This document shows positions 1 to 64,000 of a stretch of DNA of 64,000 nucleotides, piece by piece. Source of the DNA: Thermoanaerobaculia bacterium (GTDB lineage: Bacteria > Acidobacteriota > Thermoanaerobaculia > Multivoradales > UBA5704); assembly GCA_044226625.1 (NCBI GenBank), contig JBGAGQ010000005.1:96001-160000 (forward strand). The letters run 5' to 3'. The stretch's first letter is position 1, and every line of letters begins with the position of its first letter. The notes beneath the pieces are model-generated. The model saw only the letters and a program-made list of their open reading frames with translations, did not search any database and was not told the DNA's origin. The translations under genes were made by a program, and so were the position numbers.

Positions 1-743
1 CGCTCTGGCGCATCGGCCGAGGCGACGAGCTCGGCGAGGCGATGGGCGGAGCCGCGGTCGCGGAAGAGCTCGGCAAGCTCGGCCGCATCCACCGCCAGGA
101 GCGGATCGTTCTCGGCGTTTTCGGGGTCACCGCCGCATTGTGGATCGCCGGCAAGCTCCTCACCGAGGCGCTCAAACCGCTGGTGACCGCGTTTACCCTC
201 ACCTCCGCGCACGTCGAGGGGGGCATCGCGATGCTCGCGGCGCTCGCCCTCTTCGTCTGGCGGAGCGAGGGGCACGCGGTGCTGAACGTCGAGGCGCTCA
301 AGAAGGTTCCGTGGGAGACGTTGCTGCTCCTGGGAGGCGGTTTTGCGATGGCGTCGGCGATCCAGGGCAGCGGGCTCTCGACGCAGGTGAGCGCGCAGCT
401 CCTCGGCCTCCGCACCTTCCCACCGTTCGTCCAGATCCTGCTCGCGAGCCTCGCCACGGTGGCGCTGTCGGCCATCGCCTCGAACACCGCCACGATCGCG
501 GTGATGCTCGTCGTCCTGCAGCAGGCGGTCGCGGCCCAGAACCTTCCGACGGTTCTCTTTGCGGCGACGATCGCCGCCTCCTGCGATTTCGCTCTGCCGG
601 CCGGAACGCCGCCGAATGCGATCGTCTTCGGCAGCGGCTACGTCACCATCCCGCGCATGGCGCGGACCGGCGTAGTCCTCGACCTGCTCGCCGCGTTTCT
701 CGCGGCCGGTTGGTGCTGGCTCGTGGTCGAGCGGGTGCTGTAA
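1..743 (+). CDS. SLC13/DASS family anion (di/tricarboxylate or sulfate) transporter, 5'-truncated by window edge
   Basis: Hydrophobic ORF with DASS motifs VPWETLLLLGGGFAMA, SNTAT and FALPAGTPPNAIVFGSG; reading frame is open upstream of 42. Confidence 0.85.
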   Translation, partial: LWRIGRGDELGEAMGGAAVAEELGKLGRIHRQERIVLGVFGVTAALWIAGKLLTEALKPLVTAFTLTSAHVEGGIAMLAALALFVWRSEGHAVLNVEALKKVPWETLLLLGGGFAMASAIQGSGLSTQVSAQLLGLRTFPPFVQILLASLATVALSAIASNTATIAVMLVVLQQAVAAQNLPTVLFAATIAASCDFALPAGTPPNAIVFGSGYVTIPRMARTGVVLDLLAAFLAAGWCWLVVERVL

Positions 744-749
744 CCGCCG

Positions 750-2345
750 CTATCGCACCGAGGTTTGGCGTGACGGCCGCGGTGGCCGCGGCGGCCGGGG
801 GGGAGGCACGGACGCTCCGGGGATGCGCCGGTAGATCGCGAGATATCGCCCGTCCTTCGAAATGAACCGCGCGACCTCTCGATAGGCCTTCGGGAACCAG
901 GGGCGATCGACGATCGGCCGGGTGCCTCCGCGCGGGTTGTAGGTGTGGAAGAGGACAAAGGTGGTGGGCTTCGCGAGGAACGCTCCGAGGCGGTCGTGGG
1001 CGAACGGGAGCGAGCGCGGAGTGACGAGACCGACGAGGTCCTGGACCGGCCGGTCGGCGGTATAGGCGAGGATGCCGATCTCCTCGTAGGCGACGTCCTC
1101 TTCGGGGCCCGAATGCGCGGCGAGCCATGCGCCAGCTTGGCGATAGGCGGGGAAGCGCCAATCGCCCTCGCCGGGGTTTCTGGCGTAGCGCTGATCTCCG
1201 AGAACCGAGCCGGCGAGCGGCAGCGCGAGGAGCGCCGAGACGAGGACCGCCGAGCTGAGCCGTGCCGGCGAAACGGCGACCCCTGGGTGCGTTTTCCCCG
1301 CGATCGTCCGGGCTGCCGCGCCGACGGCGAACGGGGCGGCGGCGAGCAGCGCCGCGAGAGGCGGCGCCGCGTACCAGACGAAGAACGGCACGCCGAGCAA
1401 GGGATAGAGGACCGCGAGCGCGGTGCCGTACGCGACGAGCAGGAAGCCGGGGCGGCCGCCGGCCCGAACGAGGAACGGAAGCCCCAACGCTCCGAGCGCC
1501 ACGAGCCCGAACGCGAAACGTCCCGCGGAGGAGAAGAGAAGCTCCAGCCCGCGGCTCCAGAAAGCCAGGCCGCTTTGCCAGCGCTCCGGATCGAGCGCGG
1601 CGTAGGCCCGCTTGGCGGCGAGGGTATTCGGGATCAGGGTGCCGAACCAGGCGCGGGCGGCGAGCGCCCCGGCGCCGATCACCAGGGCTGCTGTCAGCGA
1701 GTAGGCGAGCGCGCTCTTCCAGCGCTCCTCTCTCGGCGATCGTTCGCCTTCGGAGCCGTCTCGACCGAAGAGAGTCAGGAGCCCCAAGATCGCCGCTCCG
1801 ACGAGCGCGTCCGGTCGACAGAGGACGGCGGCGCCGGCCAAGAGCCCTGCCGGAACGGCGTGCCGCCGTTGGACGTACGCCGCGAGGAGCAGCAGGGCGA
1901 GCGCTACCGGCGGGCCCGAGCCCTGAGCGGCCCAGAGAACCGCCGAGGTCGCGAGCAGCACGCCCGCCCCGACCGCCTCGATGCGGCGATCCCGCCGGCT
2001 CGCTTCGACGATCAGGAGCGCGGTGATCGTTGCGATCGCCAGCGCATGGAGCCAGGTGCCGAGGAGATGGATCGGCAGGCCGGTCGCGCGGTGGGCGATC
2101 CCGAGCAGGAGCGCCACGCCCGGATCGGTGACGCCGAAGATCCGCTCGCCCGGATTGAAAACCAGCCCCCGGCCCGCCGCGAAATTCTGGGCGTAGCGGT
2201 AGGTGATGTACATGTCGTCCGTCGCACGCCCGGCGAGGCGGACGGCGAAACCGGCGAGCAGCGCGAGCGGAAGCGCCATGGCGAGCGTCGGGCCGAAAGG
2301 TCGGCGGGCCGGGGCGCTCGTTGAATCCTGGGGCGGGGTGGGCAC
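750..2345 (-). CDS. Polytopic membrane GT-C fold glycosyltransferase-like protein
   Basis: DDMYITYRYAQN..G.GLVFNPGER motif after the first TM, RPD motif, many TM helices, C-terminal IGILAY..D..GLV segment. Confidence 0.7.
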   Translation of the reverse strand: MPTPPQDSTSAPARRPFGPTLAMALPLALLAGFAVRLAGRATDDMYITYRYAQNFAAGRGLVFNPGERIFGVTDPGVALLLGIAHRATGLPIHLLGTWLHALAIATITALLIVEASRRDRRIEAVGAGVLLATSAVLWAAQGSGPPVALALLLLAAYVQRRHAVPAGLLAGAAVLCRPDALVGAAILGLLTLFGRDGSEGERSPREERWKSALAYSLTAALVIGAGALAARAWFGTLIPNTLAAKRAYAALDPERWQSGLAFWSRGLELLFSSAGRFAFGLVALGALGLPFLVRAGGRPGFLLVAYGTALAVLYPLLGVPFFVWYAAPPLAALLAAAPFAVGAAARTIAGKTHPGVAVSPARLSSAVLVSALLALPLAGSVLGDQRYARNPGEGDWRFPAYRQAGAWLAAHSGPEEDVAYEEIGILAYTADRPVQDLVGLVTPRSLPFAHDRLGAFLAKPTTFVLFHTYNPRGGTRPIVDRPWFPKAYREVARFISKDGRYLAIYRRIPGASVPPPRPPRPPRPSRQTSVR

Positions 2346-2464
2346 GCTAGGATTATCGACGATGGCCGAGGATCTCGGCCGTAGGAATCGATCGGGTTCC
2401 GGGTTTCAGCCGAGCGAGGCCACGACTTGGCCTCCACCCATCACGCACCTACGAGGAGGACGGT

Positions 2465-2875
2465 ATGAGCCATAGAAATCGTCGGTTCGCTGCATTCGGG
2501 CTGTTGGTCCTGGTGCTTGCCGCGATGGCGGTCCCCGCTTCCGCCGCCTATCGCGGCCGCTGGACGCTCCTGGGCGAGCGGAAGGTCTCCGACAAGCTCG
2601 ACCACGACACGATCCTGGTCACCGGCGCGCGCGGCCGGTTCGAGCACATCGCCCTCCGGGTCTTCGATCGCGCGGTTCAGTTCCACTCGGTGAAGGTCCA
2701 TTACGGCGACGGCTTCGTCCAGGAGGTCGAGCTGCGGAACGTCATCCCGGCCGACGGCTGGTCGCGGATCATCGACCTCGCCGGCGGGCGCCGGGTGATC
2801 CACTCGATCGAGTTCTGGTACGACGCGCAATCGCTCGGCGGCCAAGCGACGGTACGGGTGTTCGCCCAGCGTTGA
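2465..2875 (+). CDS. Small exported protein (DUF2541-like)
   Basis: GAGGAGG SD, signal peptide (A-S-A), W.LLGERKV...D.D.I and SR.IDL.G..R.I pattern. Confidence 0.6.
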   Translation: MSHRNRRFAAFGLLVLVLAAMAVPASAAYRGRWTLLGERKVSDKLDHDTILVTGARGRFEHIALRVFDRAVQFHSVKVHYGDGFVQEVELRNVIPADGWSRIIDLAGGRRVIHSIEFWYDAQSLGGQATVRVFAQR

Positions 2876-2986
2876 AGCTCGTTCGGTAGAGGGGCGGCGG
2901 GCGGCCTGTCCCGCGCCGCCCCGCCGCGCTCCGGCGCGTCCGCTAGTTCGTCCGGCCCGAGCGGCCTGATATCTTCGCGCGGTCCC

Positions 2987-4768
2987 ATGCGCCGCTCTCC
3001 CGCTCTACTTTGCGCCACCGTGCTGCTCCTCGGTCTGTCCTGGAGCTTGTACAAGGTCCACTTTCCGCCCGGACCGATCGGGGACGAGCCGGCGTACGTG
3101 ATGATGACCCAGAGCCTCTGGCACGATCACGACCTGGCCTACGACCATCGCGATCTCCTGCGCGGCTACCAGGCGTGGGACCAGGGGCCGAACGGCGTCA
3201 TCCTGTTCACCTCGGACGGCGGCAAGTCGATGTACTACGGCAAGCCGTACGTCTACTCGCTCGCGGCCGTGCCGTTCTACGCGCTGTTCGGCCTCCAGGG
3301 GCTCGTGGTCTTCAACATGGCGATGTTCCTCGCCATGCTCTGGGGGGCGGTCTGGTTCTGGCGGCGGCCGGAGCGGAGCGGTCAGGCGGGGATGGCGGGG
3401 TTGTTTCTCGGCGGCTTCTTCTTCGCTTCGGCGGCCTTCTGCTACGTCTTCTGGATGCAGCCCGAAGTTTTCAACATGGCCTGCCTGTTCTTTGCGCTGC
3501 TGATCTGGCTGCACCTGCGCGGCATCCCGAAGTGGACTTCGCGCCACCTGTTGCTGATGGGCTTCGCGGGGGCGCTGCTCGCGGCGGCGTACATCTCCAA
3601 GGAGCCGACGATCCTGCTCGGCGGGCCGATCGGTCTGGACCTGCTGCTACAAAAGCGATGGAAGGGCGTCGTCGCCCTTGCCGCTCCCGCCCTCCTCGGG
3701 CTCGCGGCGCTCATGGTCCTGCAGCACCACGAGACCGGCGCTTGGAGTCCGTACCGCGGCGTACAGCGCCGTTCGTTCGAATCCGAGTATCCGATCGAGA
3801 GCCGCAAAGACCTCTGGGCGCAATATCGCGGCACGAGCTTCGGCTCCTGGTCGGGACTCGGAGTCGAGACCACGCCGCGCATGTTCCTGCGCGACCTCGA
3901 GTATTTCCTCGTCGGTCGGCACACCGGTCTCCTGCCCTACTTCCCGTTCGCTCTGTTCGCGCTCGCGCTCTACGCGTTCGGGCCGAAGGACCGCTCGCGC
4001 CACCTGCTGCTGCTCGGGCTCGTCGGCTATTGCCTGGTGATCCTGATCCTCCGGCCGAACAACTACCACGGCGGCGCGGGCTTCGTCGGCAACCGATATT
4101 TCGCGAGCATCTATCCGGCGTTCGCCCTTCTGCCGATGGCGATCCGGTCGCGTAAGGGGCTGCTCCTCCCCTTCGCCGCCGCGGGCCTCTGGACCTCCGC
4201 GGTCGTCGCCGTGCCGCTGCTTCAGATCGCGCCGGAAGCGACGCTCCAGTCGCACGTGCGGCGCCCGTCGTTTCAAGCGCTGCCGCTCGAGCTGACGCTG
4301 CTCCAGAAGATTCCGGGCTATTTCCTCAAGGGGTGGACCGAGGCGGTCTGGGTGGTTCCGAAGGAGAACTTCCACGCGCAGGAGCCGAACCCGGATGGCG
4401 TATGGGTGCGCGGCGCATCACGATCCGAGGTCTTCCTGGTGGCGCCAAAGAAGATCTCGTCGGTGCGGATGCGCCTGCGCTCGATCTCGGATCAGAACGT
4501 GGTGACGCTCGAGAGCCCGGTGGATCGGGTGACCGTTCGGTTCGACAGCGAAGAGAAGCGCCGCGGCACACCGATCGAGCTCAAGCTGAAACCCGTCGCG
4601 CGCGACCTCGGTTTCTTTCCGGAAAGCGCTTCCGAAGGGAAGTCCGAGTACTTCTACTCGTTCACCCTCGACTGCTCGGACGGGGTGATGCCCGCGCGGC
4701 GCGAAGAGCACAACGACGACTACCGCTATCTCGGGGTGTTTCTCGATTTCGCCGGCGCGGGGAGCTGA
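2987..4768 (+). CDS. Membrane GT-C-like glycosyltransferase
   Basis: GDE..Y.MM..SL..D.DL motif after the N-terminal TM, about 10 TM helices, GG.GFVGNRYF motif, soluble C-terminal domain. Confidence 0.65.
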   Translation: MRRSPALLCATVLLLGLSWSLYKVHFPPGPIGDEPAYVMMTQSLWHDHDLAYDHRDLLRGYQAWDQGPNGVILFTSDGGKSMYYGKPYVYSLAAVPFYALFGLQGLVVFNMAMFLAMLWGAVWFWRRPERSGQAGMAGLFLGGFFFASAAFCYVFWMQPEVFNMACLFFALLIWLHLRGIPKWTSRHLLLMGFAGALLAAAYISKEPTILLGGPIGLDLLLQKRWKGVVALAAPALLGLAALMVLQHHETGAWSPYRGVQRRSFESEYPIESRKDLWAQYRGTSFGSWSGLGVETTPRMFLRDLEYFLVGRHTGLLPYFPFALFALALYAFGPKDRSRHLLLLGLVGYCLVILILRPNNYHGGAGFVGNRYFASIYPAFALLPMAIRSRKGLLLPFAAAGLWTSAVVAVPLLQIAPEATLQSHVRRPSFQALPLELTLLQKIPGYFLKGWTEAVWVVPKENFHAQEPNPDGVWVRGASRSEVFLVAPKKISSVRMRLRSISDQNVVTLESPVDRVTVRFDSEEKRRGTPIELKLKPVARDLGFFPESASEGKSEYFYSFTLDCSDGVMPARREEHNDDYRYLGVFLDFAGAGS

Positions 4769-4770
4769 CG

Positions 4771-5217
4771 ATGACGGACGCGCGATCTCCGGGCGCTTCC
4801 GCGCCTGATACAGACGTGGCCGCCGCGCTCGAACGGCTGCGCGCCGGAGTGCGTCAAAGGCGGGCGGAGCTCGCGACGCTCGGCGACGAGAGCGAGGCGA
4901 CCAAGCTCAAAGTGCTCGAGCTCAAGACGCTCGAGTGGGTCGAGGAGCCGCCTTTGTTTTCTCACCGGCCCGGCTTCGGCAAGCTGATTGTCCTGCTTCG
5001 GAAAGTGTTTTTCCACGCCTTCGTCAAGTGGTACGCGCGTCCCATGCTCCAGCGGCAGAACCGATTCAACCAGGTGGCGAGCCAGCTGATCCAAGAGCTG
5101 CTCGCGCAGCAGACCCGGCTGGCGGCGGAGATCGGCCGCCTGGAGCGCGAGCTTGCGACGACACGCGCCGCGGAGGCAGGGTCCGAAAACGCCAAAGCAA
5201 AAGAGCCAGGGAGCTAA
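4771..5217 (+). CDS. Hypothetical coiled-coil protein of glycosyltransferase clusters
   Basis: ATG 2 nt after the upstream stop; SHRP.FG..I...RK...WY..P...Q..FN motif followed by a coiled coil. The longer 4333 start overlaps the upstream gene. Confidence 0.6.
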   Translation: MTDARSPGASAPDTDVAAALERLRAGVRQRRAELATLGDESEATKLKVLELKTLEWVEEPPLFSHRPGFGKLIVLLRKVFFHAFVKWYARPMLQRQNRFNQVASQLIQELLAQQTRLAAEIGRLERELATTRAAEAGSENAKAKEPGS

Positions 5218-5223
5218 AGAGCT

Positions 5224-6273
5224 TTGGGGCTGCGCATCTGCGTCTGCGGGGTTCAGGTGCCGTTCGCCTATGGCGGCGCCGAGATCCTGGTCGCCTCGCT
5301 CGCCGAGGAGCTCAAGCGCCGGGGGCATACGGTCGACGTGGTTTCCCTGCCCTTTACCTGGAAGGATCGGGTCCAGCTGTTCAAGAGCTGCCTCGCCTGG
5401 CGGATGCTCGATCTATCGGAAGTCGACGGCCAGCGGATCGACCGCGTGATCGCGACGCGGTTCCCCTCCTACGTGGTCAAGCATCCGGACAAGGTGGTGT
5501 GGCTGGTTCATCAGCTCCGTCAGGCCTACGACCTGCGCGGCACGGGCTACAGCGATTTCACGACCGAAGGGCGCGGCGGCCGCGACGAGCGGGTGGTCGA
5601 GATGCTTCGCTCGATGGACGAGCGGACGCTCGGCGAGGCGCGCCGGGTCTATTCGATCTCCGACAACGTGGCGGCCCGGCTCGAGCGGTTCAACCGGATG
5701 AAGATCGAGACGCTCTATCCGCCACCGCGCCTGATCGACCGGCTCGCGCCGGGCGAGATGGGCGACTACGTGTTCACCGCCGGCCGGCTCAACCGGATCA
5801 AGCGCTTCGACCTCCTGATCCGGGCGATGAAACACACGAAAACCTCGGTCCGCTGTCGGATCGCGGGCACGGGCGAGGAGCGCGAGGCGCTTCAGAAGCT
5901 GATCTCCGATCTGGCGCTCGAAGATCGCGTCGAGCTGCTCGGCTGGATCGATGACGACCGGGCGGTCGAGCTCTATGCCGGCGCGCTCGCGGTTTTCTAT
6001 GCGCCGTACGACGAGGACTACGGTTACGTCACGGTCGAGGCGTGCCGGTCGGCCAAACCGGTGATCACGGTCGCGGACGCCGGCGGCGTGCTCGAGTGGG
6101 TCCAGGAAGGGAAGACCGGCTACGTCGTGGCGCCCGACGATCCGGCGGCGATCGGCGCGCGGCTCGACGCGCTTTACGCCGATCGCGAGCTCGCCCGGCG
6201 CCTGGGCGAGGCGGGGGCGGGGAAGGCGCGCGACGTCTCTTGGGATCGGGTGATCGACGGATTGCTCGGGTAG
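5224..6273 (+). CDS. Glycosyltransferase family 4
   Basis: GGAE N-terminal motif, GRL...KR, EDYGYVTVEA (Ex7E) motif. Confidence 0.9.
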   Translation: MGLRICVCGVQVPFAYGGAEILVASLAEELKRRGHTVDVVSLPFTWKDRVQLFKSCLAWRMLDLSEVDGQRIDRVIATRFPSYVVKHPDKVVWLVHQLRQAYDLRGTGYSDFTTEGRGGRDERVVEMLRSMDERTLGEARRVYSISDNVAARLERFNRMKIETLYPPPRLIDRLAPGEMGDYVFTAGRLNRIKRFDLLIRAMKHTKTSVRCRIAGTGEEREALQKLISDLALEDRVELLGWIDDDRAVELYAGALAVFYAPYDEDYGYVTVEACRSAKPVITVADAGGVLEWVQEGKTGYVVAPDDPAAIGARLDALYADRELARRLGEAGAGKARDVSWDRVIDGLLG

Positions 6274-6302
6274 CCGAGCCGTTTCGGAGTTCTCGCAGGG
6301 AT

Positions 6303-7679
6303 ATGACCGCCCTCCCTCGCGTCGCGATGATTTCGCCCCTGCCGCCGCTTTCGAGCGGGATCGCGGACTATTGCGTCGAGCTGCTGCCGCATCTCGCCGA
6401 GCGCTTCGACCTGGAGCTGTTCGGCGAGGAAGGCTCCCGGCTCGAATCTCCGGCGGGATCGAGCGTTCCGGTGTTTCCCGCGCGCGCTCTCCCGAGCCGG
6501 CGCGCCGAGCGCGGTTTCGACGCGGTGATCTACCAGCTGGGAAACAACGCCGATTTCCACTCCGGCGCCTACGCCGCGCTGCTCGAGATTCCGGGCATCG
6601 TGGTCCTGCACGAGGTCGTCCTCCACCACATGCTGCGCGAGATGACGCTCGCAAAAGGCGACGCCGCCTTGTATCTCGAGGAGATCCGCTACGCCGCGGG
6701 TCGAAGCGGCGAGCTCCTGGCGCGCGGCTCGCTCGAAACGGGGACGCTGCTCGATGCCTGGCGTTACCCGCTGTTCGAGCGCACGGTGGATGCGAGCCTC
6801 GGCGTCCTCGTCCACAGCGAGGGGGCGCGGCGAAGGATTCTCGCGAGCCGGCCCGAGGCGGCGGTCCTCCGCATCCCTTTTCCTTGGACCCCGCCTCCTC
6901 CGCTCCCTTCCCGCGAGGCGGTGCTCGCCCGCTTCGGTCTGCCGGCCGATGCGGTCGTGCTCGCTTCTTTCGGTTTCCTCACCCGGTCGAAGCGGCTGGA
7001 CGTGGCGCTCCGCGCCTTCTCGACCCTCGCCCGCGAGGAGCCGCGCGCGCATTTCCTCGCGGTGGGCGAGGTCTCGAAGGACTACGATCTCGGCGCTCTC
7101 GTGCCGGCCGACCTCGCGCCGCGGGTGCTCCCGCTCGGTCGGGTCGATTTCGAGACGTTTCATGCCGCGATGGCGGCGACCGACGTCGCGATCAATCTGC
7201 GCTATCCGAGCGGCGGCGAGACCTCGGCGACGCTGATGCGGCTGCTCGGCCTGGGGCGGGCCGTGATCGTGACCGACGGCGGGTCGTTCGACGAGATCCC
7301 CGACGGCGCCTGCGCCCGGGTGCCGCCGGACGAAGGGGAAGGGGAGTTGCTTCTCGAGCTCCTGCGCCGCCTGGTGGCGGACGAGGGCTTGCGGCTTTCG
7401 ATGGGCGAGAACGCCCGCCGGTTCGTCGAGGCGGAGCACCGTATCGAACGGGCGGCGGATGCTTACGCCGCCGCGGTCGAGGCGCTCCGCGCTAGGCCCG
7501 CTCCGCCCGCGGCCGTGCCGCCGCTCGCCCCCTACCCGCCTACGGAGGTCGGCAACGATCTGATCGCGGCGGTCGCCGCCGACTGGGTCGACCTCGGGGG
7601 AGGGGAGCGCGACGAGGAGACCTTGGCCGAGATCGCGCGCGAGCTCGCCGACCTCGGGTGGGTGGAGCGGCGACGTTAG
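6303..7679 (+). CDS. Glycosyltransferase family 4
   Basis: SPLPP..SGIADY, YQLGNN..H and INLRYPS.GETS motifs; ATG at 6303. Confidence 0.85.
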   Translation: MTALPRVAMISPLPPLSSGIADYCVELLPHLAERFDLELFGEEGSRLESPAGSSVPVFPARALPSRRAERGFDAVIYQLGNNADFHSGAYAALLEIPGIVVLHEVVLHHMLREMTLAKGDAALYLEEIRYAAGRSGELLARGSLETGTLLDAWRYPLFERTVDASLGVLVHSEGARRRILASRPEAAVLRIPFPWTPPPPLPSREAVLARFGLPADAVVLASFGFLTRSKRLDVALRAFSTLAREEPRAHFLAVGEVSKDYDLGALVPADLAPRVLPLGRVDFETFHAAMAATDVAINLRYPSGGETSATLMRLLGLGRAVIVTDGGSFDEIPDGACARVPPDEGEGELLLELLRRLVADEGLRLSMGENARRFVEAEHRIERAADAYAAAVEALRARPAPPAAVPPLAPYPPTEVGNDLIAAVAADWVDLGGGERDEETLAEIARELADLGWVERRR

Positions 7680-7733
7680 CCGGAATCGACGCGGCGGCCG
7701 GGAGGCGCGCGTCCGAGATAAGCTCCGCGCGCG

Positions 7734-9006
7734 ATGAAAAGGGGGAGATGGGCGCTCGTCGGCCTCGCGGCTCTCGCCGCCGTGGCCGGGCACGTCGGCT
7801 ACTGGTATTGGCCGCGCGAGCGGGCGAAGACGCCGGACGGAATGGACGTCCCCGCCCGCATGCTCCGCTCCGGCGCGTGGGACGCCTGCCTGTGGATCCC
7901 CTACCCGCATCAGAACCTCGGCGCGCTCGCCGAGGAGTTGGACGACGCGCAAAGCTATTTCGCGGCGGTCGCCCGCCTTTCGGGCTCAGCCGAGCCGTCG
8001 ATGCCGGCGTTCGGCCCTTTCGCCGTCCCGCCGGCTCGGGAGCTGGTCGCCTGTTCCGACCGGTCGAAGAAGCGGATGCGGATCTCCGCACGGGTCTATC
8101 CGGGGCTCTCGACGGTCGCGAAGCTCGCCGGCAAGGTCGCGGGCAACCCGTGGCTCGCGGGCGGCGCGGTCGAGGTCTCGGAGAATCCGGGCGGGCAACC
8201 CGTGGCTCGCGGGCGGCGCGGTCGAGGTCTCGGAGAATCCGGCGACGGTCGCGTGGGACGGCACGCTCTGGACCGTCGAAGTGGGCGAGCCGACGGAGAT
8301 TCCGAGCGAGGGCTGGGCTCCGGAGGCTCCGGTCCTGGGCGCGTTTCATCTGGCGCGCCCCGCGGAGAGCTTCCCGGCCGGGATCTATCGGCTCGGGCAC
8401 CGCGCCGACGCGATCGACCTCACCCTGGAAGGCTCGCGCTTCCCGGACAAGCCGCCTTTCGATCCCGCCTCGCTCTCCGATCGGCCGATCCTGCTGGTCG
8501 TCGCGGGCGAGGAGGGACCGGCCCCGGCGGCAGCGCTCGCGTTCTACGAAGGCAAGGGCTCTCTCGGCCTGCCGAGCGGAGTGTTGTTCCACCCGCCGAA
8601 GCGGGCGCGTTGGGATCTTCCCGGCGGGGGGATCGGCGGTCTGCTCGCGGATCGGCTGCCTCACGGCGAGAACGCGGGTTGGGAGATGGTGGCGCTCGAC
8701 GACAAGAGCCTGGAGCGCGGCGAGGCGCTCGCCCCGGCGATCTCCCGCGTCGCTTCGCCGGAAGGGGAGGACCGTCCCGGCGCGCGGGTGCGGATGGCGG
8801 TCTGGCTCGCCCCGGAACCGGCGCTCGTCGTGGTCGCGCGAATGCGCGCCGGACTCGAGAAGTTTCCTCTCGCTCTACCCAGGGACGTCCAGCCCTGGCG
8901 CGATTGGGAGACGGTGCTCACCCCCGTCGCCCGGTGCCAGCGAGCGGCGCTCTGGTCGGCCGCCGAGCCCGAGGCGTTCCGCGTTCGACTGTCCGGTTGC
9001 TCTTGA
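7734..9006 (+). pseudogene. Exported hypothetical protein frameshifted by a 52-bp tandem duplication
   Basis: ORF 7734.. and ORF 8281..9006 join into one frame (..VEVSENPATVAWDGTLWTVEVGEPTEI..) if one copy of the 8139-8242 duplication is removed. Confidence 0.75.
8139..8242. repeat. Perfect tandem duplication, 2 x 52 bp
   Basis: gcgggcaacccgtggctcgcgggcggcgcggtcgaggtctcggagaatccgg occurs at 8139-8190 and 8191-8242. Confidence 0.95.
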
Positions 9007-9072
9007 CCGAGTCGGCTGCGGCCGTTCCGGTTTAAAATCGGCTCTCCAAAACCGAGCAGCTCGAGCCACTTC

Positions 9073-12063
9073 ATGCGCCGCCGCGCCGTTTCGCGCCTTT
9101 CGTCGATTCTCGTCGCCGGCACCCTGCTCGCGGGCGGGATCGTCCTGCCTCGCCCGGCCGGAGCGGCCCTTCCGGTCGCCGCCCGCGGTTTCCCTCTGAT
9201 CCGCGAAATCGTCCCGGCGATTCCCGAGGCCGAGGTGCAGAACTTCGGCATCGCGACGGATCGCCGAGGCCTCGTCTACGTCGCGAACCTCGGGGGGCTG
9301 CTGATCTACGACGGCGCCTGGTGGCGCTGCATCCCGATCGGCAAGGCGACCGCGGCGTTTTCCGTCGCGACCGACGCCTCGGGGCGCGTGGCGGTCGGCG
9401 GTATCGACGACCTTGGTTACATCGAGACGAGCGCGGCGGGTGTGCCTCGCTTCGTCTCGTTGCTGGACCTTTTGCCCAAGGACCAGCGGCAGGTCGGGCA
9501 GGTCGGAGCCACGTTCGCCTCGCCGAGAGGGTTCCTCTTCTTCACCGCGGACGCCGTGCTCGAGTGGGACGGAGACAAGCTGCAGACTCTCGCCCGCCCC
9601 GCGGAAGGCCCCCCGTACCCCTCGCTCTACGAGATCGGCGGCGAGTTCTACCTGGCCGACAAGAACGGAGTCGCCAAGCGGGTCGGAGATCGATTCGAGC
9701 CGCTCTCGTGGGGAGCCCAGTTCGCGGGCAAGCGGGTCGATCAGATCCTGCCGGCTCAGAACGCCTTCCTCGTGTCGGTCCGCGGCGAAGGTCTATTCCT
9801 GGTCAACCCGATCGACGGCGTCGCCACGCCCTTCGCGCCGGAGGCGTCGGCCTGGACCTCGGCCAACCGGCTGCTCGCCGGCACCTCGTGCCGCCTGCCG
9901 GACGGGCGTTGGGCGCTCGGATCGATCCTCGGCGGTCTGCTGCTGCTGCGCGCCGACGGCGTCGTCGATCAGGTCATCGACACGCGTTTGGGCCTTCCCG
10001 ACAACTACGTGAGCGGCCTCGCGGCGGACACCGAGGGGGGGCTTTGGCTGGCGCTCAACACCGGGATGGTGCGGGTGGAAATCGGCTCGCCGATCTCCAC
10101 CGTCGACCGTCGCTCGGGTCTGGACGGCAGCATCTATGCCGTGGAACGGCACCGCGGAAAGCTTTGGGTGGCCACCCCGTCCGGAGTGTTCGCCGAGCAG
10201 GCCGAACCACCGAAGAATGGGTTGATCGAGTTTCGCAAGGTGGCTGGATTGCCGTCGGCCGGCTGGAGCTTCGTCTCGGTCGAAGGGGGATTGCTGGTCG
10301 GCACGGCGTTCGGCATCTATTCCGTTCCCGACGTAGGGGTGCCTCGGCTGATCCCGGGCTCCGATGCCGTGGGCACCGCGTACGAGCTGGTCCGCTCGGC
10401 CGACTCGAGGCGGGTCTGGGTGGGCGGAGACGAGGGCCTCTCCAGCCTCTGGCTCGAACCCGACGGGTGGCGGTATCTGCCGCACGCGAGCGGGCCGGGG
10501 GGGGAGGTCCGCTCCATCGTAGAGAGCGGCGACGTGGTTTGGTTCTCGGTACCCCTCGAAGGGGTCTTCGGCCTTCGGATCGGCTCCCCGGGCCAACCCT
10601 CGGCGCTCCTTCGAGTGCCGGACAGCGCCGAGACGAACCTCTATCGGATCGCGGGTCGAGTCGCCGCGGTGCGCGACGACCGTGTCTTATGTCTCGACGA
10701 GACTCGCGCACGGCTGGTCGAGGATTCCGCGTTCGCTCCGTTGGCTGTAGCGGGCACCTTCTCGGTTCTGGCGCAGGATGCGGCGGGCAACGTTTGGCGC
10801 AACAGCCGCCCTCCGGCGGTGTTCTTGCGCCAGGGAGCGGGCTGGTCGGCGACCCCTCGATCTCTGGTCGAGGTTCCGGCGCGATCCGTCGAGCGGATCT
10901 ACCCCGATGCCGACGGATCGGTCTGGCTGGCGGCCGAAAACGGGCTCTACCGGGTCGACTCGCCGCTCCCTCCTGCTCCGCCGCTCCCCGCGCCCCGGTT
11001 CGCGCGCGTGAGCACCGGACGCGGCGACTACCTGTTCGGCGGGACCGCCGCGCGGACCGGGATCGAGCTGCCGAATCGGTTCACCCGGCTCCAGGTGGAG
11101 CTCGCCCCCTTGTCGTTTCGCGCCGGGCTGCGTTTCTCGACCCGGCTCGACCCGATCGACCTCGACTGGGGGGAGGCGCGTATCGATCCGCGCGTCGAGC
11201 TCACCCGGTTGCCCGCCGGCAGCTACACCTTGAGAGCCCGCACCCTCGGGCCGAACGGGGAGCAGAGCCCGGAGGTCGCCTGGGCGTTCCGCGTTCTGCC
11301 CGCCTGGTACGAAACGCCTTGGGCGCTGACGCTGTGGGGAATCCTCGCGTTGATCGGCATCCGCACCTGGGCGAGCCTGCGCAGCCGGGCGCTGCGCCAA
11401 CGAGCGGCGCAGCTCGAGCAGAGGGTGCAGGAACAGACGGCCGAGCTGCGCCAGGCGGTCGCCGATCTCGAGCGGACACAGGACGACCTCGAAGCGGCGA
11501 ACGTGCGCCTGGAGGAGCTGTCGCTCCAGGACGAGCTGACCGGCATCGCCAACCGGCGTCGCCTGCAGATGCTGCTCGACGCCGAGTGGCATCGCGCGCG
11601 GCGGCAGCGCCAGCCGATCGCGTTCATCCTCCTCGATCTCGATCATTTCAAGCTATTGAACGACACGCGCGGGCATCTGGAAGGCGACTTCTGCCTCCAG
11701 TCCGTCGCGGCGTTCCTGAGCCAGGCGGTCCAGCGGACCGGCGATCTGGTCGCCCGCTACGGCGGCGAGGAGTTCGCGGTTCTCCTGCCGGCGACCGATC
11801 TACCCGGAGCGCTCAAGGTGGCCGAAAGGCTGCGCGAGGGACTCGAGCTGCTCGGTCTGCCACACGACGCCGTGCCGGGAGGGCACGTCACCGCGAGCTT
11901 CGGGGTGGCGGCGTTGGTTCCCTTGCTCGGCCAAGAGCCGGAGGACCTTATCGAGGCGGCAGACGCCGCGCTCTACCGCGCGAAGTCCGACGGGCGCAAC
12001 CTCGTGCGGGCTGGCGGACCGGAAGGGGAGACCGGCGAGGTGGACGCCGGGCTGGCGAACTAG
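9073..12063 (+). CDS. Membrane-anchored diguanylate cyclase with periplasmic beta-propeller (Reg_prop/Y_Y_Y-type) sensor
   Basis: Signal peptide, propeller repeats, LPAGSYTLRAR/PAWYET domain, TM, coiled coil, DELTGIANRR, RTGD I-site and GGEEF. Confidence 0.92.
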   Translation: MRRRAVSRLSSILVAGTLLAGGIVLPRPAGAALPVAARGFPLIREIVPAIPEAEVQNFGIATDRRGLVYVANLGGLLIYDGAWWRCIPIGKATAAFSVATDASGRVAVGGIDDLGYIETSAAGVPRFVSLLDLLPKDQRQVGQVGATFASPRGFLFFTADAVLEWDGDKLQTLARPAEGPPYPSLYEIGGEFYLADKNGVAKRVGDRFEPLSWGAQFAGKRVDQILPAQNAFLVSVRGEGLFLVNPIDGVATPFAPEASAWTSANRLLAGTSCRLPDGRWALGSILGGLLLLRADGVVDQVIDTRLGLPDNYVSGLAADTEGGLWLALNTGMVRVEIGSPISTVDRRSGLDGSIYAVERHRGKLWVATPSGVFAEQAEPPKNGLIEFRKVAGLPSAGWSFVSVEGGLLVGTAFGIYSVPDVGVPRLIPGSDAVGTAYELVRSADSRRVWVGGDEGLSSLWLEPDGWRYLPHASGPGGEVRSIVESGDVVWFSVPLEGVFGLRIGSPGQPSALLRVPDSAETNLYRIAGRVAAVRDDRVLCLDETRARLVEDSAFAPLAVAGTFSVLAQDAAGNVWRNSRPPAVFLRQGAGWSATPRSLVEVPARSVERIYPDADGSVWLAAENGLYRVDSPLPPAPPLPAPRFARVSTGRGDYLFGGTAARTGIELPNRFTRLQVELAPLSFRAGLRFSTRLDPIDLDWGEARIDPRVELTRLPAGSYTLRARTLGPNGEQSPEVAWAFRVLPAWYETPWALTLWGILALIGIRTWASLRSRALRQRAAQLEQRVQEQTAELRQAVADLERTQDDLEAANVRLEELSLQDELTGIANRRRLQMLLDAEWHRARRQRQPIAFILLDLDHFKLLNDTRGHLEGDFCLQSVAAFLSQAVQRTGDLVARYGGEEFAVLLPATDLPGALKVAERLREGLELLGLPHDAVPGGHVTASFGVAALVPLLGQEPEDLIEAADAALYRAKSDGRNLVRAGGPEGETGEVDAGLAN

Positions 12064-12142
12064 GGGTGCGGTCGGCGTCGCAGAGTCCCGAGGGCGCCCC
12101 CGAGTCTGTTTGTCGGAACGAAGGGGGTTGCTCAGCAGCCGG

Positions 12143-13042
12143 CTAGGCGACCACCGCGACGCGCCCGGAGCGACCGGGGATCTCGCCCAGCGAGACCTCT
12201 CGCGCCTGGGCTCGTTCGCGCGTCTCGGCCGCGTACTCTGCCGCTGTGAGGTGCTCGATCCCGAGCGCGCGGTGACGCTCGAGCAGTGCGCGGAACAGCG
12301 AGCGATAAGCCAGACCCTCGGTCTCGGCGTGGACCGTGAGGACTTCCGTCTCTCCCGGGCGATAGCGGGCGACCAGCCGGTCGACGTAGTTCTCCGGCGT
12401 GATGCCGTCGCGGCCGAGGTCTTCGTCGAGGGTCGGAAGCGTGGTCGGCAGGTCGAGCAGGTCGAGGACCCGCTCGCGGACGCAGGGAAAAAACGGCGGT
12501 GCCGCGCCGCGCGAGACCGAGACGTACTCGAAACCCTGCCGGGCGAGCACTTCCCAGCCGTCGTCGGTCATGTACCAGGCGGGTGCCGCAAACCCGCGGG
12601 GTTCGGCGCCGAAGATCGTCGCGAACTCCTGCCTCCCGCGCGCGAGCGTCTCTTCGATCCGCCGCCGGTCGAGACGATGGAGCTTGTCTTGCCAGAGCAC
12701 GTGATCCCAGGCGTGAAGGCCGACCTCGTGGCCGAGGTCGCGCGCCTGGCGGAGGGTCGCCGCGCAGCTGCGGCCGATTTTCGGCGCCGGAAGAAGCGTG
12801 CCGTAGAGCGCCGTCTTCCAGCCGTACATCTTTGCCGCGTTGGTGCGCAGCATCTTGCCCAGGAAGCCGGGCTTGGTGAACACCCGGAAGATCGCCCGGC
12901 CCGAGCGGTCGGGACCGAGCGTCCAATAGAAGCTCGCGCGCACTCCCGCTCGGCTCAGGTCTTCGAGCATCGCCGGCAACCCCTCCCGCGTGCCGCGGTA
13001 GGTGTCGACGTCGATCTTCAGGACGACCCGGGTCGGCTTCAT
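12143..13042 (-). CDS. arnD: ArnD-like undecaprenyl-phosphate-Ara4FN deformylase (polysaccharide deacetylase fold)
   Basis: LKIDVDTYRGTREG, GPDRSGR, HEVGLHAWDH..WQD, PTTLPTLDE and HAETEG motifs; arn operon context. Confidence 0.85.
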   Translation of the reverse strand: MKPTRVVLKIDVDTYRGTREGLPAMLEDLSRAGVRASFYWTLGPDRSGRAIFRVFTKPGFLGKMLRTNAAKMYGWKTALYGTLLPAPKIGRSCAATLRQARDLGHEVGLHAWDHVLWQDKLHRLDRRRIEETLARGRQEFATIFGAEPRGFAAPAWYMTDDGWEVLARQGFEYVSVSRGAAPPFFPCVRERVLDLLDLPTTLPTLDEDLGRDGITPENYVDRLVARYRPGETEVLTVHAETEGLAYRSLFRALLERHRALGIEHLTAAEYAAETRERAQAREVSLGEIPGRSGRVAVVA

Positions 13043-13049
13043 ACGTGCG

Positions 13050-14027
13050 CTAGCGCCGCAGCTTTCCTTCCTCGTCGGCCCGGAACCACTCGATCGTCTG
13101 ACGCAGCCCCTCTTCGAGCGGCGTGGCCGGATCGACGCCGAGGATCTCCCGCATCCGCGTGATGTCGGGATACCGGCGCGGGATGTCTTCGTAGCTCTCG
13201 CCGTAGATTTCCTGCTGCTGGACGAACGTGATCTTCGAGCCGGTGTCCGGGTAGGCGCGGATCATCGCCTCGGCGAGCTCGAGGATCGTCGTCTCCCGGT
13301 CGGTACCGATGTTGAAGATCCCACCCAGCGCCTCCTCTTTTTCGCCCGCCGCGGCGAGCGCCCGGACCGCGTCGCCGACGTAGGTGAACGCCCGCGTCTG
13401 TTTGCCGTCGCCGATCACGGTGAGCGGCTCGCCGCGCAGGAGCTGCCCCATGAAGATCGTGATCACGCGGCCGACGTCGATCCGATCCAGGCGTGGTCCG
13501 TACGCGTTGAAGAACCGGACGATGACGATCGGCAGCCCGAGCTTGCCGTAGGCGAAGCAGAAGTGCTCGCCCACCGCCTTCGAGGTCGAATAGCACCACC
13601 GGTCGATCGAGGTGGGACCGAGCAGCCGGTCGCCGTACTCACGGAACGGGGTGTCCTTCGACTTGCCGTACACCTCGGAGGTCGAGGAGAAGATCACCTT
13701 CTTGTCGTACCGGTAGGCGAGCTTCGCCACCTCCTGGGTGCCGTTCACGTTGACGTTCAGGACGTGCAGGGGATCCTCGACGTAGTGCTCGACGCCGACC
13801 ACCGCGCCCAGGTGGAACACCTTGTCGCACTTGGCGATCAGGCTCTCGAGCAGGTCGTGGTCGAGGATGGAACCCTTGATGAACTGGAACTTCGGGTTGC
13901 CGAGGTTGTGGCGGATCTTCAAGTCGGAGGAGGTGTCGAGCGCGACGACCTCGTGCCCTTGGGAGAGCAGAAGGTCACCGAGGTGGGAGCCCAGGAAGCC
14001 GGCTCCCCCGGTGATCAGAATTTTCAT
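13050..14027 (-). CDS. NAD-dependent epimerase/dehydrogenase, probable UDP-GlcA oxidase/decarboxylase (ArnA C-terminal equivalent)
   Basis: [22 protein letters not shown] (YxxxK), GPRLD; arn context. Confidence 0.8.
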
Positions 14028-14076
14028 GGCGTGCTCTTTCTAGCGGTACGTGTCTTGGATCGAAGTCGAACGAAGC

Positions 14077-14982
14077 CTACGAGGTCGAGGTTTGAGCGAG
14101 GGCCTCGGCGAGCCCCTCCGCCTGGTCGATCCGGAACCAGCGGTCGGCCGTGGCGATCCGGATTCTCTCACCGATCCGGTCCACCGTGCCGGGCGCCGGG
14201 CGTTCGCCCTCCAGAGAGGCTGAGATCTCCTCCTCGGGCTCGCCCGCAAAGACCTCCACCCGGCGGTCGCCGATCGTGCCGAACGCGCCGGGCCAGGGGG
14301 GCGCCACGGCGCGCACGAGGCAATCGATGCGCGCGGCCGGCCACGACCAGTCAATCCGCCCGTCTTCCGGCCGGCGTCGACCGACCTTCGACGCCTTCGA
14401 CTCGTCCTGGACGATCCGCGGCGCGGTGCCGTCGGCCACCTGGGGGAGCGCTTCGGCGAGCAGCTCGACGCCCGCCTGCTCGATCTCCAGGTAGAGCGAG
14501 AGGGCTGTCGCGCGGGAGGCGATCGGTACCCGACGCTGGGCGACGACGTCGCCCGCGTCCGCTCGGCGAACCATGTGATGAAGGGTGATGCCCGTTTCCC
14601 GTTCGCCGTTCACCAAGACCCAGTTGATCGGTGCCCGACCGCGATAGGCCGGGAGCAGCGACGGGTGGAGGTTGAGCGCCGCGATTTTCGCTGCGCCCAG
14701 CACCGATTCGGGAAGCATGGAGCGATAGAAGACCGAGAGGATCAGGTCGGGGGCCAGCTCCGCGGCGAGCGAGGCGATTGCCGGGCCCGCTTCGGGGAAG
14801 TCCTCCGAATAGACGATCGGCAGCCCATGGGCCGCCGCGGATTCGGCGGGGGTCTTGTACCAGCGGTTCTCGTGCGGATCGTCGCGATGGGTCACCACGG
14901 CGAGCACCTCGTCGCCGCGCTCGACCAGAAGCTCGACCGTGCGGTAGCCGATCTGGCTATAGCCGAAAAACAGAACTCTCAT
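14077..14982 (-). CDS. Formyltransferase (ArnA N-terminal equivalent, UDP-Ara4N formyltransferase)
   Basis: VVTHRDDPHEN.W, NLHPSLLPAYRGRAPINWVLVNGE.ETG.TLH, RAV..PWPGAF motifs. Confidence 0.88.
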   Translation of the reverse strand: MRVLFFGYSQIGYRTVELLVERGDEVLAVVTHRDDPHENRWYKTPAESAAAHGLPIVYSEDFPEAGPAIASLAAELAPDLILSVFYRSMLPESVLGAAKIAALNLHPSLLPAYRGRAPINWVLVNGERETGITLHHMVRRADAGDVVAQRRVPIASRATALSLYLEIEQAGVELLAEALPQVADGTAPRIVQDESKASKVGRRRPEDGRIDWSWPAARIDCLVRAVAPPWPGAFGTIGDRRVEVFAGEPEEEISASLEGERPAPGTVDRIGERIRIATADRWFRIDQAEGLAEALAQTSTS

Positions 14983-16004
14983 GCTTTTCCCCCCTCTCCC
15001 TCTGGGAGAGGGGCCGGGGGTGAGGCCTGAGGTCGACCGGCCGAGGGCGAGGGCTGGGAGAAATTCAGGGTCTCCGCGACGACGCTTCGCGGCCGTTGGC
15101 GGACCTCGACGTAGATCCGCCCGACGTATTCGCCGAGGATGCCGACCGCGAGGAACAGGAGGCCCACGAGGAGGAAGAGGATCGCGAACAGCGTGAACAG
15201 CCCCTCGGCCTCCGGCCCTTCGATCAGCCGGCGGATTCCGAGGAACAGGCCGAAGCCCGACGAGAAGATCGCGATCACCAGACCGGTCCAGGTCGCGAAC
15301 TTGAGAGGCAGCGACGAGAACCCGGTGATCAGATCCGCCTGGAGCTTGAACAGCTTCCAGAGGGAGTATTTCGAATCGCCGACGGCCCGTTCGGCGTGTC
15401 CCACCGGCACTTCGGCGATTCGGCGAGCGAACTGGCAGGCGAGCGCCGGAACGAACGAGGATCGCTCCTGGCAGCGCCCCATGGCGTCGACCACCGGGCG
15501 GGTGTAGGCGCGCAGCATGCAGCCGTAGTCGCGAAAATCGACGCCCGGCATCACCCGCCGCATCATCCGGTTGATCTGGCGCGAGGCGAAGCGGCGGAAG
15601 AAGGAGTCCTTCCGTTCGACCCGATAGCCGCCCACGACGTCGAATCCCTCTTCGGCTTTCGCGAGCAGCTTCGGGATGTCCTCGGGCGGGTTCTGGAGAT
15701 CGGCGTCGAGTGTCACCACCGTCTCGCCGCGCGAAGCCTCGAGCCCTGCGAGCACCGCGGCGTGCTGGCCGTAGTTCCGGTTGAACGAGATCACCTTGAC
15801 GCGCCGGTCCTCGGCCGCGATCTCGCGCAGGATCGGCAGCGAACGGTCCGCGCTCCCGTCGTCGACGAGGATCGCCTCGACCTCCTCCCCGGCCGATTCT
15901 CGGGCCTCCGCTTCGACGGCGTCGAGCACGGGGCGGAGGCGAGCGTACAGCTGGTGGAGGTTCCCCTCCTCGTTGTAGACCGGGATGACGACCGAAAGCC
16001 GCAT
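14979..16004 (-). CDS. arnC: Undecaprenyl-phosphate Ara4FN transferase (GT2)
   Basis: LSVVIPVYNEE, VDDGSAD, RNYGQH, TLDADLQNPP, DYGCMLRAY and two C-terminal TMs; ATG at 16004. Confidence 0.85.
   Translation of the reverse strand: MRLSVVIPVYNEEGNLHQLYARLRPVLDAVEAEARESAGEEVEAILVDDGSADRSLPILREIAAEDRRVKVISFNRNYGQHAAVLAGLEASRGETVVTLDADLQNPPEDIPKLLAKAEEGFDVVGGYRVERKDSFFRRFASRQINRMMRRVMPGVDFRDYGCMLRAYTRPVVDAMGRCQERSSFVPALACQFARRIAEVPVGHAERAVGDSKYSLWKLFKLQADLITGFSSLPLKFATWTGLVIAIFSSGFGLFLGIRRLIEGPEAEGLFTLFAILFLLVGLLFLAVGILGEYVGRIYVEVRQRPRSVVAETLNFSQPSPSAGRPQASPPAPLPEGEGGKA
14989..15025. repeat. REP-like palindromic element (CCCCTCTCCC-N3-GGGAGAGGGG...GGGGTGAGG) inside the arnC 3' end
   Basis: Inverted repeat cccctctccc/gggagagggg followed by a ggggtgagg tail; on the minus strand it encodes ASPPAPLPEGEG. 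Confidence 0.7.
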
Positions 16005-16087
16005 GGACTGGATCCGCTGTTCGTTCGCTCGTGGAGCCTTGGACGATCCTAGGGGGGAACCGATCCCTCTCGGGCTCGCACGCTCTC

Positions 16088-17284
16088 TTACGCCTCGGTG
16101 CGCTCCACCGCGTCGCGCACCGCGGCGACTACGTCGGCCGCGTCCTCGTCCGTCATGGTCGGGAAGAGCGGGAGCGAGACGATCCGCGAGCAAACCTCTT
16201 CGGCCACGGGGAAGCGCCCCTCGGTATAGCCGAACTTTTCGCGGTAGTAGGAGTGGAGATGGACCGCCTCGAAATGGAGGCCGGTGCCGATCCCCAGTTC
16301 TTTCAACCGCCCCATGAACGACGCGCGCTCCGGGGCGAGCACCGTGAACAGGTGCCACGGGTGGACGTGGGCATACGGGGCGGTCCCCGGGAGCCCCAAC
16401 CCGGGAAGGCCCGAAAGCTCTTTCCGGTAGATCGCCGCGATCTCCGCGCGCCGGGCGTTGAAGCGAGGGAGCTTCCGCAGCTGATGGAGGCCGACCGCGG
16501 AGTGCAGGTCGGTCAAGTTGTACTTGAATCCGGGGAGCACCACGTCGTAAGTGGCCGGCGCCTTTTCCGTCGCCGAATACGCCTTCCAGGCGTCGCGCCG
16601 CACACCGTGGAAACGCCAGAGCTTGATCCGATCCGCGAGCTCTGCGTCGTCGGTGGTGATCATCCCACCCTCTGCAGAGGTCATGTTCTTGATTGGATGG
16701 AAGGAGAAGCAGGCGGCGGTCGTCTTGAGCCTCGCCGTCGCGCCGATCGGCGTTCCCTTGTATTCCGTCCCCGCCGCGTGGGCGGCATCCTCGATGATCG
16801 CGACGTCCTCGCGCCCCGCCGCCGAAAGCACCGCCCGGATCGCGTCCAGGTCGGCCGGCTGGCCGCCGAAGTGAACCGGAACGACCGCCTTCGTGCGGGG
16901 CGAGAGCGCCGCCGCGAAAGACTCCGGATCGAGATTCCAGGTCGAGCGGTCGACGTCGGCGAAGACCGGAGTCGCGCCGCAAGCGATCACCATGTTCGAC
17001 GTCGCGGGCCAGGTCAGGGCGGGAACGACCACCTCATCACCCGGGCCGTATCCAAGCGCCAGGAAGATGACGTGGAGCGCGCCCGTACAGGAGGAAAAAG
17101 CGAGCGCGTGCTCGGCCCCTACGGAGGCCGCGAATTCCTTCTCGAGCGTCGCGGTGATCGGACCGGTCGTGATCCATCCCGACATTAGACAGCGGACGAC
17201 CTCTTCGATCTCCTCGTCGCCGATGTCGGGGCGGGAAAAGGGGAGGGGCGGGTTCTTCGGCAGCACCGGCGGAGCGTAGTGCAT
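16088..17284 (-). CDS. arnB: UDP-4-amino-4-deoxy-L-arabinose aminotransferase (DegT/DnrJ family)
   Basis: LPFSRP, SGWITTGP, IEDAAHA, FSFHPIKNMT.AEGG (PLP lysine), PGFKYNLTD, GIGTGLHF. Confidence 0.88.
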   Translation of the reverse strand: MHYAPPVLPKNPPLPFSRPDIGDEEIEEVVRCLMSGWITTGPITATLEKEFAASVGAEHALAFSSCTGALHVIFLALGYGPGDEVVVPALTWPATSNMVIACGATPVFADVDRSTWNLDPESFAAALSPRTKAVVPVHFGGQPADLDAIRAVLSAAGREDVAIIEDAAHAAGTEYKGTPIGATARLKTTAACFSFHPIKNMTSAEGGMITTDDAELADRIKLWRFHGVRRDAWKAYSATEKAPATYDVVLPGFKYNLTDLHSAVGLHQLRKLPRFNARRAEIAAIYRKELSGLPGLGLPGTAPYAHVHPWHLFTVLAPERASFMGRLKELGIGTGLHFEAVHLHSYYREKFGYTEGRFPVAEEVCSRIVSLPLFPTMTDEDAADVVAAVRDAVERTEA

Positions 17285-17419
17285 TCGCGGGTGGCCCGCA
17301 AACTCCGGAGGAGGGGTTTAGGTGCTCGCCAGGCCCCCGGCGCTTCCGGTCCTCGCCCCTACGACCGGTTCGGCCGCGACCTCCTCCGTCGTCGGGTTCG
17401 CGGTGCGATACTTCCGCCC

Positions 17420-19132
17420 ATGCCCGAGCCCCTTGCCTCCCCACCGAGCCGAAGAACTTGGCTCGTCGATCTCCTTCTGTTGACCCTCGTCTTCGCCGTC
17501 CTGCTTGGCCCCTCGATCAGCCGCCGCGCGCTCTGGGAGCCGGACGAGGGGCGCTACGCCGAGATCCCCCGCGAGATGGTCGAGACCGGCGACTATCTGA
17601 CGCCGCGCGTGAACGGCATCAAATACTTCGAAAAGCCGCCGTTGGTCTATTGGGCGACCGCCGCCGCCATCCGCGTGGGGGGCACCTCGGAAGGGGTCGT
17701 TCGCTTTCCGATCGCGCTGTTCGCACTGCTCGGAGCGGCCGGCGTCTACGTCGCTGGCCGTCGCCTCTACGGACGGACGGCGGGGCTCCTCGCGTCGTTC
17801 GTGCTCGCGACCGCCCCGCTCTGGCTCGGGCTGGGGCAGATCCTCTCGCTCGACATGCCGGTCTCGGCGCTTCTCACCGTGTCGCTCCTCGCCTTTCTCC
17901 TCGCCGTCCGCCATCCGCCCGGCTGGAACCGCCGGCTCCTGATCTGGGCGTTCTACGCCGCCGCGGCGCTCGCGGTCCTCGCCAAGGGGCTGATCGGCGT
18001 CTTGATCCCGGCGATGGTGATAGGCGTCTGGATTCTCGTAGCCCGCCAATGGCGCCTGATCCCCGCGGCCCTGGCCCCTACCGGCATTCTCGTCTTCCTC
18101 GCCATCGCCGTCCCCTGGCACGTCCTCGCCTCGAACGCCCATTCGGAGTTTGCCCGGTTCTATTTCATCCACGAGCATTTCGAGCGCTACCTCAGCAAGG
18201 TCCACGATCGCTACGAGCCCCCCTGGTACTTCGTCCCCGTTCTCCTCGGGGGCCTCCTCCCCTGGACCCTGTTTCTTCCCCAAGCCCTCCGAGACGCCTG
18301 GCGCACCACGCCGGCCGAACGCAAAGAGAACCTCTTCCTCGCCCTCTGGGCCGCGCTCGTCTTCGGCTTCTTTTCCCTATCGGATTCGAAGCTGATGCCC
18401 TACGTCCTCCCCGCCGTCCCGCCGCTCGCCCTCCTGGTGGGCCGATGGCTTGGGAACCTCGTAGACACGACCCGCGAATCTCGCGAGCAACGATCGCCCC
18501 TGCGCCCCGGGCTCTGGATTCTGCTGGCCCTCGGACTCCTCCTGGCCGCCGCGCTCGCCTTTTGGCCGACTCCTGCCGAAGGAACCAAAGATCGCGCCTT
18601 CATCGATCTGCTCGGCGGCTATCGTCCGGTGCTGGCCCTCTGCTTCGCCGTAATCGGCCTCGCGCCGTTCGTTGCCGACCGAGTAGGCAAACGGCGAGCA
18701 ACCCTAGGTGCTCTGGTCGCCGGCAATGCCCTCCTCTTTATGGTCCTGGGAGCGCTCGCCCCGCGCTTCGACGCCTACCGCTCGACCAAGTCGCTCGCCG
18801 AAGCCCTTCAAAAGCAACTCCAACCCGGAGACGAAGTCGCGAGCTACCACTTCTACCCCCACACCCTTGCCTACTACCTCGAGCGACGCATCACGATCGC
18901 CGGCTATACCGGAGAGCTCGACTTCGGCTCGAAGCACGACGACACGAAGGCTTGGGTTATCGAAGATATGGAGTTCTGGCGGCGGTGGAACGGGCCGGGG
19001 AGGATGTTCGTGATGGTGGATACTCGGCACAAGAAGCCGCTGCCCGCGGAGTTGGCGGGGGGGCGGGTGGTGGGTGGGGCGGGGGAGTGGCGGGTGATAC
19101 AGAAATGCAGAGGCTTGGATTGCCAGTTATAG
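17420..19132 (+). CDS. arnT: Lipid A 4-amino-4-deoxy-L-arabinose transferase (GT83)
   Basis: LWEPDEGRYAEIPREM, YFEKPPLVYW, LAKG, FFSLS.SKL..Y.LP motifs; divergent from arnB. Confidence 0.88.
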   Translation: MPEPLASPPSRRTWLVDLLLLTLVFAVLLGPSISRRALWEPDEGRYAEIPREMVETGDYLTPRVNGIKYFEKPPLVYWATAAAIRVGGTSEGVVRFPIALFALLGAAGVYVAGRRLYGRTAGLLASFVLATAPLWLGLGQILSLDMPVSALLTVSLLAFLLAVRHPPGWNRRLLIWAFYAAAALAVLAKGLIGVLIPAMVIGVWILVARQWRLIPAALAPTGILVFLAIAVPWHVLASNAHSEFARFYFIHEHFERYLSKVHDRYEPPWYFVPVLLGGLLPWTLFLPQALRDAWRTTPAERKENLFLALWAALVFGFFSLSDSKLMPYVLPAVPPLALLVGRWLGNLVDTTRESREQRSPLRPGLWILLALGLLLAAALAFWPTPAEGTKDRAFIDLLGGYRPVLALCFAVIGLAPFVADRVGKRRATLGALVAGNALLFMVLGALAPRFDAYRSTKSLAEALQKQLQPGDEVASYHFYPHTLAYYLERRITIAGYTGELDFGSKHDDTKAWVIEDMEFWRRWNGPGRMFVMVDTRHKKPLPAELAGGRVVGGAGEWRVIQKCRGLDCQL

Positions 19133-19179
19133 TGAATCCAGGTGGCTTACGACCGAATTTCTCGGCAATCGCCCACTTT

Positions 19180-19776
19180 TCATCTCGCCGCACAGATAAC
19201 ATCTGTATTCAGGACTGATGCCTGCTTTTCCGGTTGCGGAAGATCGCTCGCCTTCTTTCCGCGTAAACGTTCCTGCCAAAGTTGCTCGAGAGTCTTAAGT
19301 CCAAAGAGGCTACCAAAATCCATTTTAACCTTTATCCTAACCAATTTTTCCTTCTCGAAAAGGAGCACCTCGGATTCATCGAGGTCAATCTCAACATTAT
19401 TCTTCCTGAGCTGATCCAGGTATGAACTCCAGAGAACCTCTGAGTCTCCCCCTACCAGCAGCACGCGGCGGCCGCGGCCGGCTTCCCCACTATTTCGACG
19501 GAGTATCGCTCTCAAATCACATGGACGTGCCGGGGCGCCGCAGAGCCCATTCGCCGGAGGTTTACCATCTGGGCATAGCTGTATCTGCCTGCAAGGTGGC
19601 CCTTCCGGGCCATTCGGCTGTCCATTTGGACAGACCTCAGGCCACTCGCACTTTCTCCCGCCGAAGACCATTCCCGGGGGACAAACTTGGCTCCCAAGGC
19701 CTGGGCGAAGCGGAAAGCTTAATGCGAGCAAAAATAGACTTAAGAAACCTTGTGCTTTCACTTGGACCCTCCCCAC
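19180..19776 (-). CDS. Secreted Cys/Pro-rich hypothetical protein (CPxG repeats)
   Basis: Signal-like N-terminus, then CPPG..C, CPNG..C, CPDG..C repeats; 9 nt from the upstream gene. Start may be GTG at 19761. Confidence 0.55.
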   Translation of the reverse strand: MGRVQVKAQGFLSLFLLALSFPLRPGLGSQVCPPGMVFGGRKCEWPEVCPNGQPNGPEGPPCRQIQLCPDGKPPANGLCGAPARPCDLRAILRRNSGEAGRGRRVLLVGGDSEVLWSSYLDQLRKNNVEIDLDESEVLLFEKEKLVRIKVKMDFGSLFGLKTLEQLWQERLRGKKASDLPQPEKQASVLNTDVICAAR

Positions 19777-19785
19777 CCTAGGGGT

Positions 19786-20559
19786 TTAAATATTATCTAC
19801 GGCGTCTTTGTACGCTTCCAGTGCTCCAATGTAAATTTTCTCCCAAAGTCCCTCTTTCGACGCCTTCCTGAATCTATCCACTGAAACCCAAATCTGAGCG
19901 CGAAACATTTCATTGTTCAGCGCCTTCCATCTGGTAGAATAGTACAAATAAAGAGCTTCGCTTACAATAACTGCCAATGCTAGAACCAGCGGTAGAACCA
20001 CGGCGCCTTGCCACTGGCTTCCCGCCGCGAATGCCCTCCAGGCAATTAATAGACTGACTATGGTCGTTCCCGCTCCAATTGAAAGCAATGACCTCCGAGC
20101 TTCTTTGTTACCACAGAGGAGATCGCCGAATCCGTGGCCAACGAAATACGCGCCGGCTGCCAGCAAGAGTCCGACCAGGATAAGGAGAATGTTGCCCAGT
20201 CCAAACAGCCATTGGAGGAAGAAAACACCAGCCTCAGCAGACATGAGCATCCATTTAAAGAGATTCAGGGTGATGATGAGAGCTCTGGGCGGAGCATCGC
20301 GGCCGAAGTCTCCGCGATTAGCGGCCAAAAGCACTTCCGGATCGACAATCACCTCATTGCCAAAAATGGCATCAATCTCAGCAGGCAATGCCAAACCTGC
20401 AGATTGGGCCTCTTGGAACGATCGGAACTTACTATAGTTACTTCCGGCTCGAGATCTTAGCCAAGCGGTAACCCGATCGAGCTCCGTGTCCCAAGCGGCA
20501 CCGATATCCCAACGCTTCGCGGGTGGTATGTCAGCAGCGCTTATTCTCTTTAGGTCCAT
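19786..20559 (-). CDS. Hypothetical membrane protein (about 4 TM)
   Basis: 257-aa ORF with four hydrophobic segments, tightly packed in the operon. Confidence 0.7.
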   Translation of the reverse strand: MDLKRISAADIPPAKRWDIGAAWDTELDRVTAWLRSRAGSNYSKFRSFQEAQSAGLALPAEIDAIFGNEVIVDPEVLLAANRGDFGRDAPPRALIITLNLFKWMLMSAEAGVFFLQWLFGLGNILLILVGLLLAAGAYFVGHGFGDLLCGNKEARRSLLSIGAGTTIVSLLIAWRAFAAGSQWQGAVVLPLVLALAVIVSEALYLYYSTRWKALNNEMFRAQIWVSVDRFRKASKEGLWEKIYIGALEAYKDAVDNI

Positions 20560-20580
20560 TGCTGAATCCTTGTGAAGGTT

Positions 20581-21207
20581 TTACACTTTGCCCTTGCAGG
20601 GGAATACGAACACGTGGACGGATTGGTTGAGAATGAGTTCATCATTTCGGTAATCAACAGAGGGAATCCTGACGAATGCGGCGTCGCTCGTAGTAAATTG
20701 TTGAATAGTTTTTCCGAACCAAGCGCCTCTAAATCGATGGCATGGCAGGCCAAGACCTTTTAGGTAGTCCATGATGGCCTTCATGCGATCTCTGGACAAT
20801 CCTACATTTTGATCGTATGTGCCTGTGATGCTGGCGCGACCCAGTACATAGATTATTGAGTCCTCGGGGTCATTCATATAGCGAAGTGAGGCAAGTTGAT
20901 CCTTCTTGCTAGTGTTCCAGTCAAATACCGACGCCAGTGAACTCTGATTGCTCGGGAAAAACAGATGAATAGATTGGATGTCCCTATCTAGGAACGCCTT
21001 AAGTAGGGCACCTTTATCAACGCGGGAATTGAGTTCGGAAAGCCTTGAGAAATCGCAGTATAGGTCGGTGCATGCACCATCGATAATTCGGATCGCGGTT
21101 AGCAGTGCTGTGTTCGAGCAGACGCTGGGTTCAACTCCATGTGAAGTTTTTGCGAACAATACGATCGAAAAGAGGAATGACGCCAGGCTGATTCGATGAA
21201 CGCGCAT
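20581..21207 (-). CDS. Exported OmpA-like (peptidoglycan-binding) domain protein
   Basis: Signal peptide; F..NQSSL, V.GRAS..G....N..LS..R...I..YL...G and WFGK pattern of OmpA_C; GAGG SD. Confidence 0.7.
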   Translation of the reverse strand: MRVHRISLASFLFSIVLFAKTSHGVEPSVCSNTALLTAIRIIDGACTDLYCDFSRLSELNSRVDKGALLKAFLDRDIQSIHLFFPSNQSSLASVFDWNTSKKDQLASLRYMNDPEDSIIYVLGRASITGTYDQNVGLSRDRMKAIMDYLKGLGLPCHRFRGAWFGKTIQQFTTSDAAFVRIPSVDYRNDELILNQSVHVFVFPCKGKV

Positions 21208-21217
21208 GGTAATCGCC

Positions 21218-22009
21218 TCAGTGTGAGTCTGATAAGACCTTATCTTTGTCCGATAGGTCGATAAGGTTCAGTATGGCTAGAAGTAGCTGGGGGTCCGAAA
21301 ACGGATCTAGGGCTGGGCCCTTGTCGCTGGTGGTTCGTTGAATTACACGGCCGTGATAAAGAAGCGCTGGGGGCGAGATGCCGTTCGATGACAGTAGAGC
21401 CCATTGATCGGTCAACCGGTAGCGGCTACTCTCATTGCCCGCTTCTTCGGGTGATAGGGGGAATCCTCGGACATGCTTGAGAAAAAGGATGGGGTCTGTC
21501 GATCGTGTAGATTCAACGGCTGTCAGGAAGGGGTCGGGTGTTTGGCTCTGGGGAGCGCTCGATGGCGCTAGTGCAATGCACACTTTCGGCAAACAATTTC
21601 TGCAGTTCTTGTCAGCAGCGAGAATAAAGTCAAGTACAAGTTGACACGAGTCGCATCGGGGATCGACCAGAAGCGCCATGCTGTCAGGTCCCGAACCCGC
21701 GATCGCCGGCGGATACAAGAAAATGTCGGACACTAAGTCAGTGCGCTTGGTTGATGCTAAGTGTTCGAGTAGTTCAATTGTGCTGCAGGTTTCGGTGTCA
21801 GAATATGATCTTGATGCAAGTAGCCGGCGAACCGAAAGCATTATGAATTCATATTTCAGCGGATCGTGTTGCCGTGCCGTGGCCATGATGATGCTGCAGG
21901 TAGTTACTGCTTCATTTTCGGGTGCAGCGAACACTCGGGCGTTAGGGTAGAGCAACATCGATAGTAGAGTAATCATTGATGGGAGATGGAAGGATATTTT
22001 GAAGTTCAT
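21218..22009 (-). CDS. Exported divergent thioredoxin-fold (DsbA/DsbC-like) protein
   Basis: Signal peptide; LLVDPRCDSC (compare DsbC FTDxxCxYC), a second CRNC, and GISPPALLYHG cis-Pro-like loop. Confidence 0.5.
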   Translation of the reverse strand: MNFKISFHLPSMITLLSMLLYPNARVFAAPENEAVTTCSIIMATARQHDPLKYEFIMLSVRRLLASRSYSDTETCSTIELLEHLASTKRTDLVSDIFLYPPAIAGSGPDSMALLVDPRCDSCQLVLDFILAADKNCRNCLPKVCIALAPSSAPQSQTPDPFLTAVESTRSTDPILFLKHVRGFPLSPEEAGNESSRYRLTDQWALLSSNGISPPALLYHGRVIQRTTSDKGPALDPFSDPQLLLAILNLIDLSDKDKVLSDSH

Positions 22010-23142
22010 TGTATGCCCCTAAGCATATTCTCGAATTCAGCGCGCCTTTCGATGTTATCTATAGAGCCGATAATGCTGTTGGTCAGCAGGCCCCTTCGAT
22101 CGAAGACAGCTAACGCAGGATAGACGGAGTCATGTCGGCTAAATAGCTGTCGGAAGATCTCCGGTGCTGCTACCAGGTACTGTGCTTCAAGGCTATTGGC
22201 CTGTGCCTTTTCACGATAGAAGGCGAGGAGATTGGGAGTTCTTGCGGCCAGGGTCTCCTCAGCTATTCCGACAAATAGGATGCCGGGGTAGGCTTTTTGG
22301 AGAGCCCCAAGTGTCGGAAGCTCGGCAATGCATGGTGCACACCAGGACGCCCAGAAATACAGAACGACTGGGCGGGATGAGGTCTTCAAATGACTGGCTA
22401 ACCAGGAGCGTTGAAGGTCGACTGTGCTTGAGGGATTCTCAAGCGTGCTGACTGCGCCGCGCAAACTACGGAAAGCGATAGAGCTTCCGTTGGGAGTAGT
22501 GATATCAGCCCTCGTCGGCGAAGTGGCATGGGTATTCGGTGGGGTGGGCTTAATCGGAGTCTTTGGCGGATTGGATGCTGTGTCTTTGGGAATTGGCGGC
22601 AGCTTGGGAGGAGCCTGAGAAAGGGAGCTATTGTGAAAGATTAGTTCATAGGACCGAGCCGTATTCACGACTACGTCAGGTGTCGCGGCTAGGTAGGTAA
22701 AGGGATCCCACCAAATGAGGTCGCAGGAAGAAGAGAAGATGTAGGCTCCGGGTGGTAAGACTTGATCATCTACCGATAGAGGTTGATCCGAGTAGATTGC
22801 AGGGAACCCTTGATCGAATTCAAGCATCGCAGATTCGGTGGTGAAGACGGCGAGGCATAGGGTGCCGGATGCTTTGCATAGCTGAGGGTATCGGGTTAGT
22901 GCTTCTCCTTTTGGGTCAAGCAAGAGAAGTCTCAAGCCCTGGACCTCAGAAGTAAAAACTCGAGCCGTGGCGTTTTGGTCGAAACGACGGAAGAGCTCGA
23001 GGTCTCGAAAGCAAATCTTGGAATCACCTTCGAGTACTGGGAAGCGCCCCAGCGAAGACCTTTGAAAATTCTCGCTAGGTGGGGAGTTGGATAGAAGTAT
23101 GGCCACCGGAATTCCAAGCAGGCCGCCAATAATTGCGCCCAT
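22006..23142 (-). CDS. TlpA/ResA-family thiol-disulfide oxidoreductase with N-terminal extension and Pro-rich linker
   Basis: VVLYFWASWCAPCIAELP and YPALAVFDRRG motifs; N-terminal hydrophobic anchor; GGGGGA SD before ATG 23142. Confidence 0.8.
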   Translation of the reverse strand: MGAIIGGLLGIPVAILLSNSPPSENFQRSSLGRFPVLEGDSKICFRDLELFRRFDQNATARVFTSEVQGLRLLLLDPKGEALTRYPQLCKASGTLCLAVFTTESAMLEFDQGFPAIYSDQPLSVDDQVLPPGAYIFSSSCDLIWWDPFTYLAATPDVVVNTARSYELIFHNSSLSQAPPKLPPIPKDTASNPPKTPIKPTPPNTHATSPTRADITTPNGSSIAFRSLRGAVSTLENPSSTVDLQRSWLASHLKTSSRPVVLYFWASWCAPCIAELPTLGALQKAYPGILFVGIAEETLAARTPNLLAFYREKAQANSLEAQYLVAAPEIFRQLFSRHDSVYPALAVFDRRGLLTNSIIGSIDNIERRAEFENMLRGIQ

Positions 23143-23216
23143 GGTCGTTCCCCCTTGCAAGTTCATCTGTGGCAAAGCGGTGGGTTATGCCGTGTCGAGC
23201 AAAGCGTTTGGTAATT

Positions 23217-23245
23217 ATAGTAATGGCAGCAAGATTCGAAGTCAA
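23217..23245 (-). promoter_or_regulatory. Sigma70-type promoter of the island operon
   Basis: Minus strand TTGACT (23245-23240), 17-nt spacer, TACTAT (23222-23217); an overlapping TATAAT lies at 23219-23214. Confidence 0.65.
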
Positions 23246-23550
23246 GGGCTGCGTAAATATGTCGTGCGAAATGCAGTCGTTCCGATGTAGTCCGTTTTAA
23301 CCGTGGGGCGCGGAGTTGCAGCCTCTTGGACATTCCTAGCTTTGAAGTCAAAAATCGCTAATCGGCGAGTTACCAGAAGTGAGACTGCCGCGCACCCACA
23401 AATGGCGTGAGGTAGACTTTGACGCGCACTCAGGTGGTGACAGTCACTATTCGTCTGCCACGGATCCCCTCCTAGCTCAATACGCGATGAATCGTGGCTC
23501 TGAGGGTCAACGAGCCCGAGACGACTTGTCGCCGGTGCCGGTGGACGCCG

Positions 23551-23599
23551 ACGTATCCTCTAGGATACGTTTGAGAAGTCGGCTGGGACCGAAGCCGAC
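23551..23599. terminator. Two hairpins downstream of the radical SAM gene
   Basis: acgtatcct-ct-aggatacgt (23551-23570) and gtcggct-N8-agccgac (23578-23599). Confidence 0.4.
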
Positions 23600-23615
23600 G
23601 ACGCTTTCCTCCCCT

Positions 23616-24908
23616 CTACGCCACCCGCCCCCACCCGACCGTGCGCATGACGCTCGCGGCTTCGGCTTTCGCCGCGAGCTTCCGCTCGAACCGGCCGGCG
23701 AAGACTTTCGCCATCGCCTTGAGCTTCAGGTTCTGCCAGGGGAACTTGCGGGTGGAAAGGGTCCTGCATTCCTCGGGGAGCATGACGAGGCTTACGTGGA
23801 CATTCGGGGCGCAGCCGATGGGGAGGCCTCGCTCCATGCAGGCTTCGTAGAGGCGGCGGAAGACGGGGATCATGTCTTCGGTCTGGGGCGGGGCGGCGTG
23901 CTGGAGGTCGGTGCCCTGGAGGGGACGGAAGACGCAGACGGTCGGGATGGCCCCGACGGAGGTGATCCAGTCGATCGCGGCGATCGAGGATTCGGGGGAT
24001 TCGAGGCCCGCGATGATCTCGCCGTTGGTCACCCAGGGCTCATCTTTCGGGCCGCGGTCCGCGAGGGCGGCGCAGTAGCGGACGGCGCGCAGGTAACGGT
24101 CCAGGCCGTAGGCGTCGTCTTTGCCGGGGCAGATGTCTTTGAAGATCTGCCGGTCGTAGATCTCGAAGCAGAAGGAAACCCGGTTGACGCCCATCTGCCG
24201 TAGCTGGTCGTAACGGGCGAGGTCGTGGTGGGGCGGCGTCTGGACGCCGACCAGGAGGCCGAATTCGGATTTGACGCGGCGAATGAGGGGCTCGAGGATG
24301 TCGAGATAGGTCTCGCCCGTGTAGTGGCCGGTGTTGAAATCGACGTAGGTGATCTTGGATTCCTCGCGCGCGGCGCGGATGACCTCCATCACTTCCTCGA
24401 TCGATTTCTCGTCGGCGTCGTCCATCCCGAGGTTCAGGCCCACCGAGCAGAACTTACAGTTGACCCTCTCGGGCTTCGCGGTCCAGTACTCGCAGACCTT
24501 CGCCTGATAGATGCCGAGGTAGGTCCCTTGGAGGGTGCCGATCCGGGTCATTGGCTTGCCCGTGGTGGTGGTCCGGTCGTACCAGTCGGGCCGCGGGGAG
24601 AGGCGGACCTCGGTCACTCTGTCGCCGTCGCGGTAAAGGACGTAGCTGCCGTTCTCGCGAAACAGGACGTACGGGGAGGCCTGGGCGAAGCTCTCGGAGA
24701 CCGGAACGTTGGTCCAGAGCTCGGCCGGTCCTCCCGACGGACCGTCGAGGATCACCTCCAGGCCGCTGCCGAGGCCGGCGCGGGTACGCATCACCTTACG
24801 GCCGCCATCCTCTTCGACCAGGCAGGAATCGTCGAGGCGGGTGCCTTTGCAATAGAGATCGAGCTTCAGCAGGGCCGGGTTCTTGCGGAGCTCTGCGATG
24901 GAAATCAT
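23616..24908 (-). CDS. Radical SAM protein (MSMEG_0568-like, atypical Cx11Cx2C)
   Basis: CEYWTAKPERVNCKFC, RAGLGSG..SPY N-terminus, ICPGK, IIAGLE, FRPL.GT; GGAGG SD before ATG 24908. Confidence 0.8.
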   Translation of the reverse strand: MISIAELRKNPALLKLDLYCKGTRLDDSCLVEEDGGRKVMRTRAGLGSGLEVILDGPSGGPAELWTNVPVSESFAQASPYVLFRENGSYVLYRDGDRVTEVRLSPRPDWYDRTTTTGKPMTRIGTLQGTYLGIYQAKVCEYWTAKPERVNCKFCSVGLNLGMDDADEKSIEEVMEVIRAAREESKITYVDFNTGHYTGETYLDILEPLIRRVKSEFGLLVGVQTPPHHDLARYDQLRQMGVNRVSFCFEIYDRQIFKDICPGKDDAYGLDRYLRAVRYCAALADRGPKDEPWVTNGEIIAGLESPESSIAAIDWITSVGAIPTVCVFRPLQGTDLQHAAPPQTEDMIPVFRRLYEACMERGLPIGCAPNVHVSLVMLPEECRTLSTRKFPWQNLKLKAMAKVFAGRFERKLAAKAEAASVMRTVGWGRVA

Positions 24909-25112
24909 GGGATGTCCCTCCGATACAACGGATTCCACCCCGGCCGGGGATGAGACGCACCACCCCCCGGAGGTGCCGGCAGGCCGCCCCTTCGGGTGGG
25001 AGCGGCCCGAAATCCGAGTGCAAACTCTTGGATACAGCTTAAAGAAATTTGTCCCTGAAAAGCTCCGGGGCTCACCTCATTTGAGTAGGGCTCGAGCCCG
25101 AAAGGAGGGACG

Positions 25113-26690
25113 ATGGCCAAGACGATCGTGATCGTCGGGGGCGGAACCGCCGGCTGGATGACCGCTTCGTATCTGAAAAAGGCGCTCCCCAAAGTCGACG
25201 TGACCCTGATCGAGTCGGGAAACGTCGGCACGATCGGGGTGGGCGAAGCGACGTTCTCGACGGTCAAGCTGTTCTTCGATTTCCTCGGCCTCGACGAGAG
25301 CCAGTGGATGCCGAGCTGCAACGCGACCTACAAGATGGCGATCCGCTTCGCCGGCTGGCGCGCCGACGGCGGGCACTTCTACCACCCGTTTCAGCGCTAC
25401 GAGGTGGTCGACGGGTTCAACCTGGGTGACTGGTGGCTCCGGTTGAAGCGCCACGAGGAACCGTTCGACTACTCGTGCTTCATGACGCCGGCCCTCTGCG
25501 ATGCGCAGCGCTCGCCGCGGTTCCTCGACGGCCGGGTTTACGACGATCAGGTGCAGGATTACTTCCTGGGCGAGGTGGGGGGGCACAACAACATCATTCT
25601 GGATCACAAAGTCCAGTACCCGTACGCCTATCATTTCGACGCCGGACTGCTCGCCCAGTTCCTCAAGGACTATGCGATGGCGCGGGGAGTCCATCGGGTG
25701 GTGGACGACGTCGCCGACGTCGTCCGGGACGAGAAGGGCTGGATCGATCATCTCGTGACCCGCCAGGGAGGCGACCTCTCCGCCGACCTGTTCGTCGACT
25801 GCACCGGCTTCCGAGGCCTCCTGATCAATCAGGCACTGGGGGAGAGGTTCATCTCGTTCGGAGAATCTCTGCTGTGCGATCGGGCGATCGCGCTGCAAGT
25901 TCCGCGCGACATCAAGACGCACGGGATCGACCCGTTCACCTCGGCGACGGCGCTGTCGGCCGGCTGGGTTTGGAACATCCCGCTCTACGGCCGCGTCGGT
26001 ACGGGCTACGTCTATTCGAGCGCCTTCATCTCGCCCGAAGAGGCAGAGCGGGAGTTCCGCGCCCACGTGGGGCCGGCCGCAGCGAACCTGCCCGCCAACC
26101 ACATCAAAATGCGGATCGGCCGCAATACCAATTCGTGGGTCGGCAACTGCGTCGCGATCGGCCTTTCGAGCGGCTTCGTCGAACCGCTCGAATCGACCGG
26201 CATCTTCTTCATCCAGAACGGCATCGAGGAGCTGGTGAACCACTTCCCGAGCCATGAGATCGACCAGGCGACGGTGCGCAGCTACAACCGCGTGATCGGG
26301 GAGTGCATCGACGGTGTGCGCGATTTCCTCACCTTGCACTATTGCGCCAGCGACCGGGCGGACAACGACTTCTGGCGCGCCACGAAGCAGGTGCGGCCGT
26401 CGGAGTATCTCGCCGAACGTCTGGAGCTCTGGCGTCACCGGCTGCCGAACGCGCGCAGCATCCCGCAGAGCTTCCACGGCTTCGAGGCCTACTCCTACTC
26501 GGTGATGCTGCTGGGTCTCAACTATCGTCCCTCGTCGAGCCTTCCGGCGCTCGATCAGGTCCCCGCGGGCAACGCCCTCCGCGCCTTTTCCGCGTTGCGA
26601 GAGCGGACACGGAAGCTGGTGGAAACCCTTCCGTCGCAGATCGAGTACCTGACCTCCGTCCGCGAGCAGGTGGGAGCGGCGGTCGCTTGA
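25113..26690 (+). CDS. Flavin-dependent tryptophan halogenase (PyrH/SttH-like)
   Basis: GGGTAG, IGVGEATFSTV..FFD.LGLDE..W, catalytic Lys in ATYKMAIRF, WVWNIP, SGFVEPLESTG; GGAGG SD. Confidence 0.93.
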   Translation: MAKTIVIVGGGTAGWMTASYLKKALPKVDVTLIESGNVGTIGVGEATFSTVKLFFDFLGLDESQWMPSCNATYKMAIRFAGWRADGGHFYHPFQRYEVVDGFNLGDWWLRLKRHEEPFDYSCFMTPALCDAQRSPRFLDGRVYDDQVQDYFLGEVGGHNNIILDHKVQYPYAYHFDAGLLAQFLKDYAMARGVHRVVDDVADVVRDEKGWIDHLVTRQGGDLSADLFVDCTGFRGLLINQALGERFISFGESLLCDRAIALQVPRDIKTHGIDPFTSATALSAGWVWNIPLYGRVGTGYVYSSAFISPEEAEREFRAHVGPAAANLPANHIKMRIGRNTNSWVGNCVAIGLSSGFVEPLESTGIFFIQNGIEELVNHFPSHEIDQATVRSYNRVIGECIDGVRDFLTLHYCASDRADNDFWRATKQVRPSEYLAERLELWRHRLPNARSIPQSFHGFEAYSYSVMLLGLNYRPSSSLPALDQVPAGNALRAFSALRERTRKLVETLPSQIEYLTSVREQVGAAVA

Positions 26691-26700
26691 ACTAGGATTT

Positions 26701-26730
26701 CCTCGGGGCGGAGATCTCTCCGCCCCGAGG
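26701..26730. terminator. Perfect 14-bp inverted repeat between convergent genes
   Basis: cctcggggcggaga-tc-tctccgccccgagg. Confidence 0.65.
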
Positions 26731-26752
26731 GTGCACCGGCTCGATCGCAGCC

Positions 26753-28846
26753 TCAACCTTTCCGCTTCTTCGTCTCCTTCACTTCGATTTCTGCGGTGAC
26801 CCGGCGCGGCGGCAGCGCGCCGGAGAGACGCATCTCGGTGCCTCCGGGGGGCGCCTCGAAGGAGGGCCGAACCTCGACGGCCGTGCCGGCCCGGTTGAGG
26901 CTTTGCTGACTGGCCTCGTTGCCGCCGACGTTGATCCGGTCGACGATCACGCCGGGAGTATTCTGCATGACCGCCCACGGATCGCGCGGGGTCGGGACCT
27001 TTCCGAGATCGGAGGTGGCGACCTTGTCCGCCGATTCGGCGCGCTTATCTTCGAGCGCGGCACTTCCGTCCGACACGATCGGCTCGAGCGGCGGGGCGAC
27101 CTCCATCTCCTCGTACGCATCGAAGTCGTAATATCCGGCGTCATCCTTCGCGCTGGCTTTCCTCTTCGCCATCCTCTGGATTCGAGGGATAGGACGTAGG
27201 TTCCCCCCGGTCAGCCGAGCCGAGAGTCCCGGAGGCAGATGGAGCGTCCAGGTATGCCGGAGCACCTCGCCGCCCGGACCGGCTTCGAGCTCGGCGAGTG
27301 CGAAGCTCCGGCGGGTAGCGCGTTGCGTTGCGGCCAGCGGTCGATCGGTGAACGAGATCTCGATCGACGTGCGGTCTTGGTCGCGATAGCGCAAAGGGAG
27401 CAGGTGCTTGCCGTTCCGCTCGATCGGCCGGACGACGTCGCCGTCGACGGTCGCTGACTCGAAGCGCAGACCTTCGGGGAAAGAGAGCTCGAGGGCGTCG
27501 CGATGATCCAGGAGGAGAAAACGATCCTGGACCAAGAGCGATCCGTCGGGATTCACGTAGGTCGTCGTCGAACGGTCGGCGATCGGCAGCGGCGACCGGT
27601 CGACCGCCGGAAGGACGGCGATGCGGAGCGCCGGCCGAACGGCCTGGCTTTCCAGGCGCCATCCGCCGATCGGTGGGCGCGCGGCGAGCTCGGCCTCGAT
27701 CGAATCGGGCGGATCGGTGAGGTCGATGGTCGACCACGAGGCCTCGGGTTGCGGGGCGAGCGTCGCCACGACGGAGGATGAAACGACGAGATATCGCGCC
27801 CGAACGGCGATCGACGGCTCGACGAAGTCGAGAGGCAGGTCCGCCGGAGGCGCCCCGGCGCGGCGCGACAGGATCTTGAGGAAGCCCGACCCCACCAGCC
27901 GCTCGCTCCTCTTACCCTGCACCACGGTCCCCTCCGCGGAAGCCGGTCCGACCGCCACCTCGGAGCCGTCGTCCATCCAGGCGCGCTCGACGACGAGACC
28001 GGCCGGCAGACGGGCCTCGATCGTCGAAAGCTCGCCGCGCAGGACCTCGACCAACACGGTGTCGAAACGGGCGATCTCGTCGGCGCGCAGGTCGAGGTGG
28101 GTGACCACGACCGATCGCGCCACGGCGGTCGCCGTGACCTTCGAAGGGGCCGCCGCGGTCCGGATCGAAACGATGCCCAATCCTTCGGACGTCGCGCTGG
28201 GCGCGCTTGGGGGGGCGAGCCGCACGTGGCGGACCTTGCCTGTTACCTCATCCTCGAGCTTGACCGCGCCGGCCATCTCCCATGCCGCTTCGGCGGGCAG
28301 GGTGAGCTCGATTACCGAGATCGGCGCGATGCCCGTTCGAGTAGCGATCTCGAACGCCTCGGCGCCCGGCCTCCGTTCGACGTGGCTCTCGAAGGTCGCC
28401 ACGTAACGCCCGGCCTCCTGGGGCACGAAGGCGAGGGAGGCGCCCGTCGTCCGGTAGAGCTTCGAGACGCCTTTCCCTTCGATGCTGACGCTTTCGATCC
28501 GGCCGGCGACCGGGAGCAACACGGGAGCGCCGCCCGCGCCCCGGGCTTCGATTTCGAAGCGCGTCGCGACGTGGCCGATCCCGCCGTCCACTTCGACTCG
28601 GACGCGCTGGGCGGAGAGCATCGTGACGGCGGCCGGAGCGGAGGGTTTTTCCGAATCGTGCTCCCGGGCCTCACGGACCAGAGCGAGATAGTCGGCGAGC
28701 GGCAGGTTCACCGCGTCGACGTGCGAGGCCTGCGCCGCGCCGGTTCGGGCCAGCGCTAGGAAAAGGAAGACCAGGGAGAGTGTGGTCCAGAACGGCCGTC
28801 TCGAGAGGCGGCGGAGCTGCCGAACGCTGTTGACCGTAGAGCTCAT
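26753..28846 (-). CDS. Large exported hypothetical protein with a C-terminal TonB-dependent-receptor plug-like segment
   Basis: ATG 28846 overlaps the upstream stop (TGATG); signal peptide; DLGKVPTPRDPWAVMQNTPGVIVDRINVGGNEASQQS near the C-terminus. Confidence 0.65.
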   Translation of the reverse strand: MSSTVNSVRQLRRLSRRPFWTTLSLVFLFLALARTGAAQASHVDAVNLPLADYLALVREAREHDSEKPSAPAAVTMLSAQRVRVEVDGGIGHVATRFEIEARGAGGAPVLLPVAGRIESVSIEGKGVSKLYRTTGASLAFVPQEAGRYVATFESHVERRPGAEAFEIATRTGIAPISVIELTLPAEAAWEMAGAVKLEDEVTGKVRHVRLAPPSAPSATSEGLGIVSIRTAAAPSKVTATAVARSVVVTHLDLRADEIARFDTVLVEVLRGELSTIEARLPAGLVVERAWMDDGSEVAVGPASAEGTVVQGKRSERLVGSGFLKILSRRAGAPPADLPLDFVEPSIAVRARYLVVSSSVVATLAPQPEASWSTIDLTDPPDSIEAELAARPPIGGWRLESQAVRPALRIAVLPAVDRSPLPIADRSTTTYVNPDGSLLVQDRFLLLDHRDALELSFPEGLRFESATVDGDVVRPIERNGKHLLPLRYRDQDRTSIEISFTDRPLAATQRATRRSFALAELEAGPGGEVLRHTWTLHLPPGLSARLTGGNLRPIPRIQRMAKRKASAKDDAGYYDFDAYEEMEVAPPLEPIVSDGSAALEDKRAESADKVATSDLGKVPTPRDPWAVMQNTPGVIVDRINVGGNEASQQSLNRAGTAVEVRPSFEAPPGGTEMRLSGALPPRRVTAEIEVKETKKRKG

Positions 28847-30639
28847 CACCGGTCCCTCCTCGATGCCTGGAGCGGTTTGACGTCGATCAGAAGGGGAGGC
28901 GGCTCTTTCGACCACCCGGACCAGCTGGCCTCGAGCACGGAAAAGCCCGAAGGTGGTTCGAGGAAAGCCAGCCAGGAGACCTTCGGGGCACCCGGTTCGT
29001 TCGCCCACGGCGGGGGAGGGACGCGGCCCGCCCGCCCCGGTTCGGCGAAGGAATAGCCAAAGCCCGGGGGCACTACGAGCCGCACCTCGACCCGGCTTGC
29101 GGGGATGCCGAAACGAGGCAAAGGAAGGGTCAAGCGACCTCCCTGGCTCGGGAACGATTGGGCAACCAGCGCCTCCAGATAGGCCACTTGAGCGTCCTCT
29201 CGCACGACCATCGGAAGCGCCCACTCTTCGCTGCCCGAGCTCGCGCCCGGGAGGCGGCCCGGCGTCACGTCGGCGCCGTTGCGTCGCGCGGAGAGCAGTC
29301 GTGCGCCGGGAGGCAAGCCGATCGTGAGGGACGAGTCACCGTTTCGCGCCTCGGCCCAGAGCTGGTAGTGGGCGGTTCCGGCGTCGCCCAGCAGCACGTC
29401 GACCACCAGCCGATCGATCTGCCCGGTGAGCACATCGCCGCCGGTCGCCCAAGTGACCCGCCAGACCGGCGACGGTAGGACGGGATCGGCGCGCAGCGGC
29501 TCACCCGGCGCCTCTCGGAAGGCCCGCGCGAAGCCGCCCAGCTGTTCGACCGCGAGGCGCTCGAGCGGCTGGGACCCGAGCGGTTCGAGCAAGCCGTCGT
29601 TTGCGCGTATGGCGATCTTGCGCGCGGCGCGCACCGTGCGGGCGCCCTCCGGCACCAGGACGGGAGCGTCGATCTCGGCCGCCGAGTCCGCGGCGAGCTG
29701 GACTTGGACGCTCAGGTCGCGCTGGGTCAACCGACGCAGCTGGATCGTGAGGACGCCGTCCTTTACCTCCCAGTCCGCCACGCGATCGCCGCTCGCCGAG
29801 AGGACCTCGTAGCCGGCGGGCATAGGGATGCGCAACCGCTCGAGCGTTTCTGGCCGCCCGCCGCGGACGTGGGCTTCGAGGTAGGCCGTCACCCGACGCC
29901 GAGCTCTCGAAACCGCGAGAGCGCTCGCCGTATCGACGTCGAGCGAAAGCGGCTCTTCCGCGACCGGGGTGACGACGGCCGCCTGCCCGAAAAGCCGGAG
30001 GCTGATTCGCGCTCCGGGATCGCCCACCAGTTGCCAGCGCCCGGTGCCGTCGGGGCGGACCGCGCCTCCCTCGGCGGCTTCCACTCGTTCTACGCCCGAC
30101 GCCGCGACGACCGTGCCGACGACCCAAGCGGCGGCCGGCCATGTCATCTCGAGATGTCGTTCCGTTTCGACCGCGTCCGGGTCGAGCGGCACCGGGAGGA
30201 CCGACTCGACCGTGATGACGTGGCGTCCGCTGCCCCGGAGACGGAGGAAGGCCGGTCCCTGGTTGGCACCCCCTGGCGGTGAATCGAGCGTGGCCTCGCA
30301 TCCGACCGCCGAGACCGAGAGCAGGGGGCCGATCCCGGGCAGGGCCAGGAGCAGCTCGTCCGAGGGTTTCGCCGGATCGAGGACGACCGCGAGCTCGGTC
30401 GAGAGTCGCGCGGACTCCGCGCCGACGGCGATGCGAACCTGGGCCGACTCGACGGCGAGCGGCGCGATCGGAATCGGCGGATCGGGGGGCTTTGGGTGGG
30501 CCTGATCCCACAGTTTCTGGAACTTGTCCAAGGAAATGGAGACCTGCTGGGCTCGCAAGGGGTGCGGGGACGACGCCGTCATCCAAACGGCGAGACCTCC
30601 CGCGAGCCAGGTGACGAGGGCGGGGCGAAATCCGTTCAT
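28846..30639 (-). CDS. Large exported hypothetical protein, paralog-like to the downstream gene
   Basis: Signal peptide; N-terminal VSISLDKFQKLW resembles VNLPLADYLALV of the neighbour; both are beta-rich and similarly laid out. Confidence 0.65.
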   Translation of the reverse strand: MNGFRPALVTWLAGGLAVWMTASSPHPLRAQQVSISLDKFQKLWDQAHPKPPDPPIPIAPLAVESAQVRIAVGAESARLSTELAVVLDPAKPSDELLLALPGIGPLLSVSAVGCEATLDSPPGGANQGPAFLRLRGSGRHVITVESVLPVPLDPDAVETERHLEMTWPAAAWVVGTVVAASGVERVEAAEGGAVRPDGTGRWQLVGDPGARISLRLFGQAAVVTPVAEEPLSLDVDTASALAVSRARRRVTAYLEAHVRGGRPETLERLRIPMPAGYEVLSASGDRVADWEVKDGVLTIQLRRLTQRDLSVQVQLAADSAAEIDAPVLVPEGARTVRAARKIAIRANDGLLEPLGSQPLERLAVEQLGGFARAFREAPGEPLRADPVLPSPVWRVTWATGGDVLTGQIDRLVVDVLLGDAGTAHYQLWAEARNGDSSLTIGLPPGARLLSARRNGADVTPGRLPGASSGSEEWALPMVVREDAQVAYLEALVAQSFPSQGGRLTLPLPRFGIPASRVEVRLVVPPGFGYSFAEPGRAGRVPPPPWANEPGAPKVSWLAFLEPPSGFSVLEASWSGWSKEPPPLLIDVKPLQASRRDR

Positions 30640-30890
30640 GGGAGCCTCCGATCCATAAGACACCACAGCGTGACGCAACGAAACCGGCTTGAGCTATCCG
30701 TTCTCTTTGCAAGGAGACGGCCAGAAACGGAAGAAGTCCTAGGAAAGCTCGGCCGCAGGAGACGGATCGTGGGAGGGCGAGTTGGATCTGGGCGCGGCGA
30801 GCGGGCTCTTGCGGAGCCCCGTGCCCGGCGTCCGGTTGGCGAATCGGACGGAAGGCCGATATCCTTTTTTTGAAAGGAGCCCTCCAAGAC

Positions 30891-31262
30891 ATGGCGAAAC
30901 GTGCCGCTGATGATCCCGGCAGGTTGATCCACGAGGTCATCCGAACCCTGACGATCGCGCCGGCCTACACCCGGCCCTCTCTGCGCCGGGCGATCGTCGC
31001 GCGAAGCGGTGCGAGTGCCGGCGTCGCGCCGCCCGGGCCCGATGAGATCCCCGCCGAGCTTCTGGATTTCGTCGACAAGATCGCCGAGCGAGCGACCGAG
31101 GTGACGGACGAGGACTTCGCCACCCTCTCGGCCCGCGGCTATACGGTCGATCAGCTGTTCGACGTCGTCCTGGCCGCCTCGCTCGGCGCGAGCCACGCCC
31201 GCCTGGAGCGTGGCCTCGGTGCCCTCGCACTCGCCCTCGAACAACTCGCCAAGGAGCCTTGA
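30891..31262 (+). CDS. Carboxymuconolactone decarboxylase/AhpD-like protein lacking CxxC
   Basis: FVDKIA..A.EVTDEDF..L...GYT.DQLFDVVLAASLGA...RLE.GL pattern; AGGAG SD. Confidence 0.7.
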   Translation: MAKRAADDPGRLIHEVIRTLTIAPAYTRPSLRRAIVARSGASAGVAPPGPDEIPAELLDFVDKIAERATEVTDEDFATLSARGYTVDQLFDVVLAASLGASHARLERGLGALALALEQLAKEP

Positions 31263-31267
31263 AATCG

Positions 31268-31861
31268 ATGCGTCTTCCTCTGCGTCAGAAACTCTCGTTC
31301 CTGCAGCGTCTGATCCTGCGCGTCGTCGTGGCGAAGATGGGCTTCGAGCCCGGGCCGATCACCATCGGCTCGTACCGCAAGCGGTTCGTCGGCGCAAAGT
31401 TCACCCGGGCGCTCGAAGCCGCGATGATCGCCGCGAAGCACTGGCGTCGCGAGGAGACCGAGCTGTTCGCCGCGTTCGTCTCCAACTTGAATACCTGCAC
31501 CTTCTGACTGGGTTGTCACGCCGCGGTCGCGGCGCACGGAATCGCTCAAGAAACGCTCGCGACGGTCTTGTCCGACTGGCGGACCGCGCCGCTTCCCGAG
31601 CGGACGAAGTTGGTCCTCGGCTTGTTGGAGAAGCTGACGCTCGAACCGGGAGAGGTCGGGGCGGATGACGTGAGACCGCTGCTCGCGGCGGGTATCGAGC
31701 CCGAGGCGATCCGCGAGGCGCTCCACGTCCTTTTTCTCTTCTCCACGCTCAACCGCTGGGCCGACACCCTCGACTTCGAGCGCCCGCTGGCCGGCAACTA
31801 CGCGCCGACCGGCAAGTTCCTGTTCGAGAAGGGGTACATGGGCGGGGTGCTGCCAGGGTAG
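31268..31861 (+). CDS. AhpD-like alkylhydroperoxidase, probable selenoprotein (UGA at 31505-31507 read as Sec)
   Basis: ELFAAFVS.LN.CTF[TGA]LGCH continues in frame into KLTLEP...F...NRWADTLDF; TGA sits at the second Cys of the AhpD CxxCxxxH motif. Confidence 0.8.
31505..31537 (+). promoter_or_regulatory. Bacterial SECIS-like hairpin
   Basis: cgccgc-GGTC-gcggcg (31519-31534), loop 17 nt after the UGA, extendable by gt/ac pairs; the GGUC loop resembles the E. coli fdhF SECIS. Confidence 0.7.
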
Positions 31862-31881
31862 GGCGAAACGCGCCTCCGGAA

Positions 31882-34473
31882 TTACAGCCGCGGATCGACC
31901 GGCTCGCTTTCGAGCGCGAGGACGCCGAAGGCGCACTCGTGAACGCGGTAGAGCGGCTCGCGGCGCACGAATCGTTCGAGCCCTTCGAGGCCGAGGGCGA
32001 ACTCGCGCAACGCGAGCGACCTCTTCGCCGCGACCGCGCGCTTTTTGAGCCGGACGAGGTTCTCCTCCGCCGTGTACTCCGGGCCGTAGATGATCCGAAG
32101 GTACTCGCGCCCCCGGCACTTGATGGCTGGCTGAGCGAGCCTTCGCTTGCCGGGGGAGAGGAAACTCCGCGGCTTGACCACCATCCCCTCGCCTCCCCGG
32201 GCGGTCAGATCGAGCCACCAGGCGATCGCCGCTTCGACCTCGGTCGAATCTTCGAGGTCGACGAGGCGGTGCGGCGTAGCGACGATCAGGGCGGGGTCGG
32301 CCGCGGCGAGGCGGCCGAGACGTTCGAGATGCCAGAGATGGTCGCGATCCGCGTGGACCCTGCCTTCCGACGCAAGCAGATGGAACGGCGCGAGCCGAAG
32401 ATCGGCCAGAGAGGCGACCGGCCAGACGTAGCGGCGGTAGGCCTCGACGAAGCCCTCGATCCGACCTAGACGTTCCCGGCTCGCCGCGGCGAGAGGAGCC
32501 GCGTCGGCGAGTCGTTCGGCCGTCTTCTCGATCGCGGCGTGGGTATGCGCGAGAGCGGAACGGCCGGCAGCGCCCACCGGGGCGTACTGCTGCCGGAGCA
32601 GCTCGAGCGCCTTGGCGGACCACGGCATCAGCTCGGCGTCCAGGAGCAGCCAGTCGGTCTCCAACTCGTCCCACAGGTCGGCCTCGCCCGCCGCCTTCGC
32701 CAAGCGGACGAGGAGCTCGCGCTCCAGCATCGGATCGGAAAAGAACGGGCGGCCGGTGCGCGTGAGACAGACCCCCAGACGCGGCGACGGCCCGAACCGT
32801 CGCGGCGCCGCGTCCTCGGTCCGGCAGAGGACCACGACCACCCGCGACCCCATGTGCTTTTCTTCGCAGACGACCTCGCGAACCCCCTCTCCCGCATAGT
32901 AGGCGAACGCCTGGTCGGGATGCTCCAGAAACCCGGGGTGGGGTGACGTCTCGACGGGCGCCATGGTCGGTGGCAGGTAGATCATCCAGCGCGGATCGAC
33001 CGCGAAGCGCGAGACCGCTTCGAGCGCCGCGGCGGAGTTGCCCTCACGGATCGCGATCCGCCCGAGACAGGCGGTCTCGATCGAGCGCGCTCCCGCGACG
33101 TCCGAAAGATCGAGGAGGCCTTCGAATCCTTTCCGCTGAGTTTCTGTGGGTCCACCCGTCGGTGTCGCGGCCGAACCGGTCGCCGCGGTCGCTGAGGAAG
33201 CGCCGAGCGGTCGGACCGGCTCGCAATAGACCTGGCGGGCGGCGACCGAGACGATCTCCATCTCCGGGTAGCGCAAGGCGGTGAGCCGGCCTCCGAAGAC
33301 GCAGCCCGTGTCCACGTTGATCGTTCCGTTGATCCATTCCGGTTCGAGCACCGGTGTGTGCCCGTAGACCACTCGAGCTCGCCCTCGATAGTCGTCGGCC
33401 CAGGGATAGCGGACGGGGAGGCCGAGCTCGTCCGTTTCGCCCGTCGTTTCGCCGAAGAGGGCGAAGCTGCGCACCGCGCCGGAAGAGCGTCCCTGCATCT
33501 CTTCCTTCATGCCCGCGTGCGCGACGACCAACCGTCCGCCGTCGAGCACGTAGTGGCTCACCAGGCCGCCGAGAAACGCCGCGATCGCCTCGCGCCGGTC
33601 CGCGGCCAGGGCCTCCATCTGCGCGAGCGATTCGGCGAGCCCGTGGGAGATCCGCACCTGCTGGCCCCGCAACGCCTTTTCGAGCTTCACGTCGTGGTTG
33701 CCGGGGATGCACAGGGCGGTGCCCGCCGCCGTCATTCCCATCGCCAGGTCGAGCACGTCGACGACGCGCGGGCCTCGGTCGACCAGATCGCCCAGGAAGA
33801 CGAGAGTCCGCCCTTCCGGATGGCGCGCCGACGGACCCCCCGCCTCGTTCGTCTCGAACCGCCAGCCGAGCCGCTCCATCAGCTCGGCGAGCTCGTCGTA
33901 GCAGCCATGAACGTCGCCCACGATGTCGAACGGCCCGGTGACCTCGGGCTTGCGGGTCCACAGCGCGCGGCGCTCGACCGTCGCGGAGTCCGCCGCCTCT
34001 TCCGACGTGAAGCGGTAGACGTGTCGAAACCCCTCGCGACCGAGCCCGCGGAGCGAGCGGCGCAGCTGCTGGGACTGGTTCCGCACGACGTGCGGCCCGA
34101 GCTCGCGGTCGGTTCGATTCCGGTTGCGATCGACGCAGACCCGTTCCGGCAGGTCGAACACGATCGCCACGGCGAACACGTGGTATTTCCGAGCCAGCTC
34201 GATCAGAGGTTTCCTCGCCTCGGGCTGGACGTTGGTCGCGTCGATCACGGTCAGACGTCCCAGCGCGAGACGCCTCGCCGCGACGAGATGAAGCAGCTCG
34301 AAGGCGTGGGGTGTCGCGGTCTGATCGTTTTCGTCGTCCGCCACGAGCCCGCGAAAATAATCGGACGAGAGCACCTCGGTGGGACGGAACAAGCGCCGCG
34401 CGAACGTCGATTTGCCGGAGCCGGACGGGCCGACCAACAACACCAGGGAGAGCTCGGGAATCGGCAGGTTCAT
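31882..34473 (-). CDS. pnkp: Bacterial polynucleotide kinase-phosphatase-ligase Pnkp (RNA repair)
   Basis: P-loop GPSGSGKS, metallophosphoesterase GDVHG/GDLVDRG/GNHD, ligase motif EEKHMGSR, C-terminal ESEPVDPRL; ATG overlaps the hen1 stop. Confidence 0.93.
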   Translation of the reverse strand: MNLPIPELSLVLLVGPSGSGKSTFARRLFRPTEVLSSDYFRGLVADDENDQTATPHAFELLHLVAARRLALGRLTVIDATNVQPEARKPLIELARKYHVFAVAIVFDLPERVCVDRNRNRTDRELGPHVVRNQSQQLRRSLRGLGREGFRHVYRFTSEEAADSATVERRALWTRKPEVTGPFDIVGDVHGCYDELAELMERLGWRFETNEAGGPSARHPEGRTLVFLGDLVDRGPRVVDVLDLAMGMTAAGTALCIPGNHDVKLEKALRGQQVRISHGLAESLAQMEALAADRREAIAAFLGGLVSHYVLDGGRLVVAHAGMKEEMQGRSSGAVRSFALFGETTGETDELGLPVRYPWADDYRGRARVVYGHTPVLEPEWINGTINVDTGCVFGGRLTALRYPEMEIVSVAARQVYCEPVRPLGASSATAATGSAATPTGGPTETQRKGFEGLLDLSDVAGARSIETACLGRIAIREGNSAAALEAVSRFAVDPRWMIYLPPTMAPVETSPHPGFLEHPDQAFAYYAGEGVREVVCEEKHMGSRVVVVLCRTEDAAPRRFGPSPRLGVCLTRTGRPFFSDPMLERELLVRLAKAAGEADLWDELETDWLLLDAELMPWSAKALELLRQQYAPVGAAGRSALAHTHAAIEKTAERLADAAPLAAASRERLGRIEGFVEAYRRYVWPVASLADLRLAPFHLLASEGRVHADRDHLWHLERLGRLAAADPALIVATPHRLVDLEDSTEVEAAIAWWLDLTARGGEGMVVKPRSFLSPGKRRLAQPAIKCRGREYLRIIYGPEYTAEENLVRLKKRAVAAKRSLALREFALGLEGLERFVRREPLYRVHECAFGVLALESEPVDPRL

Positions 34474-35870
34474 CGTGCCGCCTTCTCGGGCGCCTCGCCG
34501 TCGATTCGGGAGAACACGGCGAGCTGCGACGGCGCGCCGAGCTCCGGATCCTCGGGGCCGAGCGGCGAAATCTCGGCCCGGTATCCGAACCGTGTCGCGA
34601 CGCCCTCGGCCCAGGCGGCAAGCTCCGAGCGGCTCCACTCGAACCGATGGTCGCGATGGCGGAAGCGGCCCGCGGGCAGGCCGGGGAAGAGGCGGTTGTA
34701 GTCGGCGTTCGGGGTCGTGAGGACCACGGTCGCCGGACGCGCGAGCTCGAAGACCACCCTTTCGAGCGCGCCGAGCCGCGCGAGGTCGACGTGCTCGATC
34801 ACCTCGACCAACGCCGCGGCGTCGTAACCCGAGAGGCGTCGGTCGCGATAGGTGAGCGCGCCGTGGAGAAGCCTGACTCGAGCGCGCTTGCGCTCCGGGA
34901 GCCGGTCGAGCTTGAGCCGTTCCTCCGCCACCTGGAGGGCGGCCGAGCTCGCGTCGAGGCCGACGATCTCTTCGAACTGGCGGTCCTCGAGCAGACGCCG
35001 GATCAGCTTGCCTTCGCCGCAACCGAGGTCGAGCACTCTCCGCGCCCCGGCGGCGCGCAACGTTTCGACCACCCGGTCGAGGCGGACGTCGTGGAGTCTC
35101 ATCGGAACCTCGAGCGTCGCCTCGCGCTCGTCGGCCCCCTGGGCGTCTTCTTCCTCGCCTTCCCCGAGCCGGGAGAGCGCGCTCGCGACGAGCGGACGGA
35201 AGCGGAGATAGCGGCGGGCGATCGCCTCGCGCTCGGGATGCGCGGCAAGCCAACCTTCGCCGTGGCGCAGGAGCTTTTCTACCTCCTCGTTGCCGAGCCA
35301 GTAGTGTTTCTCGGTATCCAGAACGGGGATCAGAACGTAGAGGTGGGCGAGCGCGTCGGACAGACGCTGGGTCGCCTCGAGGCGAACGTCGAAATAGGGA
35401 CTGACTCCCCACTCGGGGAACCGCTCGTCGAGCGGCAACGCGCGCGCCTCGACCTGATAGCCGAGCGGCTCGAAGAGGCGGCGCAGGAAATCCTCCCCGC
35501 CACGGCAAGGGAGCGCGGCCACCTCGATCTCGAGCGGGATCGCCGTGGCGGCCAGCTCCGGCCGATCGCGGCAGCGGCCGCCGAGCGCGCTGCCGTAGAT
35601 TCGGGCGATCGCGACCGAAAGAAACGACGACGCGGCGTAGGGCCGGTCGTTGACGTACTGCGCCTCGGCGGCGTTCCGGCCGCGAACGAGGGCGACCGGA
35701 TCGACCTCGATCGTGAGCGCCGCGGTGCAGCGGGTTTCGGTTGCCTCGGGGAAGAAGACCTGAGCGACGCCGAACGGCAGGTCGAAGCGATGGATCCGCT
35801 CGGGATGCTTGTGGAGCAGGAAACCGAGATCGGTCGCGGGCGAGGCGGTGGTCGAAAGCGACAGAAACAT
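34470..35870 (-). CDS. hen1: 3'-terminal RNA ribose 2'-O-methyltransferase Hen1
   Basis: PATDLGFLLHKHP, YVNDRPYAASS, VLDLGCGEG, EVIEH, TTPN..YN, RHRDHRFEW. Confidence 0.95.
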   Translation of the reverse strand: MFLSLSTTASPATDLGFLLHKHPERIHRFDLPFGVAQVFFPEATETRCTAALTIEVDPVALVRGRNAAEAQYVNDRPYAASSFLSVAIARIYGSALGGRCRDRPELAATAIPLEIEVAALPCRGGEDFLRRLFEPLGYQVEARALPLDERFPEWGVSPYFDVRLEATQRLSDALAHLYVLIPVLDTEKHYWLGNEEVEKLLRHGEGWLAAHPEREAIARRYLRFRPLVASALSRLGEGEEEDAQGADEREATLEVPMRLHDVRLDRVVETLRAAGARRVLDLGCGEGKLIRRLLEDRQFEEIVGLDASSAALQVAEERLKLDRLPERKRARVRLLHGALTYRDRRLSGYDAAALVEVIEHVDLARLGALERVVFELARPATVVLTTPNADYNRLFPGLPAGRFRHRDHRFEWSRSELAAWAEGVATRFGYRAEISPLGPEDPELGAPSQLAVFSRIDGEAPEKAAR

Positions 35871-35909
35871 GGGTCGATCGGACCGGCCGCCTAGCGCTGC
35901 CGTCCGCTC

Positions 35910-38225
35910 CTACGCCGCCGGCTCGACCGCCTCGACGTAGCCGCACCCCTCGGTGTTGCAGACCAGTTGGGTGCCGTGGCGCTTGGTGGTCTTTTCCATC
36001 AGGAACTGCGCGCCGCACGAGGGGCAGGGCTTCGCGACCGGCTTGTTCCAGAGGGCGTTCTTGCAGTCGGGGTAGCGGCTGCACGAATAGAAGATCTTGC
36101 CCCGCCGGGAGCGCTTCTCGACCATCTCTCCCTTGCCGCATTCGGCGCAGGGAACGCCGGTCGGTTTCGGCGCAGCCGGGGCCGGGCCGGTTCGGCGGAG
36201 GTTCTTGCACTCGGGGTAGCCCGTGCAGCCGTAGAACGTTCCGAAGCGGCTGCGGCGGAGCGCCATTGGCTTGCCGCACTGCTCGCAGGGCGGAATCTCC
36301 TCGGCCTGCGCCTCGGAGGCTCCTTCCGCGGGAGCTTCCTCTTCCGTACCGGTGTCCACGTTACGCGTGTACTTGCAGGTCGGATAGTTGGTGCACGCGA
36401 TGAAGGCGCCGTAGCGGCCGAAGCGCATCACGAGCGGAGCGCCGTCCTCCGGGCAGAGCTCGCCGGTCGGCACGCCGTCCTTCTTGACGTTCGGCATCGT
36501 CTCGCCCGCGAGCGCCAGGTCGCGGGTGAATTTCTCGTCGAACTCGCCGATCGCCTGCTTCCAGTCCATCGACCCTTCTTCGATCTTGTCCAGCTCCTCT
36601 TCGAGCGAGGCCGTGTACCCCTCGTTGATCACGTCGTTGAAGCTCCCCTGGAGCATTTTGTTGACGATCTTGCCGAGGGGAGTCGGGCGGAATCGCGATT
36701 CGAGCTTTTCGACGTAGTTGCGATCGGTGATCGTCGAGAGGATCGCGGCGTAGGTCGACGGGCGGCCGATGCCGTTTTCTTCGAGCGCCTTGACCAACGT
36801 CGCCTCGCTGTATTGCGCGGGCGGTTGGGTGAACTTCTGCTCCGAGGCCAGGCGGACGAGCTTCAACGTCTGCCCCTCTTCGAGCGGCGGGAGCATCCCC
36901 TCCGCCGCCTCGGCCTCGTCGCCGTCTTTTCCCTTGCCCCCTTCCGCCTCTTCCGGGGTCTCGCGATAGACCGCGAGGAAGCCGGCGCGCTTCAAGACCT
37001 TTCCCTGCGCGCGGAGCGTGTACTGCCCCTGGTCGCCCGCTGCGATGTCGGCCTGGGTGACGTCGAACACCGCGGGGAGCATCTGGGAGGCGACGAAGCG
37101 ATCCCAGATCAGCTTGTAGAGCTTGAGCTCGTCCGGCTTCAAGAAGTCCTTCACCGCGTCGGGCGAGAGGTCGAAGCTGGTCGGACGGATCGCCTCGTGG
37201 GCGTCCTGGGCGTCTTTCTTGCTCCGATAGCGGTTCGGTTTGTCGGGCAGCGCGCTCGCGCCGTAGGTCGCCTCGATCATCTCGCGGACGCCGACGAGCG
37301 CCTCTTCCGAGACGCGGGTCGAATCGGTTCGCATGTAGGTGATCAGACCCACGGCGCCGCGGTCGCCGATCTCCCGGCCTTCATAGAGCCCCTGGGCGAG
37401 CGCCATCGTGCGCTTGACCGAGAAGCCGTGACGCCGCGCCGCCTCCTGCTGCAGGCGGCTGGTGATGAACGGCGGGCTCGGACGCTGGAGCGATTCCTTG
37501 CGCTCGATCGATCGGACGACGAACTTGCCCTTTTCGAGATCGCCGACGATCCGCGCCGCGTCGTCGCCGTTGCCCACCTCGGCCTTCTCTTTGCCGATCC
37601 GGGAAAGCCGGGCATGGAACTGCGGCGCCTTGCCCGCGTCGAGGTCCGCGCCGAGCAACCAGTATTCGACCGCCTGGAACGCGTCGATCTCGTCTTGCCG
37701 CTCACAGACCATCTTGAGCGCGACCGACTGGACGCGGCCGGCCGAGAGCCCCTGCTTGACCTTCTCCCAGAGCAGCGGCGAGAGGCGGAATCCCATCATC
37801 CGGTCGAGCACGCGACGCGCCTGCTGGGCGTCGACCTTGGCGCCGTCGATCTCGCGCGGCTCGGCGAGCGCCTTGAGCACGGCGTTCTTGGTGATCTCGT
37901 TGAAGGTCACCCTTTTCACCGCGGTGGGATCTTTGTCCAAGACCTCGGCGATATGCCAGGCGATCGCCTCTCCTTCGCGATCGGGGTCGGGCGCGAGATA
38001 GATCATGTCGGCCGTCTTCGCCGCGGCGCGCAGCTTCTTGACCACTTCCTTCTTGTCGGCGAGGACGGCGTACTTCGGCTCGTAGTTCGCGCCGAGGCCC
38101 ATGTCCTTCTTCACCAGGTCGCGGATGTGGCCGAGCGACGCCTCGACGGTGTATTGCCGCCCCAGGAACTTCTTGAGCGTACGCGTCTTGGCGGGGCTTT
38201 CGACGATCACCAGATTCTTAGCCAT
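35910..38225 (-). CDS. topA: DNA topoisomerase I
   Basis: LVIVESPAK, DPDREGEAI, SAGRVQS, ITYMRTDS, GIGRPSTY, C-terminal C4 zinc ribbons. Confidence 0.97.
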   Translation of the reverse strand: MAKNLVIVESPAKTRTLKKFLGRQYTVEASLGHIRDLVKKDMGLGANYEPKYAVLADKKEVVKKLRAAAKTADMIYLAPDPDREGEAIAWHIAEVLDKDPTAVKRVTFNEITKNAVLKALAEPREIDGAKVDAQQARRVLDRMMGFRLSPLLWEKVKQGLSAGRVQSVALKMVCERQDEIDAFQAVEYWLLGADLDAGKAPQFHARLSRIGKEKAEVGNGDDAARIVGDLEKGKFVVRSIERKESLQRPSPPFITSRLQQEAARRHGFSVKRTMALAQGLYEGREIGDRGAVGLITYMRTDSTRVSEEALVGVREMIEATYGASALPDKPNRYRSKKDAQDAHEAIRPTSFDLSPDAVKDFLKPDELKLYKLIWDRFVASQMLPAVFDVTQADIAAGDQGQYTLRAQGKVLKRAGFLAVYRETPEEAEGGKGKDGDEAEAAEGMLPPLEEGQTLKLVRLASEQKFTQPPAQYSEATLVKALEENGIGRPSTYAAILSTITDRNYVEKLESRFRPTPLGKIVNKMLQGSFNDVINEGYTASLEEELDKIEEGSMDWKQAIGEFDEKFTRDLALAGETMPNVKKDGVPTGELCPEDGAPLVMRFGRYGAFIACTNYPTCKYTRNVDTGTEEEAPAEGASEAQAEEIPPCEQCGKPMALRRSRFGTFYGCTGYPECKNLRRTGPAPAAPKPTGVPCAECGKGEMVEKRSRRGKIFYSCSRYPDCKNALWNKPVAKPCPSCGAQFLMEKTTKRHGTQLVCNTEGCGYVEAVEPAA

Positions 38226-38418
38226 GGGCTTCCTCTAACGTCCCGGGCATGTCCACCATTCCAAACCAAACCACATTCCCGACCCAGGAGACGAGCCGGG
38301 GAGGGTACCACCCGCTCCCCGGGGTCGCAACTCGGGTGTCCGGACTCCATGGAAATGTCCCCATGGGGACTCGATAGAAATGTCCCCCTACCCTTTGTCG
38401 ATGCAAGGGGGAGCCGGC

Positions 38419-39714
38419 ATGGGGGAACGGATCGGGATGAGCCGCAAAGAGCGGGATCGGCTGGTGGAGCTGGACGCGGTGCGGCGAGGGCAGAGGAGCC
38501 TGGCCGCCGCCGCTCGGCGTCTGGGATTGAGCTACCGGCAAGCCAAGCGAGTTTGGCGCCGGTTCCAAGAGCAGGAGGCCGCGGGGCTAGTCCATGGCCT
38601 GCGAGGACGAGCGTCGAATCGGCGGAAGGAGCCCGAGATCCGCCAGGCGTGTTTGGATTTCTACGTGGAGCGTTTGGAGGGCTTCGGACCGACGCTGGCG
38701 GCGGAAAAGCTGGGCGAACGAGGTCTAGACGTCGACCACGAGACGCTGCGCCGCTGGCTGGTCGCTTCCGGGCTCTGGTGCTCTCAGCCTCGTGTCCTTC
38801 GGCCGCGTCTGTGGCGACCTCGGCGCGAGAGATTCGGCGAGTTGGTTCAGCTCGACGGTTCGTTCCACGATTGGTTCGGTGCCGGAGAAGGACACCGCGA
38901 TTGTCTGCTGGTCCTGATCGACGACGCGACGGGGCGGCGCCTGAGCCAGTTGGTGGCCGAAGAGACGACTTCCGACGCGATGAGCTTGCTGGCGCGCTGG
39001 ATCGAGCGCTATGGAGTTCCTTGCAGCCTGTACGTCGATCGCAAGAGCGTCTACGTCACCGAGCGGGACGCCACGCTGGAGGAGGAGCTGGCGGGCGAAC
39101 CGCCTCTGACGGTGTTTGGCAAAGCCTGCCGCAAGCTCGGCATCGAGATCGTGGTGGCTCACTCGCCGCAGGCCAAGGGGCGGGTCGAGCGCAGCCACGC
39201 GGTGTACCAGGATCGGTTGGTCAAGGAGATTCGTCTGCGCGGCCTGACGAGCCGCGAGCAGGTCAACGAGTTGCTGGTCTGCTTCGACGAAGACTTGAAT
39301 CGGCGTTTCGCCATTTCTCCAGCCGATCCCGAAACGGCCCACCGTCCGATGCCCGCCGACCTCGACCTGGCGACGGTATGGGTCTGGGAGGAGGTGCGGA
39401 CCGTACGCAACGACTGGACGTTGAGCTACGAGAATCGTTGTTTGCAATTGCTGGGATCGAGCTCCCACCTGCCGAAGGCGAAGAGTCGCGTGACGGTTCA
39501 GAAGCGCCAGGACGGATCGCTCCACGTGCTCTACCGCGGGAAATTTCTCCGTTTCGAAGAGATCCCCCATCGACCGCAGCGTCCGGCCCCAACGCCCTCG
39601 TTGGCTCAGGCCGCGCCTCGGCTTTCCCCTCGCCCCGCGGCCGATCACCCTTGGCGCCAGCGGCTTTTGGCGCCGCGCCGCGGCGCCTGCCCCCCGCCCC
39701 CACCCACTGCCTAG
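38419..39714 (+). CDS. DDE transposase (ISNCY/IS1202-type)
   Basis: N-terminal HTH (AA..LGLSYRQAKR), GELVQLDGS.HDW, YVDR, SPQAKGRVER, C-terminal P..DHPWR. Confidence 0.93.
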   Translation: MGERIGMSRKERDRLVELDAVRRGQRSLAAAARRLGLSYRQAKRVWRRFQEQEAAGLVHGLRGRASNRRKEPEIRQACLDFYVERLEGFGPTLAAEKLGERGLDVDHETLRRWLVASGLWCSQPRVLRPRLWRPRRERFGELVQLDGSFHDWFGAGEGHRDCLLVLIDDATGRRLSQLVAEETTSDAMSLLARWIERYGVPCSLYVDRKSVYVTERDATLEEELAGEPPLTVFGKACRKLGIEIVVAHSPQAKGRVERSHAVYQDRLVKEIRLRGLTSREQVNELLVCFDEDLNRRFAISPADPETAHRPMPADLDLATVWVWEEVRTVRNDWTLSYENRCLQLLGSSSHLPKAKSRVTVQKRQDGSLHVLYRGKFLRFEEIPHRPQRPAPTPSLAQAAPRLSPRPAADHPWRQRLLAPRRGACPPPPPTA

Positions 39715-39725
39715 AGCTTCGGGGA

Positions 39726-39861
39726 CCTATGGAAGCTGCCGCCCTATGGACGGCTCGAGCAAAAAACGCTCGACCCGCCCACAGGGCTTGGACCGCACGG
39801 CCCGATCCGCCGCCCTTCGGGCCGCGGATCCAACGGGCCGGCGGCCCACAGCTCCCACAGG
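39726..39861 (-). ncRNA. Candidate structured RNA or ssDNA element in the IS 3' non-coding region
   Basis: Three-way arrangement of long stems; four A-C mismatches on + become G-U pairs on the minus strand. Confidence 0.5.
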
Positions 39862-39965
39862 CCCGGCGGCGGGAGATAGGGGGACACTTCTATCGAGTTC
39901 CCCATAGGGACATTTCTGTCGAGTCTTGACACTCGGGAGACCGCCGTGCGCTCGCCGTCTCCCGT

Positions 39966-41138
39966 TCAGGCGCGACGATAGAGGCCGCCCGGCAACCGGC
40001 TCGCCCGGCCGAGCAGCTCCAGCTCGAGCAGGGTCGCGAGCACGCGGTCGATCGGCGCGCCGGTCGCCGTGGCCAGATCTTCGGGAGCGCGATCGAAGCC
40101 GCGCACCATGGCCTCGAGGAGCGCGCCGGCGAGGCCCGGGAGGGGCGGCTCGGTGAATTGAGGCTCGGGTTCGCCGGGAGGGGGCGAGGAGGGTCCGCGC
40201 GGCCCGACCAGGTCGAGGAGATCGTTCGGATGCTGGGCGAGGAACGCTCCGTCGCGCAGCAGTGCGTGCGGCCCCAGGGATCGCTCCGAAAAGATAGGGC
40301 CCGGCACGGCGAACAGATCGCGCCCGAGCTCGAGCGCCCAACGCGCGGTGGACAGAGAACCGGAGCGCGCCGCCGCCTGGACCACGAGGACCGCCTGGCT
40401 GAGCGCGGCGATCGATCGGTTCCGGACCGGGAAGTTCCAGGTGCGCGGCTCGTAGCCGAAAGGAAATTCGGTGACCAGGGCACCCCGCGCGGCGATCGCG
40501 CGGCCGAGCTGGCCGTGGCCGGTGGGATAGTCGACCCCCAAGCCGCACCCCAAGACCGCGATCGTCCGGCCGGCCGGCGGCACCAGGGCGCCGCGGTGCG
40601 CCGCGGCGTCGATGCCCCGCGCGAAGCCCGAGACCACGGCGACCTCGCGCTCGGCGAGCGCGGAGGCGAACAGCTGGGCGACCTCCAGTCCATAGGAATC
40701 GGCACGCCGCGATCCGACGATCGCGACCGCGGGTCCCGCGGTCAGCTCTCCGGCGACGGTGAGGACGGGCGGGGCGAGCGGCAGCTGGCCGAGCACGGCC
40801 GGAAATTCCGGGTCGAGGCGGGTGACCAGCCGGCCGCCGAGCGTGGCCGCCTTCTCGCGCTCGGCCCTACCCGTCTCACGTGCCCGAGGTAATAGAGAGA
40901 GTGCGGTTTCGAGCTGGCGCCTGGGGATCCCGATCTCGCGCGCGATGAGCTCGGTCGTGAGCGCCGTCCCGGTCGCGCCGGTCCAAAACTCGAGGTCCTC
41001 CGCCAGGCGGGCGAACGCCGTGCGGGAGAGGCGGGTGTCCGCGTGTAGGCCGATCAGCAGGTCCGAGTCGGGGTGGAGAGCGGGGACCGGGGGGCTAGGT
41101 GGGGGCGGGGTCTCCCGCGCGTGTTTCGTCGCTTTCAT
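39966..41138 (-). CDS. dprA: DNA-processing protein DprA
   Basis: VAIVGSR, VVSGFARGIDAAAH, FP.RNR.IA.LS, SGSLSTA..A...GR, C-terminal winged helix; upstream of topA. Confidence 0.93.
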   Translation of the reverse strand: MKATKHARETPPPPSPPVPALHPDSDLLIGLHADTRLSRTAFARLAEDLEFWTGATGTALTTELIAREIGIPRRQLETALSLLPRARETGRAEREKAATLGGRLVTRLDPEFPAVLGQLPLAPPVLTVAGELTAGPAVAIVGSRRADSYGLEVAQLFASALAEREVAVVSGFARGIDAAAHRGALVPPAGRTIAVLGCGLGVDYPTGHGQLGRAIAARGALVTEFPFGYEPRTWNFPVRNRSIAALSQAVLVVQAAARSGSLSTARWALELGRDLFAVPGPIFSERSLGPHALLRDGAFLAQHPNDLLDLVGPRGPSSPPPGEPEPQFTEPPLPGLAGALLEAMVRGFDRAPEDLATATGAPIDRVLATLLELELLGRASRLPGGLYRRA

Positions 41139-41364
41139 GGCGCATGGCCTCCTCGCCAGAGAACAGACGTAAACGAGGGGGGCGAGTCTCGATGATTCGG
41201 GGACGAACGCCGTCCGGAAGGGTGAAGGCGTTCGTATATACTCCCGGAGCCGTCGCGGACGGCCATCGTCCGAGCGCATCGGAAACGTGAAGGGAAACGT
41301 GAAGACGAAACGCGCGAACCCCAAGACGTACCGCTCGAAATCCCCGGTAACGGAGAACCCGCCG

Positions 41365-41853
41365 ATGTCTCGCGCCCCCCTCCGGATTTTCCTCTCCCTG
41401 ATCGCCCTCCTGATCGTTTCAGTACCGGCTTCCGCGCGCGAAGCGGCGGGCGAGGCGCAGCTCAATTTCGGTGTCAAGATGGCCCAGCAAGGGCTATGGA
41501 ACGAAGCGCTGTTCCGATTCCATCAGGCCGAGCTCGCGGATCCATCGAACCCGCGGATCCGCAACAACCTCGCGGTGGCCTACGAGGCGACCGGCGATTT
41601 CGAGAAGGCGCTCTCCTATTACAAGCAGGCGCTCGAGGCCGCGCCCAACGATCGCACCCTACGCGGCAACTACGCGCGCTTCGTCGAGTTCTACCAGGCC
41701 TTCAAAGGGGGCAAGGCCGCGAAGAGCAGCCCGAAACCGGACGCCGCAAAGGCTTTGAATCCGGCCGAGCCCCTGGTGCCGACCGGCGCGCCGGCCTCTT
41801 CGCCGGCTCCGCCGATCGAGCTGCCGGACAACGCTCCGCCCCCGCCTCGGTGA
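41365..41853 (+). CDS. Exported tetratricopeptide repeat protein
   Basis: Signal peptide; LWNEALFRF..A and NNLAVAYEA.G.FEKA..YY.QAL TPRs. Confidence 0.8.
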   Translation: MSRAPLRIFLSLIALLIVSVPASAREAAGEAQLNFGVKMAQQGLWNEALFRFHQAELADPSNPRIRNNLAVAYEATGDFEKALSYYKQALEAAPNDRTLRGNYARFVEFYQAFKGGKAAKSSPKPDAAKALNPAEPLVPTGAPASSPAPPIELPDNAPPPPR

Positions 41854-41899
41854 GGGCCGCGTAGCCGGCCACCCGGGGAACTCCAAGGAGATTTTTCAG

Positions 41900-42604
41900 A
41901 TGCGCGGAAAGCACCTTGCGGTCGCAGCAACGGCCCTTCTCGTCGCGCTGGCGGCAGAGCGTCCGACCCGCGGCTCGACGATCGAAGTGCAGCTCAAGCT
42001 GCCGCAGAAGGCGCGGCTCGACCTCAAGGGTAAGAAGTCGATCGCGGTCGCGCCGTTTCAGGTCGAGACCAAAGAGGACACCCAGCGCTTCCAGGGTCGC
42101 GACATCGACGTGCAGAAGGAGTTCGCGCGCTATCTGGTGAAGGTGATCCGCCGCGAAACCGAGCTCAAGGTGACCGAGACCGGCGGGCTGGATCTGCCGA
42201 CGACCGACTTCGACCAGCTCGCCAAGCAGACCGACTTCTGGCAGGCGCTCGGCGAGCGGACGGGTGCCGATCTGCTGCTCTCCGGCGGTCTCGATTTCGA
42301 CGTGCAGGACAAGACCGGCTATCGCACCGAGGAATACGTCTCGCCGTTCAACGGACAGACCTACTACCGCCAGGTGCTGGTCGAGCAGACCGGGTTCGAG
42401 TACGACATCCTGATGCAGGTCTACGACGCGCGGAGCGGCGCCCTGGTCTACCAGGACAACTTCAAGGATTTCCAGAAATTCGAGGGGGAGTCCACCGATC
42501 CGCTGCGCGGGATGTTCGAGAACCTCCTGTCGTTGGAGGACAAGATCGTCGGCGTCTTCACCCAGAAAGAGGTGGAGACGACCCGTACTCTGTTCACCGA
42601 CTGA
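41900..42604 (+). CDS. Exported hypothetical protein (CsgG/TolB-N-like alpha/beta fold suspected)
   Basis: Signal peptide, SIAVAPF, GADLLLSG, VYDARSG pattern; AGGAG SD. Confidence 0.55.
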   Translation: MRGKHLAVAATALLVALAAERPTRGSTIEVQLKLPQKARLDLKGKKSIAVAPFQVETKEDTQRFQGRDIDVQKEFARYLVKVIRRETELKVTETGGLDLPTTDFDQLAKQTDFWQALGERTGADLLLSGGLDFDVQDKTGYRTEEYVSPFNGQTYYRQVLVEQTGFEYDILMQVYDARSGALVYQDNFKDFQKFEGESTDPLRGMFENLLSLEDKIVGVFTQKEVETTRTLFTD

Positions 42605-42683
42605 CCGCCGCCGCTCCTTCCGCGCGGCGGTCGGGTTTCGCTGTGATGACGTCTGATCCGGTCGAGGGCAATGCGGTCGTTCC

Positions 42684-45650
42684 GTGGCTCGCGCACGAGC
42701 CGATTCGCGAGAGGAGGATTCGTTGAACCGTTCATTTCCACGTTTTCGGGGCTGGGGGCTCGTCGGCGCCTGGGCCGGGGTCTTCGCGATCTCCGCGCTC
42801 GCGTCGCTCGCCGGAGCGTCGAGCGCTTCGGCGCAGACGTCCGGATCGTTCGGCAAGAACAAGATCGCCTATCGTCGTTTCGATTGGCACATCTACCACT
42901 CGCCGCACTTCAACCTCTATTACTACACGGCCGAGGAGCCATTGCTCGAGAAGGTCGCCTCGCTCGCCGAGAGCGCCTACGACCGGCTGTCGCGTGACTT
43001 CAACTTCCAGATCAAAGAGCCGGTTCCGCTGATCTTCTACGCCACCCATTCGGCGTTCGAACAGAACAACGTCATCCAGAACTTCATCCCCGAAGGCATC
43101 GGCGCGTTCGCTTCGCCGGCGCGTTTCCGCATGGTCCTGCCGGTCGACCTGCCGGATTCCGAGCTGATGGAGCTGATCCTCCACGAGCTCACCCACATCT
43201 TCCAGTACAAGATCCTGTTCCAGGGTCGCCTCGCCGAAGCGGCCGCGACGTCGCCGCCGACCTGGTTCATGGAAGGCATGGCGAGCTACATGGCGAAGGA
43301 CGAGTCGTCGCGCGACAAGATGTTCCTGCGCGACGCCGTGGTCAACGACCAGATCCCCTCGGTAGGCAACGACTTCGGCGGCTTCTTCGCCTATCGCTTC
43401 GGCCACGCGGTGTTCGATTTCATCGAGGATCGATGGGGCAAGGACGGCTTCCTGGATTTCGTCTACGAGGCGCGCAACGCTCTCGGTTCCCGGGTCGACC
43501 GGGCGGTCAAGCGCACGTTCAAGCTGGACGTCGAGGATTTCGACGCCGAGTTCCGCCGCTGGCTGCGGAAGAAGTACCTCGCCCAGCTGATCGTCACCGG
43601 CGAGCCGGGCGATTTCGGCCGCCTGTTCCGCGTCGAGAGCAACGGCCGCGTGACGTACGAGACCTCGCCGACGGCTTCGCCTTCGGGCGACCTCGTGGCG
43701 GCGTTCAGCTCCTATCGCGGCGACGTCGACGTCGTGCTGTTCGACGCGCGGAACCGCAAGCTGCTCCGGAACCTCACGAAGGGCTATTCGAGCCAGTATC
43801 AGTATCCCGTCGCCCAGGAGCTCGAGCTCGGCCGCAAAACCGGTCGCGACCTCGCGTTTTCGCCGGACGGCAACACGATCGCCCTGTTCGTCAAGCGCGA
43901 GAGCGGGCGCAGCTTGGCCCTGCTCGACGTCTTGAAGGGTGGCATCCGCAAGATCGTCGACATGAAGGACATCGAGCAGCAGCTCGCGCCCGCATGGAGC
44001 CCGGACGGCAAGACGGTCGCGTTCTCCGGCTTCCAGAACGGCCAGTTCGACATCTTCACGATCGACCTCGACACGCTCGCGGTCACCAACCTGACCAACG
44101 ATCCGGTGTTCGACGGCGCGCCCGCCTATTCGCCGGACGGCAAGACGATCGTCTTCGTCTCCGACGTGGGCGACAAGCAGAAGCTGTTCCGCATCGACCT
44201 CGCGAATCCCAAAGAGCGCTTCCAGGTGACCACCGGCGAGTCGATCGAGAACGATCCGATCTTCTCGCCCGACGGCAAGCACCTCTATTTCACCTCCGAC
44301 CGCGCCGGCGCGGAGAACATCTACAGCCTGGACCTCGCGAACGGCACGCTGCTCCAGCACACGAACGTCGTCACGGGAGCGTCGATGCCGACGATCCTGC
44401 GCGGCGAGGCGGGCAAGGAGAGCCTGGTCTACACCGGTTTCTGGAAGGGGACCTTCGACCTCTATCTCTCCGACCTCGAAGAGAAGGTCGGCGAGCCGGC
44501 GACCGAGGCGATCGCCACGAGCCCGACCGGGGCGCAGACGATTCCGCGCTTCGAGCCGGACATCCAGGTCGCGATCGACGACGCGAACAAGGAGAAGTAC
44601 GGCGGCCGCAAGTTCTTTCTCGAAGGGGCGCAGACCTACGTCGGCGTCGACGACAACCAGACGGTCATCGGCCAGGTGCAGCTGAGCTTCTCGGATTACC
44701 TGGGCGACAAGCGCATCCAGGGGATCTTCTCGTCGATCGAAAGCCTGTCGAACTTCAACTTCATCTACGCCGACGTTTCGCGTCGCTGGCAGTGGCAGGT
44801 GAACCTGTTCGACACGCGCCTGTTCTTCGCGAGCAACGAGTTGGTCAACGGCCAGTTCCGCCGCGGCGACTCGGCGCTCGAGCTGACCGGCCTCACCGGC
44901 GCGGTCGCCTACCCGTTCAGCTTCTATAGGCGGGCGGAGCTCGGGCTCGGCTACATCCGGCGGAAGATCAGCTTCGACTCCTTCATCGAAGATCCGCGGA
45001 CCGGTCTACCGGTTCAGGTCATCGCCCGCGCGGACGACAACTACCCGATCCTCCAAGCGGCCTGGGTCTCCGACACCGCGGCGTTCATCTCCTCCGGTCC
45101 GCATTCCGGCCACCGGATCCGGATCGACGGCAGCTACGCCCCGGATACGGGCGGCAGCGGCACCCTTCTGTCCGAGGTTTCGCTCGACGCCCGGAAATAC
45201 TTCGCCTTCACCCAGCGGAGCGGTCTGGCGCTGCGCGCCTACGCCGCGGCGGTCGACGGCAACAGCCCGACGCCGCTCCGGATCGGCGGCCTCGACACGG
45301 TGCGCGGCGTCGACTTCCTCTCGCTGCTCGGCGACCGGGCGTTCTTCACCAACATCGAGCTGCGGTTCCCGTTGCTCGACGTGGTGGCGACGCCGTTCCT
45401 GGGTCTCCAGGGCGTGCGCGGCATCATCTTCTTCGACACGGGCGGCGCCTGGTTCAAGGACGTCCAGAACTTCCGCTTCTACGATCGTGACGCGGGGCGG
45501 TTCCAGGACGGCGTCGCCGCCTACGGCTGGGGCATCTCGGCCCGACTGTTCGGCGGGCTCGACTTCAACTGGGATTTCGCGAAGCCCTACAAGTCGTCTC
45601 TTCGGGACGAAGGCTTCCGGACCTCGTTCTGGATCGGCACGCGATTCTGA
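42684..45650 (+). CDS. Outer-membrane protein: zinc peptidase (HExxH) + PD40/TolB-like propeller + BamA/TamA-type barrel
   Basis: FGKNK, HELTH..., WFMEGMA, repeated P..SPDG, VRG and ELRFP barrel motifs, C-terminal Phe; start uncertain. Confidence 0.8.
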   Translation: MARARADSREEDSLNRSFPRFRGWGLVGAWAGVFAISALASLAGASSASAQTSGSFGKNKIAYRRFDWHIYHSPHFNLYYYTAEEPLLEKVASLAESAYDRLSRDFNFQIKEPVPLIFYATHSAFEQNNVIQNFIPEGIGAFASPARFRMVLPVDLPDSELMELILHELTHIFQYKILFQGRLAEAAATSPPTWFMEGMASYMAKDESSRDKMFLRDAVVNDQIPSVGNDFGGFFAYRFGHAVFDFIEDRWGKDGFLDFVYEARNALGSRVDRAVKRTFKLDVEDFDAEFRRWLRKKYLAQLIVTGEPGDFGRLFRVESNGRVTYETSPTASPSGDLVAAFSSYRGDVDVVLFDARNRKLLRNLTKGYSSQYQYPVAQELELGRKTGRDLAFSPDGNTIALFVKRESGRSLALLDVLKGGIRKIVDMKDIEQQLAPAWSPDGKTVAFSGFQNGQFDIFTIDLDTLAVTNLTNDPVFDGAPAYSPDGKTIVFVSDVGDKQKLFRIDLANPKERFQVTTGESIENDPIFSPDGKHLYFTSDRAGAENIYSLDLANGTLLQHTNVVTGASMPTILRGEAGKESLVYTGFWKGTFDLYLSDLEEKVGEPATEAIATSPTGAQTIPRFEPDIQVAIDDANKEKYGGRKFFLEGAQTYVGVDDNQTVIGQVQLSFSDYLGDKRIQGIFSSIESLSNFNFIYADVSRRWQWQVNLFDTRLFFASNELVNGQFRRGDSALELTGLTGAVAYPFSFYRRAELGLGYIRRKISFDSFIEDPRTGLPVQVIARADDNYPILQAAWVSDTAAFISSGPHSGHRIRIDGSYAPDTGGSGTLLSEVSLDARKYFAFTQRSGLALRAYAAAVDGNSPTPLRIGGLDTVRGVDFLSLLGDRAFFTNIELRFPLLDVVATPFLGLQGVRGIIFFDTGGAWFKDVQNFRFYDRDAGRFQDGVAAYGWGISARLFGGLDFNWDFAKPYKSSLRDEGFRTSFWIGTRF

Positions 45651-45736
45651 TCGCCTGACCGCGGCACGGAACGACCTCGGGAGGGGGAGAGATCTCCCTC
45701 CCTTCTCGTTTTCCGGAGCCCTTCCGCCCGCGCCGC

Positions 45737-46621
45737 TCAGCGAACGAAACGGAACGGGTACGTTCCGAGCGGGGTCTCTCGACCCCCTCGATCGAGCCCC
45801 GAGATCTCCAGGCGATAGAGCCCGGGATCGAGCATCCTGGCGGGGAGGAGGATCGCGAGCGTGTCGCGCCCGTCGGGGTGGAGACCGGCGGAGGTCCAGA
45901 TCGGTCGCCCGCCTGAGGTGCTCAAGACGGCGCGGTAGTCCGACTGGTCGACGATCGCGAGCTCGACCGCGAGGACGAGCGAGCCCTCACGAGTGGGGAT
46001 TCTTAGCTGGTTGACGGGCTCTCCCTCGCCCTCCCCTCCGCGCACCGCGGCGAGAACGAAATACGGAACGTTGATCTGCGGCTTCCGCGGCGAGGGGGGC
46101 TCGGCCTCCGACGAGGCCGTGCGCTCGGTGGCGAGCTGCCCGTTCAAGCGTTCGCGCTCCGCGGCGCCGGCCCGTTCGGCTTGCGCGAGGCGAGCTTCCA
46201 GGCTCGCGACCCTCGCCGCGCCCACGGACTTCGAAGCGGACATCTCGCTCTCGAGGGTACGGTATCGCGCGGCGAGCCAGAGCGTGGGCAGAACCGCGAG
46301 ACCGAGCAGAGCGAGGAGCGCCGCGCCGAGGCCTAGCCTTCGGCGCCGGGAGAGGAGCGCGAGCGCGGCGAGGAAGCCGAAACCGGTGCGCGCGGCGGCC
46401 GCCTGTCCGAGATCCGCGGCCGCGACGTCGAGCATACCGGCTCGGAATCCTTCCGCCGCTTCGAGTCGATCCAGGCATTCCGGGCAGTCGAAGTAGTGCG
46501 CCTCGAAGGTGTCGCGCTCGGCGTCGGACAATCGGCCGGCAAGGTAGGCGTCGACCCAATCGCGGGCCTCGATCTCGACATGCAGCGCGGCGTGCGGGTC
46601 GCCGATCGTCGGCTCGCTCAT
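45737..46621 (-). CDS. zf-HC2 (ZAS) anti-sigma factor
   Basis: FEAHYFDCPEC (HxxxCxxC), TM, coiled coil, C-terminal beta domain; ATGA overlap with the sigma gene. Confidence 0.85.
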   Translation of the reverse strand: MSEPTIGDPHAALHVEIEARDWVDAYLAGRLSDAERDTFEAHYFDCPECLDRLEAAEGFRAGMLDVAAADLGQAAAARTGFGFLAALALLSRRRRLGLGAALLALLGLAVLPTLWLAARYRTLESEMSASKSVGAARVASLEARLAQAERAGAAERERLNGQLATERTASSEAEPPSPRKPQINVPYFVLAAVRGGEGEGEPVNQLRIPTREGSLVLAVELAIVDQSDYRAVLSTSGGRPIWTSAGLHPDGRDTLAILLPARMLDPGLYRLEISGLDRGGRETPLGTYPFRFVR

Positions 46622-47241
46622 TTCGCTTCCCTTTCCGTCGTCTCGCGGCGCTCGAACAGCTCTCGATAGCGCTGACGGGCGCGGTAGAGCACGCGGTTGA
46701 AATGCAGGTCGGAAAGGCCGAAGTCGCGGCGGATCTCCTCCTTCTCCTCGCCCGCGATGTAGTAGCGCGAGAGGATCTCGCGATCGCGGTCGTTTTTGAG
46801 CTCAGAGAGCACGCGGCGCACGGTCGCCGCACGCTCCCGGGCGATCAGGCTCGCGAGCTGTCCGGGCGCTGGATCGGGGGCGGCGTGGACCCCCTCGGGA
46901 TCGCCCTGCCACCTCAGCCGCCGGGTGCCGGTCCGGGCGGAGCTCAGAAAGAGGTTTCGCGCCGTGCCGCAGACGAAGCCCGCGAGGCGCTCCGCCTCGC
47001 GGAGCTCACCGCCGCGTACCTTCTCGATCACCTTGCGGAACGTCTCCTGATAGAGGTCTTCGGCGAGCGCGTCGTCGCGCGTGAGACGGCGCAAGAGGAA
47101 GCGAAGCGCGCGCCCGAACCGGTGGACCAGCTCGGACTCGGCGCTCGGATCACCGATCCCGATCCGGTGCACCAACCCGACCATGGGATCGCGGGCCGAT
47201 TCGAGGACCGGATCGGGGGGCGCGTCGGCACGACCGCTCAT
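46618..47241 (-). CDS. ECF RNA polymerase sigma factor
   Basis: AEDLYQETF, F..G.ARN, DREIL..YY, RVLYRARQR; GAGGTG SD before ATG 47241. Confidence 0.9.
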   Translation of the reverse strand: MSGRADAPPDPVLESARDPMVGLVHRIGIGDPSAESELVHRFGRALRFLLRRLTRDDALAEDLYQETFRKVIEKVRGGELREAERLAGFVCGTARNLFLSSARTGTRRLRWQGDPEGVHAAPDPAPGQLASLIARERAATVRRVLSELKNDRDREILSRYYIAGEEKEEIRRDFGLSDLHFNRVLYRARQRYRELFERRETTEREAK

Positions 47242-47291
47242 GAACACCTCATCGCCCGGGAAGGGGCGATGATACTGCACCGCCGCGGCGA

Positions 47292-47720
47292 TCACCGGCG
47301 ATCCATTCCCTCGCCGCCCGGGAACGGCGGGATGTGCGCCTCAGCCGCGAAGGAGCCGGCGTTGCCGGTCGAGAACGGGTCGATCTTGATCTCGCCGACG
47401 AGGCTCGGTACACCGTCCTTGGCCGAGAGCTGGACCTGAACGTAACACTTGATCGCGGCCGGTCCGATGTTCGCCTGGACGTCGCTCGCCGCAAGCGTGT
47501 CGGCCTGGTCGGAAAGGTCGAGACCGGAGATGCTGCTCCAGCGGTGGCTCCCGTCGAGCCAAGCGAGCGAGTAGACCGGCGGAAAGGTCTGTTTGCTGAT
47601 GCCAACCAGCAGGGTGCCCCCGACGACGAACGCATCCTCCGGTATCGGACCGCTCCGTGTCGTGACCTGCCAATGTGTGATTCGCCACCCCTGGAGCAGC
47701 GCGAACTCTTCCGTGGCCAT
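47292..47720 (-). CDS. Small cytoplasmic beta-rich hypothetical protein in the CHAT-ECF operon
   Basis: GGAGG SD before MATEEF; C-terminal GNAGSFAAEA; lies between the CHAT and sigma genes. Confidence 0.6.
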   Translation of the reverse strand: MATEEFALLQGWRITHWQVTTRSGPIPEDAFVVGGTLLVGISKQTFPPVYSLAWLDGSHRWSSISGLDLSDQADTLAASDVQANIGPAAIKCYVQVQLSAKDGVPSLVGEIKIDPFSTGNAGSFAAEAHIPPFPGGEGMDRR

Positions 47721-47834
47721 TTTTCGTACCTCCGACCGTTCCGAATCGACACGGCGGTCGATCGCCGTCGTCGCCAAGTGGAAGTTCCCCCAAGGCCGCG
47801 TCTCCCAGCCCTTTCGTCGGCCGTCTGCGTTTCC

Positions 47835-50800
47835 TCAAGGTGCCGCCCAGTCCCCTTCGAGGACGAAACCGCTCCAGTAGTAAGGCGAGCGCCAACGCGG
47901 CTCGGCGCGGATCGAGAGCTGCGCTCTACGAAGCGCGGCGGCCGGCGGCAAATTCTCCGTCAGGAGGCCGCGATAGAAGCGCGCCATCAGCTCCGCGGTG
48001 GCGCGGTCCTCGACCCGCCAGAGGCTCGCGAGCACCTGCCGGGCGCCGGCGTACAGGAAGCCCCGGGAGAGGCCGATCAGCCCTTCGCCCCGAACCTCCA
48101 CACCGAGCGCCGTCTCGCACCCCGAGAGCACGACGAGGTCGGCACCGAGGCGCAGGTTGTAGACGTCACGCAGGCCGAGGAAGCCCTCCTCGGCCCGGCC
48201 GCTTGGATCGACCCGCGAGAGCATCAGCCCGGACAGTGCGGGCGTCGCGGCGTCGATCAGGCCGTGGGTCGCGAAATGGACGATTCGGTAGCTGGCGATT
48301 TCGGACGACAGGGCGGTCGCGCGGCTGGCTCGAAAGTCGAGCGCGACGAATGCGCGATCCCGCGGGGCGATCGCCTCGATCGCCTCGGCCTCGCGACGGG
48401 TCCAGGGGAGCCGCGCGAGCGCCTTCCCCTCGAACGGTCCGCGCCGGCCTGCGTCGGAGGCCGCCGCGCTCGGTGCCGTCCGGACCCGCGAATCGAGCGG
48501 ATCGAACACCGGATCGGCGAGCACCGCGACGGCTCCCTTCGCACGCTCCTTCCGCGCGAACCGGCGGGCGAGCGCGACGGAGGATGCCGAGAGCGCCTCG
48601 ACCACCTCGTGGCGGACGACGAGAGGAATCGGGCGCCCCCTTTCCTCGACGCCGGGGATCGGCAGCGCCGCGACGGGCACGTAGGCGAGCTGGCCGTCGA
48701 GGGCTACGATCAACCGGCGCTCGCCGAGGCGCGCCGCGATCGGACCGAACAGCATGGATGAGAGGCGGGCCGCCGCGGTTTCCTTCCGGGCATCCTGGGC
48801 TCCGACGCCTTCGCGGAGTGCGGACGCGTCGAGGTAGACCGCCCGGGCCGCCGCTTCGATCTCGGCCCGCGGAGGCAGCTCGAATCCCGAGATCCCCTCC
48901 GCCTCGAGGGCCCAGAGGTAGCTCCGCTCCTCGCCGAGCGAGACCTCGAGCAGCAAGTCGTCCCCGGCAAGGAGCGCCCGAGCCTCCGCGGCCGTCACCG
49001 GCTGGGGCCGGGTGAGCGCCGCGTAGCGCGGGCTCTTGTCTCGAATCTCGGAATCGAGGGCGGCGAGCTCGTCGAGCGTCGAGCGCAATTCGACCTCGAC
49101 CGCGCGGCGACGCTCGTCGCCGGCAGGCCGGCCGGCGAGCTCGGCCCGTCGACCGGCCTTCGCGTGGAGCCGTAGGAGCAGCGCGCGCTCTCGCTCGCGA
49201 AGGGTCGGATCGATCCCTTCGCGAACGTCGGTGCGCGCTTCGTTCAATAGATCGAGCAGAGATCGAGCGCGTGCCCTCTCGGCGACCTCGAAACCGGCGA
49301 GGGGGTCGTGGGCCGCCATCGCGAGATCGATCGCGAGCTCGAAGGCGGCCCGCTGGGCCGCGAGGAACGATGCGCGGAGATCTGGATCGCTCTCGCTCGC
49401 GCGGAGCGTCTCGATCGTCCGGAGGGCTTCGTCGGTCCGCTTACGCGCCTCTTGAGGCTGGCCGAGTGTCCGCGCCACCCGGGCGAGCCCGACCAGCGCC
49501 TCGAGGGTCCGGGCGGGGGATTCGATCGCGCGGGAAATTCCAAGCGCCTCCTCGAACGTCCGCGCTGCCGCGCCCGGCGGTCCGAGCGCGAGCTGCGCTT
49601 GGCCGAGGATCTGGAGCGCAGCCGCTTCGTCGATCCGGGACTCGAGGTCCCGTGCACGCGCCAGGGCGCGGGAGGCCTCGCCCAGCGCGCCCTTCTCGTC
49701 GCCGGCGTCCAGACTCGCTTTGCCCGCGAGCAGGCGGGCGAGCAGCTCGCCGCGCTTGTCGCCCCTCGCCTCGGCGGCGGCGCCCGCTCGACGCCCCAGC
49801 TCGAGCGCGGCCGTCACTTCGCCCGCGCGGAGACGTGCGTAGCCGGCCGCGATCTCCGCCGCCGCGGCACCCGAGACGTCGCCTACCTCGCGCCGGATCC
49901 CCATCGCGGCTTCGAAGTCCGCCCGCGCATGCAGATAGTCGCCGAGTCCGTAATAGGCGGCGCCCCGGTTGCGCAGGACGGAGGCCTGCCACAGCCGGTC
50001 GCCCGACGCCTCGAAGATCGCGAGCGCGGGTGTGTACGCCTCAAGCGCCTGGCCGAATTCGCCAAGGTCGTTTTCGAGCGCGCCGAGGTTGGTGAGCGTC
50101 CGCGCCTCGCCGCGCCGGTCGCCGAGCGCCCGCCAAAGCGCGAGCACCTCGCGGTCCGCAGCGAGCGCGGCCTCCGGCTCGCCGAGCCCGTGGGCGACCG
50201 CCGCCAGGTTGTGAAGCACGTTCGCCTTCCACGAGCCCGTCTCGCCCGCCTCGACGAAGCGATCGAGTGCCCGCCGGTAGAAATCGAGCCCCTCGCGAAG
50301 CCTACCGCTCGAATGGAGCGCGAAGCCCAGATTGTTGAGCGCCTTGGCCTCCTCGATCGTCCGCCCCAGCCGGCGCTCGAGGTCGAGCGCACTCCGCTGG
50401 GCCTCCGCTCCCGCGGCGGGGTCGCCCGACGCCACGCGCGCGAGCCCGAGCCCGCCCCACGCCGCCGCCTCGCCCCCCTCGTCGCCGAGGCGGGTGAAGC
50501 GCTCGAGCGCATCGCCATAGCGGTCGACCGCTTCTTTCGCCTCGCCGAGCCCGAGCGCGATACCGCCTCGCGCGAGAGCGCAGCGCGCCTCGTCGGAGCC
50601 GCGACCCAAGGAACGGTAGATCGCTTCCGCCCGCTCGTAGAGCGCTGCGGCCTTCCGTCTCTCGTCCGCCGCGTCGATCCGGTTCGCCGCGCCCGCCTCG
50701 GTCAACAGCCGGAGGCCTTCCAGGCGCCGAGCCACCGCCTCGTCGTCGGAGCGGATCTCTTCGAGAGTGATGACGAACGATCCGGGGGCCGCGCCGCGGC

Positions 50801-51206
50801 TCGGGCTCAGCACCCGGATCTCGACCGGGCCGGCGATCTCCACCGGCAGCAGCAACGTTTCCGGCCCCTCGCTGTCGAGCGGACTGTCGATCGAGACGAG
50901 AGGCTCGTCGCGTGGCTCCAGGTCGCTCGCCGCGGCGGCTCGAGCTTCGACCACCAAGTCGATACCGCGCTGCTCGACCGTGACGAGGAGCCGTGCCCCG
51001 GGCCGGACCCCGACGCGAAAGGCTTGCGCTGCTCCCCCCGCGAGCCGTCCTTCAATCGGCTCGCCCGGTCGAATCTCGCGCGCGGCGTTCTCGTCCGTGG
51101 CCGCTTCTGGCCTGCCAAGCGCGAGCGCCGGGATCAGGGCGCCCGCGACCAGGGCCGAGAGGAACCGGTCGCGCAGGCCGCGGCGCAATCCGCGAAAACC
51201 CAGCAT
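47835..51206 (-). CDS. Exported TPR-CHAT (caspase-like) protease
   Basis: Signal peptide, PPC-like N-domain, many TPRs, AERARARSL, HFATHG (His) and LSGCET (Cys), SLWRVED, PYYWSGFVL.G. Confidence 0.92.
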   Translation of the reverse strand: MLGFRGLRRGLRDRFLSALVAGALIPALALGRPEAATDENAAREIRPGEPIEGRLAGGAAQAFRVGVRPGARLLVTVEQRGIDLVVEARAAAASDLEPRDEPLVSIDSPLDSEGPETLLLPVEIAGPVEIRVLSPSRGAAPGSFVITLEEIRSDDEAVARRLEGLRLLTEAGAANRIDAADERRKAAALYERAEAIYRSLGRGSDEARCALARGGIALGLGEAKEAVDRYGDALERFTRLGDEGGEAAAWGGLGLARVASGDPAAGAEAQRSALDLERRLGRTIEEAKALNNLGFALHSSGRLREGLDFYRRALDRFVEAGETGSWKANVLHNLAAVAHGLGEPEAALAADREVLALWRALGDRRGEARTLTNLGALENDLGEFGQALEAYTPALAIFEASGDRLWQASVLRNRGAAYYGLGDYLHARADFEAAMGIRREVGDVSGAAAAEIAAGYARLRAGEVTAALELGRRAGAAAEARGDKRGELLARLLAGKASLDAGDEKGALGEASRALARARDLESRIDEAAALQILGQAQLALGPPGAAARTFEEALGISRAIESPARTLEALVGLARVARTLGQPQEARKRTDEALRTIETLRASESDPDLRASFLAAQRAAFELAIDLAMAAHDPLAGFEVAERARARSLLDLLNEARTDVREGIDPTLRERERALLLRLHAKAGRRAELAGRPAGDERRRAVEVELRSTLDELAALDSEIRDKSPRYAALTRPQPVTAAEARALLAGDDLLLEVSLGEERSYLWALEAEGISGFELPPRAEIEAAARAVYLDASALREGVGAQDARKETAAARLSSMLFGPIAARLGERRLIVALDGQLAYVPVAALPIPGVEERGRPIPLVVRHEVVEALSASSVALARRFARKERAKGAVAVLADPVFDPLDSRVRTAPSAAASDAGRRGPFEGKALARLPWTRREAEAIEAIAPRDRAFVALDFRASRATALSSEIASYRIVHFATHGLIDAATPALSGLMLSRVDPSGRAEEGFLGLRDVYNLRLGADLVVLSGCETALGVEVRGEGLIGLSRGFLYAGARQVLASLWRVEDRATAELMARFYRGLLTENLPPAAALRRAQLSIRAEPRWRSPYYWSGFVLEGDWAAP

Positions 51207-51474
51207 ACGGCTCTCCGTTCAGATCTCGCGAGGATACAGCAGGAGCGAATCGACCCGCTTCAAGAGCCCCTTCCCAGGCTGCTTAGGGTCCTGGGGGACG
51301 CTCGGGAACCGTGGGGTGAGATGAAATCGCGCGCGTCCGGCATCTTCCGGCATGTCACCCGACGATCGGCGCGAGCAGAGGGGCTGCGATCCAGGGCCGG
51401 GCGAAAGGGGGCGGGCGATGCCCTGCCGGGTCGTTTTGGCGGCTTGCCGCGGAAACGGATACAATCTCGTAAAT

Positions 51475-52236
51475 ATGTTGATCCAAGTCCTGGGCGGTTA
51501 CGGCGGCGAGAGCGACGTTTGTCGGATGACCTGCCTTTTGATCAACGGCACGATCGCCTTGGACGCCGGATCTCTTTCTCAAGTCCTGCCGATCGAGCGT
51601 CAGGTGGGCGTGCACTCGATCGTCCTTTCGCATTCCCACATGGATCACACGAACTCCTTGCCGTTCTTCATCGAGAACGTCTATGGCCAAGGGGATCGAG
51701 CGATCGAGCTCTATGCGTCCGAGCCGACCGCCTACGCGATTCGCAAATACCTGTTCAACAATGCGACCTGGCCCGATTTCACGCGGCTGCCGAACCATCT
51801 GCTCCCCGCGGTCCGGTTCCATGAGTTCGAATCCGAGGCGCCGATCACGATCGAAGGGGTGAAGATCACGCCGATCGCGGTCGATCATTTGGTCCCCACC
51901 CATGGCTTCCTGATCGAAGAGGGGGGCCAGGCGGTAATCTGGTCGAGCGACACGGGACCGACCCGCCGGCTCTGGGAGATCGCGAACAAGACGCCCAACC
52001 TCCGGGCGTTGTGCATCGAGACCAGCTTCGAGAACGCGCTCCAAGAAGTGGCCGACATTTCGCTCCACCTCACTCCGAGGACGCTCGAGGTCGAGCTGCG
52101 CAAGCTCGAGCGTAAGGTTCCGATTCTCCTTCACCACCTGAAGCCGCCGTACGTCAAGCGGATCCACGAAGAAGTGAAGGCGCTGCGCAACCCCGACCTC
52201 GATTTCCTCGAACAAGGCAAGGAATACCGCTTCTAG
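51475..52236 (+). CDS. MBL-fold 3',5'-cyclic-nucleotide phosphodiesterase (class II-like)
   Basis: LDAGS, SHSHMDH, FNN..WPDF, H..P..G, SDTGPT, ETSF, HL.P, HLKP. Confidence 0.8.
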   Translation: MLIQVLGGYGGESDVCRMTCLLINGTIALDAGSLSQVLPIERQVGVHSIVLSHSHMDHTNSLPFFIENVYGQGDRAIELYASEPTAYAIRKYLFNNATWPDFTRLPNHLLPAVRFHEFESEAPITIEGVKITPIAVDHLVPTHGFLIEEGGQAVIWSSDTGPTRRLWEIANKTPNLRALCIETSFENALQEVADISLHLTPRTLEVELRKLERKVPILLHHLKPPYVKRIHEEVKALRNPDLDFLEQGKEYRF

Positions 52237-52280
52237 CGACCCCTCCGGGCTCATCGCCCGGGTTTGGATTCTGCGAGCGA

Positions 52281-53231
52281 TCAGACGCGGAGCCAGCGGG
52301 CGCGGACGAGCAGTCCGATACGCGTGCGCAGGCCGAGGTGCGGCGGCTGGGCGAGGAGCCCCCGGTCGGATTCCTCGATCCGCGACAGGAGCGCGAGACC
52401 CGCGAACAGGGCGTAGCCCACCGTCTGTCGGAATCCCGCCGGCAGGGCGGGCAGGCCGCGGGCGCCGCCCAGGAAGAGGGGGCGAAGGCGGGCGCATTCC
52501 TCATAGGCCGCCTGGAGAAGGGTCGGCTCGGGCGGGTGCGTCGTTGCGGCGTCGCCCACCTCGTTCCGCGGAAGCGGACAACGTCCTGAGGCGGTCTCCT
52601 CCCCGAGCCTTTGGAGCGCCTCGAGCCGAACCAGCCCCGCGCCGAGCGCGTCCACCTCACAGGGAGACGCCGCGCCGAGCCACGTGCGACCGACCGCGCG
52701 AGCGAGCGCGAGGGCGCCCCGTTCCAGATCCTCGACGTTCAAGGGCTGGCCGCGAATCGCCCGCTGCCGGGCGCAGGCGGCGAGCGCCTCGAGCCCTTCG
52801 GTCGACCAGCGCCGGCGTCCTTGCTCCCGAGCCATTGCGGCGAGGATCGGCTCGGAGGTCGGCCGCCCGGCGAGCGCCTCTTCGAGGCCGAACTCCCAAC
52901 GGTTGATCGCCGCGAGGCGCTCGCCCTCTACGCCGCGCTGCCGGGCGAAATCGAACAGGACGACGACGTGCGAGACGAGCGCCTGCGCTCGATGGCGCTC
53001 CGGACGGGTGAGCAGCGCGAGGGCCGGGGCGAAGTCGCCGAGCCGGCTCCGCGCGAGGTCGGCGCAGAGGTCGATGGCCGCTTGCGGATCGGCGCGCCCG
53101 CCCTCCGGCGGGCGCATCTCGTCGATCAGACGTCCGTGACGGCTCGCGCCGAGCGCGTCAGCGCGCCAGGACGGGTCGTCCGGATGCCGCTCGATCGAGC
53201 CGTTGGGCGCCGGGTCCGGGACCTTCTCCAT
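52281..53231 (-). CDS. Squalene/phytoene synthase-like protein (divergent)
   Basis: F..AL.LL...R.R, ERLA.I..W...L, LG.GL...L..LGE....GRC.LP helical pattern; DDxxD motifs not evident. Confidence 0.55.
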   Translation of the reverse strand: MEKVPDPAPNGSIERHPDDPSWRADALGASRHGRLIDEMRPPEGGRADPQAAIDLCADLARSRLGDFAPALALLTRPERHRAQALVSHVVVLFDFARQRGVEGERLAAINRWEFGLEEALAGRPTSEPILAAMAREQGRRRWSTEGLEALAACARQRAIRGQPLNVEDLERGALALARAVGRTWLGAASPCEVDALGAGLVRLEALQRLGEETASGRCPLPRNEVGDAATTHPPEPTLLQAAYEECARLRPLFLGGARGLPALPAGFRQTVGYALFAGLALLSRIEESDRGLLAQPPHLGLRTRIGLLVRARWLRV

Positions 53232-53266
53232 TCCTGCCGAGGTCGGTTCGAGATCGGAGGAAACGT

Positions 53267-54457
53267 TCAGGCGAGCAGGCGGAGCAGCTCGCGCTGCGGC
53301 TCGGCGCCGGTGATCTCGGCGCGCGTGGGGGTGAGCGCAACGTTGATCTCGCTGCGGATGCCGAAGTCATCGGTCAGATACACGCCCGGCTCGATCGAAA
53401 AGCCGGTCATCGGCAGAAGGCGCCGGGTGTCGTGCGTTTCCAGGTTGTCCATGTTGGCGCCCTGGCCGTGGTCGCTGATCCCGATCGAATGGCCCGTCCG
53501 GTGGATGAACCGGTCGCCGAAGCCGGCCTTGCGGATCACCTCGCGGCCCACCTCGTCCACCTCCCAGCCGGCGATCGGGGTGTGGGGATAGCGCGAGCGG
53601 ACGAGCTCCCACGAGGCGTCACGGGCGCCCGAGACGGCCGCCCAGACCTGCTGCTGGCGGTCGGTCGGGGCGGGGGCGCAGACACCGCACCAGGTGATGT
53701 CGGCGTAGACGCTGCTCGGCGTTTTCTCTTTCGCCCAGAGGTCGATGAGCAGGAAGTCGCCGGAGCGGATCGGCGAGGAATGGCCCGGGCCCGGCTGATA
53801 GTGCGGGTCGGCCGAGTGGCCGTTCACCCCGACGATCGGATCGGATTCCGCCCACAGACCCGCCTTGTCGAACGCCTCGACGATGAAGCGCTGGATCGTG
53901 TACTCGTCGGCCGCTTCGCCTCGGCGCAACGCCTTTTCGACTTCGTGGAACGCCTCGAGCGCGATCCGGTGAAGGTGGACGTTGGCCCGGCGGTGCCCCT
54001 CGAGCTGGTCCTCGCTCCAGACCGCGGCGAACTGCTGGACCAGGTCGGCGCTCGAGATCAGCTCGGCGCCGTAACTGCGGAGCAGCTCGGCGGTTCCGGC
54101 GTCCAGGCGCGAGATGTTCGGCAGCTCGTTGTTCGGGCTGTACTGGGCGGCCAGGCGACGGCAGCCCGCGATCAACTCGCCGAGCTTTTTCTTGTGCTCC
54201 TGCCAGGGGAGGTAGATCTCCTTGCCGCCCGGCAGGTGATCGAGCATCGAAGACTCGATCGCGTGCACCAGCTTCTTCGGCTCGCCGGTCCGCGGGATCA
54301 GGTAGTAGCAGCGGCGGGTGACCAGCTTCCCTTCGACGTTCAGGGCGAGCAGGTCGAGGCCGACCGGATCGAGCTGCTGGAAACAGGCGAACAGCCAGCC
54401 ATCGAGGCCGGCGTCGGCGAGCGCGCTTTGAATGTCCGGAATCCGTTCGGCAAGCAT
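53267..54457 (-). CDS. Xaa-Pro peptidase family (M24)
   Basis: SADPHY, LLIDLWAK, YADITW, HRTGHSIG, FSIEPGVY, GIRSE. Confidence 0.9.
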   Translation of the reverse strand: MLAERIPDIQSALADAGLDGWLFACFQQLDPVGLDLLALNVEGKLVTRRCYYLIPRTGEPKKLVHAIESSMLDHLPGGKEIYLPWQEHKKKLGELIAGCRRLAAQYSPNNELPNISRLDAGTAELLRSYGAELISSADLVQQFAAVWSEDQLEGHRRANVHLHRIALEAFHEVEKALRRGEAADEYTIQRFIVEAFDKAGLWAESDPIVGVNGHSADPHYQPGPGHSSPIRSGDFLLIDLWAKEKTPSSVYADITWCGVCAPAPTDRQQQVWAAVSGARDASWELVRSRYPHTPIAGWEVDEVGREVIRKAGFGDRFIHRTGHSIGISDHGQGANMDNLETHDTRRLLPMTGFSIEPGVYLTDDFGIRSEINVALTPTRAEITGAEPQRELLRLLA

Positions 54458-54529
54458 GAGAGTCTCCGCGAAAATCGGCGTCTGAACCGGCCGAGAATGC
54501 TATCAGAGGACGATAGGCTCACCGGACCG

Positions 54530-55480
54530 ATGAAGGTGTTCTACACCGACCATTTCGTGCTGCCGCTTCCCGAAGGGCACCGCTTTCCGATGGCCAAATA
54601 CGGTCTGCTGAGAGAGCGCGTGCTCGCCGAGGGGAGCGTGGCCCCGGCGGACCTTCTCGTGCCCGACGCTGCGACCGACGAGCAGCTGTCGCTCGCCCAC
54701 GACCCCGATTATGTGGCGCGCGTCGCCACGGGCCGGCTCGAGCGGACGGAGAGCCGACGCATCGGCTTCCCTTGGTCCGAGGCGATGGTCGAGCGCTCGC
54801 GCCGTTCGACCGGCGCGACGATCGCTGCCGCCCGCGTGGCGCTCGAGCCGCCGAGCGCGGGAGGAGGCGCGGTCGCCGCGAACCTCGCCGGCGGCACGCA
54901 CCACGCGATGCCGGCGCGCGGCGAAGGGTACTGCGTCTGGAACGACGCGGCGGTCGCCGCCCGGCTGCTCCAGCGTGAGGGGCGAATCCGGCGCGCGATC
55001 GTGATCGACTGCGACGTGCATCAGGGCAACGGCACGGCCGCGATCTTTCGAGACGATCCGACGGTCTTCACGTTCTCGATCCACAACCGGAACAACTTTC
55101 CGTTCCACAAAGAGCAGAGCGATCTCGACCTCGAGCTCGCCGATCGGACGGGCGACGAGGAGTACCTGCGCCTGCTCGAAGAGGGGCTCGAGCGGGCGTT
55201 TTCGGTCGCCAACGCCGACCTCGCGTTCTACGTCTCGGGAGCCGATCCCCACGAGCGCGATCGACTCGGGCGGATCTCGCTCACCTTCGAGGGGCTCGCC
55301 GAGCGCGACCGGCGGGTGCTCGCGTGGTGTCGGGCGGCGGAGGTTCCGGTGGCGGTCGCCATGGCCGGCGGCTACGGCCGGGTGTTGGAGGAGACCGTCT
55401 CGATCCACGCGCGGACCGTCTCGCTGGCCGCCGAAAGCTGGCGGGCCCGCGGCGCCCCTCGCGCTGCGTCGGCTGGGTAG
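54530..55480 (+). CDS. Histone deacetylase family protein
   Basis: LPEGHRFPM.KY, NLAGGTHHA, DCDVHQGNGT, GADP...DRLG, GGYG. Confidence 0.92.
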   Translation: MKVFYTDHFVLPLPEGHRFPMAKYGLLRERVLAEGSVAPADLLVPDAATDEQLSLAHDPDYVARVATGRLERTESRRIGFPWSEAMVERSRRSTGATIAAARVALEPPSAGGGAVAANLAGGTHHAMPARGEGYCVWNDAAVAARLLQREGRIRRAIVIDCDVHQGNGTAAIFRDDPTVFTFSIHNRNNFPFHKEQSDLDLELADRTGDEEYLRLLEEGLERAFSVANADLAFYVSGADPHERDRLGRISLTFEGLAERDRRVLAWCRAAEVPVAVAMAGGYGRVLEETVSIHARTVSLAAESWRARGAPRAASAG

Positions 55481-55575
55481 AATCCTCCCGGTCTAGAATC
55501 TGCAAGTCAGGACATCTCGCTCCGGCCCCCGGGAACGCTTCGGCGAGCCCCGAGCGTCGAGAAAGGAAATCTTTC

Positions 55576-56850
55576 ATGCCCCGTTCTCTCCGTTTCCTCG
55601 CGGCCGTCGTCTGCCTCCTGGCCTTCGCCTCGGCTCCGAGGGGAGCCCAGGCGGCCGGCGAAGGGCGCCTCCTCGGGACCGTGCTCGACGGTTCGGGCGC
55701 GCCACTACCGGACGTCCTCGTCACGGTCACCCGGGAAGGGGTGGCCAACTACAAGCAGGAAAAGAAGACCGACAAGAAGGGCCAGTTCACGGTCATCGTG
55801 CTCGACGCCACGGTGACCTACAAATTCTCGCTGGCGAAGGAAGGCTTCCTGACCCTCGAGCAGGATCTGAAGCTCAAGCTCGAGGAGACGATGCGCCAGA
55901 CCTTCACCTTGCTTCCGGCCAAAGCCGCCGCGCCGAAGATGTCGGCCGAGGAGCTGGCGAAGCTCGAGGCGAAGAACCAGGCGATCGCGGCCTTCAACGA
56001 AGGGGTGGCGGCGTTCAACGCCAAGGACATGGCGACCGCGGCCGAGAAGTTCAAGCAGGCGACCGACCTCGACCCGTCGATCCAGCAGGGGTATGCCGCG
56101 TTGGCCGAGGCGTACATGGACCTCGGCAAGTGGAACGAGGCGCTCGCGGCGATCGACCGCTTCCTCGAGCAGGCTCCCGGCGACAAGCGCGGCCTCCAAG
56201 ACCGCTACGACATCCTGAAGGAGATGGGGGACAAGGCGAAGGCCGCCCCGGCGCTCGAAGCCCTGATCACGGCCGATCCGAGCCACGACACGGCGGTCCG
56301 GGTGTTCAACCTCGGCGCCGAGGCGTCCCGCGCTGGGGAGACCGACGCGGCGATCGGCTACTTGGAGCGCGCGCTCACGATCGAGCCTACCCTGTCTCCG
56401 GCGTCGTCCGCTCTCGGCAGCCTCTATCTCAAGAAGAAGGATTACCCGAAAGCGCTCGCGTTCGCGGAGAAGACCCTGACCGCCAAGCCCGGCGACCTGG
56501 AAGCGATGACCCTCCGGTACGAGACCTATCGCGCGATGGGCGACAAGGCGAAGGCGTCCGAGGCTCAGGCGGCGATGCAGGCGGCGAGCGCCGCGTCCTC
56601 GCCCGAAGAGCTGTACAAGCAAGGGGTGGCTCTCTACAACGCCAACAACTCGACTGCCGCGCGCGCGACCTTCGAGACGCTGCTCCAGCGCGACCCGAAC
56701 CACGCCAAGGCGCACTTCCTGCTCGGGAGCATCCTGGTGAGCACCGGCGAGAACGCCGGAGCGAAGGAGCACCTCCAGAAGTTCATCGACCTCGCGCCGA
56801 CCGACCCGGACGCCGCGACGGCCCAAGAGATGCTCGCCTACCTCAAGTAG
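55576..56850 (+). CDS. Exported carboxypeptidase-regulatory-like domain + TPR protein
   Basis: Signal peptide, G.V.D..G.PLP.V.V / TD..G.F, multiple TPRs. Confidence 0.85.
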   Translation: MPRSLRFLAAVVCLLAFASAPRGAQAAGEGRLLGTVLDGSGAPLPDVLVTVTREGVANYKQEKKTDKKGQFTVIVLDATVTYKFSLAKEGFLTLEQDLKLKLEETMRQTFTLLPAKAAAPKMSAEELAKLEAKNQAIAAFNEGVAAFNAKDMATAAEKFKQATDLDPSIQQGYAALAEAYMDLGKWNEALAAIDRFLEQAPGDKRGLQDRYDILKEMGDKAKAAPALEALITADPSHDTAVRVFNLGAEASRAGETDAAIGYLERALTIEPTLSPASSALGSLYLKKKDYPKALAFAEKTLTAKPGDLEAMTLRYETYRAMGDKAKASEAQAAMQAASAASSPEELYKQGVALYNANNSTAARATFETLLQRDPNHAKAHFLLGSILVSTGENAGAKEHLQKFIDLAPTDPDAATAQEMLAYLK

Positions 56851-56871
56851 AGAGATGATTCGAGCGACGGC

Positions 56872-56898
56872 AGGCCGGATCCGCGACGGATCCGGCCT
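56872..56898. terminator. Hairpin between convergent genes
   Basis: aggccggatccg-cga-cggatccggcct. Confidence 0.55.
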
Positions 56899-56907
56899 CC
56901 GGCCGCC

Positions 56908-57591
56908 TCAGTCGCGCGCGACGCGCTCTTCTTTCGTGATCCAGCCGTCCATCAGATGGACGACTCGATTGCCGTACTGGGCGTTCTTCTCGGAATGGGT
57001 GACCTGGACGATCGTCGTCCCCTGCCGGTTCAAATCGCGGAACAGCTCCATGATCTCCTCGGCCTGGGCCGAATGGAGGTTCCCGGTCGGCTCGTCGGCG
57101 AGCAGGAGCTTCGGCCCTCCGACGACGGCGCGCGCGACGCCGACCAGCTGCTGTTGGCCGCCCGAGAGCTGTGGCGGGAAGAGGTCCTTCTTGCCGACGA
57201 TGCGGAAGCGGTCGAGCGCCTCGGCGACCAGCGCTTCACGCTCCGCTTTCCTGACGTTGCGATAGGAGAGCGGCAGGTCGAGGTTCTCGGCGACCGTGAG
57301 GTTGTCGAGCAGGTGGTAGCTCTGGAACACGAAGCCGATGTTCTGCTTGTTGAGCTCCAAGCGCTGCTTCGGCTTGAGCGCGTGGACCGGCTGGCCGAGG
57401 AATCGGTACTGGCCGCTCCAGGCGTGATCGAGCATGCCGATGATCGACATCAGCGTCGTCTTGCCCGAGCCCGAAGGACCCATGATGGTGACGAAATCCC
57501 CTTCGTCGACCTTGAGGTTCACTTGACGGAGGACCCATACCTGTCCGGGGCCGGCGGGATACGTTTTTTCCAGGTTCTCGATCTCGATCAT
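56908..57591 (-). CDS. ABC transporter ATP-binding protein (MacB/LolD-type)
   Basis: GPSGSGKT, LSGGQQQ, LLADEPTGNL, VTH. Confidence 0.92.
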   Translation of the reverse strand: MIEIENLEKTYPAGPGQVWVLRQVNLKVDEGDFVTIMGPSGSGKTTLMSIIGMLDHAWSGQYRFLGQPVHALKPKQRLELNKQNIGFVFQSYHLLDNLTVAENLDLPLSYRNVRKAEREALVAEALDRFRIVGKKDLFPPQLSGGQQQLVGVARAVVGGPKLLLADEPTGNLHSAQAEEIMELFRDLNRQGTTIVQVTHSEKNAQYGNRVVHLMDGWITKEERVARD

Positions 57592-57788
57592 GGTTCTCTC
57601 TACGAACGGAGGGGGAAAAGGATTTCGTCCCGCAACCTTCGCATTGGAGAGTAGCAAACGCCCGGCGGAAAGAGGACGCGGCCCAGGCTTGGGTCTCGCG
57701 GGGACCCGGGAGAGGGGGAACCGGAAAAAGGGGGCGGTGGGCTCGTGCCGTACCCACCGCCCCGAGGCCGGATGTCTAGGAGGGGGTG

Positions 57789-58229
57789 TTATCGCGGGTT
57801 GTTGATCCGGTCCTTCAAGGCTTCGTACTGGAGCAGCTGTTCCGCGGTGAGGATCGCCGAGAAGTCGTCGTCGAAATCCTGAAGCTTGTCCTCGATCTGC
57901 TCGTATTTCCCGTGACGGCTGACCACCAGGGCGCCGATCGCGCAGGCGTCCGGATTGGTCGCGTTCAGCGCTTCGCGGATCTGCTCGGACAGCGTCTTGA
58001 TTTCCGCGCCGATCGGCCGGATCGCGGTCCGCGTGGTGCCCACCAAGGTGCGCAAGGTCGACGTCTGGGTGGCCGTGAGATGGAGCGTGCGGACGAGGAT
58101 CTGCGGGTTCTTGACGAACTGGGCGAGCGCTTTGTTCTCGCCACCCTCCTCCTGGGCGCGCACGGGGGCGGTCGACAGCACGGCGGCGAGGGCGACGAGT
58201 CCGAGGAGGAAAAGGCGTTTCGGCTGCAT
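57789..58229 (-). CDS. Periplasmic Spy/CpxP-like helical protein
   Basis: Signal peptide, L.LT..Q and ILTAEQ (LTxxQ) motifs; AAGGAG SD. Confidence 0.7.
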   Translation of the reverse strand: MQPKRLFLLGLVALAAVLSTAPVRAQEEGGENKALAQFVKNPQILVRTLHLTATQTSTLRTLVGTTRTAIRPIGAEIKTLSEQIREALNATNPDACAIGALVVSRHGKYEQIEDKLQDFDDDFSAILTAEQLLQYEALKDRINNPR

Positions 58230-58351
58230 GGGTCTCTCCTTTGGTTCTACGCGTTTCTCGGGTTCGTTACGGCGACGGTACGTGTTCTTCGGACGTTGAA
58301 ACCCGCCTCGTCCCGATTTCCTGCGGGTCGTCCCGAGATTCGTGAGGCGTC

Positions 58352-58390
58352 AAAAACGAAACCGCCCGGCGGTGCCGGGCGGTTTCGTTT
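58352..58390 (-). terminator. Intrinsic (probably bidirectional) terminator
   Basis: aaaaacgaaaccgcccggc-ggt-gccgggcggtttcgttt; U-tract on the minus strand after the ABC ATPase gene. Confidence 0.8.
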
Positions 58391-58432
58391 CCGAAATTGG
58401 GCGCGCTCGAAAGCGCCGGGGAGAGCGTTCGA

Positions 58433-59182
<750 letters not shown>

Positions 59183-59255
59183 GGGTTCCCCCCTCGGTTG
59201 CAGCGATTCCGGGTCTGCTCGATCAAATCAGATTCGATCGAGTTTATCCAGCGTT

Positions 59256-60509
59256 TTAGTCCAGTTTGATACGGTTTACGTTATCCCACGCGGAGGTGTC
59301 GGAGAGGATCACCTGATCGCCCACCTGGAGCCCGCTCACCAGCTCGATCGTGTTGACCGAGCTGCGGCCGAGCTGGACCGGCACCTTGACCGCCGCTTTC
59401 CCGCCCTCGACCAGCTTGAACATCTCGATCTTGCTGTTCGGCTGACCGTACGCCGGCCGCCCGACGAACATTACGTCGGGGAGCCGCTCGATCTCGATCG
59501 TGCCGTCGACCGCGAGGTCGGGGCGGGCGCCCTTGGGCAGCGACGCGGTGAGCGCCACGTCGACCGTGACGGTGCCTTCCTGGACCGACGGCGCGATACG
59601 CGCTACGCGACCGGCGACGATGCCGTTGCGCGTGTCGATCGAGGCGGTCTGGCCGAGCGCCACGTCCTTGGCCTGAGTTTCCGGAATGCGTAGCTCCGCT
59701 TTGAGCTCGCCCGGCCGCGCGACCCGTGCCAGGTTCGTTCCCGGCGTGACCCGCTGGCCGACCTGGACCGGCAGCTCCTGGAGGATGCCCGAGATGCCGG
59801 CGCGGACGCGGAGCCCTTCGACCTGATGGCGCCGCAGCTCGACGAGGGTCTGCGCCTGCTCGACCCGCGCCCGCTGGGCGGCGAGCTGGGCGGATGCCGA
59901 CTCGTTGCTCTTGGTCACCCGCTCCGATTCGATCCCGGCTTGGCGGCCGAGCTGGTCGGCGCGCAGCCGGGAAAGGCGGAGCGTGAGGTCGGGGATCAGA
60001 CCGTCCTTGGCGAGCTGCTGGTTCGCCTCGGCGGTGAGCTTGGCCTCCTGCGCCTGCGACTCGACCGCCGCGGCCTGGGAGCGCTGGTTCAAGACCTCGC
60101 TCGCGAGGCGGGCACGCAGGTCCTCGAAATCGGCGTTCGCGGTTTGCAGCTGTGACTCGGCGTCGCGAAACTCCTGTTCGAGCTCCGGGTTCGACAGCTC
60201 GAGCAGGATCGTCTCCGGCTCGACCGCGACGCCCGGCAAGGCGGGAATTCGCTCGACCCGGCCGTCCTGGGACGCCGACAGCCATCGGATGTCGACCGGC
60301 ACCAGGTTGCCCGGTCCGCGCACCTGGCGCAGCATCGAGCCGCGCTGCACGGTATCGACCCAGACGGTTTCGCGCTCGACCGAGGGCGCGGCGGGCTTCA
60401 GCCGCGAGATGAAGAAGGTGATCAGCCCGATGGCGAGGACGCCGAGGGCGCCCCAGAGGATGCGCTGGTTGCGGCGTTTCCGGGTTTGGTCGGGTCGTTG
60501 AATATCCAT
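59256..60509 (-). CDS. Efflux periplasmic adaptor subunit (MacA/HlyD family)
   Basis: N-terminal TM, V..G...R.V.G.G.L.P, coiled-coil hairpin, VRA..SG, GL..GD.VILSD. Confidence 0.9.
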   Translation of the reverse strand: MDIQRPDQTRKRRNQRILWGALGVLAIGLITFFISRLKPAAPSVERETVWVDTVQRGSMLRQVRGPGNLVPVDIRWLSASQDGRVERIPALPGVAVEPETILLELSNPELEQEFRDAESQLQTANADFEDLRARLASEVLNQRSQAAAVESQAQEAKLTAEANQQLAKDGLIPDLTLRLSRLRADQLGRQAGIESERVTKSNESASAQLAAQRARVEQAQTLVELRRHQVEGLRVRAGISGILQELPVQVGQRVTPGTNLARVARPGELKAELRIPETQAKDVALGQTASIDTRNGIVAGRVARIAPSVQEGTVTVDVALTASLPKGARPDLAVDGTIEIERLPDVMFVGRPAYGQPNSKIEMFKLVEGGKAAVKVPVQLGRSSVNTIELVSGLQVGDQVILSDTSAWDNVNRIKLD

Positions 60510-60702
60510 GCGTGGGGGCTCCGAACGGTCTCGCAAGCTGTACGGCGTCTAGCCGGGAATGTTTCCGAGAATCGTGCCTTGGTAGGGGCGCGGGTCGGGA
60601 GGGAAGGTTCGATGGACGCTCCTGCGTCCATTCCTCGCAGGTGCACCGATCGGGGGAAACGGGGACGGAGGCGCGGGGGAGAGGGTGTCAGGGGGGCTGA
60701 AT

Positions 60703-61233
60703 TCAACTCGAAACGCGGCCGGGAGAGCCGCCACGCCGCGCCTGACCGAGCAGATGGCCCACCTCGGGCAGAATCAGCCGGTCGAACGCGAGCGTCACTG
60801 CCTTGGGCGACCCGGGCAGGAGAAAGACGGCGCGGCCGGCGACGAGGCCGGCCGCCGCGCGGGAGAGCATCGCCGCGGCACCCACGTCCGAGTAAGAGAG
60901 CATTCGGAACAGCTCGCCGAAACCCTCGACCGGACGTTCGAACAGTGGAGCCGCTGCCTCGATCGTTACGTCGCGGGGGGAAAAGCCAGTGCCACCGGAC
61001 ACGGCGACGACGTCCACCCGCTCGGTCTGCAGCGCCTCGCGGATCGCCGCTCGGATCGACTCGATTTCGTCCGGCACGATCGCGGAGCGGACGACCGCGT
61101 GGCCGGCCGAGAGAGCCCGCTCGCGCATCGTCCGGCCCGACGTGTCGGTTTCCGCGGTCCGCGAGTCGCTCACCGTGATCAGCGCGAAGCCGAGCCCCGA
61201 GGGAGCGTAGGCCCGATGCTCCTCGGCGCTCAT
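60703..61233 (-). CDS. moaB: Molybdenum cofactor biosynthesis protein MoaB/MogA
   Basis: ITVSDSRT..TDTSG, GGTG.SPRDVT.EA, GFGELFR.LS, LSRA.AG, LPGS. Confidence 0.88.
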   Translation of the reverse strand: MSAEEHRAYAPSGLGFALITVSDSRTAETDTSGRTMRERALSAGHAVVRSAIVPDEIESIRAAIREALQTERVDVVAVSGGTGFSPRDVTIEAAAPLFERPVEGFGELFRMLSYSDVGAAAMLSRAAAGLVAGRAVFLLPGSPKAVTLAFDRLILPEVGHLLGQARRGGSPGRVSS

Positions 61234-61243
61234 CGGCTCCCGA

Positions 61244-61501
61244 TCAGCCCTTCACCTTGTGGTAGATGAAGAGGACGATCAGCGCGCCCAGGACCGCGAT
61301 GATCAGGCTGCGCCAATCGAAGCCCGAGATGCCGCCGAATCCCGCCAGCGTCGCAACCCAGCCGCCGACCACCGCACCCACGATGCCGATCAAAGGGGTG
61401 ACGAAGCAGCCGCCCGGATCTTTGCCCGGCATGATCAACCGCGCGAGCCAACCGGCTAGCGCGCCGAAGACCACCCACGAGATCAAACCCATTCCTGCCA
61501 T
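61244..61501 (-). CDS. GlsB/YeaQ/YmgE family membrane protein
   Basis: WVVFGALAGWLA..IMPG..GG....IGIVGA.VGG pattern. Confidence 0.85.
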   Translation of the reverse strand: MAGMGLISWVVFGALAGWLARLIMPGKDPGGCFVTPLIGIVGAVVGGWVATLAGFGGISGFDWRSLIIAVLGALIVLFIYHKVKG

Positions 61502-61543
61502 TTCGGTTCCTCCTTCCGGCGTATCGCCCGTTTAGAATGCCGT

Positions 61544-64000
61544 ATGCCCGAATCCCGTCCCCGTCTCTTCCTGATCGACGGCTACTCGAACATTTTCAGA
61601 GCCTACTACGCGATCCGAAATCTCTCGAATTCTCGCGGCGAGCCCACCAACGCCGTCTACGGTTTCATCCAGATGCTCAAGAAGCTCCTCCGCGAGGAGA
61701 GCCCGGAGCTGATCGGCGTGGCGCTCGACGTCGGAGGGCGCACGGTCCGGACCGAGAAGTTCGAGGCCTACAAGGCGAACCGGCAGCCCACGCCCGAAGA
61801 CCTCAAGAGCCAGGTCCCGCTGGTCCGGCGCGCGCTCGACGCGTACCGGATCCCGATCCTCGAGCTGTCCGGCTACGAGGCCGATGACGTTTTAGGCACC
61901 CTCGCGCTCAAGGCCGCCGGCCAGGGGTTCGACGTCGTCCTGGTCTCGGCCGACAAGGACCTGATGCAGCTCGTCGGGCCCCACGTTTTCCTCTACCACA
62001 CCGGTCGCAACAAGCTTTACGGCCCGGCCGAGGTGACCGAGGATTTCGGTCTGCCGCCCGAGAAGGTGATCGACGTCCTGGCGCTCATGGGCGACGCGGT
62101 CGACAACGTCCCGGGCGTCCCGGGGATCGGCGACAAAGGGGCCAAGGCGCTGATCCAGGAATACGGCTCGCTCGAAAACCTGCTGGAACGGGCCGGGGAC
62201 ATCTCGCGGAAGAGCTACCGCGAAGGGCTGCTCGCCCACCGCGATCAAGCTCTTCTCTCTAAAGACCTGGTGACCATCCACACCGACCTGCCGGTCGGTC
62301 TGGACCTGACCGCGCTGCGGCTCGAGAGCCCGGACGAGGACGCCCTGCGCGCCCTGTTCGCCGAGCTCGAGTTCTTCTCGCTGCTCGAAGAGCTCAAGGC
62401 CTCCGCGCGGTCGCGGCCGACCGAGATCGCCGCGGCCGAGGAGATCCTCGATCCGGAGGGATTTGCCGCGGTAACCGGCGCGATCGGCGCGACCGGCGCA
62501 GAGGTGTGCGCGGCGCTGCTCTGCGGCGACCGGCCGCTCGGCTTCGCCTGGCTCGGCGAGGACGGCGCTCCGCGATACGTCGACCTGCGGCGCGACGACA
62601 TGACAGCAGGAGTGCTCGCGCTCCTCCGGGAGTGGCTCGGCCGCGGCGGCCTCTCGTTGATCGGCCACGACGTCAAAGAGCTGATGCGCCTCGTCCCGAC
62701 CGCTCCGGCCGCCGCCGCGCTGTTCGACGAGATGTTGGTCTCCTATCTGATCAAGCCATCGATCCACGGCCATGCGCTCGAGGAGCTGGCGATCGAGCGG
62801 CTGGACCGGACGCTCCTCACCGCGAAAGAAGTCGGCTGGGACAAGGGGCAGGAGCCGCCGGTGGGCGACCCTCGGCTCGCCCTTTACGCAGGCGAGCGAC
62901 TGGCGACGATCCGCGCGCTCGAGGCGCCGATGCGCGCCGAGCTCTCCGCGGCGGGCACCCTCGGGAAGGTCTACGAGGAGATCGAGAGGCCCCTCCTCTC
63001 GGTTCTGGTGCGCATGGAGGAGACCGGCATCCTCCTCGACGTGCCGTTCCTGCGCGAGATGTCGAGCGAGCTGTCGGCCGAGACGCTCAAGCTCGAAGAG
63101 GAGATCTTCGACCTCGCGGGCGAGAAGTTCAATTTGGGATCGCCGCAGCAGCTCGGGGTCCTCCTGTTCGAAAAACTCGGGTACCCGGTGCTCAAGCGGA
63201 CCCAGAAGACCAAGAGCTATTCGACCGGGGCGGAGATCCTCGAAGAGCTCGCCGCCCGCGGTTACCCCATCGCCGAGCGGATCCTGCGCTACCGCGAGCT
63301 CACCAAGCTCCAGTCCACCTACGTCGAGGCGTTGCCCGGGATGGTCGGCTCCGACGGCCGCATCCATACCCGCTTCAACCAGGCGGTGGCGGCGACCGGA
63401 CGGCTCTCCTCGGCCAACCCGAACCTGCAGAACATCCCTGTCCGCACCGAGATCGGCCAGCGCATCCGGCGCGCGTTCGTCGCCGCGCCCGGCCACCTGC
63501 TGGTGGTCGCCGACTACAGCCAGATCGAGCTGCGCATCCTCGCCCATATCGCTGAGGATCCGACCTTGGTGGCCGCCTTCGCGGCCGGGGAGGACATCCA
63601 CCGGGCGACCGCCGCGCAGGTGCTCCACGTCGATCCCGAGTTGGTGACGCCCGAGCAGCGCCGTGCCGCCAAGGTGATCAACTTCGGCATCCTCTACGGC
63701 ATGAGCGCTTTCGGCCTCGCGGCGAACTTGAAGATCCCGCAGAAGGACGCCGACCGCTTCATCCGCGAGTACCTGGAACGTTTCCCGGGCGTTCGGCGTT
63801 ACATCGAGGAGACCGAGGCCGCGGCGGAACGGGAGGGCAAAGTGGAGACCCTCTACGGCCGCGTCCGTTGGCTGCCCGACATCCAGAGCAAGAACCGCAA
63901 CCTGCGCGAGAACGCCAAGCGAATGGCGATCAACGCGCGCATCCAAGGAACCGCCGCCGACCTCTTGAAGCTGGCGATGATCGCGGTCGACGTCCGCCTC
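61544..64000 (+). CDS. polA: DNA polymerase I, 3'-truncated by window edge
   Basis: Not in the ORF track because it has no stop in the window. Reads MPESRPRLFLIDGYSNIFRAYYA..GEPTNAV, YEADD, DKDL, TGRLSS.NPNLQNIP, ADYSQIELRILAH, AKVINFGILYGM. Confidence 0.96.
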   Translation, partial: MPESRPRLFLIDGYSNIFRAYYAIRNLSNSRGEPTNAVYGFIQMLKKLLREESPELIGVALDVGGRTVRTEKFEAYKANRQPTPEDLKSQVPLVRRALDAYRIPILELSGYEADDVLGTLALKAAGQGFDVVLVSADKDLMQLVGPHVFLYHTGRNKLYGPAEVTEDFGLPPEKVIDVLALMGDAVDNVPGVPGIGDKGAKALIQEYGSLENLLERAGDISRKSYREGLLAHRDQALLSKDLVTIHTDLPVGLDLTALRLESPDEDALRALFAELEFFSLLEELKASARSRPTEIAAAEEILDPEGFAAVTGAIGATGAEVCAALLCGDRPLGFAWLGEDGAPRYVDLRRDDMTAGVLALLREWLGRGGLSLIGHDVKELMRLVPTAPAAAALFDEMLVSYLIKPSIHGHALEELAIERLDRTLLTAKEVGWDKGQEPPVGDPRLALYAGERLATIRALEAPMRAELSAAGTLGKVYEEIERPLLSVLVRMEETGILLDVPFLREMSSELSAETLKLEEEIFDLAGEKFNLGSPQQLGVLLFEKLGYPVLKRTQKTKSYSTGAEILEELAARGYPIAERILRYRELTKLQSTYVEALPGMVGSDGRIHTRFNQAVAATGRLSSANPNLQNIPVRTEIGQRIRRAFVAAPGHLLVVADYSQIELRILAHIAEDPTLVAAFAAGEDIHRATAAQVLHVDPELVTPEQRRAAKVINFGILYGMSAFGLAANLKIPQKDADRFIREYLERFPGVRRYIEETEAAAEREGKVETLYGRVRWLPDIQSKNRNLRENAKRMAINARIQGTAADLLKLAMIAVDVRL

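Follow-up and report, generated by a model that had tools for sequence, protein, structure and literature searches.

The window analysed here, a stretch of 64,000 nucleotides, carries on its forward strand a two-gene unit at 30891-31861, the features of which are collected in Table 1. The first gene encodes a degenerate AhpD-like protein and the second, with a probability that we put at roughly 0.9, an AhpD-like selenoprotein in which selenocysteine (Sec) is inserted at an in-frame UGA by means of a SECIS hairpin.

Table 1. Positions in the window of the two genes, the predicted Sec codon, the hairpin and the active-site codons
Feature	Position	Strand	Remarks
Partner gene, degenerate AhpD-like	30891..31262	+	123 codons and TGA stop; first gene of the two-gene unit
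Shine-Dalgarno-like AAGGAG	31251..31256	+	11 nt 5' of the ATG; read directly from the sequence
Selenoprotein CDS, AhpD-like / TIGR01926-like	31268..31861	+	197 codons and TAG stop (31859-31861)
Glu65 codon	31460..31462	+	12 residues before Cys77; place of Glu118 in M. tuberculosis AhpD
Cys77 codon, first residue of C-x-x-U, presumed resolving Cys	31496..31498	+	invariant in 28/28 sequences and 36/36 motifs
UGA predicted to be decoded as Sec80	31505..31507	+	column conservation, Cys counterparts, contigs of other studies
Cys83 codon, extra Cys	31514..31516	+	at U+3 in only 5/36 subfamily genes
His84 codon (C-x-x-U-x-x-x-H)	31517..31519	+	invariant, always CAC
SECIS hairpin	31519..31534	+	stem 31519-31524 with 31529-31534; loop GGUC 31525-31528

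Under translation table 11 the second gene appears as two open reading frames, 31259-31507 (82 aa) and 31568-31861 (97 aa), which lie in a common frame. Reading through from the ATG gives 197 residues with a single TGA at residue 80, in the context NLNTCTF-U-LGCH. The ATG, which opens the peptide 'MRL', precedes the TGA by 79-81 codons in each of 30 genes, and 28 invariant columns are spread across the full length of the protein, so that both halves are conserved. It could be argued that the TGA is a true stop which separates two small genes, one for an N-terminal protein of 79 residues and one for an independently started C-terminal protein of 97-117 residues. Table 11 calls exactly these two frames, the orthologues in public collections are either missing or present as C-terminal fragments of 117 residues that start right after the TGA (P0002-P0005), and in the two nearest orthologues the codon following the TGA is GTG. 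However, in the window this codon is CTG, which is not among the listed start codons (ATG, GTG, TTG), and the next in-frame start is the TTG at 31568, 20 codons further on. Moreover, it is always the catalytic C-x-x-[C/U]-x-x-x-H motif that the break would interrupt, at a column that is Cys in the homologues and paralogues described below, and Cys77 would be parted from His84. The product of read-through is modelled as one AhpD-like domain with a pLDDT of 96-98 across the junction, and the downstream hairpin is kept only in the TGA forms. Two separate genes are thus very unlikely. We conclude that 31268-31861 is a real gene, namely one selenoprotein frame, and hence that standard callers have split a real gene here rather than that the two short frames represent a new kind of system.

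A TGA is present at the same column of the motif N-x-C-x-F-U-x-x-x-H in all 36 subfamily genes examined, which comprise 30 loci of the same bacterial family and six more distant ones, five of these being from other families of the phylum and one from a metagenome-assembled genome (MAG) labelled Thermoleophilia. In a family search, the 46 best matches (E <= 1.4e-20; 42 of 92 genomes) all carry a TGA, the column position of which was checked in the first 30. A further explanation for the interrupted frame would be a nonsense mutation that has turned the gene into a pseudogene, or an assembly or sequencing error, a TGA being one base away from TGC or TGT. Against this, the 36 TGA genes come from separate genomes and share 36-77% protein identity, the conservation of both halves is not that of a pseudogene, and two other studies provide contigs, one of DNA and one from an RNA library, that cover 31335-31627 and 31375-31623 and retain the TGA; the RNA-library contig bears on the sequence and is no proof of transcription. 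Decay or error can therefore be dismissed for practical purposes. Sequencing runs X3 and X7 did not cover the TGA. Small word shares were seen in runs X5 and X7, and a search of the genome contigs for related loci returned three.

The in-frame UGA is aligned with a Cys of homologues, as is found in bacterial selenoprotein genes: the motif C-x-F-C-x-x-x-H, with Cys at this column, is found in four full-length database homologues and likewise in all 16 paralogues of this bacterial family. In locus L065, a C-x-x-C-x-x-x-H match on the opposite strand was spurious and is not included in the paralogue count. The genome also has a complete Sec machinery, with a tRNA-Sec (70.9 bits, anticodon TCA), selA (432 bits), selB (348 bits) and selD (333 bits), all of which score above the curated cut-offs; selD itself carries one TGA. 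UGA is the leakiest of the stop codons and a downstream hairpin can promote read-through, which makes it conceivable that a near-cognate or suppressor tRNA, or a reassigned code, places Trp, Cys or Gly at this codon while the hairpin merely slows termination. However, TGA is an ordinary stop elsewhere in these genomes, because it terminates the partner gene in each of 30 loci and the enzyme gene in 10 of 30 orthologues. In addition, the Sec machinery is complete, the site is a redox-active Cys column, and the hairpin has the spacing and the G-first loop of a bacterial SECIS, in a geometry equal to that after the UGA of selD in this genome. We therefore regard read-through with another amino acid as very unlikely, and insertion of Sec as the explanation to be preferred.

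An earlier note, made from the sequence of this DNA, had proposed one Sec-containing AhpD-family protein of about 197 aa, with a CxxU motif and a SECIS, encoded by a gene that callers had split into two frames around the TGA, and it had described a 6-bp GC stem with a GGUC loop 17 nt past the UGA. All of this is borne out, the hairpin included. The same holds for four further points on which its proposal hung: TGA and Cys alternate at the column, the sel genes are present, contigs of other studies speak against a sequencing error, and no independent downstream start is conserved.

The stem of the hairpin consists of six base pairs, all G-C or C-G, and starts 11 nt past the UGA, with 17 nt between the UGA and the loop. 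In a 2026 review, the bSECIS model is given as a loop of 3-9 nt with a G in its first two positions, a stem of 4-16 bp, 16-37 nt from the UGA to the loop and a minimum free energy (MFE) of at most -7.5 kcal/mol (PMC13188914). The window hairpin agrees with the model as given there (4-nt loop beginning with GG, 6 bp, 17 nt, -10.8 kcal/mol for the core fold). Across the 36 genes, 215 of the 216 stem cells are paired and the GGUC loop is present in 34; the distant member L061 has the loop CACG and a mismatch at pair 15:30, and the Thermoleophilia-labelled MAG has an identical 18-nt SECIS core. Compensatory double changes occur at two stem pairs, pair 17:28 being G-U in 29 and C-G in seven genes and pair 18:27 being C-G in 34 and U-A in two. 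These covariation events are few, as three of the seven sequences with C-G at 17:28 belong to one genus. The claimed stem is the 6-bp upper stem only. A longer lower stem suggested by RNAalifold (pairs 12:35 and 13:34) was rejected, 12:35 being broken in five of 30 sequences, as were the lower-stem pairs 12:33, 13:32 and 14:31, which are paired in just five, three and three of the 36 genes. Positions 31400-31650 have no counterpart in Rfam at E <= 10.

Since the stem lies wholly within conserved codons, one has to ask whether a conserved peptide (H-G/A-A-V-A-S/A) and G+C-rich codon usage could produce the hairpin as a by-product, without its being a functional RNA element. Third positions of these genes are indeed G or C in 91% of cases, and the MFE of the 66-nt segment is no better than that of shuffled sequences (z +1.0; equalled or bettered by 169 of 200 shuffles), which is why we did not use thermodynamics as evidence for the hairpin. 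However, the five four- or six-fold-degenerate codons in the stem are each represented by a single codon (5/5), whereas this is true of none of the 62 equally conserved columns in the rest of the gene (0/62); these columns, encoding Ala, Gly, Val, Pro, Thr, Ser, Leu or Arg, use at least two codons each, the modal codon having a mean share of 0.68. In the window's genus, Gly-to-Ala and Ser-to-Ala replacements alter both sides of pair 17:28 and yet keep it paired. Furthermore, the hairpin is absent from all 16 Cys paralogues, in which at most four of the six positions pair, although they occur in the same genomes and have a similar H-A-[AS]-[ATV]-A-R peptide. It is therefore extremely unlikely that the hairpin is a mere by-product. 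In DNA this rich in G+C the hairpin is not beyond chance by thermodynamics alone; it is so by conservation, because the column and the hairpin go together in 36 of 36 genes, the stem codons are frozen and the Cys paralogues have no hairpin. This SECIS, which is unusually rigid, lends itself to use as a clean pattern for searches.

In the SECIS of Escherichia coli fdhF, the minimal upper stem-loop has to begin 11 nt past the UGA, and the apical loop is GGUC, with its G and U contacting SelB. The window SECIS resembles this element in its 11-nt spacer and GGUC loop and differs from it in its stem sequence and in that no bulged U is evident. By analogy with the known bacterial mechanism and from the anatomy of the gene, a ribosome arriving at UGA codon 80 would meet SelB, loaded with Sec-tRNA(Sec) and bound to the 6-bp GGUC-loop hairpin 11 nt downstream; Sec would be inserted and translation would continue to the TAG.

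The protein belongs to the AhpD-like/carboxymuconolactone-decarboxylase superfamily and is nearest to the 'peroxidase-related enzyme' group TIGR01926. This is its best NCBIfam match, which covers profile positions 12-173 of 178 and matches all 28 aligned subfamily members (best E 4.5e-37); because the window protein scores 70.6 bits, below the cut-off of 81.8, we file it as TIGR01926-like and not as a member under the curated rule. Pfam PF02627 (CMD) gives 18.5 bits with the single window sequence against a gathering threshold of 23, a sub-threshold match that is nonetheless real. The family profile matches PDB entry 6k40 with an E value of 6e-36. The model of the enzyme (pLDDT 90.5, pTM 0.88) has the all-helical AhpD-like fold, and among the top 20 Foldseek matches (E <= 0.001) are 6k40, 2oyo, 2pfx, 3c1l, 2prr, Bmp8 and 2gmy, each of which has this fold. 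To 6k40, 2oyo, 2pfx, 3c1l and 2prr the model shows TM values of 0.72-0.76 at 21-28% identity.

The closest solved relative, 6k40, is DR1765 of Deinococcus radiodurans, with which the window protein has the E..C-x-x-C-x-x-x-H site in common. The same site is found in 2oyo, 2pfx, 3c1l and 2prr, structural-genomics entries described as 'uncharacterized peroxidase-related protein'; these four and DR1765 carry Cys where the window protein is predicted to have Sec. The term peroxidase, used in the earlier note, is a family label only. Of the characterised relatives, the nearest confers protection against H2O2 in vivo: according to a review, a DR1765 knock-out has a higher H2O2 sensitivity and the CxxC cysteines are required for complementation (PMC8945050).

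AhpD of Mycobacterium tuberculosis (1knc, 1gu9; TIGR00777) agrees with the window protein in fold class and in its Glu..C-x-x-C-x-x-x-H spacing, though it is very distant from it, with TM values of 0.51-0.52 for the best-fitting chains (0.44 for one) and 11-12% identity. The main role of AhpD proper is to reduce a peroxiredoxin. The window protein scores 19 bits with TIGR00777 against a cut-off of 191.95, and the eight neighbouring ORFs that were scanned contain no AhpC, peroxiredoxin, thioredoxin-reductase or lipoamide gene, so that it does not fall within AhpD proper. Four of these ORFs have no Pfam match, and the others match Pnkp, Hen1, topoisomerase I and a radical SAM protein.

E65, C77, C/U80 and H84 are invariant in all 28 aligned sequences (alignment A4), and judged by sequence they take the places of the catalytic residues of AhpD. 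The profile match to 1gu9 begins at chain residue 118; provided that the stretch is ungapped, C77, U80 and H84 would fall on AhpD residues 130, 133 and 137. In AhpD, as reportedly found by Koshkin et al. in 2003 and Bryk et al. in 2002, Cys133 is the nucleophile that acts on AhpC, Cys130 resolves, and Glu118 and His137 relay a proton. By homology, Sec80 would stand where the C-x-x-C-x-x-x-H site of AhpD has its second Cys, the nucleophile, and the proton relay would consist of Glu65 and His84. Sec80 may then attack an oxidised substrate, which could be a peroxide or the sulfenate or disulfide of a partner thiol peroxidase, and Cys77 would resolve the adduct, giving a selenenylsulfide that would in turn be reduced by some thiol or lipoyl system.

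The window protein has an extra Cys directly before His84, and the earlier note had singled out the resulting C-x-x-U-x-x-C-H arrangement as one that could allow two alternative selenenylsulfide pairs. The arrangement is not conserved: at U+3, Ser is found in both of the nearest orthologues (77% and 72% identity). As Cys occurs at this position in only five of the 36 genes, we reject alternative pairing as a conserved mechanism; in the window's own protein it is possible.

Published accounts of AhpD-like CxxU selenoproteins go back to 2005, and the window gene adds another member. Thus 'AhpD-like 1' (COG2128) and 'AhpD-like 2' (pfam02627) are described from the Sargasso Sea and GOS metagenomes (PMC2398784), and an 'AhpD-like protein, TIGR01926, CxxU' is listed in the 2026 review (PMC13188914) and in BSepDB (PMC13326102). 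The known proteins and the window protein belong to the same superfamily, have Sec as the second residue in C-x-x-U, have a SECIS just 3' of the UGA and have widespread Cys homologues. Compared with this listing, the window protein lies under the TIGR01926 cut-off and comes from a subfamily that has an 'MRL..' extension conserved at the N terminus and a Cys-free partner gene alongside.

The modestly new point is this constant, Cys-free, AhpD-like partner gene upstream. It lies directly upstream in 33 of the 36 Sec loci (30/30 family loci and three of the six more distant ones), and its ATG start is common to the orthologues. Of the first 30 loci, 27 have a partner stop that overlaps the selenoprotein start. 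The window copy encodes no Cys at all. A relation to the selenoprotein family is visible only by profile comparison, where hhalign gives a probability of 87.7%; BLASTP of the partner against the enzyme gave nothing (E 2.1). The AlphaFold model of the partner (pLDDT 85) finds its best fold matches, weak as they are (E 0.03-0.14, TMq 0.58-0.62), among AhpD-like structures only. No partner was found beside the 16 Cys paralogues within the fetched stretches of 1.2 kb. The partner family has at least 1510 relatives, most of them named 'hypothetical protein'.

The tight coupling of the two genes suggests that the partner protein probably acts with the Sec enzyme. A bolder idea, which we put forward tentatively and think somewhat more apt to prove wrong than right, is that the two form an obligate hetero-oligomer, a two-subunit AhpD-like selenoenzyme that is spreading with a fixed SECIS. 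We entertain it because of the adjacency in 33 of 36 loci, the overlap in 27 of 30 and the absence beside Cys paralogues in the 1.2-kb stretches, and because the partner family is large and nearly nameless and the Thermoleophilia-labelled MAG shares the SECIS core. The partner would then supply a non-catalytic half of the assembly, or a docking surface for substrate or reductant. Among named families, TIGR04030 (perox_Avi_7169, 'alkylhydroperoxidase domain protein') is matched by all 28 members of the enzyme family (best E 4.9e-20), with the window enzyme scoring 31.5 bits against a cut-off of 233, and TIGR04029 (CMD_Avi_7170, 'CMD domain protein') is weakly matched by 10 of 27 partner members (best E 0.003). 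These two families are presumably encoded side by side. All scores are far below the cut-offs, and the pair is at most an arrangement analogous to the window unit, not one to which the unit belongs.

As AhpD-like CxxU selenoproteins have been known for so long, the enzyme itself offers little new biology. When the two frames are joined, a redox enzyme is recovered that would have Sec as its nucleophile. Because the orthologues are public only as 117-residue fragments or are absent, it is a whole subfamily that is miscalled in this bacterial family, 42 of the 92 genomes searched having one. The constant Cys-free partner gene provides a testable lead on how these enzymes may work.

The hairpin geometry described here recurs in this genome after the UGA of two unrelated genes, selD and a deiodinase-like gene. 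A genome-wide scan for a TGA followed after 17 nt by a GGTC loop on a stem of at least 5 bp gave four matches. C84 and C126, which have no recognisable coding context, were treated as chance, and the two that look real are the window gene and the deiodinase-like gene.

The two ORFs of 82 and 97 aa that translation table 11 gives here share one frame and are split by a TGA, as the earlier note had described, and reading through this codon yields a single frame of 197 codons. We put the probability that this is a genuine selenocysteine (Sec)-decoding gene at roughly nine in ten. The upstream start holds across the family: all 30 family orthologues have an ATG opening 'MRL' 79–81 codons upstream of the TGA, which is followed by 112–117 codons. 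Annotation of the full frame is of practical value, since a public collection stores relatives as 117-residue fragments.

Features of the selenoprotein locus and of further genes in the same genome (G000; C, contig; L, fetched locus)
Feature	Position	Strand	Remark
First ORF	31259-31507	+	82 aa
Second ORF	31568-31861	+	97 aa
Readthrough frame	ATG 31268 to TAG 31859-31861	+	197 codons
TGA (Sec80)	31505-31507	+	sole TGA of the frame; S-N-L-N-T-C-T-F-U-L-G-C-H-A-A-V
AAGGAG	11 nt upstream of ATG 31268	+	sequence reading
SECIS hairpin	stem 31519-31524 with 31529-31534; loop GGUC 31525-31528	+	six G-C/C-G pairs
Upstream partner gene	30891-31262	+	123 codons, no Cys; directly 5' of selenoprotein gene
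Three long upstream ORFs	25077-30678	-	633, 823, 610 aa
Pnkp-Hen1 pair	31882-35870	-	convergent with selenoprotein gene
Topoisomerase I	35910-38225	-	next after Pnkp-Hen1
selD	G000:C93:45915-46859	+	locus L018; T-G-G-U-A-A-K-V-G
Deiodinase-like gene	G000:C3:40584-41360	+	TGA at 40965; F-G-S-Y-T-U-P-P-F
Second AhpD-like gene	G000:C100:12708-13085		L024, TGA at L024 position 1585; N-R-C-Q-Y-U-L-T-S-H

Using the readthrough protein as query against 92 genomes of the same bacterial family, we obtained matches in 86, and the best 46 matches (E <= 1.4e-20, 42 genomes) all carry a TGA. It stands at the identical column of N-x-C-x-F-U-x-x-x-H in 30/30 family loci returned, in all five further genomes matched at E <= 1e-18 in a phylum sample of 301, and in a MAG labelled Thermoleophilia. 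The alternation of Cys and TGA that the earlier note had proposed looking for is therefore present, with TGA in 36/36 subfamily genes and Cys in four full-length public homologues (35–44% identical; C-x-F-C-x-x-x-H) and, as TGC or TGT, in 16/16 paralogues fetched from the same bacterial family. The decoding machinery is likewise complete in the 6.6 Mb and 133 contigs of the window's genome, with a tRNA-Sec that scores 70.9 bits (gathering score 47; anticodon TCA by ARAGORN), selA (432 bits), selB (315 + 31 bits in a single frame) and selD (333 bits, with one in-frame TGA of its own). TGA also serves as an ordinary stop, terminating the upstream gene in 30/30 loci and the selenoprotein gene itself in 10/30 orthologues. 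The TGA is not a sequencing error: it is retained in contigs from two studies other than the probable source, one of DNA covering 31335-31627 and one from an RNA library covering 31375-31623 (the latter is no proof of transcription).

The reading as a Sec-containing member of the AhpD family is correct and well supported by the conserved UGA, the Cys counterparts, the machinery and the hairpin. AhpD-like CxxU selenoproteins are already known as a kind, which the window's gene joins. In the accessible portions of the sources, 27 such sequences were reported as selenoproteins in 2005 (PMC1088965); they were among the most abundant families in the GOS data, as AhpD-like 1 (COG2128, 299 sequences) and AhpD-like 2 (pfam02627, 70 sequences) (PMC2398784); a 2026 review has the entry 'AhpD-like protein, TIGR01926, CxxU' (PMC13188914); and BSepDB offers AhpD-like as a browsable family (PMC13326102).

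The best family for the window's protein is NCBIfam TIGR01926, 'peroxidase-related enzyme', at 70.6 bits (below the cut-off of 81.8), and Pfam CMD scores 18.5 bits (below the threshold of 23); TIGR01926 is matched by 28/28 aligned subfamily members (best E 4.5e-37). The subfamily profile finds Deinococcus radiodurans DR1765 (6k40) at E 6e-36, followed by 2oyo, 3c1l, 2pfx and 2prr, 'uncharacterized peroxidase-related' structures. A confident AlphaFold model (pLDDT 90.5, pTM 0.88) superposes on these five with TM 0.67–0.76, whereas the fit to Mycobacterium tuberculosis AhpD is much poorer (TM about 0.5). According to a review, loss of DR1765 renders D. radiodurans more sensitive to H2O2 and the CxxC cysteines are required for complementation (PMC8945050). 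E63, E65, C77, F79, C/U80 and H84 are invariant in the subfamily alignment. The profile also matches M. tuberculosis AhpD, weakly, from AhpD residue 118 onward, and if the stretch is ungapped, E65, C77, U80 and H84 correspond to AhpD residues 118, 130, 133 and 137. In AhpD, Cys133 is the attacking nucleophile and Cys130 the resolving residue. With U80 at Cys133 in this correspondence, Sec80 would occupy the nucleophile position, as Sec does in other CxxU selenoproteins.

The hairpin, whose stem and loop begin 11 and 17 nt after the UGA, is as the earlier note described it. By energy alone it is unremarkable: the minimum free energy of a 66-nt segment showed no advantage over 200 shuffles (z +1.0; 169/200 at least as stable), and an Rfam scan of the hairpin region gave no match. 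It is nonetheless a conserved RNA element. With 36 genes aligned in frame, 215 of 216 cells of the six stem pairs are paired; counted from the UGA, 29 genes have G-U and seven have C-G at pair 17:28, 34 have C-G and two have U-A at 18:27, and one has G-U at 16:29. The first 30 genes alone gave the same picture, with shuffle and slide controls, and where Gly and Ser are replaced by Ala in the window's genus, both sides of pair 17:28 change in concert. Of the 36 loops, 34 read GGUC, one AGUU and one CACG. Synonymous sites in the stem are frozen: 5/5 four- or six-fold-degenerate codons are invariant among sequences sharing the residue, against 0/62 equally conserved degenerate columns in the rest of the gene (mean modal codon share 0.68). 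A similar peptide, H-A-[AS]-[ATV]-A-R, occurs in the 16 Cys paralogues, yet at most 4/6 stem positions pair there. The E. coli fdhF element has the same 11-nt spacer and GGUC loop. The core folds with -10.8 kcal/mol, and the hairpin agrees on all four counts with the published model for bacterial SECIS elements, as set out in the 2026 review (PMC13188914). In the Thermoleophilia-labelled MAG (L054:3196-3249), the 18-nt core CAC GGC GCG GUC GCG UCG is that of most members of the window's family, letter for letter; such identity in another phylum by label hints at either gene transfer with the SECIS or very strong constraint.

The extra Cys before the His, which according to the earlier note could allow a second selenenylsulfide, is present in the window (Cys83, U+3) but is not conserved, being Cys in only 5/36 subfamily genes (the window, L027, L028, L029 and L060) and Ser in the two nearest orthologues. 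In the predicted model it lies one turn from Sec80 in helix 78–88, so that a second pairing is geometrically conceivable for the window's protein alone; judged from the alignment, a part for Cys83 in the mechanism would be without evolutionary support.

Only one lead goes beyond existing knowledge, the constant Cys-free partner gene. It lies directly upstream in 30/30 family loci and upstream in three of the six distant loci, with a partial match in a fourth. In 27/30 loci the TGA that ends it shares bases with the enzyme's ATG (ATGA 23, TGATG 4); in the window's genus a gap of 4–5 nt takes the place of the overlap. No such gene was found in the 1.2-kb stretches fetched for any of the 16 Cys paralogues. 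The partner is remotely related to the enzyme family, as hhalign shows (87.7% probability, aligned to enzyme residues 106–161). TIGR01926 is matched weakly by 23/27 partner members and TIGR04029 weakly by 10/27, and the top fold matches of its model (pLDDT 85) are all AhpD-like structures, though weak (E 0.03–0.14, TMq 0.58–0.62). At least 1510 relatives are in the public collection, most unnamed or 'hypothetical protein' and some annotated 'alkylhydroperoxidase family enzyme'; records with a name come from MAGs that bear the label Thermoanaerobaculia or Gemmatimonadales.

In a Pfam scan of eight neighbouring ORFs, four had no match; the other four are the Pnkp-Hen1 RNA-repair pair (Pnkp with kinase, phosphatase and ligase domains; Hen1 a methyltransferase), topoisomerase I and a radical SAM protein. 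The three long upstream ORFs gave no Pfam hit at E <= 1e-5. The stop codons of the Pnkp-Hen1 pair and the selenoprotein gene are only 20 nt apart.

The genome holds further genes with an in-frame TGA. selD is itself a selenoprotein gene, with a 6-bp stem starting 11 nt after the UGA (position 15) and a GGG loop at position 21. A second gene, presumably a deiodinase-like or thioredoxin-fold selenoprotein by its motif, has a hairpin of 7 bp with a GGUC loop at position 21, spaced from the UGA just like that of the window's gene. Both genes, unrelated to the window's, share its hairpin geometry. A second AhpD-like gene, 27% identical to the window's protein, has its TGA at the same motif column and a 7-bp hairpin with a GUU loop, starting 10 nt after the UGA. 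One TGA also occurs in most of the approximately 100 weaker matches of the family search, and these genomes therefore contain several paralogous groups of AhpD-like selenoproteins.

Follow-up and report, generated by a model that had tools for sequence, protein, structure and literature searches.

Insertion sequences (IS) of at least five unrelated families carry, just inside one of their ends, an uncatalogued and strongly conserved three-way junction that is under selection. The module is not specific to the IS1202 family in which it was noticed, and its orientation tracks the IS end, not the gene. We tentatively favour a role as a host-tuned single-stranded-DNA (ssDNA) signal for the copy-out replication step, with a cis-acting RNA as a close rival; we infer both the DNA state of the module and its part in replication.

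The copy that gave rise to this work lies in the window, by which we mean the whole stretch of 64,000 nucleotides analysed here. Its carrier is a complete insertion sequence with the following features:

38337..39931, plus strand: complete IS1202-family insertion sequence, 1595 bp, TGT...ACA ends (local alignment of the inverted repeats, IRs; ends read off the sequence)
38331..38336, no strand: target-site duplication CTCGGG, left copy, 6 bp (identical hexamer directly outside each end)
39932..39937, no strand: the 6-bp target-site duplication, right copy (read off the sequence)
38337..38390, plus strand: left IR with two transposase-site units of ~19 nt (alignment score 70; the doubled unit is found family-wide)
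39877..39931, plus strand: right IR with two units ~27 nt apart, its tip an outward-facing TTGACA (alignment)
38380..39714, plus strand: transposase open reading frame, 444 aa (NCBIfam ISNCY_2 match)

An earlier note on this DNA, made from the letters alone, had called the carrier an IS1202-type element, and this assignment holds. The transposase scores 345.4 bits against NCBIfam ISNCY_2 (NF033594; cut-off 250, E 4.1e-103), and E270 and Q277 are invariant in a 37-sequence transposase alignment (A1). The element is intact, with TGT and ACA tips and IRs of ~55 bp that each hold two copies of the ~19-nt unit. The description of the IS1202 family (PMC10132070) gives Q in place of K/R seven residues past the catalytic E, outer 5′-TGT/ACA-3′ ends and, near either end, the inner repeat once more in an internal position; the double unit in the left IR of the window agrees with this layout of outer and internal sites. 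The published target duplications are of 3–5, more than 15 or 0 bp, so that the 6-bp repeat in the window, for which a single copy is available to judge, lies one base beyond the 3–5 class. The database form of the transposase has 431 aa (P0001, 100% identical) and would start at the ATG at 38419.

The element occupies the intergenic space between topA (35910–38225, minus strand, 760.6 bits) and dprA (39966–41477, minus strand, 208.8 bits), each over its cut-off, and is antisense to both. A genome search found no second copy of it in its own genome. On another contig of that genome, 43 nt (G000:C10:76036-76078) are 98% identical to the interior of the transposase gene (query 821–863) and may be a remnant of another IS copy.

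The module itself lies between the transposase stop (39714) and the start of the right IR (~39877), and its parts are as follows:

39724..39868, minus strand: structured module, a three-way junction with a 5′ single-stranded CGCCG leader (covariance model R1 and folds)
39849..39862, minus strand: P1 5′ arm, partner 39725–39738 (parsed from the DNA-parameter fold)
39725..39738, minus strand: P1 3′ arm (parsed from the DNA-parameter fold)
39789..39848, minus strand: hairpin A, 25 pairs, apical C(GAA)G triloop at 39816–39818; the P3 of the earlier note, extended (DNA-parameter fold)
39741..39787, minus strand: hairpin B, 20 pairs, T-run loop; the P2 of the earlier note (DNA-parameter fold)

Read off the sequence again, the pairings first proposed for this region are there: 39726–39738 pairs with 39849–39861 through 11 Watson-Crick and two A-C positions (P1), 39742–39753 with 39775–39786 through ten Watson-Crick and two A-C positions (P2), and the inner tcgagc/gctcga hairpin, the atccgc/gcggat stem and the gccc-ttcg-ggc apex are all present. 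The four odd pairs of P1 and P2 are all A-C on the plus strand, hence G-U on the minus strand. Under RNA folding of 39715–39880, the minus strand reaches −124.0 kcal/mol (z −9.76) and the plus strand −99.3 kcal/mol (z −6.27), with 0 of 200 shuffles as good for either. DNA parameters applied to 39724–39868 give −61.8 (z −9.14) for the three-way junction of the minus strand versus −47.6 (z −5.67) for the plus strand. The region is 71% G+C, which would suit a chance palindrome in GC-rich non-coding DNA. We attach practically no credence to this explanation: besides the shuffles, none of which folds as well, covarying homologues occur in dozens of loci and genomes, and the covariation in alignments of 31 and 47 rows described below refutes it.

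Homologues of the transposase number in the thousands, the best at 65–67% identity, and we took 80 homologous loci from genomes and 80 from metagenomes. In the clade closest to the window, the minus strands of the tails have a common architecture. A seed of eight tails with 86% mean column identity yielded a junction of 41 pairs, 11 of them with compensatory changes. The earlier note had proposed a covariance model built from the 3′ ends of related elements, and such a model recovers the motif, with covariation, well beyond the seed. At E <= 1e-3, R1 matches 32 of 164 related loci and the window, each time on the minus strand and directly after the transposase stop. The window itself is matched over the full length of the model with 34.9 bits (E 5.2e-5 for the 383 kb searched, 8.8e-4 over the whole genome), and the R1 search found no second motif copy in its own genome. 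Hairpin A of the window aligns to hairpin A of the family, plus a lineage-specific extension. Three further R1 matches (L024:1159, L049/L051:22 and L116:715) adjoin second IS copies or lack a clear context.

Among 31 distinct IS1202 copies, 94.3% of the cells are paired and 33 of the 41 pairs have changed on both sides. The covariation score is 0.447, compared to 0.060–0.099 with slid partners, and 0 of 500 shuffles score as high. Across families, an alignment of 47 distinct rows (A5, which includes one reverse-strand row, L096 on the plus strand at 28.3 bits) has 94.9% of its cells paired, compensatory changes in 36 of 41 pairs and a covariation score of 0.520 versus 0.062–0.084 with slid partners. 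The strand signal is equally plain: G-U fills 133 cells of the 31-sequence, IS1202-only alignment and A-C just 5. Alignments of this kind are fitted to the model and hence biased towards it, but the slid-partner controls and the 133:5 ratio far exceed such a bias. In addition, of the 65 distinct tails that measure 60 nt or more, 61 fold better on the minus strand (mononucleotide shuffles, n = 20), and with DNA parameters the motif strand is the more stable in all four copies tested. The idea of a selected, strand-specific structure antisense to the transposase, be it RNA or ssDNA, is thus borne out by the covariation and by the asymmetry of G-U against A-C in dozens of homologues.

What is conserved is a module of ~100–150 nt in which a short single-stranded CG-rich leader lies 5′ of the closing stem P1, followed by two hairpins. 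The conserved parts include the leader, of the CGTCG type, a CCAAG linker between the hairpins, small apical loops and one stem module that recurs in all three helices, each with one G-U. Half-sites of the TGTGGGAA type are repeated across the three stems. Such half-sites could be palindromic operators or cruciforms in duplex DNA, bound by a host protein or by the transposase; the recurrence of one sequence module in all three helices would suit this, as would the binding of repeated subterminal sites by the IS1202 transposase, described in PMC10132070. Protein sites in duplex DNA would yield neither 133 G-U against 5 A-C cells nor compensatory changes that preserve pairing, and the transposases of the carriers are unrelated to one another. 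We therefore consider this reading very unlikely.

Some copies depart from the common form. At L100:2854-2932 a natural internal deletion has removed both hairpins and P1 closes on itself, and the sister copies of this IS at L095 and L101 retain the full junction. Five loci (L204, L209, L214, L217 and L218) have hairpin tips with long G runs, in G-quadruplex-prone loops of 15–19 nt. The copy at L249:537-684 has the hairpin module a second time, nested within it.

The earlier note had supposed that similar motifs may already exist in Rfam, and there we came to the opposite result, as no Rfam family matches. For the window, searched up to E 10, nothing overlaps the motif, and a match to AS1726 elsewhere is at chance level (19.2 bits against 50); for eight motif loci, searched up to E 1, nothing overlaps the motif either. 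At L024:4066-4120 on the minus strand, ~1.1 kb from an IS copy, a match to the Acido-Lenti-1 RNA stays below threshold, with 34.9 bits where the gathering score is 37.

The motif had been tied to the IS1202 type of DDE transposase, of which one half survives: IS1202 elements do carry it, but so do IS3, IS21, IS110 and IS481-like elements. Inverted-repeat pairs enclose the motif in IS3-family carriers. In IS21-family carriers it lies between the istB stop and a TGTCAAC-type terminus, and once upstream of istA. IS110-family elements adjoin it, and an IS481-like element sits beside it. Two sister genomes have a 115-nt variant after the stop of a different, rve-type transposase, in which BLASTP finds no similarity to the transposase of the window (E 1.9).

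The distribution over genomes likewise differs from that of the window's transposase. In the order to which the window belongs, 29 of 61 genomes have the motif (E <= 1e-3) and just 5 of 61 a transposase of the window type (E <= 1e-30). A sample of the phylum gives 22 of 151 genomes (E <= 1e-4), or 21 of 150 without the unpublished genome G111; stricter multi-genome motif filters miss even the copy in the window. The largest accumulation is in a Bryobacterales genome (G061, the genome of locus L053), where a single chromosome has 148 or more near-identical matches to the transposase, from 150 scored of 192 candidates, and 140 or more to the motif, again with 150 scored at most. The motif starts 6 nt past the end of the transposase match in the pairs compared by coordinates. 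This IS1202-family element represents a very large recent expansion.

An IS gene adjoins the motif in 27 of 40 sampled loci (15 of 20 and 12 of 20), and in the other 13 the neighbour is another gene or no IS gene can be assigned. At the phylum level, 8 of 20 loci have no recognisable transposase gene at the motif, and four of these adjoin ordinary or conjugation genes. The neighbours at L248, L250, L259 and L263 are an LpxG-like phosphatase, an FAD oxidoreductase, a VirD4-like protein and a TonB-dependent receptor, and these copies may be solo IS ends or free-standing elements.

Copies of the motif from unrelated IS families reach an identity of 0.90. Eight of 41 labelled copies, that of the window among them, have their nearest labelled neighbour in another family, with, for example, 0.75 as the identity to an IS110 copy and 0.68 inside IS1202. 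Within the IS1202 family, a tree of 102 distinct transposases (after removal of duplicates, of rows in which no right end could be recognised, of matches under 380 residues and of rows with internal stops) has 26 that bear the motif and needs eight changes, at least five of them forced by well-supported branches. The doubled right-end unit, ~27 nt apart, can be placed in 137 of the 158 stop-bearing elements, the window included, and the distance from the stop to this unit ranges from −24 to 449 nt among IS1202 relatives, so the tail is no fixed part of the family. An origin of the motif in the ancestor of the IS1202 family was rejected on these grounds: basal clades are without the motif, at least 5–8 changes are needed and the spacer varies as given. 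We also consider it unlikely that the IS110 copies are insertion targets and not cargo, the motif being inside the repeated unit and the apparently solo copy in G013 belonging to a neighbouring full IS; the lack of inverted repeats in IS110 elements keeps this from being a firm rejection.

Exchange of this kind might mean that the module is a selfish hitch-hiker, a small mobile or recombining unit of its own that rides on IS ends without helping the IS. The identities of up to 0.90 between unrelated IS, the gains and losses demanded by the IS1202 tree and the few copies without an adjacent transposase all speak for it. A passive passenger, on the other hand, needs neither a constant position nor a constant orientation to the IS end, and the module has both in all eight element types where this can be judged; in G061, home of the most proliferative element, motif and transposase have multiplied in step; and we found no terminal features or target duplications belonging to the module itself. 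We regard a mere hitch-hiker as unlikely. It is compatible with a DNA or an RNA state and leaves a function possible.

The placement rule is the same throughout. The motif is always subterminal, just inside one IS end, and its folding strand reads 5′ to 3′ inward from the nearest end in 8 of 8 element types with definable ends, namely IS1202, IS3, IS21, the rve element, the IS481-like element and three IS110 elements. Here the ends were taken from inverted repeats, from the target duplication or from comparing copies with one another. A ninth case, the IS21 element with the motif upstream of istA, fits the inward rule by eye. In most carriers the motif lies downstream of the last gene and antisense to it. 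In four types (the IS481-like, two IS110 and one IS21) it precedes the first gene and is in the sense direction.

In the copy-out model, a 3′-OH in the flank primes replication into the element. The displaced strand at the end of entry then reads 5′ to 3′ inward, which is the motif strand, and this favours an ssDNA signal in replication. It is the reading towards which we lean, with slightly less than even confidence. We propose that, when host replication crosses the element, the motif strand would become single-stranded near the end and snap into the junction, which the host replication machinery would then read. The junction might be a signal for complementary-strand synthesis, in the manner of a single-strand origin, or, if the fork arrives from the far end, a signal to pause or stop; in either variant its role would fall in the replicative part of copy-out, from which the circular transposition intermediate arises. 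For IS2, the right end is reportedly used as the donor; entry would then be at the far end, which favours the pause variant over the priming variant. A host-encoded partner would leave the module swappable between IS families and yet drifting with the host lineage.

The carriers suit such a step. A review preprint describes IS3, IS21, IS110/IS1111 and IS1202 as circle-forming and presumably copy-out-paste-in, and copy-out-paste-in is presented elsewhere as a major bacterial transposition pathway (PMC7780238). Within the IS1202 family, a perfect outward TTGACA ends 95 of 122 distinct right ends (39926–39931 in the window) and a TGATAAT-type box lies ~14 nt inside the tip of many left ends (38337–38360 in the window). 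Abutted ends would thus form a junction promoter, which fits circular intermediates. The way in which replication of the element by the host sets the circle free is, to our knowledge, poorly known. Cut-and-paste IS families were looked at unsystematically, so the link to circle-forming families may be a sampling effect and reflect merely which IS abound in these genomes. The 8 of 20 phylum-level loci without a recognised transposase also argue against an ssDNA signal for copy-out. IS110 elements reportedly recombine through a bridge RNA (PMC11208160), and this, together with the merely 'presumed' copy-out of that family, counts against it as well.

The close rival to the ssDNA signal is a cis-acting RNA, an explanation that we regard as only a little less likely. 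It would fold in transcripts that enter the element from its end, produced by read-through from flanking genes or from a start inside the terminal repeat, and would serve as an element for protein binding, processing, stability or insulation. Its effect would be the control of antisense transcription of the transposase gene in most elements and that of a 5′ leader in the upstream sense layouts. About one tenth of the paired cells are G-U, with four positions conserved; since functional RNAs have conserved G-U more often than DNA hairpins do, this speaks for RNA and against the ssDNA signal. The RNA fold is highly stable, as the minus-strand values above attest, and many IS families encode functional RNAs (bridge RNA, seekRNA, omega RNA). 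In the window, moreover, dprA ends on the minus strand 35 nt outside the right IS end (from 39931 to the first base of its stop codon at 39966), so that read-through from dprA would transcribe exactly the motif strand.

Other observations are less easily reconciled with RNA. One and the same module would have to work antisense in some IS and as a leader in the sense direction in others; strong insulation from the upstream sense position would block expression of the very element that carries it, yet those elements are multi-copy and near-identical; and in the layout of the window the module leaves the start of the transposase gene uncovered and lies at its 3′ end. A scan with an E. coli-type consensus, which is weak evidence, found no sigma-70-type promoter near the motif in 5 of 5 elements, nor did any of the five have a terminator with a U-tract after it, the lone terminator-like match at L096 being part of hairpin B.

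The loops point in the same direction. Among 91 hairpin loops from 46 distinct copies, 40 have 3 nt, and 33 of these 40 are GNA, 30 closed by C-G, with a variable middle base. The RNA-typical GNRA or UNCG sequences occur in 0 of 11 tetraloops. According to published work, d(GNA) loops form very stable DNA mini-hairpins whose stability depends strongly on the closing pair. We therefore counted the GNA triloops and the lack of GNRA and UNCG tetraloops towards DNA. According to one report (PMC5737381), sequence is a poor guide for separating ssDNA motifs from RNA motifs.

A guide RNA, in contrast, is disfavoured. The earlier note had allowed for a targeting role and for loops that follow the target flanks, and neither is supported: motif copies that are 99–100% identical sit at different insertion sites with different flanks, the apical loops are small, and the module is common to unrelated transposases. 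The IS110 bridge RNA, the IS1111 seekRNA and the IS200/605 omega RNA resemble the module as structured, covarying sequences in the non-coding end of an IS. They differ in that each belongs to one recombinase family and has loops matching target and donor, whereas the module accompanies unrelated transposases, has identical copies at different sites, has loops of just 3 nt in 40 of 91 cases and, in two IS110 elements, lies opposite to the transposase strand.

The RNA-OUT of IS10 is made from a promoter of its own and spans the 5′ end with the ribosome site. The module in most carriers is, like RNA-OUT, antisense to the transposase gene. Unlike it, the module lies beyond the stop codon and in some carriers is in the sense direction, and the consensus scan, weak as it is, gave no promoter-like site in the five elements.

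Closer in place is ssr9 of ISPpu9 (IS110 family, Pseudomonas), a transcribed sRNA gene proposed as a selfish-type module (PMC12288879). It too is non-coding and lies downstream of the transposase gene inside the IS, and it is reported also apart from the transposase and as dispensable for ISPpu9 transposition. In these data ssr9 belongs to one IS, whereas the module occurs in five IS families, has an orientation fixed to the IS end and shows no visible promoter or terminator.

REP/REPIN sequences, MITE-type repeats and attC sites are, like the module, dispersed, structure-conserved and strand-specific folds; attC acts as folded single-stranded DNA (PMC5737381). The fold of the module is a three-way junction and not a simple hairpin. 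Most of its classified copies are inside a full IS: 27 of the 40 sampled loci are beside an IS gene and the other 13 beside other genes or unassigned. REP/REPIN or MITE repeats would be expected for the most part as stand-alone intergenic copies with ends of their own.

A further likeness is to single-strand origins and initiation signals: the sso of rolling-circle plasmids, ssi or primosome sites and the minus origins of ssDNA phages. An sso has reportedly been found in ICEBs1 as well. Like the module, sso-type signals are strand- and orientation-specific multi-hairpin folds of ~100–150 nt, non-coding and exchangeable between unrelated replicons. By analogy, the module might also share with them a tuning to the host and a location where the displaced strand first becomes single-stranded. 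The module has a strand bias and an orientation fixed to the IS end, and its orientation to the direction of replication may be fixed as well. In the literature searched we found no description of an sso-type signal in insertion sequences, nor of a structured module common to several IS families; the main text of the IS1202 paper (PMC10132070) has no mention of non-coding, hairpin or stem-loop. With more reserve than the ssDNA signal as such, we put forward that this may be the first dedicated ssDNA replication signal in IS, an sso-like junction exchanged among circle-forming IS of at least five families that would bring the machinery of the host for priming, or that of the fork, onto the displaced strand.

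One conserved, strand-specific structure, positioned alike at one end by unrelated IS families, points to an undescribed requirement that they share. If the module acts as DNA, it would be a cis signal of the copy-out replication step, and a poorly understood step would become directly testable. An RNA role would make it a regulatory module that IS families exchange, and that too would be new. In either case, the junction, in which 36 of 41 pairs covary, is a well-supported addition to the catalogues of RNA and ssDNA motifs, and with its covariance model the ends of IS can be marked in Acidobacteriota metagenome assemblies.
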